From: a virus | Lineage: Duplodnaviria > Heunggongvirae > Uroviricota > Caudoviricetes | DNA length: 17,422 nt | IMG/VR virus record: IMGVR_UViG_2600255005_000002 | Strand: one strand, 5' to 3' | In this document: positions 1 through 17,422 of the stretch, piece by piece | How the letters are laid out: every line of letters starts with the position of its first letter | Numbering within the stretch: position 1 is the first letter of the stretch | Program-made: the position numbers and the translations under genes | The notes under the pieces: generated by a model | The model's input: the letters and a program-made list of their open reading frames with translations, nothing else | The model's database searches: none | What the model was told of the DNA's origin: nothing

Positions 1-1506
1 TTAGTAAGTACGAATCTTCGGCGGGAATGCCGGGCGCAGTTTCGGTTCCATGTTGACGCTACGTCGCGTCATGGATTCCGACTCTGGCAGATACAGGGAG
101 TGACACAGCCAGTTTTCATCATCACGCTCCGGGAAGTCGAAGCGGCTATGCGCGCCACGGCTTTCGGTACGGAAGTTGGCAGAAACAGCCGTTGCATACG
201 CCGTTTCCATCAGGTTATCCAGTTCCAGGCATTCAACGCGCTGGGTGTTGAACTCGCTGGAGGTGTCATCCAGACGGGCATTTTTCAGACGCTCGCGGAT
301 CACTTTCAACTGCTCAAGCCCTTTCGCCATCGCATCACCTTCACGGAAGACCGAGAAGTTATGCTGCATACATTCTTGCAGTGCTTTACGAATCGCCACC
401 GGATCTTCACCGTTACGGTTGTTGTTCCAGCGGTTCAGGCGCTCCAGAGAAGCTTCGACATCAGACTCGCTGGCATCGCGCAGTGCGCCCTGTTCGGCGA
501 TAGACTCTTGCAGATGCAGACCTGCCGCACGACCAAAGACCACCAGGTCCAGCAGCGAGTTGCCGCCAAGACGGTTAGCGCCGTGTACCGATACGCAAGC
601 AATTTCACCCACCGCGAACAGGCCAGGAATCACCACATCTTCGCCCTTCTCGTTCACGGTCAGCGCCTGCCCGGTCACTTTGGTCGGAATACCGCCCATC
701 ATGTAGTGACAGGTTGGGATAACCGGAATCGGCTCTTTCACCGGATCGACGTGAGCGAAGGTACGGGAGAGTTCAAGAATGCCCGGCAGACGGGATTCGA
801 GAACTTCTTTACCCAGGTGGTCGAGTTTCAGTTTTGCGTGTGGTCCCCACGGGCCATCACAGCCACGACCTTCACGAATTTCGATCATGATGGAACGCGC
901 CACCACATCACGCCCCGCCAGGTCTTTGGCGTTCGGCGCATAACGCTCCATAAAGCGTTCGCCATGTTTGTTCAGCAGATAACCGCCTTCACCACGGCAA
1001 CCCTCGGTGACCAGTACGCCCGCACCGGCAATACCCGTCGGGTGGAACTGCCACATTTCCATATCCTGCACCGGTACGCCTGCACGGATAGCCATGCCGA
1101 CGCCGTCGCCGGTGTTAATGTGGGCGTTGGTGGTGGACTGATAAATACGCCCTGCTCCGCCAGTCGCCAGCACGGTAGCGCGGGCTTTGAAATAAACCAC
1201 TTCACCGGTTTCGATGCACAGTGCGGTACAACCGACCACTGCGCCATCCTGGTTTTTCACCAGATCCAGCGCATACCACTCGGAGAAAATGGTGGTGTGG
1301 TTTTTCAGGTTCTGCTGATAAAGGGTGTGCAACAGTGCGTGACCGGTACGGTCAGCCGCTGCCGCTGTACGTGCCGCCTGCTCGCCGCCGAAGTTTTTCG
1401 ACTGACCGCCAAACGGACGTTGATAGATACGACCATCATCAAGGCGCGAGAACGGCAGTCCCATGTGTTCCAGTTCCAGAATCGCTTCCGGCCCGGTTTT
1501 ACACAA
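1..1506 (-). CDS. sdhA: Succinate dehydrogenase flavoprotein subunit, 5'-truncated fragment (C-terminal ~500 of 588 residues); reading frame broken at junction near 1505
   Basis: Minus-strand ORF translation ends ...[12 protein letters not shown] and contains the flavoprotein motifs ([21 protein letters not shown]) recognised as E. coli SdhA. The track start at 1506 is TTG at a position where SdhA has an internal Met (..YMCKTGPEA..), so the N-terminal ~87 residues are absent. Stop codon is at 1-3. Confidence 0.9.
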
Positions 1507-1512
1507 GAGTTA

Positions 1513-1911
1513 ATGGAATTGGCAAGTGAATTTTCTGGCATGCTTAAGTCGTCAGGTGTTCGGTCAGCGTTCTTTGTTGAAATGCTGATGCACGGCGGAC
1601 TTATGGCAACAATGAGACGTGTAATGGAAGACCAGAGAAAAGAACCTCCTCAGGTATACGTTTTGTCATCGAAGAAAACTGGGCTAACCAAAATTGGGTA
1701 TTCATCCAACATTCCACAACGCATCAAATCGCTTGGCAACTCTGGACCAGACTGCTTGAAGCTTGAGTGCCTGATCCCTGGTGGAAGAGAAACTGAAAAC
1801 ATGCTTCATCGCAAATTTGCCGCAAAGAGAAAGCACGGTGAATGGTTCGCCCTGTCCAAGGATGACATTGAGGGATTGAAATCTGTAGCGATTACTTCTG
1901 ATGGCTATTAA
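1513..1911 (+). CDS. T5orf172-type (GIY-YIG superfamily-like) small domain protein; start uncertain (ATG at 1513, 1603 or 1624)
   Basis: C-terminal 132 codons of track ORF 100..1911, the only part not antisense to sdhA. Sequence PQVYVLSSKKTGLTKIGYSSNIPQRIKSL...ENMLHRKFAAKRKHGEWFALS shows GIY(VYV)-x11-YIG(KIG) spacing, conserved Arg and Glu, and the terminal GEWF motif typical of T5orf172 domains. GGCGGA lies 3 nt before the ATG at 1603; only weak AAGAG precedes 1513. Confidence 0.6.
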   Translation: MELASEFSGMLKSSGVRSAFFVEMLMHGGLMATMRRVMEDQRKEPPQVYVLSSKKTGLTKIGYSSNIPQRIKSLGNSGPDCLKLECLIPGGRETENMLHRKFAAKRKHGEWFALSKDDIEGLKSVAITSDGY

Positions 1912-2425
1912 TGCTTGTTTAGAGCAATTTTCATAACAACTCTTCATTACAAAGCCCATTTACGGGTGGGCTTGATAATGAAACCGGAATTTATTCTGGG
2001 CCACCAGTTAACGGCAGTACCACGAAACAACCCAAGCCAGTAAGTGGAGAAATAACACCGGCAGCCACTGAAAGATGAACCTCCTGCCTTATGGCAAAAA
2101 AGATTCTTTGTGGTGGCGGACTGATGGAAAGACATCGGTTATTGCAGAGGCCATTCAATGAGTGGTCTCGACAATGGCTTATACCCTACACGGGATAACT
2201 TAACTGATATCCCTTTTAACGGATAAAGGTATTCAAGCCTGACACATCATGCGCTGTATCGTCGCTGTACTCTTGCATTAATTATGACTGTAGCCTGACG
2301 GGGAACTCCTTCTGCGCGAGTGTGCGGGAATAATCAAAAACGATGCACACCGGGGTTACCGGGTACACATATTTCATCATGCCAGCGAGTCCGGTTCTGG
2401 CGCGGAAGAAACCGGACGTTATGAT

Positions 2426-2836
2426 TTAGTGCGGAAATATTTGTGTAGTGTTCTGAATGTTCTCAGTAAATAGTAATGAATTATCAAAGGTATAGTAATA
2501 CCTTTTGTTTTCGTGGATATTTGTAACCCACCGAAAAACTCCTGCTTTAGCAAGGTTTCTTCTGTATTCCTGAAATGTGATCTCTCTGGATTTCAGCTTA
2601 TTAGAGGTCGTTTCTATAAGATGCCTATCCTTTGAAAATTTGACAGACACAATGTTTTTTAGGCCCTTTAATAACACTGTATTATCATTTTTTAATACAA
2701 TATGAACATTCTCTGTGGCTAAATAGTAAATGTAATGTGAGACATTGTGACGTTTTAGCTCAGAATAAAACCATTGATAGTTTAAATCGTTTCGAACTTT
2801 ATCAAATATTTGTTTAAAAATGACTACCTGATCCAT
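2426..2836 (-). CDS. Lambdoid right-arm accessory protein, DUF1398-like (YdfO/YbcV-family homolog); function unknown
   Basis: Minus-strand ORF (track 2426..2851, 141 aa). The internal ATG at 2834-2836 ([11 protein letters not shown]...) has a GGAAGG Shine-Dalgarno 7 nt upstream, whereas the first ATG at 2851 has none. AT-rich; resembles from memory the ORF in the last ~1 kb of lambda and its cryptic-prophage homologs. Confidence 0.6.
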
Positions 2837-2893
2837 AGATAAACCTTCCATGTGATATGAGGGGGCGTAGTCTGCACGATTATCTAAATTGCT

Positions 2894-3127
2894 TCAATCT
2901 GGTCTGACCTGTTTTCTGAGCAATTCAGTAATGTCACTCTTTTCTTTGTTTGCTTCAGGAGAAACTCTTTTTTCTGAGCACAGTCTCCGGCGGCAGGCTT
3001 CAATGACCCAGGCTGAGAAATTCCCGGACCCTTTTTGATCAAGAGCGATGTTAATTTGTTCAATCATTTGGTTAGGAAAGCGGATGTTGCGGGTTGTTGT
3101 TCTGCGGGTTCTGTTCTTCGTTGACAT
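2894..3127 (-). CDS. Small basic ribbon-helix-helix-like protein, DUF3950-like (YnfO/YlcI-family homolog of the lambda right-end ORF)
   Basis: 77-aa minus-strand ORF MSTKNRTRRTTTRNIRFPNQMIEQINIALDQKGSGNFSAWVIEACRRRL... The N-terminal ~50 residues match from memory the small ORF encoded just left of cos in lambda; the C-terminus diverges. Confidence 0.55.
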   Translation of the reverse strand: MSTKNRTRRTTTRNIRFPNQMIEQINIALDQKGSGNFSAWVIEACRRRLCSEKRVSPEANKEKSDITELLRKQVRPD

Positions 3128-3289
3128 GAGGTTGCCCTGTATTCAGTGTCGCTGATTTGTATTGTCTGAAGTTGTTTTTACGTTAAGTTGATGCAGATCA
3201 ATTAATACGATACCTGCGTCATAATTGATTATTTGACGTGGTTTGATGGCGTAGATGCACGTTGTGACATGTAGATGATAATTATTATC

Positions 3290-3510
3290 ATTTTGCGGGT
3301 CCTTTCCGGCGATCCGACAGGTTACGGGGCGGCGACCTCGCGGGTTTTCGCTATTTATGAAAATTTTCCGGTTTAAGGCGTTTCCGTTCTTCTTCGTCGT
3401 AACTTAATGTTTTTATTTAAAATACCCCCTGAAAAGAAAGGAAACGACAGGTGCTGAAAACGAACTTTTGGGCCTCTGTCGTTTCCTTTCTCTGTTTTTG
3501 TCCGTGGAAT
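3290..3510 (+). promoter_or_regulatory. cos: Lambda-type cos site (cosQ - cosN - cosB with Nu1/IHF binding elements), present as a joined circular-form junction
   Basis: Sequence ...GATCCGACAGGTTACG|GGGCGGCGACCTCGCGGGTTTTCGCTATTTATGAAAATTTTCCGG... reproduces the lambda right-end/left-end junction. It lies immediately upstream of Nu1 and includes the 14-bp inverted repeat AAAGGAAACGACAG (3437-3450) / CTGTCGTTTCCTTT (3476-3489). Confidence 0.85.
3327..3338 (+). promoter_or_regulatory. cosN: cosN 12-nt cohesive-end sequence GGGCGGCGACCT (terminase nicking site)
   Basis: Exact 12-mer GGGCGGCGACCT at 3327-3338, flanked by the characteristic GTTACG and CGCGGG. Confidence 0.85.
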
Positions 3511-3515
3511 GAACA

Positions 3516-4034
3516 ATGGAAGTCAACAAAAAGCAGCTGGCTGACATTTTCGGTGCGAGCATCCGTACCATTCAGAACTGGCAGGAGCAGGGAATGCCCG
3601 TTCTGCGAGGTGGCGGGAAGGGTAATGAGGTGCTTTATGACTCTGCCGCCGTCTAAAATGGTATGCCGAAAGGGATGCTGAAATTGAGAACGAAAAGCTG
3701 CGCCGGGAGGTTGAAGAACTGCGGCAGGCCAGCGAGACAGATCTGCAGCCAGGGACTATTGAGTACGAACGCCATCGACTTACGCGTGCGCAGGCCGACG
3801 CACAGGAGCTGAAAAATGCCAGAGACTCCGCTGAAGTGGTGGAAACCGCATTCTGTACTTTCGTGCTGTCGCGGATCGCAGGTGAAATTGCCAGTATTCT
3901 CGACGGGATCCCCCTGTCGGTGCAGCGGCGTTTTCCGGAACTGGAAAACCGACATGTTGATTTCCTGAAACGGGATATCATCAAAGCCATGAACAAAGCA
4001 GCCGCGCTGGATGAACTGATACCGGGGTTGCTGA

Positions 4035-4060
<26 letters not shown>
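3516..4060 (+). pseudogene. Nu1: Terminase small subunit Nu1, disrupted by a -1 frameshift at about 3651-3656 (premature TAA at 3654)
   Basis: ATG at 3516 gives MEVNKKQLADIFGASIRTIQNWQEQGMPVLRGGGKGNEVLYDSAAV then stop. The remainder (KWYAERDAEIENEKL...SEYIEQSG, ending at 4060) continues in another frame. Window has GTCTAAAATGG where lambda (from memory) has GTCATAAAATGG. Confidence 0.85.
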
Positions 4061-7740
<3,680 letters not shown>

Positions 7741-7760
<20 letters not shown>

Positions 7761-9056
7761 TCTCCCGCATATTGCCAGTATGGCCTTTAATGAGCCGCTT
7801 ATGCGCGGGTTTTCTTTTGTGCGCTTGCAGGCCAGCTTGGGATCAGCCGCCTGACGGATGCGGTGTCCGGCGACAGCCTGACTGCCCAGGAGGCACTCGC
7901 GACGCTGGCATTATCCGGTGATGATGACGGACCACGACAGGCCCGCAGTTATCAGGTCATGAACGGCATCGCCGTGCTGCCGGTGTCCGGCACGCTGGTC
8001 AGCCGGACGCGGGCGCTGCAGCCGTATTCGGGGATGACCGGTTACAACGGCATTATCGCCCGTCTGCAACAGGCTGCCAGCGACCCGATGGTGGACGGCA
8101 TTCTGCTCGATATGGACACGCCAGGCGGAATGGTGGCGGGAGCATTTGACTGCGCTGACATCATTGCCCGTGTGCGTGACATAAAACCGGTATGGGCGCT
8201 GGCCAACGATATGAACTGCAGTGCAGGTCAGCTGCTTGCCAGTGCCGCCTCCCGGCGTCTGGTCACGCAGACCGCCCGGACAGGCTCCATCGGCGTCATG
8301 ATGGCTCACAGTAATTACGGTGCTGCGCTGGAGAAACAGGGTGTGGAAATCACGCTGATTTACAGCGGCAGCCATAAGGTGGATGGCAACCCCTACAGCC
8401 ATCTTCCGGATGACGTCCGGGAGACACTGCAGTCCCGGATGGATGCAACCCGCCGGATGTTTGCGCAGAAGGTGTCGGCATATACCGGCCTGTCTGTGCA
8501 GGCTGTGCTGGATACAGAGGCTGCAGTGTACAGCGGTCAGGAGGCCATTGATGCCGGACTGGCTGATGAACTTGTCAACAGCACCGATGCGATCACCGTT
8601 ATGCGTGATGCACTGGATGCACGTAAATCCCGTCTCTCAGGAGGGCGAATGACCAAAGAGACTCAATCAACAACTGTTTCAGCCACCGCTTCGCAGGCTG
8701 ACGTTACTGACGTGGTGCCAGCTACGGAGGGCGAAAACGCCAGCGCGGCGCAGCCGGACGTGAACGCGCAGATCACCGCAGCGGTTGCGGCAGAAAACAG
8801 CCGCATTATGGGGATCCTCAACTGTGAGGAGGCTCACGGACGCGAAGAACAGGCGCGCGTTCTGGCAGAAACCCCCGGAATGACCGTGGAAACGGCCCGC
8901 CGCATTCTGGCCGCAGCACCACAGAGTGCACAGGCGCGCAGTGACACTGCGCTGGATCGTCTGATGCAGGGTGCACCGGCACCGCTGGCTGCAGGTAACC
9001 TGGCATCTGATACCAATAAAGAATTACTTAATACACCTGAAGCTTTACCGGTATAA
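7741..9056 (+). pseudogene. C: Prohead protease/scaffold gpC, N-terminus disrupted by a ~16-bp deletion at about 7799-7800; downstream frame open
   Basis: GTG at 7741 gives MTAELRNLPHIASMAFNEPLM then diverges, with a stop at 7852-7854. The C sequence resumes in frame 0 (ARVFFCALAGQLGIS..SGDSLTAQEALATLALSGDDDGPRQ...). Window has GAGCCGCTTATGCGCGGG where lambda (from memory) has GAGCCGCTGATGCTTGAACCCGCCTATGCGCGGG. Confidence 0.75.
8439..9056 (+). CDS. Nu3: Scaffolding protein Nu3 (in-frame internal start within C), apparently intact
   Basis: ATG at 8439 (MDATRRMFAQKVSAYTGLSVQ...) is in the downstream C frame, which is uninterrupted to the stop at 9054-9056. C-terminus (..AAGNLASDTNKELLNTPEALPV) differs from lambda. 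Confidence 0.5.
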   Translation: MDATRRMFAQKVSAYTGLSVQAVLDTEAAVYSGQEAIDAGLADELVNSTDAITVMRDALDARKSRLSGGRMTKETQSTTVSATASQADVTDVVPATEGENASAAQPDVNAQITAAVAAENSRIMGILNCEEAHGREEQARVLAETPGMTVETARRILAAAPQSAQARSDTALDRLMQGAPAPLAAGNLASDTNKELLNTPEALPV

Positions 9057-9065
9057 GAGGCAGTT

Positions 9066-9398
9066 ATGGCGTCAAAAGAAGAGTTTAACCATTACCAGCC
9101 GCTGGGTAACAGTGATCCGGCTCATACAGCAATTGCGCCTGGCGGATTGAGTGCGAAAACGCCTGCAATGACCCCGCTGATGCTGGATGGCACTACCCGT
9201 AAGCTGGTTGTGTGGGATGGCACCACCGACGGTGCAGCCGTTGGCATTCTGGCGGTTGCTGCTGACCAGACCAGCACCACACTGACGTTCTACAAGTCCG
9301 GCTCGTTCCGTTATGAGGATGTGCTCTGGCCGGAGGCTGCCAGCGACGAGACTAAAAAACGGACCGCGTTTGCCGGAACGGCAATCAGCATCGTTTAA
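9066..9398 (+). CDS. D: Head decoration protein gpD (110 aa), divergent allele
   Basis: 110-aa [44 protein letters not shown]...FAGTAISIV; same length as lambda gpD with scattered substitutions; ATG preceded by AAGAGG. Confidence 0.9.
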
Positions 9399-9415
9399 TC
9401 TTCCCCTTCATCAAC

Positions 9416-9440
9416 AAAGGCCGCCTGTGCGGCTTTTTTT
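9416..9440 (+). terminator. Rho-independent terminator-like hairpin between D and E (GCCGC-CTGT-GCGGC followed by T7)
   Basis: AAAGGCCGCCTGTGCGGCTTTTTTT: 5-bp GC stem, 4-nt loop, seven T residues. Probably a partial terminator or mRNA-stability element, since E must be co-transcribed. Confidence 0.4.
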
Positions 9441-9453
9441 ATGGAAATAATTT

Positions 9454-10479
9454 ATGTCTGTATATACAACTGCAGAATTACTGGCATCGACCCAGCATCA
9501 CTTTAAGTTCGATCCGCTGTTTCTGCGTCTCTTTTTCCGTGAAACCTATCCTTTCACCACGGAAAAAGTCTATCTCTCACAAATTCCGGGACTGGTAAAC
9601 ATGGCGCTGTACGTTTCGCCGATTGTTTCCGGTGAGGTTATCCGATCCCGTGGCGGCTCCACCTCTGAATTTACGCCGGGTTATGTCAAGCCGAAGCATG
9701 AGGTGAATCCGCAGATGACCCTGCGTCGCCTGCCGGATGAAGATCCGCAGAACCTGGCTGACCCGGCTTACCGTCGTCGCCGTATTATTCGGCAGAATAT
9801 GCTGGATGAAAATCTGGCGATTGCCCAGGTCGAAGAGATGCAGGCAGTTTCTGCCGTGCTTAAGGGCAAATACACCATGACCGGTGAAGCCTTCGATCCG
9901 GTTGAGGTGGATATGGGCCGCAGTGCGGCGAATAACATCACGCAGTCCGGCGGCACGGAGTGGAGCAAGCGTGACAAGTCCACGTATGACCCGACCGACG
10001 ATATCGAAGCCTACGCGCTGAACGCCAGCGGTGTGGTGAATATCATCGTGTTTGATCCGAAAGGCTGGGCGCTGTTCCGTTCCTTCAAGGCCGTCAAGGA
10101 GAAGCTGGATACCCGTCGCGGCTCTCATTCCGAGCTGGAGACAGCGGTAAAAGACCTGGGCAAAGCGGTGTCTTATAAGGGAATGTATGGCGATGTGGCC
10201 ATCGTCGTGTATTCCGGACAGTACGTGGAAAACGGCGTCAAAAAGAACTTCCTGCCGGACAACACGATGGTGCTGGGGAACACTCAGGCACGCGGTCTGC
10301 GCACCTATGGTTGCATTCAGGATGCGGACGCACAGCGCGAAGGCATTAACGCCTCTGCCCGTTACCCGAAAAACTGGGTGACCACCGGCGACCCGGCGCG
10401 TGAGTTCACCATGATTCAGTCAGCACCGCTGATGCTGCTGGCTGACCCTGATGAGTTCGTGTCCGTACAACTGGCGTAA
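9454..10479 (+). CDS. E: Major capsid protein gpE (341 aa)
   Basis: 341-aa ORF MSVYTTAELLASTQHHFKFDPLFLRLFFRETYPFTTEKVYLSQIPGLVNMALYVSPIVSGE...; same length as lambda gpE; N-terminal residues differ from lambda (from memory). Confidence 0.95.
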   Translation: MSVYTTAELLASTQHHFKFDPLFLRLFFRETYPFTTEKVYLSQIPGLVNMALYVSPIVSGEVIRSRGGSTSEFTPGYVKPKHEVNPQMTLRRLPDEDPQNLADPAYRRRRIIRQNMLDENLAIAQVEEMQAVSAVLKGKYTMTGEAFDPVEVDMGRSAANNITQSGGTEWSKRDKSTYDPTDDIEAYALNASGVVNIIVFDPKGWALFRSFKAVKEKLDTRRGSHSELETAVKDLGKAVSYKGMYGDVAIVVYSGQYVENGVKKNFLPDNTMVLGNTQARGLRTYGCIQDADAQREGINASARYPKNWVTTGDPAREFTMIQSAPLMLLADPDEFVSVQLA

Positions 10480-10481
10480 TC

Positions 10482-10510
10482 ATGGCCCTTCGGGGCCATT
10501 TTCTCTCTGT
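10482..10510 (+). terminator. Hairpin downstream of E (ATGGCCC-TTCG-GGGCCAT followed by TTTCTCTCTG)
   Basis: Perfect 7-bp inverted repeat with a 4-nt loop at 10482-10499 followed by a pyrimidine/T-rich run, directly after the E stop codon and before the FI ribosome-binding site. Confidence 0.35.
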
Positions 10511-10520
10511 GGAGGAGTCC

Positions 10521-10916
10521 ATGACGAAAGATGAACTGATTGCCCGTCTCCGCTCGCTGGGTGAACAACTGAACCGTGATATCAGCCTGACGGGGACGAA
10601 AGAAGAACTGGCGCTCCGTGTGGCAGAGCTGGAAGAAGAGCTTGATGACACGGGCGACACTGCCGGTCAGGATACCCCTCTCAGCCCGGAAAATGTGCTG
10701 ACCGGACATGAAAATGAGGTTGTATCAGCGCAGCCGGATACCGTGACTGATACGGCTGATCTGGTCACGGTTGTGGCACTGGTGACGCTGCATACTGATG
10801 CACTTCACGCCACGCGGGATGAGGCTGTGGCATTTGTGCTGCCGGGAACGGCGTTTCGTGTCTCTGCCGGTGTGGCAGCCGAAATGACAGAGCGCGGCCT
10901 GGCCAGAATGCAATAA
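10521..10916 (+). CDS. FI: DNA-packaging / head assembly protein gpFI (131 aa)
   Basis: ATG at 10521 preceded by GGAGGAG; MTKDELIARLRSLGEQLNRD...ERGLARMQ. One codon shorter than lambda FI, with a substitution cluster in the middle. Confidence 0.85.
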   Translation: MTKDELIARLRSLGEQLNRDISLTGTKEELALRVAELEEELDDTGDTAGQDTPLSPENVLTGHENEVVSAQPDTVTDTADLVTVVALVTLHTDALHATRDEAVAFVLPGTAFRVSAGVAAEMTERGLARMQ

Positions 10917-10927
10917 CGGGAGGCGCT

Positions 10928-11281
10928 GTGGCTGATTTCGATAACCTGTTCGATGCTGCCATTGCCCGCGCCGATGAAACGATACGCGGGTACATGGGAA
11001 CGTCAGCCACCATGACATCCGGTGAGCAGTCCGGCGCAGTAATACGTGGTGTTTTTGATGACCCTGAAAATATCAGCTATGCCGGACAGGGCGTGCGCGT
11101 TGAAGGCTCCAGCCCGTCCCTGTTTGTCCGGACTGATGAGGTGCGGCAGCTGCGGCGTGGAGACACGCTGACCATCGGTGAGGAAAATTTCTGGGTAGAT
11201 CGGGTTTCGCCGGATGATGGCGGAAGTTGTCATCTCTGGCTTGGACGGGGCGTACCGCCTGCCGTTAACCGTCGCCGCTGA
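10928..11281 (+). CDS. FII: Head-tail connector protein gpFII (117 aa, GTG start)
   Basis: MADFDNLFDAAIARADETIRGYMGTSATMTSGEQSGAVIRGVFDDPENISYAGQGVRVEG...; GTG start preceded by GGGAGG. Confidence 0.85.
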   Translation: MADFDNLFDAAIARADETIRGYMGTSATMTSGEQSGAVIRGVFDDPENISYAGQGVRVEGSSPSLFVRTDEVRQLRRGDTLTIGEENFWVDRVSPDDGGSCHLWLGRGVPPAVNRRR

Positions 11282-11292
11282 AAGGGGGATGT

Positions 11293-11871
11293 ATGGCCAT
11301 AAAAGGTCTTGAGCAGGCCGTTGAAAACCTCAGCCGTATCAGCAAAACGGCGGTGCCTGGTGCCGCCGCAATGGCCATTAACCGCGTTGCTTCATCCGCG
11401 ATATCGCAGTCTGCGTCACAGGTTGCCCGTGAGACAAAGGTACGCCGGAAACTGGTAAAGGAAAGGGCCAGGCTGAAAAGAGCCACGGTCAAAAATCCGC
11501 AGGCCAGAATCAAAGTTAACCGGGGGGATTTGCCCGTAATCAGGCTGGGTAATGCGCGGGTTGTCCTGTCCCGCCGCAGGCGTCGTAAAAAGGGGCAGCG
11601 TTCATCCCTGAAAGGTGGCGGCAGCGTGCTTGTGGTGGGTAACCGTCGTATTCCCGGCGCGTTTATTCAGCAACTGAAAAATGGCCGGTGGCATGTTATG
11701 CAGCGTGTGGCCGGGAAAAACCGTTACCCCATTGATGTGGTGAAAATCCCGATGGCGGTGCCGCTGACCACGGCGTTTAAACAGAATATTGAACGGATAC
11801 GGCGTGAACGTCTTCCGAAAGAGCTGGGCTATGCGCTGCAGCATCAACTGAGAATGGTAATAAAGCGATGA
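11293..11871 (+). CDS. Z: Tail completion protein gpZ (192 aa)
   Basis: MAIKGLEQAVENLSRISKTAVPGAAAMAINRVASSAISQSASQVARETKVRRKL...; ATG preceded by AAGGGGGAT; overlaps U start (ATGA). Confidence 0.9.
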   Translation: MAIKGLEQAVENLSRISKTAVPGAAAMAINRVASSAISQSASQVARETKVRRKLVKERARLKRATVKNPQARIKVNRGDLPVIRLGNARVVLSRRRRRKKGQRSSLKGGGSVLVVGNRRIPGAFIQQLKNGRWHVMQRVAGKNRYPIDVVKIPMAVPLTTAFKQNIERIRRERLPKELGYALQHQLRMVIKR

Positions 11872-12263
11872 AACATACTGAACTCCGTGCAGCCGTACTG
11901 GATGCACTGGAGAAGCATGACACCGGGGCGACGCTTTTTGATGGTCGCCCCGCTGTTTTTGATGAGGAAGATTTTCCGGCAATTGCCGTTTATCTCACCG
12001 GCGCTGAATACACGGGCGAAGAGCTGGACAGCGATACCTGGCAGGCGGAGCTGCATATTGAAGTTTTCCTGCCTGCTCAGGTGCCGGATTCAGAGCTGGA
12101 TTCGTGGATGGAGTCCCGGATTTATCCGGTGATGAGCGATATCCCGGCACTGTCAGATTTGATCACCAGTATGGTGGCCAGTGGCTATGACTACCGGCGC
12201 GACGATGATGCGGGCCTGTGGAGTTCAGCCGATCTGACTTATGTCATTACCTATGAAATGTGA
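11868..12263 (+). CDS. U: Tail terminator protein gpU (131 aa)
   Basis: [56 protein letters not shown]... Confidence 0.9.
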
Positions 12264-12270
12264 GGACGAT

Positions 12271-13011
12271 ATGCCTGTACCAAATCCAGCAATACCGGTG
12301 AAAGGTGCCGGAACCACCCTGTGGGTTTATAACGGGAGCGGCGACCCTTATGCAAACCCGCTTTCAGACGTTGACTGGTCGCGTCTGGCTAAAGTTAAAG
12401 ACCTGACGCCCGGCGAACTGACCGCTGAGTCCTATGACGACAGCTATCTCGATGATGAAGATGCAGACTGGACTGCGACCGGACAGGGGCAGAAATCTGC
12501 CGGAGATACCAGCTTCACGCTGGCGTGGATGCCCGGAGAGCAGGGGCAGCAGGCGCTGCTGGCGTGGTTTAATGAAGGCGATACCCGTGCCTATAAAATC
12601 CGCTTCCCGAACGGCACGGTCGATGTGTTCCGTGGCTGGGTCAGCAGTATCGGTAAGGCGGTGACGGCGAAGGAAGTGATCACCCGCACGGTGAAAGTCA
12701 CCAATGTGGGACGTCCGTCGATGGCAGAAGATCGCAGCACGGTAACAGCGGCAACCGGCATGACCGTGACGCCTGCCAGCACCTCGGTGGTGAAAGGGCA
12801 GAGCACCACGCTGACCGTGGCATTCCAGCCGGAAGGCGCAACCGACAAGAGCTTCCGTGCGGTGTCTGCGGATAAAACAAAAGCCACCGTGTCGGTCAGT
12901 GGTATGACCATCACCGTGAAAGGTGTTGCTGCAGGCAAGGTCAACATTCTGGTCGTATCCGGTAATGGTGAACTTGCTGCGGTTGCAGAAATCAACGTCA
13001 CCGCCAGTTAA
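12271..13011 (+). CDS. V: Major tail tube protein gpV (246 aa) with C-terminal Ig-like domain
   Basis: ATG at 12271 ([30 protein letters not shown]...) preceded by GAGGACG. The track ORF begins 10 codons upstream at an ATG lacking a ribosome-binding site. C-terminal ~90 residues are Thr/Val-rich and Ig-like. Confidence 0.9.
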
Positions 13012-13026
13012 TCCGGAGAGTCAGCG

Positions 13027-13449
13027 ATGTTCCTGAAAACCGAATCATTTGAACATAACGGTGTGACCGTCACGCTTTCTGAACTGTCAGCCCTGCAGCG
13101 TATTGAGCATCTCGCCCTGATGAAACGACAGGCAGAACAGGCGGAGTCAGACAGCAACCGGAAGTTTACTGTGGAAGACGCCATCAGAACCGGCGCTTTT
13201 GTGGTGGCGATGTCCCTGTGGCATAACCATCCGCAGAAGACAAAGCTGCCTTCCATGAATGAAGCCGTTAAACAGATTGAGCAGGAAGTGCTTACCACCT
13301 GGCCCACGGAGGCAATTTCTCATGCTGAAAACGTGGTGTACCGGCTGTCCGGTATGTATGAGTTTGTGGTGAATGATGCTCCTGAACAGGCAGATGACGC
13401 CGGGCCTGCAGAGCCTGTTTCTGCGGGAAAGTGTTCGACGGTGAGCTGA
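13027..13449 (+). CDS. G: Tail assembly chaperone gpG (140 aa)
   Basis: MFLKTESFEHNGVTVTLSELSALQRIEHLALMKRQAEQAESDSNRKF...PVSAGKCSTVS; ATG preceded by GGAGAG. Confidence 0.9.
   Translation: MFLKTESFEHNGVTVTLSELSALQRIEHLALMKRQAEQAESDSNRKFTVEDAIRTGAFVVAMSLWHNHPQKTKLPSMNEAVKQIEQEVLTTWPTEAISHAENVVYRLSGMYEFVVNDAPEQADDAGPAEPVSAGKCSTVS
13425..13431 (+). promoter_or_regulatory. Programmed -1 ribosomal frameshift slippery heptamer G GGA AAG producing the G-T fusion
   Basis: GGGAAAG at 13425-13431 near the 3' end of G, arranged X XXY YYZ in the G frame. The -1 frame continues directly into the T reading frame (FDGELSFALKLAREMG...). Confidence 0.7.
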
Positions 13450-13865
13450 GTTTTGCCCTGAAACTGGCGCGTGAGATGGGGCGACCCGACTGGCGTGCCA
13501 TGCTTGCCGGGATGTCATCCACGGAGTATGCCGACTGGCACCGCTTTTACAGTACCCATTATTTTCATGATGTTCTGCTGGATATGCACTTTTCCGGGCT
13601 GACATATACCGTGCTCAGCCTGTTTTTCAGCGATCCGGATATGCATCCGCTGGATTTCAGTCTGCTTAACCGGCGTGAGGCTGACGAAGAGCCTGAAGAT
13701 GATGTGCTGATGCAGAAAGCGGTAGGGCTTGCCGGAGGCGTTCGTTTTGGCCCGGACGGGAAAGAAGTTATCCCCGCTTCCCCGGATGTAGCGGACATGA
13801 CGGAGGATGACGTAATGCTGATGACAGTATCAGAAGGGATCGCAGGAGGAGTCCGGTATGGCTGA
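13431..13865 (+). CDS. T: gpT portion of the tail assembly chaperone, expressed as the G-T fusion by -1 frameshifting (fusion spans 13027-13865)
   Basis: Frame-0 ORF of 144 codons (..FDGELSFALKLAREMGRPDWRAMLAGMSSTEYADWHRFYSTHYFHDVLL...), with no independent ATG or ribosome-binding site; begins at the slippery site and ends at the TGA overlapping the H start. Confidence 0.8.
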   Translation: MFDGELSFALKLAREMGRPDWRAMLAGMSSTEYADWHRFYSTHYFHDVLLDMHFSGLTYTVLSLFFSDPDMHPLDFSLLNRREADEEPEDDVLMQKAVGLAGGVRFGPDGKEVIPASPDVADMTEDDVMLMTVSEGIAGGVRYG

Positions 13866-16419
13866 ACCGGTAGGCGATCTGGTCGTTGATTTAAGTCTGG
13901 ATGCGGCCAGATTTGACGAGCAGATGGCCAGAGTCAGGCGTCATTTTTCCGGTACGGAAAGTGATGCGAAAAAAACAGCGGCAGTCGTTGAACAGTCGAT
14001 GAACCGGCAGGCGCTGGCTGCACAGAAAGCGGGGATTTCCGTCGGGCAGTATAAAGCCGCCATGCGTATGCTGCCTGCACAGTTCACCGACGTGGCCACG
14101 CAGCTTGCAGGCGGGCAAAGTCCGTGGCTGATCCTGCTGCAACAGGGGGGTCAGGTGAAGGACTCCTTCGGCGGGATGATCCCCATGTTCCGGGGGCTTG
14201 CCGGTGCGATCACCCTGCCGATGGTCGGGGCCACCTCGCTGGCGGTGGCGACCGGTGCGCTGGCGTATGCCTGGTATCAGGGCAACTCAACCCTGTCCGA
14301 TTTCAACAAAACGCTGGTTCTTTCCGGCAATCAGTCGGGGCTGACGGCAGATCGTATGCTGGTCCTGTCCAGAGCCGGGCAGGCGGCAGGGCTGACGTTT
14401 AACCAGACCAGCGAGTCACTCAGCGCACTGGTTAAGGCGGGGGTAAGCGGTGAGGCTCAGATTGCGTCCATCAGCCAGAGTGTGGCGCGTTTCTCTTCTG
14501 CATCCGGCGTGGAGGTGGACAAGGTCGCTGAAGCCTTCGGGAAGCTGACCACTGACCCGACGTCGGGGCTGACGGCGATGGCGCGCCAGTTCCATAACGT
14601 GACGGCGGAGCAGATTGCGTATGTTGCTCAGTTGCAGCGTTCCGGCGATGAAGCCGGGGCATTGCAGGCGGCGAACGAGGCCGCAACGAAAGGGTTTGAT
14701 GACCAGACCCGACGCCTGAAAGAGAACATGGGCACGCTGGAAACCTGGGCAGACAGGACAGCACGGGCATTCAAATCCATGTGGGATGCGGTGCTGGATA
14801 TTGGTCGTCCTGATACCGCTCAGGAGATGCTGATTAAGGCAGAGGCTGCGTTTAAGAAAGCGGACGACATCTGGAATCTGCGCAAGGATGATTATTTTGT
14901 TAACGATGAAGCGCGGGCGCGTTACTGGGATGACCGTGAAAAGGCCCGTCTTGCGCTTAAAGCCGCCCGAAAGAAGGCTGAACAGCAGAGTCAACAGGAC
15001 AAAAATGCGCAGCAGCAGAGCGATACCGAAGCGTCACGGCTGAAATATACCGAAGAGGCGCAGAAGGCTTACGAACGGCTGCAGACACCGCTGGAGAAAT
15101 ATACCGCCCGTCAGGAAGAACTGAACAAGGCACTGAAAGACGGGAAAATCCTGCAGGCAGATTACAACACGCTGATGGCGGCGGCGAAAAAGGATTATGA
15201 AGCGACGCTGAAAAAGCCGAAACAGTCCGGCGTGAAGGTGTCTGCGGGCGATCGTCAGGAAGACAGTGCTCATGCTGCCCTGCTGACGCTTCAGGCAGAA
15301 CTCCGGACGCTGGAGAAGCATGCCGGAGCGAATGAGAAAATCAGCCAGCAGCGCCGGGATTTGTGGAAGGCGGAAAATCAGTTCGCGGTACTGGAGGAGG
15401 CGGCACAACGTCGCCAGCTATCCGCACAGGAGAAATCCCTGCTGGCGCATAAAGATGAGACGCTGGAGTACAAACGCCAGCTGGCTGTACTTGGCGATAA
15501 GGTCACGTATCAGGAGCACCTGAATGCGCTGGCGCAGCAGGCGGATAAGTTCGCACAGCAACAACGGGCAAAACGGGCAGCCATTGAGGCGAAAAACCGG
15601 GGGCTTACTGACCGGCAGGCAGCGCGGGAAGCCACAGAACAGCGCCTGAAGGAACAGTATGGCGATAATTCGCTGGCGCTGAATAACGTCATGTCAGAGC
15701 AGAAAAAGACCTGGGCGGCTGAAGACCAGCTTCGCGGGAGCTGGATGGCAGGCCTCAAGTCCGGCTGGAGTGAGTGGGAAGAGAGCGCCACGGACAGTAT
15801 GTCGCAGGTTAAAAGTGCAGCCACGCAGACCTTTGATGGTATTGCGCAGAATATGGCGGCGATGCTGACCGGCAGTGAACAGAACTGGCGCAGCTTCACC
15901 CGCTCCGTGCTGTCCATGATGACAGAAATTCTGCTTAAGCAGGCAATGGTGGGGATTGTCGGGAGTATCGGCAGCGCCATTGGCGGGGCTGTTGGTGGCG
16001 GCGCATCAGCGTCAGGCGGTACAGCCATTCAGGCAGCTGCGGCGAAATTCCATTTTGCGACCGGAGGATTTACGGGAACCGGCGGCAAATATGAGCCAGC
16101 GGGGATTGTTCACCGTGGTGAATTTGTCTTCACTAAGGAGGCAACCAGCCGGATTGGCGTGGGGAATCTCTACCGGCTGATGCGCGGCTATGCCACCGGC
16201 GGTTATGTCGGTACACCGGGCAGCATGGCGGACAGCCGCTCGCAGGCGTCCGGGAAGTTTGAGCAGAATAACCATGTGGTGATTAACAACGACGGCACGA
16301 ACGGTCAGATAGGGCCACAGGCGCTGAAGGCGGTTTATGACGTAGCCCGTAAGGCGGCAATGGATGTTGTGACCGGGCAGATGCGCGATGGTGGTCTGTT
16401 CTCCGGAGGTGGACGATGA
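13858..16419 (+). CDS. H: Tail tape measure protein gpH (853 aa)
   Basis: 853-aa ORF MAEPVGDLVVDLSLDAARFDEQMARVRRHFSGTESDAKKTAAVVEQS..., with a long central coiled-coil-like Ala/Gln/Lys/Glu-rich region and C-terminal Gly-rich segment; same length as lambda gpH. Confidence 0.95.
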   Translation: MAEPVGDLVVDLSLDAARFDEQMARVRRHFSGTESDAKKTAAVVEQSMNRQALAAQKAGISVGQYKAAMRMLPAQFTDVATQLAGGQSPWLILLQQGGQVKDSFGGMIPMFRGLAGAITLPMVGATSLAVATGALAYAWYQGNSTLSDFNKTLVLSGNQSGLTADRMLVLSRAGQAAGLTFNQTSESLSALVKAGVSGEAQIASISQSVARFSSASGVEVDKVAEAFGKLTTDPTSGLTAMARQFHNVTAEQIAYVAQLQRSGDEAGALQAANEAATKGFDDQTRRLKENMGTLETWADRTARAFKSMWDAVLDIGRPDTAQEMLIKAEAAFKKADDIWNLRKDDYFVNDEARARYWDDREKARLALKAARKKAEQQSQQDKNAQQQSDTEASRLKYTEEAQKAYERLQTPLEKYTARQEELNKALKDGKILQADYNTLMAAAKKDYEATLKKPKQSGVKVSAGDRQEDSAHAALLTLQAELRTLEKHAGANEKISQQRRDLWKAENQFAVLEEAAQRRQLSAQEKSLLAHKDETLEYKRQLAVLGDKVTYQEHLNALAQQADKFAQQQRAKRAAIEAKNRGLTDRQAAREATEQRLKEQYGDNSLALNNVMSEQKKTWAAEDQLRGSWMAGLKSGWSEWEESATDSMSQVKSAATQTFDGIAQNMAAMLTGSEQNWRSFTRSVLSMMTEILLKQAMVGIVGSIGSAIGGAVGGGASASGGTAIQAAAAKFHFATGGFTGTGGKYEPAGIVHRGEFVFTKEATSRIGVGNLYRLMRGYATGGYVGTPGSMADSRSQASGKFEQNNHVVINNDGTNGQIGPQALKAVYDVARKAAMDVVTGQMRDGGLFSGGGR

Positions 16420-16745
16420 AAACCTTCCGCTGGAAAGTGAAACCCGGTATGGATGTGGCTTCGGCCCCTTCCGTAAGAAAGGTGCGCTTTGGTGATGGCT
16501 ATTCTCAGCGAGCGCCTGCCGGGCTGAATGCCGACCTGAAAACGTACAGCGTGACGCTTTCTGTTCCCCGTTGGGAGGCCACGGCGCTTGAGTCGTTTCT
16601 GGCTGAGCACGGGGGCTGGAAATCCTTTCTGTGGACGCCGCCTTATGAGTGGCGGCAGATAAAGGTGACCTGCGCAAAATGGTCGTCGCGGGTCAGTATG
16701 CTGCGTGTTGAGTTCAGCGCAGAGTTTGAACAGGTGGTGAACTGA
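16416..16745 (+). CDS. M: Minor tail protein gpM (109 aa)
   Basis: MKTFRWKVKPGMDVASAPSVRKVRFGDGYSQRAPAGLNADLKTYSVTLSV...; ATGA overlap with the H stop. Confidence 0.9.
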   Translation: MKTFRWKVKPGMDVASAPSVRKVRFGDGYSQRAPAGLNADLKTYSVTLSVPRWEATALESFLAEHGGWKSFLWTPPYEWRQIKVTCAKWSSRVSMLRVEFSAEFEQVVN

Positions 16746-17422
16746 TGCAGGATATCCGGCAGGAAACACTGAATGAATGCACCCGTGCGGAGCAGTCGGC
16801 CAGCGTGGTGCTCTGGGAAATCGATCTGACAGAGGTCGGTGGAGAACGTTATTTTTTCTGTAATGAGCAGAACGAAAAAGGTGAGCCGGTCACCTGGCAG
16901 GGGCGACAGTATCAGCCGTATCCCATTCAGGGGAGCGGTTTTGAACTGAATGGCAAAGGCACCAGTACGCGCCCCACGCTGACGGTCTCTAACCTGCACG
17001 GCATGGTCACCGGTATGGCGGAAGACCTGCAGAGTCTGGTCGGCGGAACGGTGGTCCGGCGTAAGGTTTACGCCCGTTTTCTGGATGCGGTGAACTTCGT
17101 TAACGGAAACAGCGACGCCGATCCGGAGCAGGAGGTGATCAGCCGCTGGCGCATCGAACAGTGCAGCGAACTGAGCGCGGTGAGTGCCTCTTTTGTACTG
17201 TCCACGCCGACTGAAACGGATGGTGCTGTTTTTCCGGGGCGCATCATGCTGGCTAATACCTGCACCTGGACCTATCGCGGTGATGAGTGCGGTTATCACG
17301 GTCCGGCTGCAAATTGTATTCTGCCGGAGCAGAAAGCAATTAACGTTTGGAGAACTGCGGACGACGACGTGCTTTACGCAGACCGACTTTCTTACGTTCA
17401 ACCTGACGAGCGTCACGAGTAA
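16745..17422 (+). CDS. L: Minor tail protein gpL, 3'-truncated: L-derived sequence ends at about 17297-17310, after which the open frame reads through antisense rpsI sequence to the window end
   Basis: MQDIRQETLNECTRAEQSASVVLWEIDLTEVGGERYFFCNEQNEKGEPVTWQGRQYQPYPIQGSGFELNGKG...CTWTYRGDECGY matches lambda gpL (232 aa in lambda). The following residues (HGPAANCILPEQKAINVWRTADDDV...) are not L; no stop codon within the window. Confidence 0.75.
   Translation: MQDIRQETLNECTRAEQSASVVLWEIDLTEVGGERYFFCNEQNEKGEPVTWQGRQYQPYPIQGSGFELNGKGTSTRPTLTVSNLHGMVTGMAEDLQSLVGGTVVRRKVYARFLDAVNFVNGNSDADPEQEVISRWRIEQCSELSAVSASFVLSTPTETDGAVFPGRIMLANTCTWTYRGDECGYHGPAANCILPEQKAINVWRTADDDVLYADRLSYVQPDERHE
17340..17422 (-). 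CDS. rpsI: 30S ribosomal protein S9, 3' end only (last 26 codons plus stop); gene continues beyond the window
   Basis: Minus-strand translation of 17343-17420 is TRDARQVERKKVGLRKARRRPQFSKR followed by TAA (17340-17342), identical to the C-terminus of E. coli S9 as remembered. Confidence 0.8.
   Translation of the reverse strand, partial: TRDARQVERKKVGLRKARRRPQFSKR

Follow-up and report, generated by a model that had tools for sequence, protein, structure and literature searches.

Does sdhA of Escherichia sp. TW11588 really end in its 88th codon at the edge of a phage, or was this boundary made outside the cell? The question is raised by a stretch of 17,422 nucleotides (henceforth the window) whose first letters are the minus-strand stop codon of sdhA. 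An earlier examination of the letters by themselves, here called the sequence-only reading, had noticed that sdhA is cut at about codon 88 and that phage DNA directly adjoins it, and both translation and BLAST confirm this observation.

Source of the window

The window is part of a single record, AEMF01000001.1 (GCA_000208585.2), a gapless "contig" of 4,463,584 bp from a 2011 draft genome, of which our view covered about 36 kb. TW11588 is a soil isolate of cryptic clade IV (PMC7716201 Table A1; PMC3466228 Table 1), i.e., its species is E. ruysiae, and its assembly has served as a cryptic clade IV reference in comparative studies (PMC7716201, PMC3466228, PMC6650469). Papers mentioning TW11588 give the strain, clade and accession and do not describe the assembly procedure. 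As a conspecific reference we used the E. ruysiae representative NZ_CABVLQ010000001.1, whose main contig of 4.65 Mb is ca. 0.19 Mb longer than AEMF01000001.1 (4.46 Mb). GCA_000208585.2 presumably once gave its name to a GTDB species placeholder. Among 5,426 complete E. coli genomes searched with BLAST, the best identity to the sdhA arm was 96.7%, which indicates that the host is not a typical E. coli. The left arm of the TW11588 record and the E. ruysiae reference are 99.986% identical over 7,137 overlapping nt.

The junction between sdhA and phage DNA

Positions 1–1505 (minus strand) carry the 3' 1,505 nt of sdhA, from T263 of codon 88 to the stop codon at 1–3, as established by translation, BLAST and the match to E. 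ruysiae. Leftward of this remnant, the record continues with sdhB-sucABCD-cydA. BLAST matched window positions 1–1505, and never a base beyond, in 5,426/5,426 complete E. coli genomes, while NZ_CABVLQ010000001.1 is identical over the same positions (0 mismatches, 100.000%) and then reads TATATTC onward through an intact sdhA into sdhD-sdhC. Phage identity starts at 1506 by BLAST and by base-level comparison. A three-way comparison of the window, the E. ruysiae sdhA and an intact phage places the left junction between 1505 and 1506 as a blunt join with 0 nt of microhomology: the next base of sdhA would be T and the window has A, and the base before the join is C in the phage reference and A in the window. 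The intact phage reads ATCGC ahead of AGAGTTAATGG, where sdhA would go on with TATATTC.

In minus-strand translation, SdhA can be read from Cys89 to its C-terminus, and upstream of Cys89 stand TTG (1504–1506), CTC (1507–1509) and the stop codon TAA (1510–1512). The TTG indeed occupies the position of the Met88 ATG, as the sequence-only reading had it, because base 1506 is already the first phage base. That reading had ended the match to sdhA at 1503; the break in the reading frame stands, whereas DNA identity to both E. coli and E. ruysiae reaches 1505, which answers the check proposed there, to fix the last matching base by alignment to an E. coli sdh locus. The stop, placed one codon past the TTG in the same account, lies two codons away. 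The 30-mer that flanks the break, searched against a single genome for each species, matched 27 species, and 27/27 continue as sdhA. The segment spanning the join was covered to at least 80% in 0/5,426 complete E. coli genomes.

Seven nt past 1506, at position 1513, an ATG opens a plus-strand ORF of 132 aa (1513–1911) for a GIY-YIG-type (T5orf172/MUG113) protein, identified by Pfam and RefSeq annotation. The sequence-only assignment of this ORF to T5orf172 holds, with Pfam scores of 41.4 bits for T5orf172 (cut-off 20) and 56.5 bits for MUG113 (cut-off 22.3). In RefSeq, the GIY-YIG gene encodes 162 aa and starts 83 nt upstream of the break. Under this gene model the phage gene would be 5'-truncated as well, inside codon 28, and sdhA and the GIY-YIG gene would both be cut internally, head to head. 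The 132-aa form is routinely called in intact prophages, and the gene calls listed for AEMF01000001.1 in the gene collection include no gene at the position of the 1513 ORF. A scan for promoters and terminators around the left break returned nothing exceeding shuffle expectation. The concern that the ORF has no room for a promoter of its own becomes moot, as the join severs this ORF from the rest of the native gene and from the region upstream.

The phage segment

Positions 1506–17309 (plus strand) are an internal slice of a lambdoid prophage of the very common DLP12/argU-site type, 15,804 bp long and recognized by its collinearity with an intact comparator. The slice runs from inside the GIY-YIG gene to about codon 188 of tail gene L. 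It is collinear, at about 96–97% identity, with prophages of 2,926 complete E. coli genomes, and prophages in five other assemblies match window positions 3875–17309 at 99.85%. The intact relatives carry an integrase and sit at argU, and their sequence runs past both break points. In the comparator, which lies at tRNA-Arg (argU) between fimZ and appY-ompT, the order is int, then further on Q, a porin, essD-rrrD-Rz, GIY-YIG, DUF1398, ylcI, nohD, terminase, W, portal, protease, D and E, and after further genes H, M, L, K, I, J, lom, stf and tfa. Gene order and sequence of 1506–17309 match those of DLP12 and other argU-site prophages. Unlike these, the TW11588 slice comprises only the middle 15.8 kb, does not lie at argU, has lesions in Nu1, portal and protease, and lacks intD, argU, Q, the nmpC-like porin, the lysis cassette and K-I-J-stf. 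Analysis of ORFs and Pfam families revealed neither an integrase nor an att site in the slice, and early genes, lysis genes and the K-I-J tail tip are missing as well.

Behind the GIY-YIG ORF, two moron-like genes occupy 2426–3127 on the minus strand according to Pfam and annotation, one for a DUF1398 protein (2426–2851) and one for a DUF3950/YlcI-YnfO protein (2894–3127). All phage genes that follow are on the plus strand. Alignment to an intact relative and gene calls reveal that the nohD/Nu1 small terminase gene (3516–4060) has a 1-nt deletion at 3654 that leaves a 46-aa stub. The terminase large subunit (641 aa) and gpW (68 aa) at 4035–6163 are intact (Pfam GpA_ATPase/GpA_nuclease and gpW). 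Alignment to intact relatives shows that the portal gene (6160–7760) lacks 1 nt at 6409 and is thereby split into products of 135 and 398 aa. In the gene for the C-like (S49) head protease/scaffold (7863–9056), the loss of 16 nt at 7800, between CCGCT direct repeats, leaves a shortened product of 397 aa. D, E, FI, FII, Z, U, V, G, T, H (853 aa) and M, each assigned to its Pfam family, are all intact (9066–16745).

The 398-aa portal product is also found on 6 other contigs from independent assemblies, a recurrence that makes the frameshift a genuine circulating allele. For the portal lesion we therefore rejected the idea that the phage frameshifts are a sign of poor base quality. A 397-aa protease is also called on one other contig, from Logan ERR13369248, there without the 16-nt deletion of the TW11588 slice.

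The junction between tail gene L and rpsI

The phage segment has a second end. Of tail gene L, the 5' 565 nt are present (16745–17309, plus strand), the match to L stopping at 17309; the reading frame continues into chromosomal DNA up to a stop codon at 17420–17422, which yields a fusion product of 225 aa in the source record in place of the intact 232 aa. The three-way comparison places the right junction between 17309 and 17310, again blunt, with 1 nt (G) that could belong to either side. In the numbering of AEMF01000001.1, the left junction falls at 1,200,393/1,200,394 and the right one at 1,216,197/1,216,198. The chromosomal piece beyond it (17310–17422, minus strand) consists of the 30 nt downstream of rpsI (17310–17339), the rpsI stop codon (17340–17342) and the 3' coding end. 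The base ahead of 17310 is, in E. coli, the final nucleotide of the palindromic hairpin of the rpsI terminator, AAAAAAACCCGCCGAAGCGGGTTTTTTCG, which is followed at the break by CAAATTG. After L, the record continues with rpsI, rplM, zapE, zapG, degQ, degS, mdh and argR.

On the K-12 map, sdhA (755.9–757.7 kb) and rpsI (3,377.8–3,378.2 kb) are 2.6 Mb apart. The window thus reads from the 16-min region of the chromosome (reversed) through a prophage slice into the 72-min region. DNA of the L gene, in which the right break falls, occurs at a median of 3 places per genome in BLAST searches of the complete E. coli genomes.

Tests for a biological boundary

An attL or attR prophage end would be expected to show an integrase module, an att core repeat and a terminus at the phage's own att site. 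Neither ORF analysis nor Pfam revealed an integrase or transposase in the window or in the 10 kb of the record on either side, and the window contains 0 tRNA genes. No direct repeat of at least 8 nt is common to the two junction neighbourhoods, shared 7-mers being at shuffle level, and inverted repeats common to both do not exceed shuffle expectation. A single 9-nt inverted match lies within 100 nt of both ends, 40–90 nt from the junctions, and such matches are likewise at shuffle level. Of the two breaks in the phage, neither is at att: one lies within the GIY-YIG gene or shortly upstream of it, the other within tail gene L. An IS element or transposon would be marked by terminal inverted repeats, a target-site duplication and a transposase, none of which is seen here: in the three-way comparison, no bases of sdhA or of the rpsI flank are repeated. 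The repeat and tRNA scans thus bear out the sequence-only reading that target-site duplication, att core, tRNA and IS end are lacking, and breaks inside phage genes, with neither integrase nor att, agree with its judgement that this is not a normal prophage boundary. Its picture of phage cargo joined to sdhA as a biological insertion is not supported, given that the phage DNA is an internal slice with a second blunt end at 17309/17310 and that the conspecific sdhA is intact.

Two marks of a join between contigs are, by comparison, present. Both sides are continuous in close relatives, each join is unique to one record, only 0 and 1 nt are shared across the joins, and two non-syntenic joins lie 15.8 kb apart. 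No N spacer is found at either of them.

Occurrence of the junctions in other sequences

Neither the left nor the right junction occurs in any of the 5,426 complete E. coli genomes, neither was found in IMG/VR, and the left junction was not found in metagenome contigs. A search of 185,579 species representatives, one genome per species, recovered neither junction. Exact lookup across 153 billion gene positions located the truncated, ATG-started SdhA of 487 aa on exactly one contig, and the 225-aa L-fusion also on exactly one. Intact SdhA of 588 aa with the identical C-terminus is present on 120 contigs. A TTG-started form of 501 aa has no exact match among the gene calls.

If the DNA had been rearranged in the cell, the sequences cut off at the breaks could have been joined to each other. 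We predicted such reciprocal fusions by linking the 5' part of sdhA with the upstream region of the GIY-YIG gene, with the sspA side or with what is left of L. None of the fusions (n = 4), whose tails were taken from non-TW11588 sequences, and no bare 87-aa SdhA N-terminus (residues 1–87, ending in AIEY) was present in a collection of 15 billion proteins. Among cluster representatives of SdhA N-terminal fragments, none diverges at residue 87/88, where the fragment sought may be uncalled or not a representative.

An 88-aa SdhA N-terminal product (residues 1–88) occurs on 305 contigs. Base 267 of sdhA is a common TGT/TGC polymorphism, and these products are best explained as contigs from de Bruijn graphs that fork at a SNP. 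We also considered, and rejected, an insertion hot spot at SdhA codon 88, since sdhA is uninterrupted in the 5,426 complete E. coli genomes and all 109 metagenome contigs examined continue as sdhA.

Origin of the junctions

The evidence favours an assembly artefact in which separately assembled contigs were placed end to end, to which we assign a probability of about 0.8. On these sequence comparisons, we infer that the joins are the work of software, at the stage of assembly, scaffolding or submission, and not of the cell. At least three separately assembled pieces would have been abutted without an N spacer in AEMF01000001.1: a chromosomal contig ending inside sdhA, a 15.8-kb contig holding the unique middle of a lambdoid prophage, and another chromosomal contig, whose first base adjoins the rpsI terminator. 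Several observations support this reading. The two blunt joins, each of which cuts a gene or an operon end, lie 15.8 kb apart; the three pieces are never neighbours in any reference; the left arm is 100.000% identical to a conspecific intact sdhA; both junctions occur in one record only; and integrase, att, tRNA, target-site duplication, terminal inverted repeats and Ns are all missing. A record shorter than the conspecific main contig is, moreover, as expected with collapsed or dropped repeats. It is well established that short reads of the 2010 era cannot be assembled de novo across seven rRNA operons, repeated IS elements and multiple lambdoid prophages into a gapless contig of 4.46 Mb. The possibility of an assembly chimera, which the sequence-only reading had put forward for weighing, thus gains support from two blunt joins that are unique to one draft record.

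Drafts in which contigs were concatenated into gapless pseudo-molecules offer the closest likeness, as they too contain blunt, repeat-free and non-syntenic joins that occur in one record; for TW11588, this likeness is drawn from 36 kb. Prophage-internal contigs typically end where the sequence becomes common to another prophage, and such drafts resemble the present record also in containing a prophage-internal contig bounded where lambdoid phages share sequence. Three points speak against an artefact. The left chromosomal break falls in a unique gene with no obvious repeat, the base-level quality looks good and the record is not generally sloppy, and the arms lie to each other as expected after a single inversion between the replichores, an arrangement that randomly oriented contigs would have with a chance of 50%.

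A variant of this explanation is that the assembler itself, or a merging step, made one mis-assembled contig, as opposed to a concatenation of finished contigs. The evidence for such a chimera is identical to that for concatenation, and hybrid and merging pipelines of the period did produce chimeric joins. However, overlap and de Bruijn joins normally pass through a repeat of k-mer or overlap length, and the 0 and 1 nt shared here fit abutment better. We regard this variant as unlikely.

A real rearrangement in TW11588 appears distinctly improbable to us. It would have to combine several steps, namely a large inversion between sdhA and the sspA-rpsI spacer and the capture of a lambdoid prophage or further breaks, and would have inactivated sdhA. 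In its favour, sdhA-sdhB-suc and rpsI-rplM are on the same strand, as an inter-replichore inversion leaves them, the lesions in Nu1, portal and protease could mark the slice as a decaying remnant, and the joins contain no Ns. Enterobacterial inversions that are mediated by prophages or arise illegitimately likewise leave distant loci adjacent and inverted with phage DNA at the joint. Known inversions of this kind, however, run between homologous copies of prophages, IS elements or rrn operons, and the resulting elements are hybrid yet complete, whereas the breaks here are blunt and inside unique genes, with no reciprocal joint found. At least two to three independent illegitimate recombinations with 0–1 nt of microhomology would be required within 16 kb, and the remnant of an inactivated sdhA (1–1505) would have to show zero divergence from the conspecific intact gene. 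Based on K-12 coordinates and the positions of oriC and dif, the inversion would leave the replichores unbalanced at ca. 70:30. The cell would have to dispense with succinate dehydrogenase, and none of the other assemblies and collections that were searched contains the junctions. That the predicted reciprocal fusions are missing from the protein collection also counts against a rearrangement, as a weak negative given that their tails derive from non-TW11588 sequences.

Finally, a genuine defective-prophage boundary, left by a deletion that took away gltA-sdhCD, nucleotides 1–262 of sdhA and the prophage half with the early and lysis genes, is highly implausible: the geometry of the left junction would fit if the prophage lay inverted upstream of sdh, yet this leaves the second blunt junction to rpsI at 17309/17310 unexplained, no prophage lies beside sdh in the E. 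ruysiae reference or in 26 other species representatives, and the closest phage relatives sit at argU.

Implications

Should the arrangement be physically real, which we hold to be improbable, the chromosome of a soil E. ruysiae would be inverted, asymmetrically and over a large distance, from sdhA to the rpsI terminator, and a 15.8-kb fragment of a defective lambdoid prophage would have been captured at the blunt joint. TW11588 would then live without succinate dehydrogenase, and its genome would record end-joining-like repair, with prophage DNA as filler, in a bacterium without classical NHEJ.

The junction is a real feature of the record and most probably not of the organism, and as such probably has little biological importance; its value would lie in a warning about a reference assembly. 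If AEMF01000001.1 is a gapless concatenation of contigs, the truncations of sdhA and of tail gene L are false, and the fusion ORFs deposited in protein databases, among them the 225-aa L-fusion (UniParc UPI0002BA354F), are not real proteins. Synteny, island and prophage-boundary calls made on this record would be unreliable, and scans for unusual junctions should filter out such records. The living strain most probably has an intact sdhA that leads on to sdhD-sdhC, and most probably carries the prophage whole at the phage's own attachment site, which in its closest relatives is argU.

Sequence ends at the sdhA and rpsI junctions

Residues 1-88 of SdhA exactly constitute a protein annotated as 'partial' (P0183, WP_000775513.1) that occurs in 305 contigs. 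The site at which these partial products end is sdhA codon 88/89, just beyond window position 1505 (compared loci L073-L181). Since base 267 of sdhA is a common polymorphism (TGT/TGC), the 88-aa partials probably stem from contigs that fork at this SNP rather than from insertions. Frameshifted SdhA variants are likewise 88 aa long and end at a hidden out-of-frame TAA within TGTAAA.

The start of the prophage GIY-YIG/T5orf172 gene (window 1513-1911; 5918-6406 in the compared locus L001) differs between annotations, with a product of 162 aa in RefSeq versus 132 aa according to the gene caller of a large collection. The 30 additional codons of the 162-aa form are open and in frame, and an AAGG motif lies ahead of them. 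For the TW11588 record, the gene tables of the collection contain no entry at this position (window 1513-1911).

A second, likewise blunt junction is located at window 17309-17310. Here, tail gene L is broken at codon ~188 and abuts 30 nt that are located downstream of rpsI, right next to the rpsI terminator hairpin, generating a 225-aa L-fusion ORF (window 16745-17422) as the product of the junction. This ORF is now present in UniParc as UPI0002BA354F.

Two parts of the window also occur side by side in a mosaic prophage (L003, GCA_052242375.1, 9994-14015). In this locus, a lysis-GIY-YIG-DUF1398-ylcI module (99.95% identity to window 1506-3599) directly adjoins a tape-measure gene segment (99.87% identity to window 13868-15424), which is followed by Mu-like baseplate genes.

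Gene lesions

The chromosomal gene zapE, right of the window in AEMF01000001.1 (L016 14538-15667), falls into two pieces of 222 and 159 aa. Compared with E. coli, a reference that is not conspecific, the record differs by a net +2 nt within a AAGAAAAC stretch; zapE may be a true pseudogene here, or the split may come from an error in the base sequence.

Within the phage, the nohD/Nu1 gene (window 3516-4060) carries a 1-nt deletion at 3654, which leaves only a 46-aa stub of the small terminase subunit. Independently of this deletion, contigs of many draft assemblies stop 137 nt into Nu1, yielding partial 46-aa calls, which suggests that lambdoid prophages commonly have a repeat boundary at this point.

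The S49 head protease has lost its normal start region through a 16-nt deletion at window 7800 (between 7760 and 7863), leaving a 397-aa ORF with a GTG start. The deletion is flanked by two CCGCT direct repeats, a slippage-like arrangement, and among the loci compared it occurs in TW11588 only. A Logan contig with the same 397-aa call differs from TW11588 in its upstream sequence.

The portal gene (window 6160-7760) is split into pieces of 135 and 398 aa by a 1-nt deletion at 6409 (GGG-CTTTTTT in the window versus GGGTCTTTTTT). The same 398-aa product and the 135-aa upstream fragment are called in six further contigs from independent assemblies. Because the 398-aa product is identical in all six, while the phages carrying it share an overall identity of only about 96%, the frameshifted portal allele is in circulation among lambdoid prophages.

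Follow-up and report, generated by a model that had tools for sequence, protein, structure and literature searches.

Near the left end of a 17,422-nucleotide stretch of viral DNA (IMGVR_UViG_2600255005_000002; the whole stretch is called the window below), a short open reading frame lies upstream of the cos site of a lambda-like prophage. A first-pass annotation took this frame for a minimal, stand-alone nuclease gene of the GIY-YIG/T5orf172 type. The locus raises two questions: whether the window contains a complete gene, and what the protein encoded by such a gene is likely to do. The features on which the first question turns are listed here.

1–1505, − strand: host gene sdhA, for the flavoprotein of succinate dehydrogenase, 3′ part only, approximately codons 88–588 and the stop codon; the first ~87 codons are absent
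1505/1506, no strand: blunt breakpoint between sdhA and prophage; in the alignment to two intact prophages, identity begins at 1506 (AGAGTTAATGG...)
1506–1911, + strand: 3′ 406 nt of the HK106 gp64-type T5orf172/GIY-YIG gene, comprising the last base of codon 28, codons 29–162 and the stop codon
1513–1911, + strand: the open reading frame flagged earlier, 132 aa, starting at the first in-frame ATG past the breakpoint (Met31 of the intact protein)
1513–1641, + strand: what is left of the three-helix N-terminal domain, namely helix 3 and half of helix 2, without helix 1
1642–1908, + strand: complete T5orf172/MUG113 (GIY-YIG-fold) domain, with the family-invariant residues present

The open reading frame encodes a complete nuclease-type domain

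The product of the flagged frame, whose stop codon is at 1909–1911, matched the Pfam family MUG113 (PF13455) with 56.5 bits (E 4.4e-15; gathering threshold 22.3) and T5orf172 (PF10544) with 41.4 bits (E 2.2e-10; gathering threshold 20). The T5orf172 alignment ran from residue 48 to residue 120 of the frame, against profile positions 3–94 of 101, and the intact 162-aa protein described below scored 41.0 bits against the same profile. The generic GIY-YIG model PF01541 gave 12.9 bits (E 0.14), under its threshold of 22.6, and aligned to the first two strands only. Membership of the GIY-YIG superfamily therefore rests on the two sister families and on the predicted fold. The profile search that the first-pass annotation had recommended was thus significant for T5orf172 and not for the generic model, and its description of a GIY-YIG/T5orf172-like domain with a GEWF motif (1837–1848) is upheld.

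An alignment of 49 sequences, extending down to ~30% identity, contained the following invariant residues (numbering of the 162-aa protein): Y79, K90-I91-G92, R100, E125, H129 and E140-W141-F142. All of these are retained in the window copy, where Y79 is encoded at 1657–1659, R100 at 1720–1722, E125 at 1795–1797, H129 at 1807–1809 and E140-W141-F142 at 1840–1848. The predicted active-site set, a Tyr in strand 1, an Arg in helix 1 and a Glu, is therefore present, with E125 and E140 both candidates for the metal ligand.

The window holds the 3′ part of a longer, catalogued gene

The product of the flagged frame was identical to residues 31–162 of WP_016245257.1, a 'GIY-YIG nuclease family protein' of E. 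coli GmM066 and Combat11I9 that is encoded by a gene of 489 nt and has 162 aa. At the nucleotide level, window 1506–1911 was 100% identical to positions 6001–6406 of the GmM066 locus (L001), in which the gene is annotated at 5918–6406. The intact gene therefore begins 83 nt 5′ of the breakpoint, and not at 1513 as had been proposed. The window copy lacks these 83 nt of coding sequence, the native start codon, the ribosome binding site and all upstream DNA; the late operon that lies 5′ of the intact gene (Q, pR′ and the lysis genes) is missing too. The intact protein was 99.4% identical to gp64 of phage HK106 (YP_007151734.1) and 100% identical to its counterpart in phage Chlobot, and it matched the PHROGs family phrog_4284 over residues 1–162 with an E-value of 8.9e-88. 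Full-length phrog_4284 members have a two-domain architecture of ~160–175 aa, which the window copy does not reach because of the breakpoint at 1506: it starts at residue 29, or at residue 31 if counted from the first Met, and is a fragment of a member. Compared with HK106 gp64, the window copy is without codons 1–28, the start and the upstream sequence, and next to it lies sdhA in place of the lysis genes. The 132-aa frame exists only because the first ATG in phase past the break happens to be that of Met31.

By alignment, then, window 1506–1911 is the beheaded 3′ part of a known lambdoid-phage gene (HK106 gp64, phrog_4284). The gene already has entries in RefSeq, the HK106 genome annotation and PHROGs, and it is no new kind of element. 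For this window the outcome is a correction: the supposedly minimal, stand-alone nuclease is an incomplete, 5′-truncated copy of a catalogued gene, and the sdhA/phage breakpoint 7 nt 5′ of its ATG had been overlooked.

The truncated frame would still be a complete gene if translation naturally began at Met31, so that the 132-aa product was a functional minimal T5orf172 nuclease, carried as a moron for superinfection exclusion, anti-defence or homing. Such a product would contain the full nuclease domain with every invariant residue, a weak GAG lies 6–8 nt 5′ of the ATG, and exactly this form was called by the gene caller of the protein collection in 294 blocks, intact prophages (L005–L010) included. 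Start calls for the family vary, however: PGAP gives 162 aa and other callers 174 or 224 aa, and the 162-aa or a longer form is used by PGAP, by the HK106 authors and by PHROGs alike. The 30 codons before Met31 also speak against such a gene. Homologues from Salmonella (83% identity), a metagenome (80%), Klebsiella (76%) and another prophage (49%) have the same Met start and align over the first 30 residues, and dN/dS for codons 1–30 was 0.06–0.15, a range that also holds for the remaining codons (Nei–Gojobori method; E. coli, Salmonella, Klebsiella and P0007 homologues). Judged by these comparisons, codons 1–30 are real coding sequence under purifying selection. In addition, the ATG in the window lies 7 nt from the break into antisense sdhA, a simple sigma-70 consensus scan found no promoter-like site in window 1300–1513, and the break falls within helix 2 of the N-terminal domain. 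We consider it extremely unlikely that the 132-aa frame is a complete functional gene. The first-pass annotation had allowed that a shorter internal frame might prove to be the conserved one; the relationship is the inverse, and the longer frame is the conserved form. The start-site inconsistency is systematic, in that many callers give 132 aa even in intact prophages, although selection acts on the 162-aa form.

A 603-aa open reading frame (100–1911, + strand) was considered as a fusion protein and rejected, since over its first 1.4 kb it runs antisense to sdhA, through a frame that is open and by chance in phase with the phage gene.

The window copy itself is, we infer, a non-functional remnant. 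Its nuclease domain is intact, however, and the frame is open upstream through antisense sdhA (the same 100–1911 frame), so that read-through expression is possible. Roles in exclusion, anti-defence or homing are unlikely for this beheaded, promoter-less copy. If the junction with sdhA is a contig join in the TW11588 assembly discussed next, the fragment would instead be an assembly-truncated view of an intact gene.

The break joins prophage DNA to an inverted host gene

Translation of the frame covering 1–1506 gave SdhA through to its native C-terminus, representing the 3′ five-sixths of the gene. Window 1–1505 was matched by all 5,426 of 5,426 complete E. coli genomes, with a best identity of 96.7%. 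This level of identity is consistent with the source of the window, record AEMF01000001.1 (GCA_000208585.2) of Escherichia sp. TW11588, which belongs to cryptic clade IV and is from soil. When 1300–3400 was used as a megablast query, prophage homology began at query position 207, corresponding to window 1506. Thus sdhA is interrupted near codon 88, where it meets late-region DNA of the prophage in inverted orientation. Neither microhomology nor an IS element was found at 1505/1506 in the alignment with two intact prophages. The junction was spanned by 0 of 5,426 complete E. coli genomes in the megablast search, and an exact search for the junction 32-mer found it in none of the GTDB species representatives.

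The junction is either one end of an inversion or deletion that inactivates succinate dehydrogenase, or an artefact of contig concatenation. The state of the rest of the prophage bears on this choice, and its features are as follows.

1945–2227, no strand: conserved lambdoid 'joint', the right border of the cargo slot; matches 216 phage records, most of them without the nuclease gene
2426–2851, − strand: DUF1398 (YbcV-like) gene (PF07166, 157 bits), annotated in relatives
2894–3127, − strand: YlcI/YnfO (DUF3950) gene (PF13132, 74.6 bits), annotated in relatives
3327–3338, + strand: cosN cohesive-end 12-mer GGGCGGCGACCT, the lambda sequence, with a single exact match in the window
3516–4060, + strand: Nu1/NohD small terminase gene, with an inactivating deletion of 1 nt at 3654, as aligned to the intact nohD of Combat11I9

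The remainder of the window is collinear with the head and tail genes of lambda. Two further frameshifting deletions were identified, of 1 nt in the portal gene at 6409 and of 16 nt in the protease C gene at 7800, the latter with CCGC microhomology at its flanks; the reference for all three deletions, at 3654, 6409 and 7800, was a 97%-identical intact prophage. With three inactivating deletions, this lambda-like prophage is defective even in apparently collinear regions.

Large deletions and inversions are common in cryptic prophages. The three small deletions resemble genuine decay of this kind, since the 16-nt event has microhomology and the two 1-nt events lie outside homopolymers, and the junction is arranged as one end of a prophage–sdhA inversion would be. 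The join also contains no run of N. These observations argue against a junction of non-biological origin, in which AEMF01000001.1 would consist of joined draft contigs and TW11588 itself would possess undamaged copies of both genes, sdhA and the 162-aa gene, the latter preceded by its lysis genes. On the other side, the record is a single 4,463,584-bp 'contig' from an early whole-genome shotgun draft, the join is blunt and lacks microhomology while interrupting two otherwise conserved genes at once, it occurs in no complete E. coli genome and no GTDB representative, and the loss of sdhA would abolish succinate dehydrogenase. An assembly artefact is accordingly quite plausible, even if we lean slightly against it. 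The breakpoint, as rearrangement or as assembly join, is the real oddity of this window; whichever its origin, the sequence as given contains a gene fragment.

The intact protein has two domains

The structure of the intact protein was predicted by AlphaFold from the family alignment (pLDDT 79.8). The model contains three long helices followed by a β-β-α-β-α-β-α core, which corresponds to the GIY-YIG α/β fold. The helices are predicted at 2–28, 32–55 and 61–83 in the numbering of homologue P0003, which is the 162-aa numbering plus 12. A model of the nuclease domain only, made from the 49 sequences, had a pLDDT of 90.3 and a pTM of 0.80. A profile search of PDB sequences found no sequence-level relative, and the only match was spurious (E 0.66).

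The N-terminal domain comprises residues 1–75, of which the window copy retains the last ~45. The absence of any extension to the nuclease domain, as reported in the first-pass annotation, is thus a property of the fragment: the natural protein has a conserved three-helix domain of ~75 residues that is under purifying selection. This domain is acidic (pI 5.4), and the C-terminal domain is basic (pI 9.4). Searches of Pfam and NCBIfam gave no match for the N-terminal domain, and its structural matches were to generic helical bundles only. An acidic domain that resembles a generic bundle is not an evident candidate for DNA recognition.

The Pfam domain and its conserved Glu are shared with the T5orf172 homing genes of ICP1-like, T5-like and other phages, with Odn and with the CapR protein of PLE (PMC10448857). 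Like the gp64 family, these homing genes are free-standing and are present or absent between related phages (PMC10448857). Their products carry zinc-finger repeats of the CapR, DUF723 or DUF4397 type (PMC10448857), whereas members of the gp64 family have the acidic three-helix domain. The partner domains of canonical GIY-YIG proteins (the I-TevI catalytic domain, SLX1/HIGLE, the UvrC N-domain and PD-T4-3) also differ from that of the gp64 family. The T5orf172/MUG113 domain superfamily contained 38,839 representatives at E ≤ 1e-3, and the N-terminal domain was common to only ~15.

The gene is a cassette in a variable slot between lysis and packaging genes

In E. coli prophages and in HK106, the order is spanin gene, intrinsic terminator, gene and cos. 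HK106 gp64, WP_016245257.1 and phrog_4284 have this location in common, along with the joint sequence 3′ of the gene. The orientation of the gene toward cos, the same as that of Nu1 and A, and its location between the lysis genes and cos had been described accurately. The statement that it is the sole coding sequence of the window that is neither host nor lambda-collinear was inexact, as the DUF1398 and DUF3950/YlcI genes sit between the open reading frame and cos. These two genes are lysogen-type cargo, oriented opposite to late transcription.

Phages HK106 and HK022 share the flanks of this region and differ in a unique segment, which is 616 bp in HK106 (this gene) and 1.1 kb in HK022 (the KilA-N/P63C gene, gp73). 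The gene thus behaves as a presence/absence cassette, as a homing endonuclease gene does, with the limit that the slot in HK022 holds another gene and is not an empty site. Elsewhere the slot contains borD (K-12 DLP12), gene 66 (Sf6) or rha (P22). The bor gene of lambda and borD of DLP12 occupy the same Rz-to-cos slot in collinear prophages; bor is, however, an unrelated lipoprotein gene that is expressed in the lysogen and lies on the opposite strand, whereas the nuclease gene is on the strand of the late operon.

The joint at 1945–2227 is a 283-bp segment, non-coding or relic, that is 90–99% conserved. Its carriers include HK022, HK446, mEpX1/2, Sf6, P22 (in which it overlaps the start of rha), epsilon34 and some Stx phages. 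It borders a slot that may hold bor, KilA-N, Rha, gp66 or T5orf172 genes, and it flanks both the HK106 and the epsilon34 alleles. A search of 1400–3600 against Rfam (E ≤ 1) returned only a chance miRNA match, and there is thus no known RNA in the 500-nt gap 3′ of the gene.

The P22-like Salmonella phages epsilon34 and g341c encode proteins (gp68 and gp64 respectively) of 161 aa, with the same two-domain architecture and in the same slot after Rz and a terminator. Their amino-acid identity is only 33%, which makes this gene a divergent allele in the same cassette site; in epsilon34 the flanks on both sides of the divergent allele are 86–97% identical in DNA sequence. At four more distant loci (P0014, P0009, P0005 and P0007) the homologue likewise lies between the lysis genes and terminase, despite unrelated holins, endolysins and terminases. 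The exception is homologue P0016, which is found among apparent tail genes. The family therefore occurs consistently between the lysis and packaging modules in diverse enterobacterial temperate phages. Together with the invariant residues, these comparisons establish that intact members have two domains and have kept an active site of the GIY-YIG type, and that their gene forms a swappable cassette next to the packaging genes.

An identity peak centred on the gene was considered as a signature of homing by co-conversion and rejected. The upstream flank was equally conserved in E. coli prophages, and HK106 alone showed a mild dip in the flank. Among the E. coli prophages, nucleotide identity does not rise sharply from the upstream flank into the gene, which leaves no clear co-conversion signature.

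An intrinsic terminator lies upstream of the gene, after Rz, and none was found directly downstream on the + strand. A sigma-70 consensus scan of positions 5600–7000 of an intact locus (L002) gave no promoter-like site, and none was seen in the ~150 nt that separate the gene from the Rz terminator; the scan was crude and a weak promoter could escape it. By this crude scan the gene has neither the promoter nor the terminator of its own that define a moron in the HK97-like sense.

Possible functions of the intact protein

The Q-modified polymerase of lambda passes terminators and crosses cos. We therefore infer that a gp64-family gene, although preceded by a terminator, would be transcribed late by Q-modified polymerase. 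The product would be a Mg-dependent DNA endonuclease acting during lytic growth. Its likeliest role would be that of a selfish, homing-type or competitor-directed nuclease that cuts the DNA of related phages without the cassette, in a process resembling marker exclusion, and the N-terminal domain might serve in oligomerisation or in the choice of partner or target.

The model for this proposal is the set of characterised T5orf172 genes in ICP1-like phages. These are homing-endonuclease genes, located most often beside terminase genes and at recombination boundaries, and their products depend on the conserved Glu for nuclease activity (PMC10448857). Several observations fit it less well. The acidic N-terminal domain is unlike the CapR-type zinc-finger DNA-binding domains of the characterised T5orf172 homing enzymes (PMC10448857), no clear co-conversion signature was seen, homologue P0016 lies outside the lysis-to-packaging slot, and the Glu of GEWF is replaced by Gly in one Salmonella representative. 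On balance, we regard the account as a whole, a beheaded gp64 copy in the window and an intact family of late DNA endonucleases engaged in homing or phage competition, as probable.

A different possibility is that the intact protein is a nuclease for prophage defence or superinfection exclusion, expressed in the lysogen and degrading incoming phage DNA. There is precedent for a defence function in PD-T4-3 (PMC9519451), and phi80 carries defence cargo in the same slot (PMC11364771). The protein also gave a weak match to the PADLOC candidate-defence model PDC-S57 (23.8 bits, E 7e-6), which is far from full length, however, as it aligns residues 73–146 with profile positions 3–83 of 212. Expression in the lysogen is difficult to reconcile with the scan, which gave no sigma-70-like promoter for the ~150 nt from the Rz terminator to the gene, and with the location of the gene on the late-operon strand, opposite to the lysogen-type cargo genes bor, DUF1398 and YlcI of this neighbourhood. 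A defence nuclease therefore seems unlikely.

Alternatively, the protein could be a domesticated, non-cleaving DNA-binding regulator or antirepressor-like factor, on the pattern of the T5orf172 repressor CapR, which the Vibrio PLE satellites encode (PMC10448857). The slot in sister phages does hold regulators, of the KilA-N/P63C type (HK022 gp73) and of the Rha type, and one Salmonella cluster representative has lost the GEWF Glu. The invariance of the Tyr, the Arg, both Glu and the His in 49 sequences, down to ~30% identity, is as expected for a maintained active site and argues against this explanation, as does the lack of a recognisable DNA-binding domain in a protein with an acidic N-terminal domain. 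We judge a regulatory function to be very unlikely.

Within the favoured account of a late endonuclease, a more specific version would make the gp64 family a new architecture among T5orf172 homing or competition nucleases. The acidic three-helix domain, which would be previously undescribed, would provide targeting or oligomerisation, the cutting of relatives without the cassette would help to create and keep the well-known mosaic joint between lysis and packaging genes at the right end of lambdoid genomes, and the window copy would be a dead relic. This version is doubtful. If cutting of competitor phage DNA by the gp64 family is true, the picture from ICP1, in which nuclease genes lie at recombination boundaries, would extend to lambdoid phages; this would be a modest, incremental advance.

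Distribution and variant alleles

The gene was present in 82 of the 5,426 complete E. coli genomes, with at least 99% identity in every case and near full length in 80, and full-length copies were found in ~45 IMG/VR contigs. Among species-representative genomes there was one close relative, on a mis-binned 2.9-kb contig of a metagenome-assembled genome, together with distant domain homologues in Streptomyces. The occurrence of the family is thus sporadic and at the level of strains.

Two variants were noted among the homologues. A cluster of 114 members from Salmonella enterica is represented by a protein (P0002, 98% identical) with Gly in place of the Glu of GEWF (KHGGWF) and Tyr in place of Asp110. 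This type of allele may be inactivated; the substitutions were seen in the cluster representative only. In Klebsiella variicola (ABLFZS040000006.1; L020 4001–5187), the last 4 nt of a 76%-identical homologue overlap the next gene, which encodes a 232-aa protein of the Endonuclease_NS family (PF01223), and the pair is possibly a two-nuclease cassette in the same slot.

Follow-up and report, generated by a model that had tools for sequence, protein, structure and literature searches.

Proteo-phage-1 (RF03044) is an orphan candidate structured RNA motif, known from comparative genomics only. The nut sites (boxA plus boxB) and the put RNAs of HK022 are cis-acting RNA elements that modify RNA polymerase; boxA reads CGCUCUUA, and the loop of boxB is GAAAA or GAAGA. 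NusB/NusE bind boxA and an N-type peptide binds boxB, and antitermination follows downstream. The late region of lambdoid phages is also a source of non-coding RNAs. Lambda 6S RNA and StxS are the terminated pR'-tR' transcript itself (PMC7547250), and AgvB, AsxR and PasA-D, of 51-60 nt, are found either 3' of pR', in the moron site, or beside Q/holin, and carry their own promoters and terminators (PMC4104026; bioRxiv 10.64898/2026.05.13.724894). The known prophage sRNAs (AgvB, AsxR, Pas and StxS) map to pR'-proximal positions, at the moron site, and not to the interval between the lysis and the packaging genes. The description of lambdoid genomes as having mosaic boundaries and moron sites of insertion goes back to Juhala et al. 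2000, as relayed in PMC4104026. In the literature consulted we found no mention of Proteo-phage-1 by name, and no conserved element between lysis and packaging described for these phages.

Overall, we believe that such an element is present in the stretch of phage DNA considered here (the window, 17,422 nucleotides, IMG/VR record IMGVR_UViG_2600255005_000002). On balance, and with moderate confidence, we favour a reading in which positions 1943-2227 form a conserved module, exchanged among lambdoid late operons, that would be a structured RNA on the plus strand, and in which the core of that module, at about 2050-2139, would be a reduced form of an RNA carried by Pseudomonas phages. The window is laid out as follows.

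1-1506, minus strand: last 501 codons of E. coli sdhA
1507-1911, plus strand: 3' 134 codons of a GIY-YIG/T5orf172 phage gene (Pfam), the upstream neighbour of the spacer
1912-1942, plus strand: short 3' flank that goes with the GIY-YIG gene module, common only to records with the same upstream gene
1943-2227, plus strand: conserved non-coding late-operon module of 285 bases, left edge CATTACAAAG, right edge AACGGATAAA
2228-2425: stretch belonging with the convergent DUF1398 module, with lambda-like similarity from about 2250
2426-2851, minus strand: DUF1398 (YbcV-like) gene, the convergent downstream neighbour (Pfam PF07166, 2.3e-46)
2894-3127, minus strand: DUF3950/YlcI gene
3327-3338: lambda cohesive-end sequence GGGCGGCGACCT
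from 3516: nu1; from 4035: A

The junction with sdhA, at 1506/1507, truncates the GIY-YIG gene in mid-gene; the frame that remains (1507-1911) matches T5orf172 at 2.3e-10 and MUG113 at 4.6e-15 in Pfam, and the intact gene encodes 163 aa in GmM066, HK106 and Chlobot. E. coli GmM066, an intact relative, is identical to the window (100%) from 1506 up to 2500, where the query ended, and there the order of genes is Q, holin, lysozyme, Rz, the GIY-YIG gene, the spacer, DUF1398, YlcI and cos. By this gene order the spacer lies inside the late transcription unit, on the way from the lysis cassette to the packaging genes. The earlier note on this DNA saw an ORF-poor spacer from 1912 to 2296, with lambda-like sequence beginning at 2290-2300. 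Its left limit holds, the T5orf172 stop being at 1909-1911, but alignment with phage lambda (J02459) moves the lambda-like start to about 2250, from where the similarity (87%) extends as far as cosN (3326/3327), at which the lambda genome ends. The right limit of 2296 is arbitrary because the gene-free stretch continues to 2425, where the convergent DUF1398 gene has its stop. Nor is the spacer anonymous: within it, 1943-2227 is a sharply bounded block that is conserved across many phages.

When 1912-2296 was compared by BLAST with 50,697 phage records, 216 of them matched, and nearly all of the matches correspond to 1945-2227 or to a sub-block of it, with 87-97% identity in most of the listed records. 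The phages concerned include HK022, HK140, HK106, mEp234/235, HK620, N7, Kapi1, SEN22, ST64T, epsilon34 and P22. Among 5426 complete E. coli genomes, 448 (about 8%) carry at least 80% of the module (taken as 1940-2230) and 2553 carry some part of it, and at this place PGAP usually annotates nothing. The block adjoins many different upstream and many different downstream genes. In phage records it is itself hardly ever annotated. In all ten annotated phage records that were inspected it lies on the strand of the late genes and the late transcript, 3' of endolysin/Rz and of any accessory genes (KilA-N, Rha, HNH or GIY-YIG), and it is followed by an HNH endonuclease, by small genes or by terminase. 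Phage lambda (J02459) is without the element, which is therefore dispensable for a lambdoid phage.

Enterobacterial copies were collected from viral contigs with an exact 23-mer (2080-2102), which gave 120 contigs and 114 unique copies, and because the copies were picked in this way the apparent conservation near 2080-2102 is inflated. Four features of the module bear on how these copies begin, end and differ.

1945-1980, plus strand: hairpin 1, which contains the AGCCCA/TGGGCT stem-loop; interrupted stem of 14 bp, loop UACG, no U-tract
1984-1999, plus strand: hairpin 2, CCGGAA-UUUA-UUCUGG; G.U, G-C and A-U alternate at two positions
2002-2138, plus strand: universal core, in nearly every sampled copy regardless of its flanks; a minority start at 2011
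2136-2160, plus strand: recurrent point of insertion or replacement within the module

Breakpoints recur among the 114 unique copies at 1943-1945, 1993-2002, 2011, 2136-2141, 2190 and 2227. At the left edge (1943-1945) CATTACAAAG is preceded by unrelated sequences, whose last codon is often a stop, and at the right edge (2227) unrelated downstream genes start past AACGGATAAA. Inside the module, at least five alternative continuations follow 2136/2138, some of which rejoin the block at 2160; the genes inserted at 2136-2160 are named Gp49 family, DUF551 or hypothetical by PGAP. About 40% of the copies are without hairpins 1 and 2 and yet have the core. As far as these sequences tell, the mosaic joints to be expected here are the edges of the module together with one internal insertion point.

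A likeness to Proteo-phage-1 emerges from the core. At the gathering threshold Rfam gave no match over the whole window, and on 16 related loci it gave tRNAs only. A permissive Rfam scan gave one suggestive match, to RF03044 at 2031-2066, with 19.8 bits and E = 0.5; the gathering score is 42, and true members of the family score 76-86 bits. The alignment matches both single-stranded ends of the model, CCCAAG... and GAAAUAACACCGGCAGCC, the single-stranded tail AAaAACaCCGGCAGCC being present at 2050-2066, and leaves the hairpins between them unmatched, with 28 and 26 model positions replaced by 6 and 6 nt. The hairpins P1 (GCCAGG...CCUGG) and P2 (loop GAUAAGCCGG) are absent, and none of the 114 enterobacterial copies has an insertion at that place. 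Since P1 and P2 are missing and the score is under the gathering threshold, the element falls outside RF03044 as defined. The enterobacterial element nonetheless shares with Proteo-phage-1 the 3' tail, the 5' CCcaGCCAG, carriage by phages and a place in a lambdoid late operon, on the strand of the late genes; it differs in lacking the two defining hairpins, at 19.8 against 42 bits. The reading that suits it best is that of an enterobacterial variant, in reduced form, of this known motif.

The consensus tail and, in a second round, the P2 loop served as probes of viral contigs, which brought up the true members and about 100 copies besides; a scan of genome contigs with a 17-mer gave almost nothing but chance matches, with one real Pseudomonas locus (L205) among 120. 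BLAST, together with one chromosomal match, places these copies in Pseudomonas phages and prophages. In loci L134, L135/L139 and L205 the Rfam motif lies 3' of a late promoter and tR'-like terminators and 5' of a lambda-S-type holin (PF05106) or of tRNA genes. In these loci the Pseudomonas copies sit between the late promoter/tR' and holin/tRNA, whereas the place of the enterobacterial copies is between lysis and packaging. In the Pseudomonas lambdoid phages, moreover, RF03044 proves to be only the 5' third of a longer conserved and strongly covarying unit, in which the tail is followed by a hairpin P3, a compound hairpin P4, the linker GGUCUUUGGCnGAC, a hairpin P5 and, usually, a terminator-like P6. 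P5 has the loop GRAAGA on at least eight different complementary stems.

Two covariance models of this longer unit were compared with the window. The first, R1, covers the Pseudomonas region 3' of the tail, with P5 mis-aligned by MAFFT, and gave no significant match in the window (4.6 bits, E = 2.6). It was superseded by R2, made from 25 Pseudomonas sequences of one P5 geometry, gap-free in P5, with the structure checked pair by pair and no enterobacterial sequence included; R2 covers the tail, P3, P4, the UUUGGCnGAC linker and P5. Its match in the window, and the features of the module that surround it, are these.

2050-2139, plus strand: match to R2, 24.6 bits, E = 8.5e-6 (a rough value, from a short calibration, as are all E-values of R2), the sole significant match in the window with filters off, the next having 9.3 bits
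2054-2066, plus strand: AACACCGGCAGCC, the conserved RF03044 3' tail; exact, single match, found in 0 of 200 shuffles
2064-2117, plus strand: long hairpin, outer helix 2064-2069/2112-2117, inner helix 2071-2075/2105-2109
2115-2138, plus strand: GGCGGAC, then hairpin P5 (CUGAUG-GAAAGA-CAUCGG)
2137-2179, plus strand: P6-like hairpin, 2147-2155/2161-2169 with outer helix 2137-2144/2172-2179; no U-tract
2192-2213, plus strand: last hairpin of the module, GGGAUA...UAUCCC, diversity 0.007

The alignment to R2 keeps the tail and deletes P3 (11 pairs, loop CCUCAC...), 38 model positions being reduced to 4 nt. It sets 2071-2075/2105-2109 against the outer helix of P4, with changes on both sides relative to the Pseudomonas copies, and replaces the 33 positions of the P4 interior, which in the Pseudomonas unit has two helices of its own, by 21 nt with a different mini-hairpin. 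UCUUUG...CGGAC is aligned to the linker, and CUGAUG-GAAAGA-CAUCGG to P5. At the place of the terminator-like P6, after P5, the 2147-2169 hairpin has no U-tract and was not called a terminator. In all, the window lacks three of the six helices that make up the Pseudomonas unit. When R2 was run over 865 kb, it recovered all of the Pseudomonas copies and matched seven of the eight other enterobacterial loci at the same element, with 20-28 bits and E = 5e-5 to 8e-3: L002 (HK022), L005 (mEp234), L009 (ST64T), L013, L015, L019 and L036.

Two motifs that were defined on the Pseudomonas set and checked in the window independently agree with this match. GGCnGAC-N4-7-GRAAGAC occurs once in the window, where 0.006 are expected per window, and in 14 of 2000 shuffles; AACACCGGCAGCC and this P5 motif stand in order, 49 nt apart, with a joint chance expectation of about 2e-8. 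In a joint alignment of 80 distinct sequences, 25 of the 32 pairs have changes on both sides, and 96.3% of the cells are paired as against 85.1% in shuffles, a figure to be read in the knowledge that this alignment (A6) was fitted to the model and favours its structure, though the margin is large. Not one of 500 shuffles reaches any of the measures, and controls with a slid partner pair at only 26-50%. The A-U and U-A forms of the enterobacterial P5 fit the covariation of the family, and helix 2 of the joint alignment, in the long hairpin, shows compensatory changes.

The fold and the diversity of the enterobacterial copies were considered on their own as well. The plus strand of 1940-2230 folds at -96.6 kcal/mol, with z = -5.0, and none of 200 shuffles did as well; for the minus strand z is -3.5. 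Structure and covariance searches had been proposed in the earlier note, and both this fold and the R2 match answer to them. The consensus fold has ten helices, and the frequent variants in their stems are C-to-U or A-to-G, which preserve G.U pairs on the plus strand. Hairpin 1, with helices 1945-1949/1976-1980 and 1952-1960/1965-1973, varies from C to U in this way, and position 2150 of the P6-like hairpin alternates between A-U and G.U (14 of 32 sequences). The loop of the long hairpin holds CCUCC (2080-2084) and a mini-hairpin, 2085-2088/2093-2096. Nucleotide diversity is 0.01-0.025 in 2036-2138, with the forced-identical 23-mer left out, against 0.07-0.16 in 1943-2035, so that this part of the core is 5-10 times less variable than the 5' part of the module; in 2191-2227 it is 0.007. 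Among the enterobacterial copies alone no double compensatory changes were seen, and shuffles equalled the observed covariation. These copies are too similar to put the structure to the test, and the structure in the window accordingly rests on thermodynamics and homology.

The stem-loop picked out in the earlier note, AGCCCA/TGGGCT at 1953-1958 and 1967-1972, is real and, as stated there, has no T-tract. The reading of 1953-1972 as an intrinsic terminator was rejected: the hairpin 1945-1980 is followed by GAUAAUGAAACC, with no U run, and no plus-strand terminator-like site was called in 1912-2296. That note had placed here a recombination joint between mosaic segments, a small RNA or else some regulatory element, and its interpretation is supported in part. 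Recurrent breakpoints are indeed present, but they do not mark a single boundary between cargo and lambda-like DNA; the small RNA or regulatory element is the better favoured of its options, the block being a conserved non-coding module whose core matches the covariance model of a structured phage RNA.

Other explanations of the block have to be weighed against this one. That the spacer encodes small proteins which were missed or called hypothetical (the 35-aa and 21-aa ORFs and the 62-aa ORF of the minus strand) we find scarcely credible, even though the Dewey and Chlobot records annotate such small ORFs and 'orf-118' of ST64T begins at the equivalent of 2091. The spacer holds no ORF of at least 60 codons with a ribosome-binding site, as had been noted before, the sole 62-codon ORF, on the minus strand, being without a Shine-Dalgarno sequence. 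All five candidate ORFs (21, 28 and 35 codons on the plus strand, 55 and 62 on the minus strand) are broken in relatives, with stops or frameshifts in at least 25% of the unique relatives for every frame. The 62-codon ORF (1947-2135, minus strand) stays intact in just 2 of 31 unique relatives, the others having a frameshift or a stop, and HK022 has a stop within the 21-codon frame. The 35-codon ORF (2091-2198, plus strand; MAKKILCGGG...) is cut short by stops in 8 of 32 unique sequences, and its C-terminus varies with the downstream module, giving lengths of 19-48 codons. Before its ATG at 2091 the sequence is CCTCCTGCCTT, with no ribosome-binding site, and no Shine-Dalgarno sequence was found before 2091 or 2135. 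ST64T 'orf-118'/DUF2560 turns out to be the 2091-equivalent frame fused to a real downstream gene, which in ST64T and HK022 starts MAEI(T)... behind its own GGAG. With no frame kept open in relatives, the small-protein reading was rejected. The earlier note had also allowed that the segment might simply be the 3' untranslated region of a known gene, with coding potential that was missed; the varied upstream and downstream genes, and the want of a conserved frame, speak against this. A related proposal, quite improbable in our view, takes hairpin 1 (1945-1980) for the transcript-end or stabilising hairpin of the upstream accessory gene and the remaining block for the untranslated leader of the next gene. 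Hairpin 1 does start within a few bases of where many different upstream genes stop, and in most phages a plus-strand gene with its own ribosome-binding site begins 10-90 nt past the block or core. Hairpin 1 has no U-tract, however, the core is kept without hairpins 1 and 2 in the share of copies given above, and a convergent gene follows the block in the window and in loci L047 and L107. The proposal would also leave the homology to the Pseudomonas unit unexplained, and there P6 is terminator-like in most copies.

Of the remaining alternatives, one holds the block to be a recombination linker only, conserved through recent homologous exchange at a module boundary and having no function at the level of RNA. 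The breakpoints recur at the edges of the block and at 2136/2160, as they would for a favoured crossover site; identity is very high, as it would be after a recent spread; and the enterobacterial set is without internal covariation. Such a linker is unlikely all the same, because simple hitch-hiking would not explain a 5-10 fold difference in diversity within one block, and because the core matches a covariance model built from Pseudomonas phages too diverged for BLAST. The conserved positions coincide, besides, with the helices and loops that covary in the Pseudomonas family, and both strand and position relative to the late genes are fixed. The other alternative is an independent gene for a trans-acting sRNA, transcribed from its own promoter or cut from the late transcript, that would pair with host or phage mRNAs. 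Rfam types RF03044 as 'Gene; sRNA', the element is independent of its neighbouring genes, in loci L132, L133 and L136 the unit is framed by a terminator on one side and by its own terminator-like P6 on the other, with a convergent gene beyond, and sRNA genes are known from the late regions of prophages (PMC4104026). We doubt this reading nonetheless: no sigma-70-like promoter was found on the plus strand of 1500-3260, the P6-like hairpin is without a U-tract, and no seed-like variable region was found. The Pseudomonas loci, for their part, offer no room for a promoter, since the motif begins only about 20 nt past the upstream terminator.

The independence from neighbouring genes, the fixed strand and position, and the conserved loops and linkers point to an RNA in its own right, in or from the late transcript. 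That the conserved parts are loops and linkers, and that they are independent of the genes beside them, suggests action at the RNA level. In the reading that we prefer, that of a late-operon module with a reduced Pseudomonas-type core, the module would be exchanged horizontally among lambdoid late operons and carried as an RNA within the late transcript, on the plus strand. The core would represent the larger Pseudomonas RNA after loss of P1, P2 and P3, with four parts retained: the AACACCGGCAGCC tail, the outer helix of P4, the UCUUUG...GGCGGAC linker, and P5 with its GAAAGA loop. Because a tail, one helix, a linker and the GAAAGA hairpin survive the reduction, they are likely to be the functional core. 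The element might work as RNA in cis or after processing, and it could serve as a platform on which some factor, of the host or of the phage, binds and influences expression of the late message, at a site where genes are frequently swapped. A cis element that binds a factor is, as a prediction, the most likely form, with a trans-acting sRNA and a pure recombination linker as its main rivals.

One can be more specific, if only tentatively. The core, of some 90-135 nt, might be an unrecognised cis-acting RNA device, shared from Pseudomonas to enterobacterial phages, that recruits a factor to the late transcription or translation machinery; stated in this form the proposal is possible but rather unlikely. 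It could be a nut-like boxA/boxB platform that keeps the polymerase resistant to termination or, alternatively, a site that controls the translation or stability of the packaging-gene message. If true, such a device would mark where accessory genes insert without breaking late expression. UCUUUG, followed after 6-10 nt by the purine-loop hairpin GAAAGA, bears what we take to be a loose resemblance to boxA and boxB, in a transcript that is presumably long and antiterminated. The differences are a loop of six bases and not five, a partial boxA, a late and not an early operon, and the occurrence of the element in phages whose N, Q or put systems differ widely.

Two other candidates were considered for the block and set aside. 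A CsrA/RsmA sponge was rejected, GGA not being enriched (6 observed against 4.6 expected, P = 0.30), and an ops/RfaH site, prompted by GGCGG, was dismissed by eye, with 7 of 12 matches and key bases that differ.

Set beside the described systems, the element would, like lambda 6S RNA and StxS, be a non-coding RNA from a lambdoid late transcription unit, and its Pseudomonas relatives lie directly 3' of a promoter-terminator pair like pR'/tR'. It differs from the terminated pR'-tR' transcript in lying downstream of the terminators (in Pseudomonas) or kilobases downstream (in the window); no sequence similarity to 6S or StxS and no other Rfam match was found. With AgvB, AsxR and PasA-D it has in common that it is small and non-coding and holds a conserved late-region position beside insertion sites, and the window has no Rfam match to the AgvB, AsxR or Pas sRNAs. 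Recurrent joints and the insertion of different genes are shared with the mosaic boundaries and moron sites of lambdoid phages, but classical mosaic joints, unlike this module, are not conserved structured units of 285 nt with a more constrained core.

Regardless of its precise mode of action, the element would add a stripped-down RNA, so far unannotated, to the late operons of the model phages P22, HK022, HK106, mEp234, HK620 and ST64T. Proteo-phage-1 would thereby become tractable to experiment, since a larger Pseudomonas unit can be set beside a reduced version in phages that are open to genetics. At the same time, the block is a place where annotation pipelines go astray, either by calling spurious small ORFs or by fusing one of them to the downstream gene, as in ST64T orf-118/DUF2560.

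The covarying RNA of Pseudomonas lambdoid phages is about 230-270 nt long, and the Rfam family RF03044 (Proteo-phage-1, 82 nt) describes its 5' third only. Beyond the RF03044 portion, the extended RNA, present at loci L132-L136, L139, L205 and L260-L376 of our comparison set (for example, L134:713-946), comprises hairpins P3 and P4, a GGUCUUUGGCnGAC linker, hairpin P5 with its GRAAGA loop and, in most cases, a terminator-like P6. At the loci where the context was read (L134, L135/L139 and L205), it is flanked by a late promoter/tR' and by either a lambda-S-type holin or tRNA genes.

Within the conserved non-coding module of the window (1943-2227), the 3' arm of hairpin P5 marks a hot spot (2136-2160) where varied genes have been inserted or the downstream module has been swapped; among the PGAP names given to the inserted genes are Gp49 family and DUF551, along with small hypotheticals, and in some copies the module resumes at 2160 after the insertion or replacement. 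The 3' end of the module (~2160-2230) is far commoner than its core: it is present in O157:H7 EDL933 at 902980-903050 and in many others of the 2553 matching E. coli genomes, and apparently co-travels with the DUF1398 module.

At its left end, the window departs from phage sequence:

1-1506, - strand: last 501 codons of sdhA

The window starts precisely with the sdhA stop codon, and at 1506/1507 sdhA, in inverted orientation, is joined to the phage GIY-YIG gene at about nt 84. Among the matches listed, every best match starts at window position 1506, and 5426 complete E. coli genomes contain no instance of the junction. It may reflect an inversion, a chimeric assembly or construction of the window itself.

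In ST64T-like phages, the orf-118 annotation (DUF2560; L009:1647-2003 in ST64T) fuses an upstream 35-codon frame, which is not conserved and is the equivalent of window 2091-2198, to a real gene that starts MAEIT... and has its own GGAG. The corresponding region of P22 is an unannotated 833-bp gap followed by ORF80. Automated phage annotation has also named the DUF1398 gene a "head protein," and has made hypothetical proteins of broken 62-, 35- and 30-codon frames within the module; these labels stand in Chlobot (L003) at 1004-1429 and 525-713, and in Dewey (L004) at 2034-2253.

One loop of the core bears a short pyrimidine-rich motif:

2080-2084: CCUCC, a loop segment of the hairpin spanning 2064-2117

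ACCUCCU is exposed in this loop; it is similar to the 16S rRNA anti-Shine-Dalgarno end and might pair with ribosome-binding sites downstream. The P3 loops of the Pseudomonas RNA carry CCUCAC. Paired or tripled tRNA genes lie near the element, at distances ranging from a few hundred bases up to about 2.5 kb, at six of the compared loci (L012, L033, L038, L117, L135 and L139), and both types are represented among the phage contigs with such pairs or triplets nearby.

Follow-up and report, generated by a model that had tools for sequence, protein, structure and literature searches.

The prophage map of a lambdoid phage is a circular permutation of its virion map, so cos always lies joined in the interior of a prophage. 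The closest described site is that of bacteriophage lambda, in which the highly conserved cosQ is 7 bp long (PMC4669245), I2 extends over bp 18-50 and is required at an early packaging step (PMC4856287), R3 occupies bp 50-65, and R1 and R2 have one 16-mer in common (PMC9026076). Cos-type terminases need a second, downstream cos to finish packaging, and from a lone prophage cos they produce a filled head with protruding DNA and no tail, which is not infectious (PMC4669245, PMC6687093). Partial lambda prophages have also been described, such as MF713, delta[gal-attL-cI-S]-cos-head/tail-attR, which serves as a passive substrate for packaging by a helper (PMC4669245).

The cos examined here lies in a stretch of 17,422 nt, hereafter the window, that is 100% identical to GCA_000208585.2 (AEMF01000001.1), a record reached through an exact match to gpH; the gpA protein is too widespread to single it out. 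The AEMF record is that of TW11588, a soil strain of cryptic clade IV, now Escherichia ruysiae (PMC7716201, PMC12446263). We are highly confident that this cos is the normal site of a lambda-like temperate phage, present in its joined prophage form in TW11588. Its unusual surroundings are probably the product of joined contig ends.

A complete, joined lambda-type cos spans 3297-3491, and Nu1 starts at 3516. Its leftmost element is the 7-mer GGGTCCT (3297-3303, plus strand), identical to that of lambda and at the same spacing to cosN, which we take to be cosQ, the subsite of packaging termination. The cohesive-end 12-mer of cosN, GGGCGGCGACCT (3327-3338, plus strand), is an exact match and the sole copy in the window, in which 0.15 matches with at most one mismatch would be expected by chance, and it is the same in all eight aligned sequences. 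Terminase would be expected to nick the top strand at 3326/3327 and the bottom strand at 3338/3339, the whole cosN of approximately 22 bp covering about 3322-3343, and it is at 3326/3327 that right-end lambda sequence ending in CCGACAGGTTACG meets left-end sequence beginning with GGGCGGCGACCTCGCGGG. The I2 spacer, a bend segment of A/T tracts (3344-3376, plus strand; lambda bp 18-50), and the TerS-binding site R3, AGGCGTTTCCGTTCTT (3376-3391, plus strand; lambda bp 50-65), are both identical to lambda. Between R3 and R2 lies the I1 region, a predicted IHF-binding and bend site whose extent is approximate (3400-3417, minus strand). It was recognized by consensus, the best matches to WATCAANNNNTTR on the minus strand being at 3405-3417 (one mismatch) and 3400-3412 (two mismatches), and it is identical to lambda, the nearest substitutions on either side being at 3399 and 3428. 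The two remaining TerS-binding sites are exact matches to the 16-mer CTGTCGTTTCCTTTCT, inverted in R2 (3435-3450, minus strand) and direct in R1 (3476-3491, plus strand), and together they form an inverted repeat.

The order R3-I1-R2-R1 with R2 inverted is the one by which the lambda complex cosB is defined (PMC9026076), and the spacing between cosN and cosB is likewise that of lambda, with bp 1-72 and 74-101 identical and no indels. At the level of sequence, every feature that characterizes the lambda complex-cosB class is present. The classical lambda reference has one extra G near bp 138, which would offset the published coordinates to the right of R2 by one. Numbering that begins with the first base of the cohesive end puts the Nu1 ATG at bp 190 both here and in the DE3 and PV340536 lambda records, against bp 191 in PMC9026076.

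The same anatomy bears on whether the site could instead belong to a phage-inducible chromosomal island (PICI), an element that takes over the terminase of a helper phage. The cosQ and cosN of PICIs are nearly identical to those of lambda, but a PICI cos is without R repeats and has an rpp gene next to it on the downstream side (PMC9026076). The site described here has all three R sequences, and it is followed by Nu1, A and a head-tail module and not by rpp, an arrangement that rules out a PICI cos and leaves us giving this origin practically no credence.

For alignment we used DE3, a lambda derivative with an annotated cos, together with one lambda record. Against these references there were no indels across 3240-3530 and eight substitutions within 3290-3515 (at 3291, 3295, 3310, 3399, 3428, 3460, 3464 and 3470), none of which falls inside cosQ, cosN, I2, R3, R2 or R1. 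The sequence-only reading had described the right and left ends of lambda as contiguous at this place, with cosQ, cosN and the cosB repeats followed by Nu1, and this description was borne out, since the mismatches in cosN or in R1-R3 that it had named as counter-evidence are absent from the alignment of 3290-3515. All eight substitutions also occur in deposited phages (PhiR26_1, PhiR34_1, PhiR42_1, PhiR49_1 and Kati), and the window has no private base within 3280-3520. The 195-bp core from cosQ to R1 is identical to that of phage PhiR49_1 (PV340568.1), to that of a prophage locus (L014) that has every called gene from Nu1 through T at full length, and, at 100% identity, to those of the E. coli prophages of GmM066, GCA_026721005.1 and GCA_964046125.1. 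Because the core is identical both to PhiR49_1 and to an intact prophage, we infer that this cos would be cut and packaged by a lambda-specific terminase. The PhiR phages may have been propagated lytically, as their GenBank host fields suggest.

Joined cos sites of this type are very common. With 3290-3516 as the query, a joined cos was found in 4,591 of 5,426 complete E. coli genomes (85%), with a median of two and a maximum of eight matches per genome, many of them annotated beside nohD or small-terminase genes. The lambdoid loci that we fetched, whether intact or degraded, all keep cosQ and cosN, and most keep the three R sites; the departures amount to a handful of single-nucleotide changes in R3 or R1 and, at one locus, a loss of register past R3. 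The sequence-only reading was right to see a circular or prophage arrangement rather than virion ends, as the cos is joined and the DNA chromosomal. This is, however, the normal state of any lambdoid prophage and already known biology, and a textbook feature that is present in most E. coli genomes carries little biological weight.

The exact 42-mer from cosQ to cosN is also found in records of non-enteric organisms (L039-L042, L045, L046, L049, L052-L054). They include Shewanella (a 48,542-bp contig at approximately 1x coverage), Oceanobacillus, Neobacillus, Leeuwenhoekiella, Raphidiopsis, an Alicyclobacillus 'plasmid' and several metagenome-assembled genomes. These records most likely reflect contamination by lambda control DNA or by cosmid vectors.

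The terminase genes to the right of the site are also those of lambda. The first 46 residues of Nu1, the small terminase subunit (3516-4060, plus strand), contain the DNA-binding helix-turn-helix and are 100% identical to lambda Nu1. Since these residues and the R sites are both identical to those of lambda, the packaging specificity should be that of lambda rather than that of phage 21 or N15. A, the large terminase gene (4035-5960, plus strand), is intact and encodes 641 aa that are 99.8% identical to DE3 gpA; an identical protein is recorded in 3,587 collection blocks. How the site would work is taken from lambda (PMC4669245, PMC4856287, PMC9026076). Induction, followed by concatemer formation, would precede cleavage of cos. 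Nu1 dimers would occupy R3 and R2 on either side of the bend that IHF introduces at I1, R1 serving as an accessory site, and the bound Nu1 would position gpA to nick cosN 12 bases apart. The DNA would be pumped rightward into the prohead, from Nu1 towards the tail genes, and packaging would be ended by the cosQ and cosN of the next cos.

To the left of cos, the phage DNA (1506-3296) is 100% identical to the annotated prophage of E. coli GmM066. It starts 83 nt inside a GIY-YIG nuclease gene, which is thereby truncated at its 5′ end (1506-1911, plus strand), and continues through a DUF1398 gene (2426-2851, minus strand) and a YlcI/YnfO gene (2894-3127, minus strand), both within the GmM066-identical segment. 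The sequence-only reading had remarked on the absence of S, R, Rz and bor upstream of cos, and indeed no homologues are found there. The phage-derived sequence, however, extends just 1.8 kb to the left of cosN before it breaks off abruptly against sdhA, a length that in lambda would take one no farther than bor. The start of the phage DNA at 1506 is the sole reason why S, R and Rz are missing, and in the closest relatives the lysis cassette lies immediately to the left of the GIY-YIG gene (L018). As for bor, phages of this lineage have the GIY-YIG gene in its place, a case of mosaic variation and not of loss.

There are no substitutions between the window and GmM066 (L001) over 1506-3599, nor between the window and GCA_026721005.1 (L018) over 1506-7203. 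The phage DNA of these two E. coli strains matches 1506-7203 and 13868-15424 with zero substitutions; in both, B is fused to H by a deletion from 7203 to 13868, and the phage DNA is joined to Mu-like baseplate genes. The GmM066 prophage is located at an e14-like site beside an icd fragment. This degree of identity indicates that the phage was probably shared between E. coli and E. ruysiae very recently.

Downstream of A, tblastn with DE3 proteins identified W, B, C, D, E, FI, FII, Z, U, V, G, T, H, M and a truncated L (5957-17308, plus strand), the last of which is cut at codon 188. The slippery heptamer GGGAAAG, at which -1 frameshifting is programmed in the tail assembly chaperone genes G/T of lambda, is present in the G-T overlap (13425-13431). 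Three genes near cos carry indels. Nu1 has a 1-bp deletion after 3653 that leads to a stop after 46 codons, so that tblastn splits it into two frames; B has lost 1 bp after 6408 (GGGTCTTTTTT to GGGCTTTTTT); and C has lost 16 bp after 7794 (CCGCTGATGCTTGAAC) between 5-bp direct repeats, CCGCT. The Nu1 indel was defined against L018, with zero substitutions over 5.7 kb, and those in B and C against prophages that are 99.85% identical, among which L022 has three substitutions over 13.4 kb. Three indels against zero to three substitutions is an excess of indels, which suggests errors. The C deletion, by contrast, looks like genuine replication slippage and not a base-calling error.

No independent support for the Nu1, B or C indel was found in the other assemblies and contigs compared, and three candidates for such support were rejected. 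A 135-aa B product in L027, a contig of Logan accession SRR32022218, arises from a different 1-bp deletion: this contig, from an unrelated public run, is 1% divergent, and at about its position 1614 GGGTC has become GGTC, one to two bases away from 6408. The B site may be a deletion hotspot, or both records may contain errors. A 397-aa C product occurs in L037, a contig that does not have the 16-bp deletion. The 46-aa Nu1 product is common for other reasons. It occurs in 422 collection blocks, and many contigs (L031-L035) stop, or gain approximately 0.9-1.2 kb of extra DNA, just after nt 137 of Nu1, which suggests a common insertion, possibly an IS, at this position in other lambdoid prophages.

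A concern about everything that surrounds the site is the way in which the record was put together. The lambdoid phage DNA (1506-17308, 15.8 kb) is bluntly joined to the 3′ 1,505 nt of sdhA on its left (1-1505, minus strand) and, on its right, where it ends in L, to the downstream spacer and last 83 nt of rpsI (17309-17422, minus strand). The retained sdhA has no internal stop and is 96.7% identical to that of E. coli, third codon positions accounting for 47 of the 49 differences, and this identity, together with 93.2% for the right flank, fits an origin in E. ruysiae. At the left junction (1505/1506), sdhA meets the GIY-YIG gene without a single bp of microhomology. At the right junction (17308/17309), with one shared bp, a G, codon 188 of L meets the spacer 31 nt downstream of the rpsI stop; this is about the position of the E. 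coli rpsI terminator hairpin, which is absent here, and the chimeric L' ORF of 225 aa ends at the last base of the window. Beyond the window the gene order is normal on both sides, with sdhB, sucABCD and then cydA to the left, and rplM, zapE, zapG, degQ, degS, mdh and argR to the right. The two loci joined, sdhA and rpsI, are far apart on the E. coli map, going by their K-12 positions. About 1.9 kb to the right of the window, the chromosomal gene zapE is interrupted by 2 bp that E. coli does not have (L023, 15224-15225), a hint either of real pseudogenes or of an assembly generally prone to indels.

Our results suggest a simple explanation for these odd surroundings, which is that they arose from spacerless contig joins in a draft pseudo-chromosome, together with assembly errors or very recent mutations. 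The source record is a single contig of 4.46 Mb from a short-read project of about 2011, and a strain listed beside TW11588, with a WGS prefix in the same range, has a contig numbered 533 (PMC12446263). Set against that number, one gap-free contig of 4.46 Mb makes it probable that both junctions are concatenated contig ends. Both junctions cut inside genes, and the part of sdhA that was kept shows divergence of the purifying-selection type and no decay. It is likely that contigs were concatenated without spacers and that 1506-17308 represents one contig of 15.8 kb. Some real gene decay may be present as well, as the slippage repeats in C and the insertion in zapE would allow.

The alternative is that the record is correct and that TW11588 carries a 15.8-kb, doubly truncated lambdoid remnant between sdhA' and the rpsI region. 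Such a remnant might, for example, be filler at one end of a large chromosomal inversion; its Nu1, B and C would be inactivated and its cos a relic that stayed intact. Neither junction contains Ns, the sequence running through without a break, and a simple inversion would produce at one of its junctions the order seen here, sucA-sdhB-sdhA' inverted and then rpsI-rplM forward. The direct repeats that flank the C deletion are typical of slippage, and the nearby zapE is likewise split. However, two blunt junctions and three indels alongside zero substitutions in 5.7 kb and three in 13.4 kb make an odd mutational spectrum, the retained part of sdhA shows no decay, and a gap-free contig of 4.46 Mb is implausible for a short-read project of 2011 (PMC12446263). 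The truncated SdhA and chimeric L' products were found in no other assembly, and the left junction had no match in the GTDB species-representative genomes, which do not include the source strain. We therefore regard a real remnant as unlikely, though it deserves more weight than any other alternative to the joining of contig ends.

The structurally defective state that the sequence-only reading ascribed to the element is accordingly not established, because a single draft record of 2011 is the only source for both junctions and perhaps for the three frameshifts too. The traits that make the site look interesting can be traced to the abrupt joins and indels of that one old record, and for any finding made from it the quality of the assembly should be checked first.

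If the remnant were real, its cos would be a passive leftover at which a lambda-specific helper could nick the DNA and begin packaging. An N15-specific helper also packages lambda DNA (PMC4669245), and in a truly defective element a helper of either specificity could start packaging here. The proposal that such an element might still be packaged in trans stands to this extent: a lambda-specific helper should start at this cos, but the high-frequency transduction of linked markers that was offered as a test is not to be expected (PMC4669245, PMC6687093). No second cosN was found in the 9 kb available to the right, and from a single cos stalled, tailless particles would be expected in place of high-frequency transduction. 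With only one cos, even a fully functional site would be expected to give a negative result in a helper-transduction test.

It is also conceivable that a lone cos was kept because it is useful. As a decoy, it would draw off terminase from superinfecting lambda-type phages, part of whose output would then be tailless particles that lead nowhere; as a launch site, it would mobilize the chromosome on the rpsI side whenever the cos of a second prophage lay within a headful downstream. In favour of such a role, the site shows perfect preservation beside three broken genes, a helper squanders resources when it packages from the cos of a prophage (PMC4669245), and degraded prophages elsewhere also keep cos (L012, L013, L015). 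Yet the element is almost identical to intact prophages, which leaves no time for selection to show, and an unchanged site of 200 bp is what would be expected by default. The broken genes may themselves be artefacts, and the launch version lacks a second cosN in the downstream DNA available. A useful cos strikes us as very improbable.

Compared with the cos of bacteriophage lambda, the site has the same subsite sequences, order, orientation and spacing, and Nu1 and A follow in both; the differences are the eight spacer substitutions, all of them known from other deposited phages, and the 1-bp deletion in Nu1. The prophages of E. coli GmM066, GCA_026721005.1 and GCA_964046125.1 and phage PhiR49_1 differ in that their copies have an intact Nu1, and the three prophages also differ in host, which is E. 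coli for them and E. ruysiae here. The degraded E. coli prophages beside cusS (L012, L013, L015) likewise carry a joined lambda-type cos next to a Nu1 homologue. We take this cusS-side position to be that of K-12 DLP12, with nohD, annotations of which adjoin cos in the E. coli matches. The cusS-side remnants are long established and found in many strains, whereas the element described here is known from a single draft record and may be no remnant at all. Its layout, with the DNA to the left of cos deleted and cos and the head-tail genes kept, is that of MF713, but prophages of the MF713 type are laboratory constructs, from which phage is obtained only if a second cos has been inserted downstream.

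Follow-up and report, generated by a model that had tools for sequence, protein, structure and literature searches.

Is the small terminase gene Nu1 of this lambda-like prophage broken in the bacterium that carries it, or only in the sequence that was deposited? The window, by which we mean the whole stretch of 17,422 nucleotides that was analysed, comes from Escherichia ruysiae TW11588 (assembly GCA_000208585.2, contig AEMF01000001.1) and was identical to the locus fetched from that record over an overlap of 13,656 nt. According to two papers, AEMF denotes strain TW11588, a soil isolate of cryptic clade IV that is now assigned to Escherichia ruysiae. The record is a 2011 draft that was submitted as a single contig of 4.46 Mb. 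A block of lambda-like late genes occupies positions 1506 to 17308 on the plus strand of the window (15.8 kb), starting within a GIY-YIG/T5orf172 gene and ending within tail gene L, and Nu1 is one of three genes in this block whose reading frame is interrupted.

Nu1 opens at the ATG at 3516 and is read on the plus strand for 46 codons (MEVNKKQLADIFGASIRTIQNWQEQGMPVLRGGGKGNEVLYDSAAV) up to a TAA at 3654–3656, which closes the first open reading frame (3516–3656). Codons 48 to 181 (134 codons, K48 to G181; KWYAERDAEIENEKL...EYIEQSG) are open in the −1 frame of the same strand, from 3656 to the stop at 4058–4060. Translation bore out the preliminary description in this respect, since it had placed the premature stop after 46 codons and carried the remaining 134 codons in another frame to the normal stop at 4060. 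Alignment with lambda, with the prophage of NZ_CP053787.1, the top match in E. coli, and with 8 further prophages revealed in every case a one-base gap after window position 3653, where relatives read GTC ATA AAA TGG (or GTT ATA AAA or GTT ATA AGA) and the window reads GTC TAA AAT GG. The site appears in relatives as GTCATAAAATGG, GTTATAAAATGG or GTTATAAGATGG, the first of these being the intact 181-codon allele, and in the window as the deletion allele GTCTAAAATGG. The base that was lost is the isolated A between C and T in codon 47 (ATA), absent between C3653 and T3654 (plus strand), because this is the sole single-base deletion that turns the reading of the relatives into that of the window. 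The A4 run at 3655–3658 is equally long in the window and in the relatives, indicating that the lesion adjoins a short run and is not a homopolymer miscount. The frameshift sets the window apart from thousands of homologues by one discrete change, and raises no question of a chance pattern. Taken at face value, the deposited sequence specifies a null Nu1 in which the N-terminal piece is severed from the C-terminal part. The earlier claim that a single-base deletion in an A-run inactivates Nu1 therefore holds for the deletion and for the null allele but not for the A-run, whose length is unaltered. For the same reason the homopolymer argument that had been offered for a possible sequencing error does not hold in the form given; the caveat itself was right, and the context described below makes an error likelier.

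The preliminary description had also expected the DNA-binding N-terminal domain of Nu1 to be made alone. The 46-aa open reading frame matched positions 1–46 of the Pfam profile PF07471 (Phage_Nu1; E = 3e-25), and the repaired 181-aa protein matched positions 1–164 of its 164 positions (E = 3.9e-101). The winged helix-turn-helix DNA-binding domain is incomplete, as the frame stops at residue 46. Solved constructs of Nu1-type DNA-binding domains comprise 54–56 residues (7LWR, 7LXS, 7LW0), 68 residues (1J9I) or 98 residues (6HN7), all of them longer than the window's product. In a single-sequence AlphaFold (AF2) model of low confidence (mean pLDDT 58), helices span residues 5–12, 16–24 and 43–74, suggesting that the 46-residue product would lack nearly all of helix 3 and, for this reason, is unlikely to form a folded DNA-binding domain. 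We consequently do not retain the expectation of a domain made alone. The N-terminal domain and the C-terminal part are out of frame with each other, codons 48–181 being shifted into the −1 frame with respect to the start codon; according to published work on lambda, the C-terminal part of gpNu1 serves in self-assembly and in the binding of gpA.

The surroundings of the gene are those of lambda. The cos region extends from 3327 to 3515 (plus strand), with window position 3327 corresponding to lambda nucleotide 1 (GGGCGGCGACCT), and upstream of 3516, inspection by eye against lambda showed R-element-like sequences of cosB, the Nu1 binding sites. Nu1 is placed between cosB and gene A, and the start of A at 4035 overlaps the Nu1 stop, in a lambda-like manner. 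Gene A, coding for the large terminase subunit gpA (4035–5960, plus strand), is intact at 641 aa, and its product is identical to an allele for which the assembly collection lists 3,587 blocks. The window gene thus shares with that of lambda gpNu1 (NP_040580; PDB 1J9I, 6HN7) its location directly after cosB and its overlap with the start of A, and with the A restored it would encode a protein of 181 aa that differs at 2 residues only (A75T, L132I). It differs from the lambda gene in that the frame is broken past codon 46, where most of helix 3 and everything downstream are gone. A separate difference from lambda lies in the non-coding cosB region at 3464–3465, where a 1-nt length difference, accompanied by several substitutions, falls between the R2-like and R1-like sequences (GCGAGGCTTTTTGG versus ACGAACTTTTGGG). 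The lambda-type length at this position recurs in two other fetched loci (L053 and L055), and the closest relative found (L050, see below) shows no gap relative to the window there, so this difference looks like natural variation.

How private is the Nu1 lesion? A 73-nt query spanning the gap matched 5,511 places, distributed over 3,972 of the 5,426 complete E. coli genomes, and no match reached 99% identity; the best matches all stood at 98.6%, the value that corresponds to the one-base gap. The gap was not found in 89 phage records, among the matches listed, which span 702 bases against the window's 701. A gap-spanning 40-mer had no exact match in GTDB species representatives, in IMG/VR or in JGI metagenomes, and Nu1 was intact, not split, in all 19 of the further loci fetched in which the site is covered. 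Exact look-ups of the open reading frame products that are specific to the lesions returned only the NCBI record or unrelated alleles, with no TW11588 lesion reproduced independently, and an antisense 100-aa open reading frame that is present only with the deletion allele matched the source record alone.

The 46-aa partial Nu1 product itself was present in 422 listed blocks of assemblies in the index, and it was considered as a sign of the same deletion elsewhere. Among the contigs examined, the source record aside, this was rejected because the contigs end, or meet N, at ...GCCGCCGT. The wobble base of Val46 (codon at window 3651–3653) is polymorphic, GTC or GTT, among lambdoid prophages, and contigs break there since short-read assemblies branch at a C/T polymorphism between co-resident lambdoid prophages. 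In protein databases, this recurrent branch point gives the false impression of a Nu1 fragment of 46 aa. The Nu1 gap of the window lies one base past this common assembly break point.

The remainder of the phage block was compared with its closest relative found, the intact prophage L050 (GCA_036293225.1). Over window positions 1506–17309 the differences between the two amount to 3 mismatches plus exactly 3 gaps. Every gap breaks a gene: Nu1 (1 nt), the portal gene (1 nt) and the protease gene C (16 nt). With its A restored, the nucleotide sequence of Nu1 is identical to that of L050. Apart from these 3 mismatches over ~15.8 kb, L050 and the near-identical copies in GCA_012294585.1 and ERZ28658521 differ from the window in that their Nu1 (181 aa), portal (533 aa) and C (443 aa) are intact, and in that they run on into lysis genes on the left and into K, I and J on the right, whereas the window block ends abruptly. 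Measured against 7 relatives, the phage block carries only 2 private substitutions, at 11481 and 14319. The intact proteins are exact copies of common alleles, namely H and DUF1398, like gpA, of alleles in 153 and 184 blocks, respectively, and W, D, E, FI, FII, Z, U, V, G and M of proteins on 122 to more than 1000 other contigs, with 0 private amino-acid changes in ~3,200 intact codons. After repair, Nu1, portal and C likewise match, residue for residue, proteins present on at least 1000, 482 and 104 contigs, respectively. A single indel thus separates each broken phage gene from a common allele that works, and the genes display no other sign of decay. In the tail region, the heptamer GGGAAAG is intact at 13425–13431, within the overlap of the tail chaperone genes G (13027–13449) and T (13431–13865); it is the lambda G/GT −1 frameshift site.

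Portal gene B (6160–7760, plus strand) is split into open reading frames of 135 aa (6160–6567) and 398 aa (6564–7760) by a private 1-nt deletion after 6408 (GGGTCTTTTTT to GGGCTTTTTT), and the pattern of this deletion had no match in a scan of GTDB representatives or IMG/VR. The Logan contig SRR32022218 was considered as independent support for the portal frameshift and set aside, as its alignment revealed another allele (GGG to GG, not the loss of a T). Other contigs with a split portal were rejected as support as well: they carry different 1-nt deletions, and in them Nu1 is intact where the contig reaches it and C is intact. Such contigs represent independent events or errors that were retrieved by the design of the search, and lend no support to the TW11588 lesion. 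The T6 run and its neighbours (window 6409–6415; loci L015 and L037–L041) bear independent 1-nt deletions in several unrelated assemblies: four have T6 shortened to T5, one has GGG reduced to GG, and one has T4 shortened to T3 further downstream. These deletions reflect either a hot spot of mutation or recurrent sequencing error.

The head protease/scaffold gene C, with nested Nu3 (7741–9056, plus strand), carries the third lesion. A private 16-nt stretch was lost between two CCGCT direct repeats, of which one copy remains at 7795–7799. The frame that opens at GTG 7741 stops at 7852–7854 and the remainder of the gene is open from GTG 7863, such that protease C is cut after 37 codons and the nested Nu3 frame downstream is unaffected. 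Contig ERR13369248 (L019), considered as a near-identical relative lacking the 16-nt deletion, proved uninformative, being identical to the common prophage. Of its 4409 nt, 4,350 nt represent the common prophage, and its ends are capped by inverted 26-nt copies (CCAGACGGTTTAAATGAGCCGGTTAC) that resemble an adaptor, a vector or a hairpin produced by assembly.

Both ends of the phage block are abrupt. On the left, the 3′ part of sdhA (1–1505, minus strand; 1505 nt, the C-terminal 501 codons) lacks its first 87 codons and abuts phage DNA at the junction 1505/1506 with no homology; in an exact look-up, the truncated SdhA product was found in no assembly but that of TW11588. On the right, phage DNA halts at 17308 within L, after 225 of 232 codons, and the truncated L gene is directly followed by the start of the sspA–rpsI intergenic region and the 3′ end of rpsI (17309–17422, minus strand). 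Past the phage, the gene order is the sspA–rpsI spacer, rpsI, rplM, zapE, zapG, degQ, degS and mdh. On the E. coli K-12 map, sdhA and rpsI lie at ~0.75 and 3.38 Mb and are not neighbours. The junctions of the block reflect either a joining of contigs in which no gap of N's was left, a misassembly, or a large rearrangement that is peculiar to TW11588.

The chromosomal flanks carry one lesion of the same kind. About 2 kb to the right of the window (about position 15223 of fetched locus L046), a private insertion of 2 nt within A-rich sequence divides zapE into open reading frames of 222 and 159 aa. Once repaired, ZapE exactly matches a protein that occurs on 97 contigs, one of which bears the name of E. 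coli H605. The genes sucABCD, sdhB, rpsI, rplM, zapG, degQ, degS, mdh and argR have the lengths of their E. coli counterparts. In total, ~13 kb of flanking chromosomal coding sequence contained one frameshift only, that of zapE, indicating that the assembly is not riddled with errors, and ~35 kb of the TW11588 record contained four private frame-breaking indels.

From this pattern we infer a technical cause, and consider that the Nu1 gap, which is confined to the 2011 draft of TW11588, probably arose as an error of assembly or of sequencing. Six lines of evidence favor this reading: the gap is private when judged against E. coli genomes, phage records, 40-mer scans and fetched loci; the private differences are rich in indels and poor in substitutions, the usual signature of consensus error; the genes are otherwise pristine; the same signature of private indels recurs outside the phage, in zapE; the block has abrupt mid-gene ends between non-syntenic pieces; and the gap itself lies beside a common assembly branch point. 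The last two, like the excess of indels, are usual marks of consensus error. The lesion is thus confined to one assembly, and other anomalies lie within the same record. Apart from the frame-breaking indels, which make up almost all of its differences from its closest relatives, the phage block is a pristine copy of a widespread and intact lambda-like prophage, and its position between non-neighbouring chromosomal segments looks like the result of gapless joining of contigs or of misassembly.

Several observations count against an error, and they are the ones that support a real mutation, by which TW11588 would have lost Nu1 function very recently in an unselected prophage copy. Homopolymer length changes are the classic error of pyrosequencing; the two 1-nt deletions are not changes of this type, and the 16-nt deletion is no simple homopolymer miscount either. 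Deletion between direct repeats is a typical footprint of replication slippage in vivo, and the 16-nt deletion in C, which lies between perfect 5-nt repeats (CCGCT), does not look like an obvious sequencing error. The lesion is present in the deposited sequence together with two other inactivating lesions in neighbouring head genes, and three lesions within 4.2 kb of head genes would look like a decaying prophage. Decay of prophage genes is also common, head genes being a typical site of it, and for the portal gene independent 1-nt deletions occur in that same region in other assemblies. We nevertheless consider a genuine deletion to be the less probable explanation, though one that keeps a substantial share of our confidence. 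Substitutions dominate neutral decay in bacteria, whereas the block holds 3 frame-breaking deletions against only 2 private substitutions in 15.8 kb; at least 3 indels among 5 events would arise with p ~0.01 by our own calculation, which takes indels, on our own assumption, to make up about one tenth of neutral changes. Two private substitutions and proteins that are exact common alleles, with not one private amino-acid change in the intact codons, are not the pattern of neutral decay in a genuine pseudogene. The conserved zapE gene nearby has the same kind of private indel, and the TW11588 lesions were reproduced in no independent data set. Finally, knocking out a packaging gene has no obvious benefit for the host: since its loss gives no protection from induction, selection does not explain the excess of indels.

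A further possibility is that the three lesions are real and non-random, and mark an early conversion into a head-less, tail-only element that yields an F-type tailocin-like particle. In keeping with this, packaging and capsid genes (Nu1, portal and C) are lost and all tail genes in the block are intact; we found no positive support for it, and regard both the conversion and such an interpretation of the gene pattern as very improbable. Bearing on the same question, the block stops inside L, with K, I and J not adjacent in the record, and no lesion affects gpA, W, D, E, FI or FII.

The idea that the frame change is bypassed, through programmed ribosomal frameshifting, transcriptional slippage or a functional two-piece Nu1, could draw on a downstream frame that is wholly open to the normal stop and on the use of −1 frameshifting by lambda-like phages elsewhere (the GGGAAAG site in the G/T overlap), but we dismiss it as barely conceivable because 3516–3656 contains 0 in-frame X XXY YYZ heptamers and the nearby run is only A4, because the downstream frame offers no ATG, GTG or TTG before GTG 3836 and its candidate starts lack a visible Shine–Dalgarno sequence, and because the split occurs in no relative (5,511 E. 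coli places, the listed phage matches and 19 loci), where a recoding signal would be conserved.

The preferred reading, an error in the draft, and its main rival, a recent mutation, lead to a lesion of a well-known kind either way, namely a draft frameshift error or a private pseudogene mutation. Frameshifts of defective prophages and frameshift errors of draft assemblies have in common a single private indel that truncates a conserved phage gene; the window case fits both classes, and nothing in the sequence alone tells them apart. Whichever applies, AEMF01000001.1 calls for caution in pseudogene, prophage-integrity and synteny calls, given its private indels and its non-syntenic mid-gene joins. 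If the base is truly absent, the prophage would have no functional small terminase, and hence neither cos recognition nor packaging; if all the lesions are real, with Nu1, portal and C broken, this copy would be unable to package DNA or to make filled heads. The biological weight of the finding is small, as it would represent, at worst, a mistake in the consensus of a draft from 2011 and, at best, one more dead prophage gene in one strain.

Follow-up and report, generated by a model that had tools for sequence, protein, structure and literature searches.

Gene C of the lambda-family prophage of Escherichia sp. TW11588, which encodes the prohead protease, has probably lost 16 bp between two 5-nt direct repeats, through a slipped-strand or microhomology-mediated deletion. 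The lesion would be an ordinary case of microhomology-mediated pseudogenisation of a well-known gene, or possibly an error of the draft assembly, and appears to be nothing new in kind. The stretch of DNA analysed here (17,422 nt, hereafter the window) was traced by exact-protein look-ups to the draft genome of TW11588, a soil isolate from Puerto Rico that belongs to cryptic clade IV (E. ruysiae) (PMC12446263, PMC3466228, bioRxiv 10.1101/2021.09.22.461432). The draft (GCA_000208585.2, AEMF01000001.1) dates from 2011 and is deposited as a single 4.46-Mb 'contig'. The sdhA segment of the window has at most 96.7% identity to E. coli, consistent with an E. ruysiae origin.

The lambda-family prophage piece occupies window positions 1506-17309, with the genes nu1, A, W, B, C/Nu3, D, E, FI, FII, Z, U, V, G/T, H, M and L in that order. 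Aligned to lambda (J02459), window 3327-17309 follows the order of lambda 1-13993 throughout, with 96.7% identity, from the left end of cos onwards:

3327-3338, plus strand: left end of cos (GGGCGGCGACCT), equal to lambda position 1

The lambda gene C/Nu3 corresponds to window 7741-9056, with 96.2% identity to lambda 4377-5730 (about 96% over the whole gene). As in lambda, it lies in the order A-W-B-C/Nu3-D-E, begins with a GTG that overlaps the end of B, contains an internal Nu3 start, and encodes an S49 domain with a serine that aligns to that of SppA. The parts of the locus are as follows:

7741-7854, plus strand: 5' remnant of the prohead protease gene C, with a GTG start, 21 native codons (MTAELRNLPHIASMAFNEPLM), 16 out-of-frame codons and the stop TGA at 7852-7854
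7795-7799, plus strand: deletion junction, formed by the sole retained CCGCT, where 16 nt are gone (GATGCTTGAACCCGCT, equivalently CCGCTGATGCTTGAAC)
7794-9056, plus strand: rest of C, in a different frame from the native start and open from 7794, with a longest ORF from GTG 7863 to 9056 (397 aa)
8439-9056, plus strand: nested scaffold gene Nu3 (205 aa), with an ATG start to which lambda 5132 maps, in frame with the 3' part of C

Alignment of C to lambda J02459 and to the prophage of E. coli strain 20 contains exactly one 16-column gap, at window 7799/7800 (lambda 4477-4492), and the absent bases read GATGCTTGAACCCGCC in both references. With 5 nt of microhomology, all positions of the break from 7794/7795 to 7799/7800 are equivalent. 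The C frame from GTG 7741, which should run through the protease and scaffold-like domains, is not continuous: translation from the native GTG ends after 37 codons, while re-insertion of the 16 nt yields an uninterrupted C of 443 codons. A preliminary description of this DNA, made from its letters and a comparison with lambda, had claimed that C is disrupted by a deletion of about 16 bp with a stop at 7852-7854, and that the remainder of the gene is open in another frame; the alignments and translations bear out both points. The window also differs from lambda at the 3' end of C, where it carries a variant 13 nt longer. Judged by its sequence, the locus belongs with the gpC/S49 family by homology, synteny, domain content and catalytic serine, but it lacks an intact frame. 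With the native frame broken and the domain in another frame, it is classed as a C pseudogene rather than a functional member of the gpC group.

The intact allele from which the deletion can be read is found in two IMG/VR contigs, UViG_2563366798_000003 (L020) and UViG_2802429227_000002 (L022). Apart from the 16-nt gap, L020 shows no difference from the window over roughly 6900-9012, and L022 is nearly identical as far as 11120, with 0-1 mismatches from about 6900 to 9012 and 10000, respectively. At the site, both read GAG-CCGCT-GATGCTTGAAC-CCGCT-TATGCG (alternatively written GAGCCGCTGATGCTTGAACCCGCTTATGCG), and the variant ending in GAACCCGCT TATGCG is carried by three IMG/VR contigs, these two among them. 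The GCCAGT and GCT variants beside the site are common to L020, L022 and the window. L020 and L022 differ from the window in retaining the CCGCT pair with its 11-nt spacer, and in having intact nu1 and B genes.

The two parental CCGCT copies lie 16 nt apart, and the window retains one of them, without the other copy and the spacer. Since the parent has a perfect CCGCT pair and the window a single CCGCT, the deletion took one repeat copy plus the spacer. The preliminary description had named CCGCT and CCGCCT as the repeats, by comparison with lambda. This holds only in part: against lambda there is no exact microhomology at the junction (T/G...C/T), whereas the parental allele, with GCT in place of GCC, has the perfect CCGCT pair. 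Microhomology of at least 5 nt is found in only 2 of the 948 distinct 16-nt deletions possible in C (0.2%). Loss of one repeat and the spacer, together with this rarity, is what a slipped-strand or microhomology-mediated deletion should leave behind, and so supports the replication slippage proposed in the preliminary description. Slipped-strand deletion between short direct repeats is a classic process in E. coli, of which lacI provides the type example. The lesion in C resembles such deletions in the loss of one repeat with its spacer, the perfect 5-nt junction microhomology and the short span, here deduced from a comparison of alleles. Mechanistically, mispairing of the two perfect 5-nt repeats (CCGCT...11 nt...CCGCT) would remove 16 bp and keep one copy.

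A different origin, to which we give a minor though appreciable chance, is that C of the TW11588 strain is in truth intact or otherwise interrupted, and that the 16 nt were lost during draft assembly, merging or concatenation. The prophage piece is flanked by two joints that do not look biological:

1505-1506, no strand: abrupt joint, with sdhA on the left (minus strand, 1-1505, lacking its 5' end) and, on the right, prophage DNA whose first bases fall within a GIY-YIG nuclease gene
17309-17310, no strand: abrupt joint at which the tail gene L, cut off close to its 3' end, meets the rpsI 3' flank

Neither an att site nor an IS lies at the joint with sdhA (1505/1506). Because the sdhA and rpsI loci are distant from each other in E. 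coli, the two joints probably stem from concatenation of draft contigs, and the joint at 1505/1506 is probably such a concatenation rather than a genuine disruption of sdhA. At the left joint the first ~87 codons of sdhA are missing, and the fusion creates a spurious 603-aa ORF (100-1911, plus strand). At the right joint, lambda homology of L ends at 17309 and the rpsI stop lies at 17340, with rpsI-rplM-zapE following in the source record.

An erroneous record would also fit the frameshifts elsewhere in it. Two further prophage genes carry 1-nt deletions that are private to the TW11588 record:

3516-4060, plus strand: small terminase gene nu1, frameshifted by the loss of one A at 3653/3654 (GTCATAAAA to GTCTAAAA)
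6160-7760, plus strand: portal gene B, split into ORFs of 135 aa and 398 aa by the loss of one T at 6408/6409 (GGGTCTTTTTT to GGGCTTTTTT)

With the missing base restored, nu1 encodes 181 aa and B 533 aa. In the record, nu1, B and C of the prophage are all frameshifted, two of them by private 1-nt lesions in a draft that also has a frameshifted zapE, and the contig-like joints cut off the ends of the element and its regulatory region. In nu1 and B alike, the lost base is the same as that of a homopolymer starting one position further on (C[A]TAAAA and G[T]CTTTTTT). This shared context resembles that of a systematic error in sequencing or consensus calling, though the mutations could be genuine. 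The zapE gene, about 1 kb to the right of the window (source record, L040 11651-12780), is split into ORFs of 222 aa and 159 aa by two extra bases, which sit in adjacent A runs (E. coli TCAGAAAC vs TW11588 TCAAGAAAAC); from its sequence, it could be either a real pseudogene or a homopolymer indel error of the draft. Taken together, the abrupt joints, zapE and the private indels of nu1 and B make indel errors in the TW11588 record plausible. For C itself, an assembly error would agree with the joints that flank the prophage piece, the homopolymer-type extra bases in zapE, the privacy of all three phage frameshifts (nu1, B and C) to the record, and the near absence of substitutions alongside relatively many indels against the nearest relatives. 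Against it, the removal of 16 nt is not an error of the homopolymer type, and the loss comprises exactly one unit and the spacer of a perfect 5-nt repeat, a length at which no assembler overlap or k-mer step operates; a de Bruijn or overlap assembler would thus have no obvious route to a 16-nt loss at a 5-nt repeat. Moreover, an independent Illumina assembly (L017) matches the window immediately downstream at 4,349 of 4,350 positions without gaps, and, zapE aside, about 17 kb of flanking core genes show no break. The opinion in the preliminary description that a 16-nt loss is unlikely to be a sequencing artefact appears reasonable, with the quality of the record as a real caveat.

The split of B was also considered as an inherited or 'hot-spot' frameshift, since seven other assemblies have the same division into 135 and 398 aa. 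At the DNA level, these cases are four different -1 mutations (a G loss, T6 to T5, T4 to T3, and the single-T loss of the window), and this idea was rejected; the exact-ORF look-up for the split returns any -1 shift in that stretch. The shifts in L015 and L024-L028 (equivalent to window 6400-6480) come from unrelated short-read assemblies, lie within about 70 nt of one another (GGG to GG, T6 to T5, T4 to T3), and may be real mutations or assembly errors. The corresponding look-up for the 46-aa fragment of nu1 was uninformative, as its hits were chiefly genes cut off where a contig ends, and that for gpA was too unspecific (3,587 blocks).

A third account of the 16-nt loss invokes an insertion sequence. 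It supposes that an ISCro1-like element of the IS66 family once occupied the site, and that its imprecise loss between the CCGCT repeats, or the repair of a transposase-induced break, left the deletion behind. The suggestion comes from a sister allele in Logan ERR13369248 (L017; 1 mismatch in 4,350 nt), which starts with 29 nt of an ISCro1-like terminal repeat (L017 1-33), and in which this IS end abuts GAACCCGCTTATGCG, inside the missing 16 nt. In E. coli CFSAN018748, an independent ISCro1 insertion lies 3 nt away in the same orientation (L018 2491-2545, 3095-3140). The native upstream sequence TTTAATGAGCCG agrees with TTAAATGAGCCG, the terminal repeat of the IS, in 11 of 12 positions, but this match is unexceptional, as 26 of 6,954 windows score equally. 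Neither an IS remnant nor an 8-bp target duplication is found in the window, where native C lies on both sides of the junction. The look-ups at this spot return only 5'-disrupted C alleles or junctions, so that much of the coincidence reflects ascertainment, and the intact L020 and L022 are about as near to the window as the IS-bearing L017. In addition, slippage across 11 nt is far likelier than slippage across an element of roughly 2.7 kb. On this balance, an origin as a by-product of IS loss is very improbable. Equally improbable is the broader proposition that the missing 16 nt are a preferred ISCro1-like target in lambdoid protease genes, and that the TW11588 deletion is a scar of transposase action or of imprecise IS loss. 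A variant in which an assembler jumped over the IS and so dropped the 16 nt was rejected on reasoning, as no overlap or k-mer route yields the product.

IS ends at the C site are seen only in L017 and L018, and no IS-to-C junction was found in scans of GTDB representatives or IMG/VR. The two ISCro1-like insertions in lambdoid C genes occur in unrelated strains, 3 nt apart and adjoining TTTAATGAGCCG. The site near TTTAATGAGCCG may be a preferred target of IS66-family elements, and the clustering of IS66 insertions at the C site offers a small lead on target choice in this family.

Deletion by slippage between the CCGCT repeats is the reading that we retain, and its effects on the protease and the scaffold are considered below. 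In lambda, gpC is the viral protease (PMC3224144, PMC10695390), and C, B and nu1 are each essential (PMC10695390). The remainder of C in the window scores 150.5 bits for Peptidase_S49 (PF01343, Pfam cut-off 24.9). This S49/SppA-like region spans residues 81-298 of the restored C and lies entirely downstream of the break, as does Ser166 (lambda numbering), which occurs in the motif NCSAG and aligns with the nucleophile serine of AASGG in B. subtilis SppA (3rst). With the domain and Ser166 both downstream of the break, no full-length gpC can be produced from the native start; the -16 shift, which brings a stop after 37 codons, would leave full-length gpC unavailable, and protease function would presumably be lost.

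It is conceivable that the lesion is not null, and that ribosomes stopping at TGA 7852-7854 restart at GTG 7863 to yield a gpC that lacks its first 46 residues and keeps the protease domain. A distance of 8 nt separates this stop from the next GTG in frame, and the resulting 397-aa ORF contains the complete S49/SppA-like region including Ser166. However, the sequence ahead of GTG 7863 offers no convincing Shine-Dalgarno (GGA only), the record has lesions in B and nu1 as well, and the arrangement is seen in no other genome among those searched, so that nothing points to maintenance of a shortened gpC. We consider such a restart extremely unlikely.

The nested Nu3 gene has escaped the frameshift. 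As stated in the preliminary description, its start at 8439 and its frame are preserved: lambda 5132 maps to this ATG, the 205-aa ORF runs to the stop shared with C, and the 59 bases upstream of the ATG are identical to lambda. Being internal and in frame with the 3' part of C, with a start of its own, Nu3 would still be translatable from the late transcript, and Q-modified late transcription should limit polarity on it. A scan for a hairpin with a T-run just 3' of the junction, which might act as a terminator, found no terminator-like site in the window. The further claim that scaffold is made while the protease is lost is only partly upheld. The reading frames agree with it, but since nu1 and B are also frameshifted and the prophage piece comes with neither a late promoter nor a Q region, a clean 'protease-minus, scaffold-plus' phenotype is not implied.

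The deletion allele is known from one record, AEMF01000001. The C region is present in 3,229 complete genomes of E. coli, and at the best place in each of these records the deletion allele has no match of at least 99% identity; the 40 best matches listed all span 367 nt, vs 351 nt for the query. The junction 23-mer is absent from GTDB species representatives, IMG/VR and JGI metagenome contigs. At the 3' end of C/Nu3 (window 9030-9065), the 13-nt longer variant encodes …NTPEALPV vs …NTPV in lambda, and is shared by the phages Perceval and PhiR47_2, the sole phage records that fully cover the query.

Cryptic or defective lambdoid prophages of Escherichia, of which DLP12, Rac and Qin are examples, share with the window the lambdoid late-gene block and the breakage of several essential morphogenesis genes. 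Compared with these, the decay in the window is minimal, consisting of three small indels in sequence that otherwise hardly differs from that of intact phages, and part of it may be record error. The lesion in C may represent neutral decay of a prophage that was probably already defective. If real, it is routine prophage decay, adding one more prophage disabled by a small deletion between short repeats; if not, it is a flaw of an old draft. For annotation, C should be labelled a pseudogene and Nu3 annotated separately. The TW11588 draft itself warrants care, given its apparently concatenated contigs, its several frameshifts, and an sdhA that is truncated only at the joint.

Two other features of the prophage piece deserve mention. 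The segment 1506-3400, which holds the 3' part of the GIY-YIG nuclease gene, a DUF1398 gene and YlcI/YnfO genes, agrees at every base (100% identity) with another, mosaic prophage that E. coli GmM066 carries at icd, compared with only ~95% identity to other E. coli prophages, which suggests that this module may have been exchanged recently between phages of E. coli and E. ruysiae. In the tail region, the slippery sequence GGGAAAG (13425-13431) lies close to where G (13027-13449) ends, just ahead of the stretch it shares with T (13431-13865), and thus the programmed -1 frameshift that serves the tail chaperone in lambda appears to be conserved in the window.

Follow-up and report, generated by a model that had tools for sequence, protein, structure and literature searches.

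The head genes of phage lambda (NC_001416) and the mosaicism of lambdoid phages are the closest described systems with which the locus analysed here can be compared. Red recombines sequences that are 22% diverged, a process suggested to give rise to mosaic genomes in lambdoid phages (Martinsohn, Radman and Petit 2008, PMC2327257). Interdependent genes are co-transferred (Kupczok et al. 2022, PMC9836094). At the level of the virion, the N-terminus of decoration protein D joins the E-loop of one capsid protein E and the N-terminal strand of the neighbouring E in a sheet of four strands (PMC5701804). In the procapsids of P22, 80alpha and phi29, the C-terminus of the scaffold contacts the N-arm of the coat protein (summarised in PMC12749128). 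The present locus resembles the cases of PMC2327257 and PMC9836094 in its sharp switches between near-identical and diverged sequence within a syntenic module, and in that neighbouring, functionally related structural genes are hit together. Its tracts are sub-genic (67-236 bp), whereas the cited work deals mostly with whole genes or modules.

A lambda-type head module in a decaying prophage

The window, i.e., the whole analysed stretch of 17,422 nucleotides (IMG/VR virus record IMGVR_UViG_2600255005_000002), aligns over positions 3327-17309 with lambda 1-13993 in a single collinear alignment of 96.7% identity. Its gene order (Nu1-A-W-B-C/Nu3-D-E-FI-FII) is that of lambda, and the lambda-type family domains (S49 protease, HDPD, Phage_cap_E and Packaging_FI) are all present above the curated Pfam cut-offs. 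The genes from C to FI and the segments within them lie on the plus strand. Gene C, encoding the S49 prohead protease (7741..9056), aligns to lambda 4418-5737 (Pfam Peptidase_S49, E = 4.7e-44) and contains, nested in its frame, an intact Nu3 scaffold gene (8439..9056). It is followed by the genes for the 110-residue head decoration protein D (9066..9398; HDPD, E = 8e-21; 90% identity to lambda D), the 341-residue major capsid protein E (9454..10479; Phage_cap_E, E = 5e-70; 96% identity to lambda E), which matches solved structures of the lambda capsid (7VI9 and related entries), and FI (10521..10916; 131 residues; Packaging_FI). Order, lengths, functions and Pfam families are thus alike to those of C/Nu3, D, E and FI in lambda (NC_001416, 4418-7600).

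Three essential head genes are frameshifted: Nu1 runs into a stop after 46 amino acids, B shifts frame after about 83 and C after 21. The shift in C results from the loss of 16 bp after position 7799 (codon 21), which is private to the window: all 14 close relatives with the window-type allele keep these 16 bp. Moreover, the left half of the prophage has been deleted and the remainder fused to sdhA; the 31-mer spanning this sdhA-phage junction was not found in IMG/VR. The carrier of the window is a defective, decaying remnant of a lambda-like prophage and not an inducible phage. A sequence-only reading of this DNA missed these frameshifts, as well as the split of the head-gene divergence into three blocks and a further divergent patch in gene H (16305-16404). 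It had described the genes adjacent to the divergent region as nearly identical to lambda, and for the proteins this is correct, dN being 0.001-0.013 and dS 0.05-0.10 in A, W, FII, Z and U.

Three divergent blocks and a separately varying FI linker

Relative to lambda (NC_001416), the window has a C/Nu3 tail that is four residues longer, 11 substitutions in D, 14 in E and one residue less in FI. The sequence-only reading had noticed the longer, altered C tail, about ten substitutions in D, changes in the first 30 residues of E and a substitution cluster in an FI one codon shorter, and had attributed them to a recombinational patch. Each of these observations was borne out by alignment, and the identity profile shows that divergence is not uniform along the region, the listed differences going far beyond chance. 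Mismatch enrichment was evaluated with a Poisson model on a background of 0.022 mismatches per base. Outside three short blocks the nucleotide identity to lambda is 97-99%, while inside them it falls to 62-84%.

Block 1 (9001..9236) extends from the C/Nu3 tail across the C-D junction into D, where it includes codons 1-57, with 52 mismatches in 236 nt (P ~1e-33) and 48 near-fixed differences between the two allele classes described below, including a 12-bp insertion. This insertion, at 9035, accounts for the four extra tail residues, the C/Nu3 end reading ...GNLASDTNKELLNTPEALPV in the window versus ...GNPASDAVNDLLNTPV in lambda; the intact Nu3 carries the same altered C-terminal tail (...KELLNTPEALPV). 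All examined outgroups from the Enterobacteriaceae have a Nu3 tail ending in ...DDLLNTPV, and a relative from the Aeromonadaceae ends in ...DLLAIPV. Ten of the 11 substitutions among the 110 residues of D fall within residues 1-49. The dS in this block reaches 0.54 in the C/Nu3 tail and 0.28 in D residues 1-50.

Block 2 (9399..9564) comprises the D-E intergenic region, where the diverged sequence surrounds a conserved hairpin, and E codons 1-37, which encode the N-arm. It holds 33 mismatches in 166 nt (P ~1e-20) and 34 near-fixed differences, and dS amounts to 0.94 over E residues 1-32. Block 3 (9753..9819; E codons 100-122) has 17 mismatches in 67 nt (P ~5e-13) and 17 near-fixed differences, mostly synonymous (12.5 synonymous versus 4.5 non-synonymous changes; dS 1.53). 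Its residue changes (M113R, R117L and E120N) are located in the predicted spine helix. An AlphaFold model of E, based on a 40-sequence alignment, has a pLDDT of only 58 and was used for helix positions alone, placing predicted helices at residues 6-16 and 104-137. In total, E differs from lambda at residues 3, 8, 12-16, 31, 113, 117, 120, 158, 159 and 225.

Between the blocks lie two spacers that are lambda-like in both allele classes, being 97-98% identical to lambda with two fixed differences in all. Spacer 1 (9237..9398) has one fixed difference and a dS of 0.094; spacer 2 (9565..9752), which includes the E-loop, also has one and encodes an identical protein (dN 0, dS 0.126). The rise in divergence over the flanks is abrupt and beyond chance in all three blocks, and concerns synonymous sites (dS about 0.28-1.53 in the blocks versus 0.05-0.13 in flanks and spacers) as well as the noncoding D-E spacer.

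The same partition is seen in the population. Per-segment identities at 65 IMG/VR loci separate two classes, which share 62-84% identity in the blocks and 96-100% in the spacers, corresponding to a between-class divergence of 0.17-0.38 and 0.03, respectively. Of 101 near-fixed differences between the two alleles, which we call Perceval-type and lambda-type, 99 are inside the three blocks. The population is bimodal, without graded intermediates; class frequencies are biased, as the loci were ranked by similarity to the window E protein. At 99 of the 101 diagnostic sites the window is in the Perceval-type state, the exceptions being 9528 and 9531, which are lambda-type as in one other locus (L007).

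The FI linker (10626-10830) is a different matter. It is diverged from lambda (19 mismatches in 205 nt, P ~3e-7), with 11 substitutions in a protein of 131 instead of 132 amino acids, but it is hypervariable in all lambda-like phages, and its alleles are distributed without regard to blocks 1-3. There are zero fixed differences between the classes, and diversity within a class equals divergence between them (0.07-0.08). Alleles that are 99-100% identical to the window's FI occur on lambda-type heads (L044, L058, L060 and L071), and Perceval-type heads also carry other FI alleles. Since FI shows no fixed difference and is equally variable in each class, it lies outside the patch. Its dS of 0.15 and dN of 0.07 fit relaxed constraint.

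Distribution and origin of the allele

Escherichia phages Perceval (OV696612, genus Bievrevirus) and PhiR47_2 (PV340567) are 99.0-99.1% identical to the window over 8900-10916 and have the same three-block allele and the same FI allele. In the Perceval record Nu1, portal and C are annotated as complete, whereas in the window all three are frameshifted and the left half is lost. Beyond 8900-10900 the window is not closer to Perceval than it is to lambda. A literature search on phage Perceval found nothing. Among E. coli records matching the region, 229 of 3224 (about 7%) reach 95% identity or more in blocks 1-3; the 5,426 E. coli genomes contain roughly 4,700 matching places in all. Natural recombinants with breaks between the blocks occur at five loci (L129, L024, L031, L009 and L011): the Perceval-type tail and D are combined with lambda E in L129, a haplotype also present in four E. 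coli genomes at 100%; L011 joins the lambda tail to a Perceval-type E, L024 the Perceval-type tail and N-arm to the lambda helix, and L031 the lambda tail to a Perceval-like N-arm.

We propose that the window very probably carries the Perceval-type C/Nu3-D-E allele, one of two major alleles in lambda-like E. coli phages and prophages, made up of blocks derived by recombination. The backbone shared by both alleles would largely have been homogenised by recombination (about 2% divergence), and the blocks would represent much older sequence in the C/Nu3 tail, the N-terminal half of D, the D-E spacer, the E N-arm and the start of the long helix of E. Diverged lambdoid head modules may have exchanged three or more tracts to give this pattern, or a single import may have been interrupted later by two back-conversions, one in each spacer. 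The three-block set would then have been inherited as a tightly linked unit. We infer relaxed homologous recombination of the Red/Rad52 type as the mechanism of exchange, and likewise this number of events. The Perceval-type proteins would retain the jobs of their lambda counterparts in procapsid assembly, protease and scaffold targeting, and capsid stabilisation. The three-block allele is ordinary phage mosaicism, a known kind of feature and not a new system.

The sequence-only reading was thus right in invoking recombination, to which the block dS, the diverged D-E spacer and the 12-bp indel all point, while its single patch gives way to three blocks with FI apart. That one contiguous import of about 2 kb, from the end of C to FI, came from one lambdoid phage is highly improbable. 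A donor diverged like the blocks should differ in the spacers too, where outgroups are only 65-87% identical, yet the spacers are at background divergence from lambda-type phages (dS 0.09-0.13), and FI lacks any fixed difference between the classes. What does speak for a single transfer is the comparison of the window with Perceval, which have 0-5 mismatches per 200 nt throughout 8900-10900; this near-identity indicates that the window's own copy was probably inherited or acquired whole from a Perceval-like relative. Local rapid evolution by point mutation, under diversifying or relaxed selection and without recombination, would be compatible with the fairly high dN/dS of the C/Nu3 tail (0.40) and the D N-terminus (0.51), and its relaxed variant with the FI linker, for which alone it is still a reasonable account. 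For blocks 1-3 it is contradicted by a dS of 3-20 times the background, which identifies them as old imported or retained sequence and leaves this explanation with almost no probability; the mostly synonymous changes of block 3, the diverged noncoding D-E spacer and the bimodal population equally argue against it.

It is also conceivable, though rather unlikely, that the blocks form a co-adapted cassette encoding surfaces that must match, with selection purging recombinants of mixed alleles. The changed residues lie in portions of the proteins that meet, or would be expected to meet, as the head assembles. The pairing of the D N-terminus with the E-loop and the neighbouring E N-terminal strand (PMC5701804) is the sole literature-backed contact among the changed parts. 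The window substitutions fall within the predicted E helices 6-16 and 104-137, and they alter positions that hardly vary elsewhere in the family (tail ...DLLNTPV, K16, K/R117 and E120). Block sites are strongly associated, with a median r2 of 0.91 at 200-800 bp versus 0.05-0.08 at backbone sites, but this contrast is confounded by the shared origin of the block sites and by blocks merely 160-190 bp apart, and the r2 decay test of epistasis was set aside because block sites define the classes by construction. Mixed alleles do occur, in four kinds (L129, L011, L024 and L031), every partial combination seen having intact frames, so that co-adaptation is unproven. A charge covariation between the tail (D/N/K) and E residue 15 (K/Q/H) looked promising across outgroup, lambda and window, and was rejected as it breaks in L079 and L106.

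With a similarly low probability, the blocks may be a sub-genic co-adapted set in which the C/Nu3 tail, the N-arm helix of E and the beginning of its spine helix form a remodelled contact, accompanied by the D strand that pairs with this N-arm. Purging of mismatched combinations would keep the set together, while recombination homogenises the sequence around and between the blocks. In P22, 80alpha and phi29 the counterparts of the changed tail, N-arm helix and spine-helix start are contact elements, a likeness in working only: lambda Nu3 has no detectable sequence relation to these scaffolds, and the contact is hypothetical for lambda Nu3/C. None of the solved structures contains Nu3, and the pLDDT of the E model is low.

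The ancestry of the preferred reading's recombination-derived blocks was addressed in several databases. The sequence-only reading had suggested HK97-like, N15 and Stx phages as places to look for a donor; this was not borne out, as Stx1a phages are lambda-type and no HK97 or N15 record matched. Block 1 DNA was compared in a distant mode with 50,697 phage records. Matches at 99% were confined to Perceval and PhiR47_2, the remaining 78 matching records all being 77-78% identical. Among 185,579 species genomes, searched via relatives of E, no sequence resembled the blocks. Prophages of Kluyvera, Enterobacter, Citrobacter, Klebsiella, Buttiauxella, Trabulsiella, Dryocola and Pluralibacter are 43-87% identical across head-gene segments (43-85% in the blocks and 65-87% in the spacers). 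With D and E as queries against 5.8 billion proteins, the variant D N-terminus was absent elsewhere (next best 74%), and the E N-arm motif STQHH and helix motif IIRQNMLDEN occurred in no other protein. A lineage whose head module carries the blocks and is diverged evenly throughout was thus found neither in phage records nor in species genomes or proteins, and import is consequently indistinguishable from an old allele retained within homogenised surroundings. By outgroup polarity the window allele is derived in the tail, the E N-arm and the helix, and lambda is more derived in the D N-terminus; given this mixed outcome, the idea that either allele is simply ancestral was rejected.

Implications for lambdoid head modules

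Phage and E. coli genomes already deposited contain the allele, which represents routine lambdoid mosaicism. It illustrates that the tracts of a mosaic lambda head module can be far below gene size and interleaved with homogenised sequence, so that a patch deduced from proteins can comprise several separate events. The variant residues, which cluster in the tail, in the E N-arm and where the spine helix begins, provide candidate natural variants for locating the docking of Nu3/C on the lambda capsid protein. If co-adaptation were true, this natural variation would mark an as yet unmapped scaffold and protease docking site on that protein.

Three divergent blocks in the head genes

The 65 related IMG/VR loci compared with the window fall into two classes, which carry either the window's own allele of the C/Nu3-D-E head segment (W-type or Perceval-type) or the lambda-type allele. 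The classes are separated by 101 near-fixed differences (14 W-type versus 50 lambda-type sequences), nearly all of them in three blocks. Block 1 (9001-9236; 48 differences) comprises the C/Nu3 tail, the C-D junction and D codons 1-57, block 2 (9399-9564; 34 differences) the D-E intergenic region with E codons 1-37, and block 3 (9753-9819; 17 differences) E codons 100-122. Only two of the 101 lie elsewhere, at 9303 and 9681. Between the classes, the divergent segments differ by 0.38, 0.17, 0.22 and 0.22, but both spacers (9237-9398 and 9565-9752), which are 97-98% identical to lambda, by 0.03.

The individual differences from lambda that the sequence-only reading had listed are borne out. A 12-bp insertion adds four residues to the shared C/Nu3 tail and its sequence is altered (window ...GNLASDTNKELLNTPEALPV, lambda ...GNPASDAVNDLLNTPV); D has 11 substitutions over 110 residues, ten of them within residues 1-49; E differs at N-terminal residues 3, 8, 12-16 and 31; and FI lacks one residue and carries 11 substitutions. 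E further differs at 113, 117, 120, 158, 159 and 225, which that list lacked. The mismatches cluster far beyond chance in three dense stretches (Poisson P of about 1e-33, 1e-20 and 5e-13) and in FI (about 3e-7).

FI had been counted as part of the patch, but it assorts independently of it. There are no fixed FI differences between the classes, and FI is as diverse within a class (0.05-0.08) as it is diverged from one class to the other. Four loci with lambda-type heads (L044, L058, L060, L071) have an adjoining FI allele that matches the window's at 99-100% identity, and the W-type heads of L002-L005 adjoin other FI alleles. The linker of FI is hypervariable and assorts freely, with values (dS 0.15, dN 0.07) compatible with relaxed constraint.

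In each of the D-E (9415-9441) and E-FI (10482-10499) intergenic regions, a GC-rich hairpin precedes a T run; both hairpins are conserved across the two allele classes, with strongly diverged flanks in the case of the D-E hairpin. In locus L031, whose head is lambda-type, the E N-arm is W-like and finely interleaved (MSVYTTAELLAATQHH; E codons 1-20, locus positions ~2990-3060) and the E helix is a third variant, IILQNMRDEEL, which implies that block 2 has at least one further allele or conversion tracts of very small size.

The carrier prophage

From the lambda cos site at 3327 to 17309, the window is collinear with lambda 1-13993 (96.7% identity by alignment) and retains its gene order (Nu1, A, W, B, C/Nu3, D, E, FI, FII, Z, U, V, G, T, H, M, L). 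Background divergence amounts to ~2.2 mismatches per 100 nt, nearly all synonymous, and the flanking genes are, as had been noted from the sequence, nearly identical to lambda (dN 0.001 and dS 0.075 for gene A; FII, Z and U are alike). An additional dense divergent patch lies at the H C-terminus (16305-16404), with 16505-16604 in M listed alongside it: the 200-column bin from 16305 holds 32 mismatches to lambda and likewise to Perceval, and the 100-column bin 29 to lambda. This patch in the tape-measure gene H is an independent mosaic tract. Lambda homology stops at 17307-17309 within gene L, also for all listed relatives, and the final 113 nt are strongly diverged.

The prophage is dead. Relative to lambda, Nu1 has a 1-bp deletion at 3653 (stop after 46 residues), portal gene B a 1-bp deletion at 6408 (frame shift after ~83 residues) and protease gene C a 16-bp deletion at 7799/7800 (frame shift after 21 residues) that the 14 closest relatives all lack; a simple change in homopolymer length accounts for none of the three lesions. 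Nu3, D, E and FI are still intact. At position 1506 the phage DNA, beginning within a 5'-truncated GIY-YIG/T5orf172 gene, is fused directly to the 3' five-sixths of sdhA (1-1506, minus strand; residues ~88-588; Pfam FAD_binding_2 from profile position 84, plus Succ_DH_flav_C). Since lysis genes precede the identical phage stretch in E. coli GmM066, the window lacks the lysis and early regions and the sdh start. A deletion or rearrangement would have removed the early/lysis half of the prophage with the start of the sdh operon; possibly, the sdhA-phage junction is an assembly chimera.

Origin and distribution of the W-type allele

Synonymous divergence is high in the C/Nu3 tail (dS 0.54), D residues 1-50 (0.28), E residues 1-32 (0.94) and E residues 101-126 (1.53) versus 0.05-0.13 in spacers and flanking genes. 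Together with the mostly synonymous changes in block 3 and the divergence of the non-coding D-E spacer around its conserved hairpin, these values mark the blocks as much older sequence within a young, common backbone. Point mutation under selection is ruled out by this synonymous and non-coding divergence. A single contiguous import does not account for it either, as it would leave the spacers diverged, unlike those observed; in the spacers, the identity of outgroup prophages to lambda is no more than 65-87%. The arrangement would have taken three or more exchange tracts, or else a single import after which both spacers were converted back. The block boundaries are common to all carriers, so the pattern arose once and was inherited afterwards. 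Red-type recombination between ~22% diverged sequences is documented and has been proposed as a source of lambdoid mosaicism (PMC2327257); it may also have acted on the head genes of the window. The proposal of one recombinational patch (8900-10916) from another lambdoid phage is thus correct in kind, recombination, and wrong in shape, there being three blocks with FI apart from them.

The donors suggested with it (HK97-like, N15 and Stx phages) fall away: in the phage collection, block 1 identity is strictly bimodal (99% or 77-78%), Stx1a phages carry the lambda-type block 1, and neither HK97 nor N15 had a matching record. Among prophages of Kluyvera, Enterobacter, Citrobacter, Klebsiella, Buttiauxella, Trabulsiella, Dryocola and Pluralibacter, identity over the head segments (C end, D, E) is 43-87% and no sequence is block-like, and the variant D and E N-termini and E helix are absent from other D/E proteins among 5.8 billion proteins searched. 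With no donor lineage in these three sources, the blocks may equally be an import from a lineage outside the sampling or an old allele that was retained.

The allele is a known kind of feature, already present in public records. The isolated phages Perceval (OV696612, genus Bievrevirus) and PhiR47_2 (PV340567) carry it at 99.0-99.1% identity, and since every head gene in the Perceval record is annotated complete, it is evidently functional. The window is nearly identical to Perceval over 8900-10900; elsewhere it is no nearer to Perceval than to lambda. In E. coli, 229 of 3224 matching genome records (7%) are W-type (at least 95% identity over blocks 1-3), the remainder lambda-type. Short, low-coverage contigs (L084-L099, L114-L120) assigned to unrelated taxa, including Chromatium, Neobacillus, Kitasatospora, Paenibacillus, Bradyrhizobium, Shewanella, Pseudomonas and Prevotella, encode an E of the lambda type (92-96% identical to the window's as protein), likely from laboratory lambda DNA contaminating the assemblies. 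The lambda-type head of Shigella flexneri SFBU0723 (L121, 3001-4021), with an E match 2 bp short at 91% identity, is probably another decaying prophage copy.

Variant residues and possible co-adaptation

The C/Nu3 C-terminus reads ...DDLLNTPV in all Enterobacteriaceae outgroups, ...DLLAIPV in an Aeromonadaceae relative, NDLLNTPV in lambda and KELLNTPEALPV in the window. The E N-arm changes from AVNEKK (outgroups) and AANEQK (lambda) to ASTQHH with Q8E (window), and E residues 113-120 from L..MKDEE and M..MRDEE, respectively, to R..MLDEN, altering both the family-wide K/R117 and E120. At the D N-terminus, the lambda allele is the more derived. For secondary structure alone, an AlphaFold prediction for the window's E (pLDDT 58) places helices at residues 6-16 and 104-137, which would match the N-arm and spine helices of the HK97 fold. 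The N-terminus of D joins the E-loop of one E and the N-terminal strand of its neighbor in a four-stranded sheet (PMC5701804), and in P22, 80alpha and phi29 one scaffold end touches the N-arm helix resting on the spine helix (PMC12749128). By residue position and these published contacts, the blocks fall in regions with documented or expected mutual contacts.

That selection holds the blocks together as a co-adapted set is unlikely. Block sites are strongly associated (median r2 of 0.91 at 200-800 bp versus 0.05-0.08 for backbone sites), yet this contrast is confounded, as block sites define the classes, have a single origin and lie 160-190 bp apart. Moreover, mixed combinations with intact reading frames occur naturally: L129, present at 100% identity in four E. 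coli genomes, joins a W-type tail and D to lambda E, L011 a lambda tail to W-type E, L024 a W-type tail and N-arm to the lambda helix, and L031 a lambda tail to a W-like N-arm. A candidate pairing of charges in the tail with E residue 15 breaks down in loci L079 and L106. No solved structure containing Nu3 was found. As the one non-trivial lead, these substitutions may point to the surface of the lambda capsid protein on which scaffold and protease dock.

Follow-up and report, generated by a model that had tools for sequence, protein, structure and literature searches.

The question raised by the DNA analysed here (a stretch of 17,422 nucleotides, referred to below as the window) is whether a lambdoid tail gene that breaks off and runs directly into the 3' flank of the host gene rpsI was joined to it by recombination in a bacterial chromosome or by the assembly of the sequence. 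In order to define the joint precisely, near-identical phages were found by an exact-protein look-up of the tape-measure protein H. The tail gene L occupies positions 16745-17309 on the plus strand of the window, where codons 1-188 of 232 were recognized by identity to the L genes of the relatives and by a match to Pfam family PF05100. The six closest relatives aligned at the joint (L026, L028, L030, L031 and L033, covering 3875-17309, and L034, covering 12128-17309) are 99.85-99.94% identical to the window, and their L genes agree with it through ...TATCACGGTCCGGCTG, which ends at 17309. Beyond this position, the same six go on with TCGCGGATGAATATG... into the remainder of L; they read ...GGTCCGGCTG TCGCGGATGAATATGACC... 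at the joint and, where their contigs reach that far, are followed by K, I and J. The window reads ...TGCGGTTATCACGGTCCGGCTG|CAAATTGTATTCTGCCGGAGCAGAAAGCAATTAACG... across 17309/17310, and BLAST analysis with 5426 complete E. coli genomes and phage records likewise placed the end of the L homology at 17307-17309. The statement of a preliminary description of this locus, that L is cut and joined to the rpsI 3' flank, was thus confirmed, as the identity to the L genes of the relatives stops at 17309, at codon 188.

The last 44 codons of L, including the cysteine-rich ...KCSKCLSGCKF... tail, are missing from the window. The truncated gene matches PF05100 at profile positions 1-161 of 206 (E = 1.7e-80), whereas the intact 232-aa L of a near-identical phage covers positions 1-206, and the L of the window is therefore a truncated member of this family that does not span the full-length profile. 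Translation continues over the joint, resulting in a chimeric ORF of 225 aa (16745-17422, plus strand) that is composed of L residues 1-188 and 37 antisense codons from the 3' end of rpsI; this antisense tail corresponds to ANCILPEQKAINVWRTADDDVLYADRLSYVQPDERHE, with the residues ANCILPEQ...DERHE.

On the host side, the sequence from 17309 or 17310 onwards agrees at every base with the native rpsI flank of Escherichia ruysiae, as found in the species-representative genome (100% identity, 1103 nt). The first 30 nt downstream of rpsI lie at 17310-17339 and the last 26 codons of rpsI plus its stop codon at 17340-17422, both on the minus strand. Translation of 17340-17420 on the reverse strand gives TRDARQVERKKVGLRKARRRPQFSKR*, which places the rpsI stop at 17340-17342 and upholds the earlier assignment of this stop codon and of about 30 nt of downstream region. 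The E. ruysiae type of rpsI flank also matches the metagenome-assembled contig DIJC01000010.1 (L020), which is labelled Enterobacteriaceae bacterium UBA5654 and is probably the genome of an unrecognised Escherichia clade. To the right of the joint the genes rpsI, rplM, zapE, zapG, degQ, degS, mdh, argR, yhcN and aaeB follow in this order, and the 10 kb from rpsI to aaeB are colinear with E. coli in a single alignment. K, I, J and the att/int region had been described as absent, and indeed none of them occurs in this right-hand gene series; neither att nor int was found within 10 kb of the phage block in the neighbourhood of the record. As an additional observation in this flank, zapE is split into products of 222 and 159 aa (L003, at about 12336; equivalent to 19080-19082, outside the window) by two extra A residues in neighbouring short A runs as compared with E. 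coli, which may be real or a homopolymer error.

The native RNA past the rpsI stop codon forms a first hairpin and then a canonical terminator, AAAAAAACCCGC-UUCG-GCGGGUUUUUUU, and RNA folding of the 81-nt native stretch yielded -33.4 kcal/mol with a z-score of -6.4. This terminator was missed by the terminator scan, probably because its A/T tracts pair and consume the T run, and was revealed by folding. Between the joint and the foot of the terminator there are 1-2 nt; the first 3' hairpin (about 17312-17341) is retained in the window and the canonical terminator is gone.

The preliminary description had further proposed that the 10-mer GGTCCGGCTG (17300-17309, plus strand) is shared by both parents and was the microhomology used in an illegitimate recombination event. 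Comparison with the host did not bear this out. In native host DNA, of E. coli as well as of E. ruysiae, ...GCGGGTTTTTTTCG stands to the left of the joint position, so that the host carries GTTTTTTTCG where the phage has the 10-mer, and the E. ruysiae representative reads ...CCATAAAAAAACCCGCCGAAGCGGGTTTTTTTCG CAAATTGTATTCTGCCGGAGCAGAAAGCAATTAACG... across the native site. Aligned at the joint, the phage parent is ...GGTCCGGCTG|TCGCGG, the host parent ...TTTTTTTCG|CAAATTG and the window ...GGCTG|CAAATTG. The 10-mer was not found in the host flank, its sole match with one mismatch in the 8 kb locus being inside rpsI, and a second copy at 7124-7133 in the phage portal gene is a chance occurrence. 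Since the 10-mer belongs to the phage alone, the microhomology amounts to one base at most. According to the base-by-base comparison with L026 and L019 and to the BLAST ends and starts, the only base common to both parents is the G at 17309. Blunt random joins would share a boundary base by chance in 1-(3/4)^2 = 44% of cases, and the shared G is therefore uninformative. No stretch of several bases is present in both parents, and the joint is thus not microhomology-mediated. The preliminary description had itself named the absence of this sequence downstream of rpsI as a refutation, and by that standard the native host sequence refutes the microhomology. Nothing speaks for recombination at GGTCCGGCTG beyond the fact that this 10-mer stands on the phage side of the joint, and with the native rpsI flanks of both E. 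coli and E. ruysiae devoid of it and an overlap of a single nucleotide, the probability of such an event is practically negligible.

The phage part of the window was compared with its relatives. It is a single colinear lambdoid prophage block of 15,804 bp (1506-17309, plus strand), comprising a 5'-truncated GIY-YIG nuclease gene, a DUF1398 gene (141-aa ORF), Nu1, A, W, B, C, D, E, FI, FII, Z, U, V, G, T, H, M and the truncated L. The relatives are found at the DLP12 locus, with the series ybcN-ninE-rusA-quuD-essD-rrrD on the upstream side and appY-ompT-envY on the downstream side. When set against intact phages that are nearly identical to it, the block showed three substitutions over 13.4 kb in addition to indels in the genes of the portal protein and of gpC. 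A mosaic patch was seen in the part of H encoding the C-terminus, where 16209-16260 and 16367-16378 are very divergent from the prophage L021, with many small indels, and identical to the L026 group.

Three genes of the block carry indels. In Nu1, a 1-nt deletion at 3654 (CCGTC-TAAAA versus CCGTCATAAAA) was revealed by comparison with L021, which is 96.8% identical, and no such deletion was seen in the other related loci compared. In the portal gene, a 1-nt deletion at 6409 splits the product into 135 and 398 aa. A 398-aa product of identical sequence is encoded in three further assemblies (L016-L018), whose phages are only 95-96% identical overall, so that this defective allele seems to pass from one mosaic prophage to another. 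In the gene of gpC, the prohead protease/scaffold protein, a 16-nt deletion at 7800 leads to a 397-aa product that is also present in the independent Logan assembly ERR13369248 (L025, one mismatch in 4350 nt). Sequencing errors were considered as the cause of the split portal, gpC, Nu1 and zapE genes and were rejected for the portal and gpC genes, as both alleles recur in independent assemblies; they are therefore real mutations of a defective prophage lineage, which, to judge from the gpC allele, is also present elsewhere. The base sequence is thus trustworthy, and the question concerns the order of the pieces. The late-gene order together with the inactivating mutations is that of a cryptic lambdoid prophage, but the block does not lie at an attachment locus with contiguous host flanks, its neighbours being the distant genes sdhA and rpsI.

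The left end of the block proved to be a second joint. Positions 1-1505 (minus strand) carry only the 3' 501 codons of sdhA, whose first 87 codons are missing, and at 1505/1506 this gene adjoins the interior of the phage GIY-YIG nuclease gene. The host parent reads ...TTTTACACA|TATATT, the phage parent ...AACATCGC|AGAGTT and the window ...ACACA|AGAGTT; as the host ends with ...ACACA and the phage with ...ATCGC just before the joint, the two share no base. An ORF of 603 aa at 100-1911 (plus strand) runs antisense to sdhA and continues in frame over this joint into the 3' part of the GIY-YIG gene. It is almost certainly spurious, and it may sit in protein databases.

Beyond the window, the left flank continues for 10 kb in ordinary host order (sdhB-sucABCD-...-cydA). 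The interval between sucD and cydA in this strain, TW11588 (L035, 18814-21224), measures about 2.4 kb and contains two ORFs, one of 92 aa and a TPR-like one of 130 aa; E. coli K-12 has mngR-mngA-mngB at this interval. On the E. coli K-12 map, a distance of about 2.6 Mb separates the sdhA and rpsI loci. The two sides of the right joint are not neighbours in close relatives, and the E. ruysiae representative genome keeps sspA, the terminator and rpsI together.

The joint is private to one record. The exact 225-aa fusion protein was found in a single contig of the whole index, AEMF01000001.1 (GCA_000208585.2), and the truncated 487-aa SdhA is also exclusive to it. Look-ups of terminase A and of the DUF1398 ORF did not lead to this record. 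None of the 5426 complete E. coli genomes spans the joint; every one has the parts on both of its sides, including that of rpsI, and most of the phage block is present in about half. Likewise, the 24-mer across the joint had no exact match in 185,579 GTDB species representatives, in JGI metagenome contigs or in IMG/VR, and the joint is absent from the E. ruysiae species-representative genome. AEMF01000001.1 is a 'contig' of 4,463,584 bp from Escherichia sp. TW11588, with no N in the 41 kb that were read. This strain, isolated from soil in Michigan, belongs to cryptic clade IV, now E. ruysiae, and the record was formerly the GTDB species representative for the present E. ruysiae. The sequence is said to go back to a draft project of Luo et al. 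from about 2011.

Taken together, these results indicate that the joint at 17309/17310 is probably the place where separate draft contigs were abutted in a pseudomolecule, and not a product of recombination. One of the pieces would be the contig-sized prophage block of 15.8 kb and the other a host contig that begins where the rpsI terminator has its foot; the two would have been placed end to end in AEMF01000001.1 with no gap marker between them. The left end of the block, in sdhA at 1505/1506, would have come about in the same manner. TW11588 would then carry a prophage of the ordinary kind at the DLP12 locus, which three indels had already made defective. The remainder of L as well as K, I and J would have been assembled elsewhere or dropped as a repeat, and both the sspA-rpsI spacer and sdhA would be intact in the strain.

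Several lines of evidence favour such a join made in silico. Both ends of the contig-sized block are blunt and homology-free (one and zero shared bases) and lie in the middle of genes (L, GIY-YIG and sdhA), as would be expected of mis-joined assemblies; the flanks are ordinary host DNA for at least 10 kb each and derive from two non-adjacent loci; and the joint is confined to one record. Short reads of about 2011 could not bridge rRNA operons and IS copies, and a gapless contig of 4.46 Mb from that time therefore points to concatenation; on this general ground we infer that AEMF01000001.1 is a pseudomolecule and that its joins were made in silico. Furthermore, the median number of places with L in the 5426 complete E. 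coli genomes is three per genome, so that L behaves as a repeat, and drafts often break in this region. Among public draft contigs of this phage family, L016 stops 129 nt into L, L033 in K and L032 in J, many others (L037-L045) end exactly 137 nt into Nu1, and a look-up of the corresponding 46-aa Nu1 fragment returned mostly partial genes at contig ends in unrelated assemblies. The contig ends in Nu1, L, K and J appear to be common repeat boundaries for short-read assemblers. Finally, a real joint would cost the cell the first 87 codons of sdhA, the rpsI terminator and its replichore balance. Judged from K-12 map positions, joining loci about 2.6 Mb apart by a single inversion would lead to a replichore imbalance of roughly 70:30.

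Other features count against an assembly artefact. Neither joint has an N run or a linker, and no known repeat coincides with the host break points, one of which is in sdhA and the other 1-2 nt from the terminator hairpin. For the latter, one may guess at a coverage or error problem next to the perfect 12-bp inverted repeat of the terminator, and hence at a local assembly break. The recurrence of the indels in independent data sets indicates that the sequence is accurate and that the element is genuinely decaying. In addition, the orientations of the three pieces match those expected from two nested inversions of a prophage at the DLP12 locus, a coincidence that would be met roughly once in four under random concatenation. 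Ordering of the contigs by a reference or by length was also considered, and neither fits the observed orientations and flank sizes.

A rival reading is that of a real joint, in which two homology-independent, blunt illegitimate recombination events had hit a defective prophage at the DLP12 locus, one between the GIY-YIG gene and sdhA and the other between L and the rpsI 3' flank, either by way of nested inversions or by a single inversion with a captured phage fragment as its filler. The clean joints and the orientations of sdhA', phage block and rpsI would agree with inversions of a prophage at the DLP12 site, about 170 kb from sdh on the K-12 map. The prophage was already defective (-1 in Nu1, -1 in the portal gene and -16 in the gpC gene, the last two also found in independent assemblies), and the adjoining host sequence is error-free as compared with E. 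ruysiae. Such a course of events would, however, require two independent blunt events ending within the same 16 kb, and no relative shows the joint, the E. ruysiae representative included. Illegitimate recombination of the E. coli type usually involves a few bases of homology, and the two ends here have zero and one. Moreover, the wild soil isolate would have had to put up with a severe replichore imbalance and the loss of succinate dehydrogenase. We therefore regard a real rearrangement in TW11588 as rather unlikely. The real illegitimate recombination that the preliminary description had implied is thus doubtful, given the blunt left end in sdhA, the distant flanks, and a single draft record of 2011 with a gapless, multi-megabase 'contig'. 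The version in which the 15.8 kb prophage fragment acted as filler of a megabase-scale inversion or translocation via two homology-free end-joinings, with sdhA inactivated, the rplM-rpsI terminator lost and strongly unequal replichores, is in our view quite unlikely.

A late gene that breaks off at an arbitrary point and adjoins host DNA also has the look of the novel joint of a specialised-transducing phage of the lambda dgal type, and L against the rpsI flank resembles such a joint. In that case, an aberrant excision would have swapped the tail genes past L for att-adjacent host DNA, and the hybrid would later have recombined into the chromosome. The absence of att and int from the neighbourhood speaks against this course, as does the host DNA, which is normal chromosome for at least 10 kb and is neither located next to an attachment site nor terminated at att/int. 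In addition, the relatives sit at the DLP12 locus by appY-ompT, away from rpsI, and at its opposite end the block runs bluntly into sdhA in a second join. A transducing-phage origin is therefore very improbable.

The abutment of draft contigs thus remains our preferred reading, and the phage-rpsI joint is most probably an artefact of assembly or concatenation in a draft genome on public record. If so, it is mainly a matter of curation, as AEMF01000001.1 would then contain an sdhA that is falsely shortened and two chimeric ORFs, one of L' and antisense rpsI and the other of antisense sdhA and GIY-YIG', and such errors can spread into protein databases and into pangenome or synteny analyses. If the joint were true, an Escherichia chromosome would have captured prophage DNA by homology-independent joining, in a natural example of such an event; the strain would then have a truncated L fused to 37 antisense codons and a null sdhA, and the rplM-rpsI operon, devoid of its terminator, would read antisense into L-M-H.

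Four known systems come closest to what is seen in the window. The zero and one nucleotides of homology at its joints are like those of homology-independent illegitimate recombination or alternative end-joining in E. coli, although those are events in the cell and the joint described here is known from the deposited sequence alone. With the novel joints of lambda dgal and lambda bio it has in common a phage gene that is cut at an arbitrary base and fused to host DNA; unlike in these phages, the host DNA is neither att-adjacent nor limited in length, att and int are missing, and there is a second host joint. The block resembles DLP12 and other cryptic lambdoid prophages of Escherichia in gene order, locus family and inactivating indels. 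Cryptic prophages, however, sit at an attachment site with contiguous flanks, whereas the block in the window is without either att end and lies between sdhA and rpsI. From the concatenation joints of draft pseudomolecules the window differs in that a gap marker is missing and the host break points are not at known repeats, but it shares with them the blunt, homology-free placement of a repeat-bounded prophage block between unrelated loci, and a joint that occurs in one record only, in a gapless multi-megabase contig of the short-read era.
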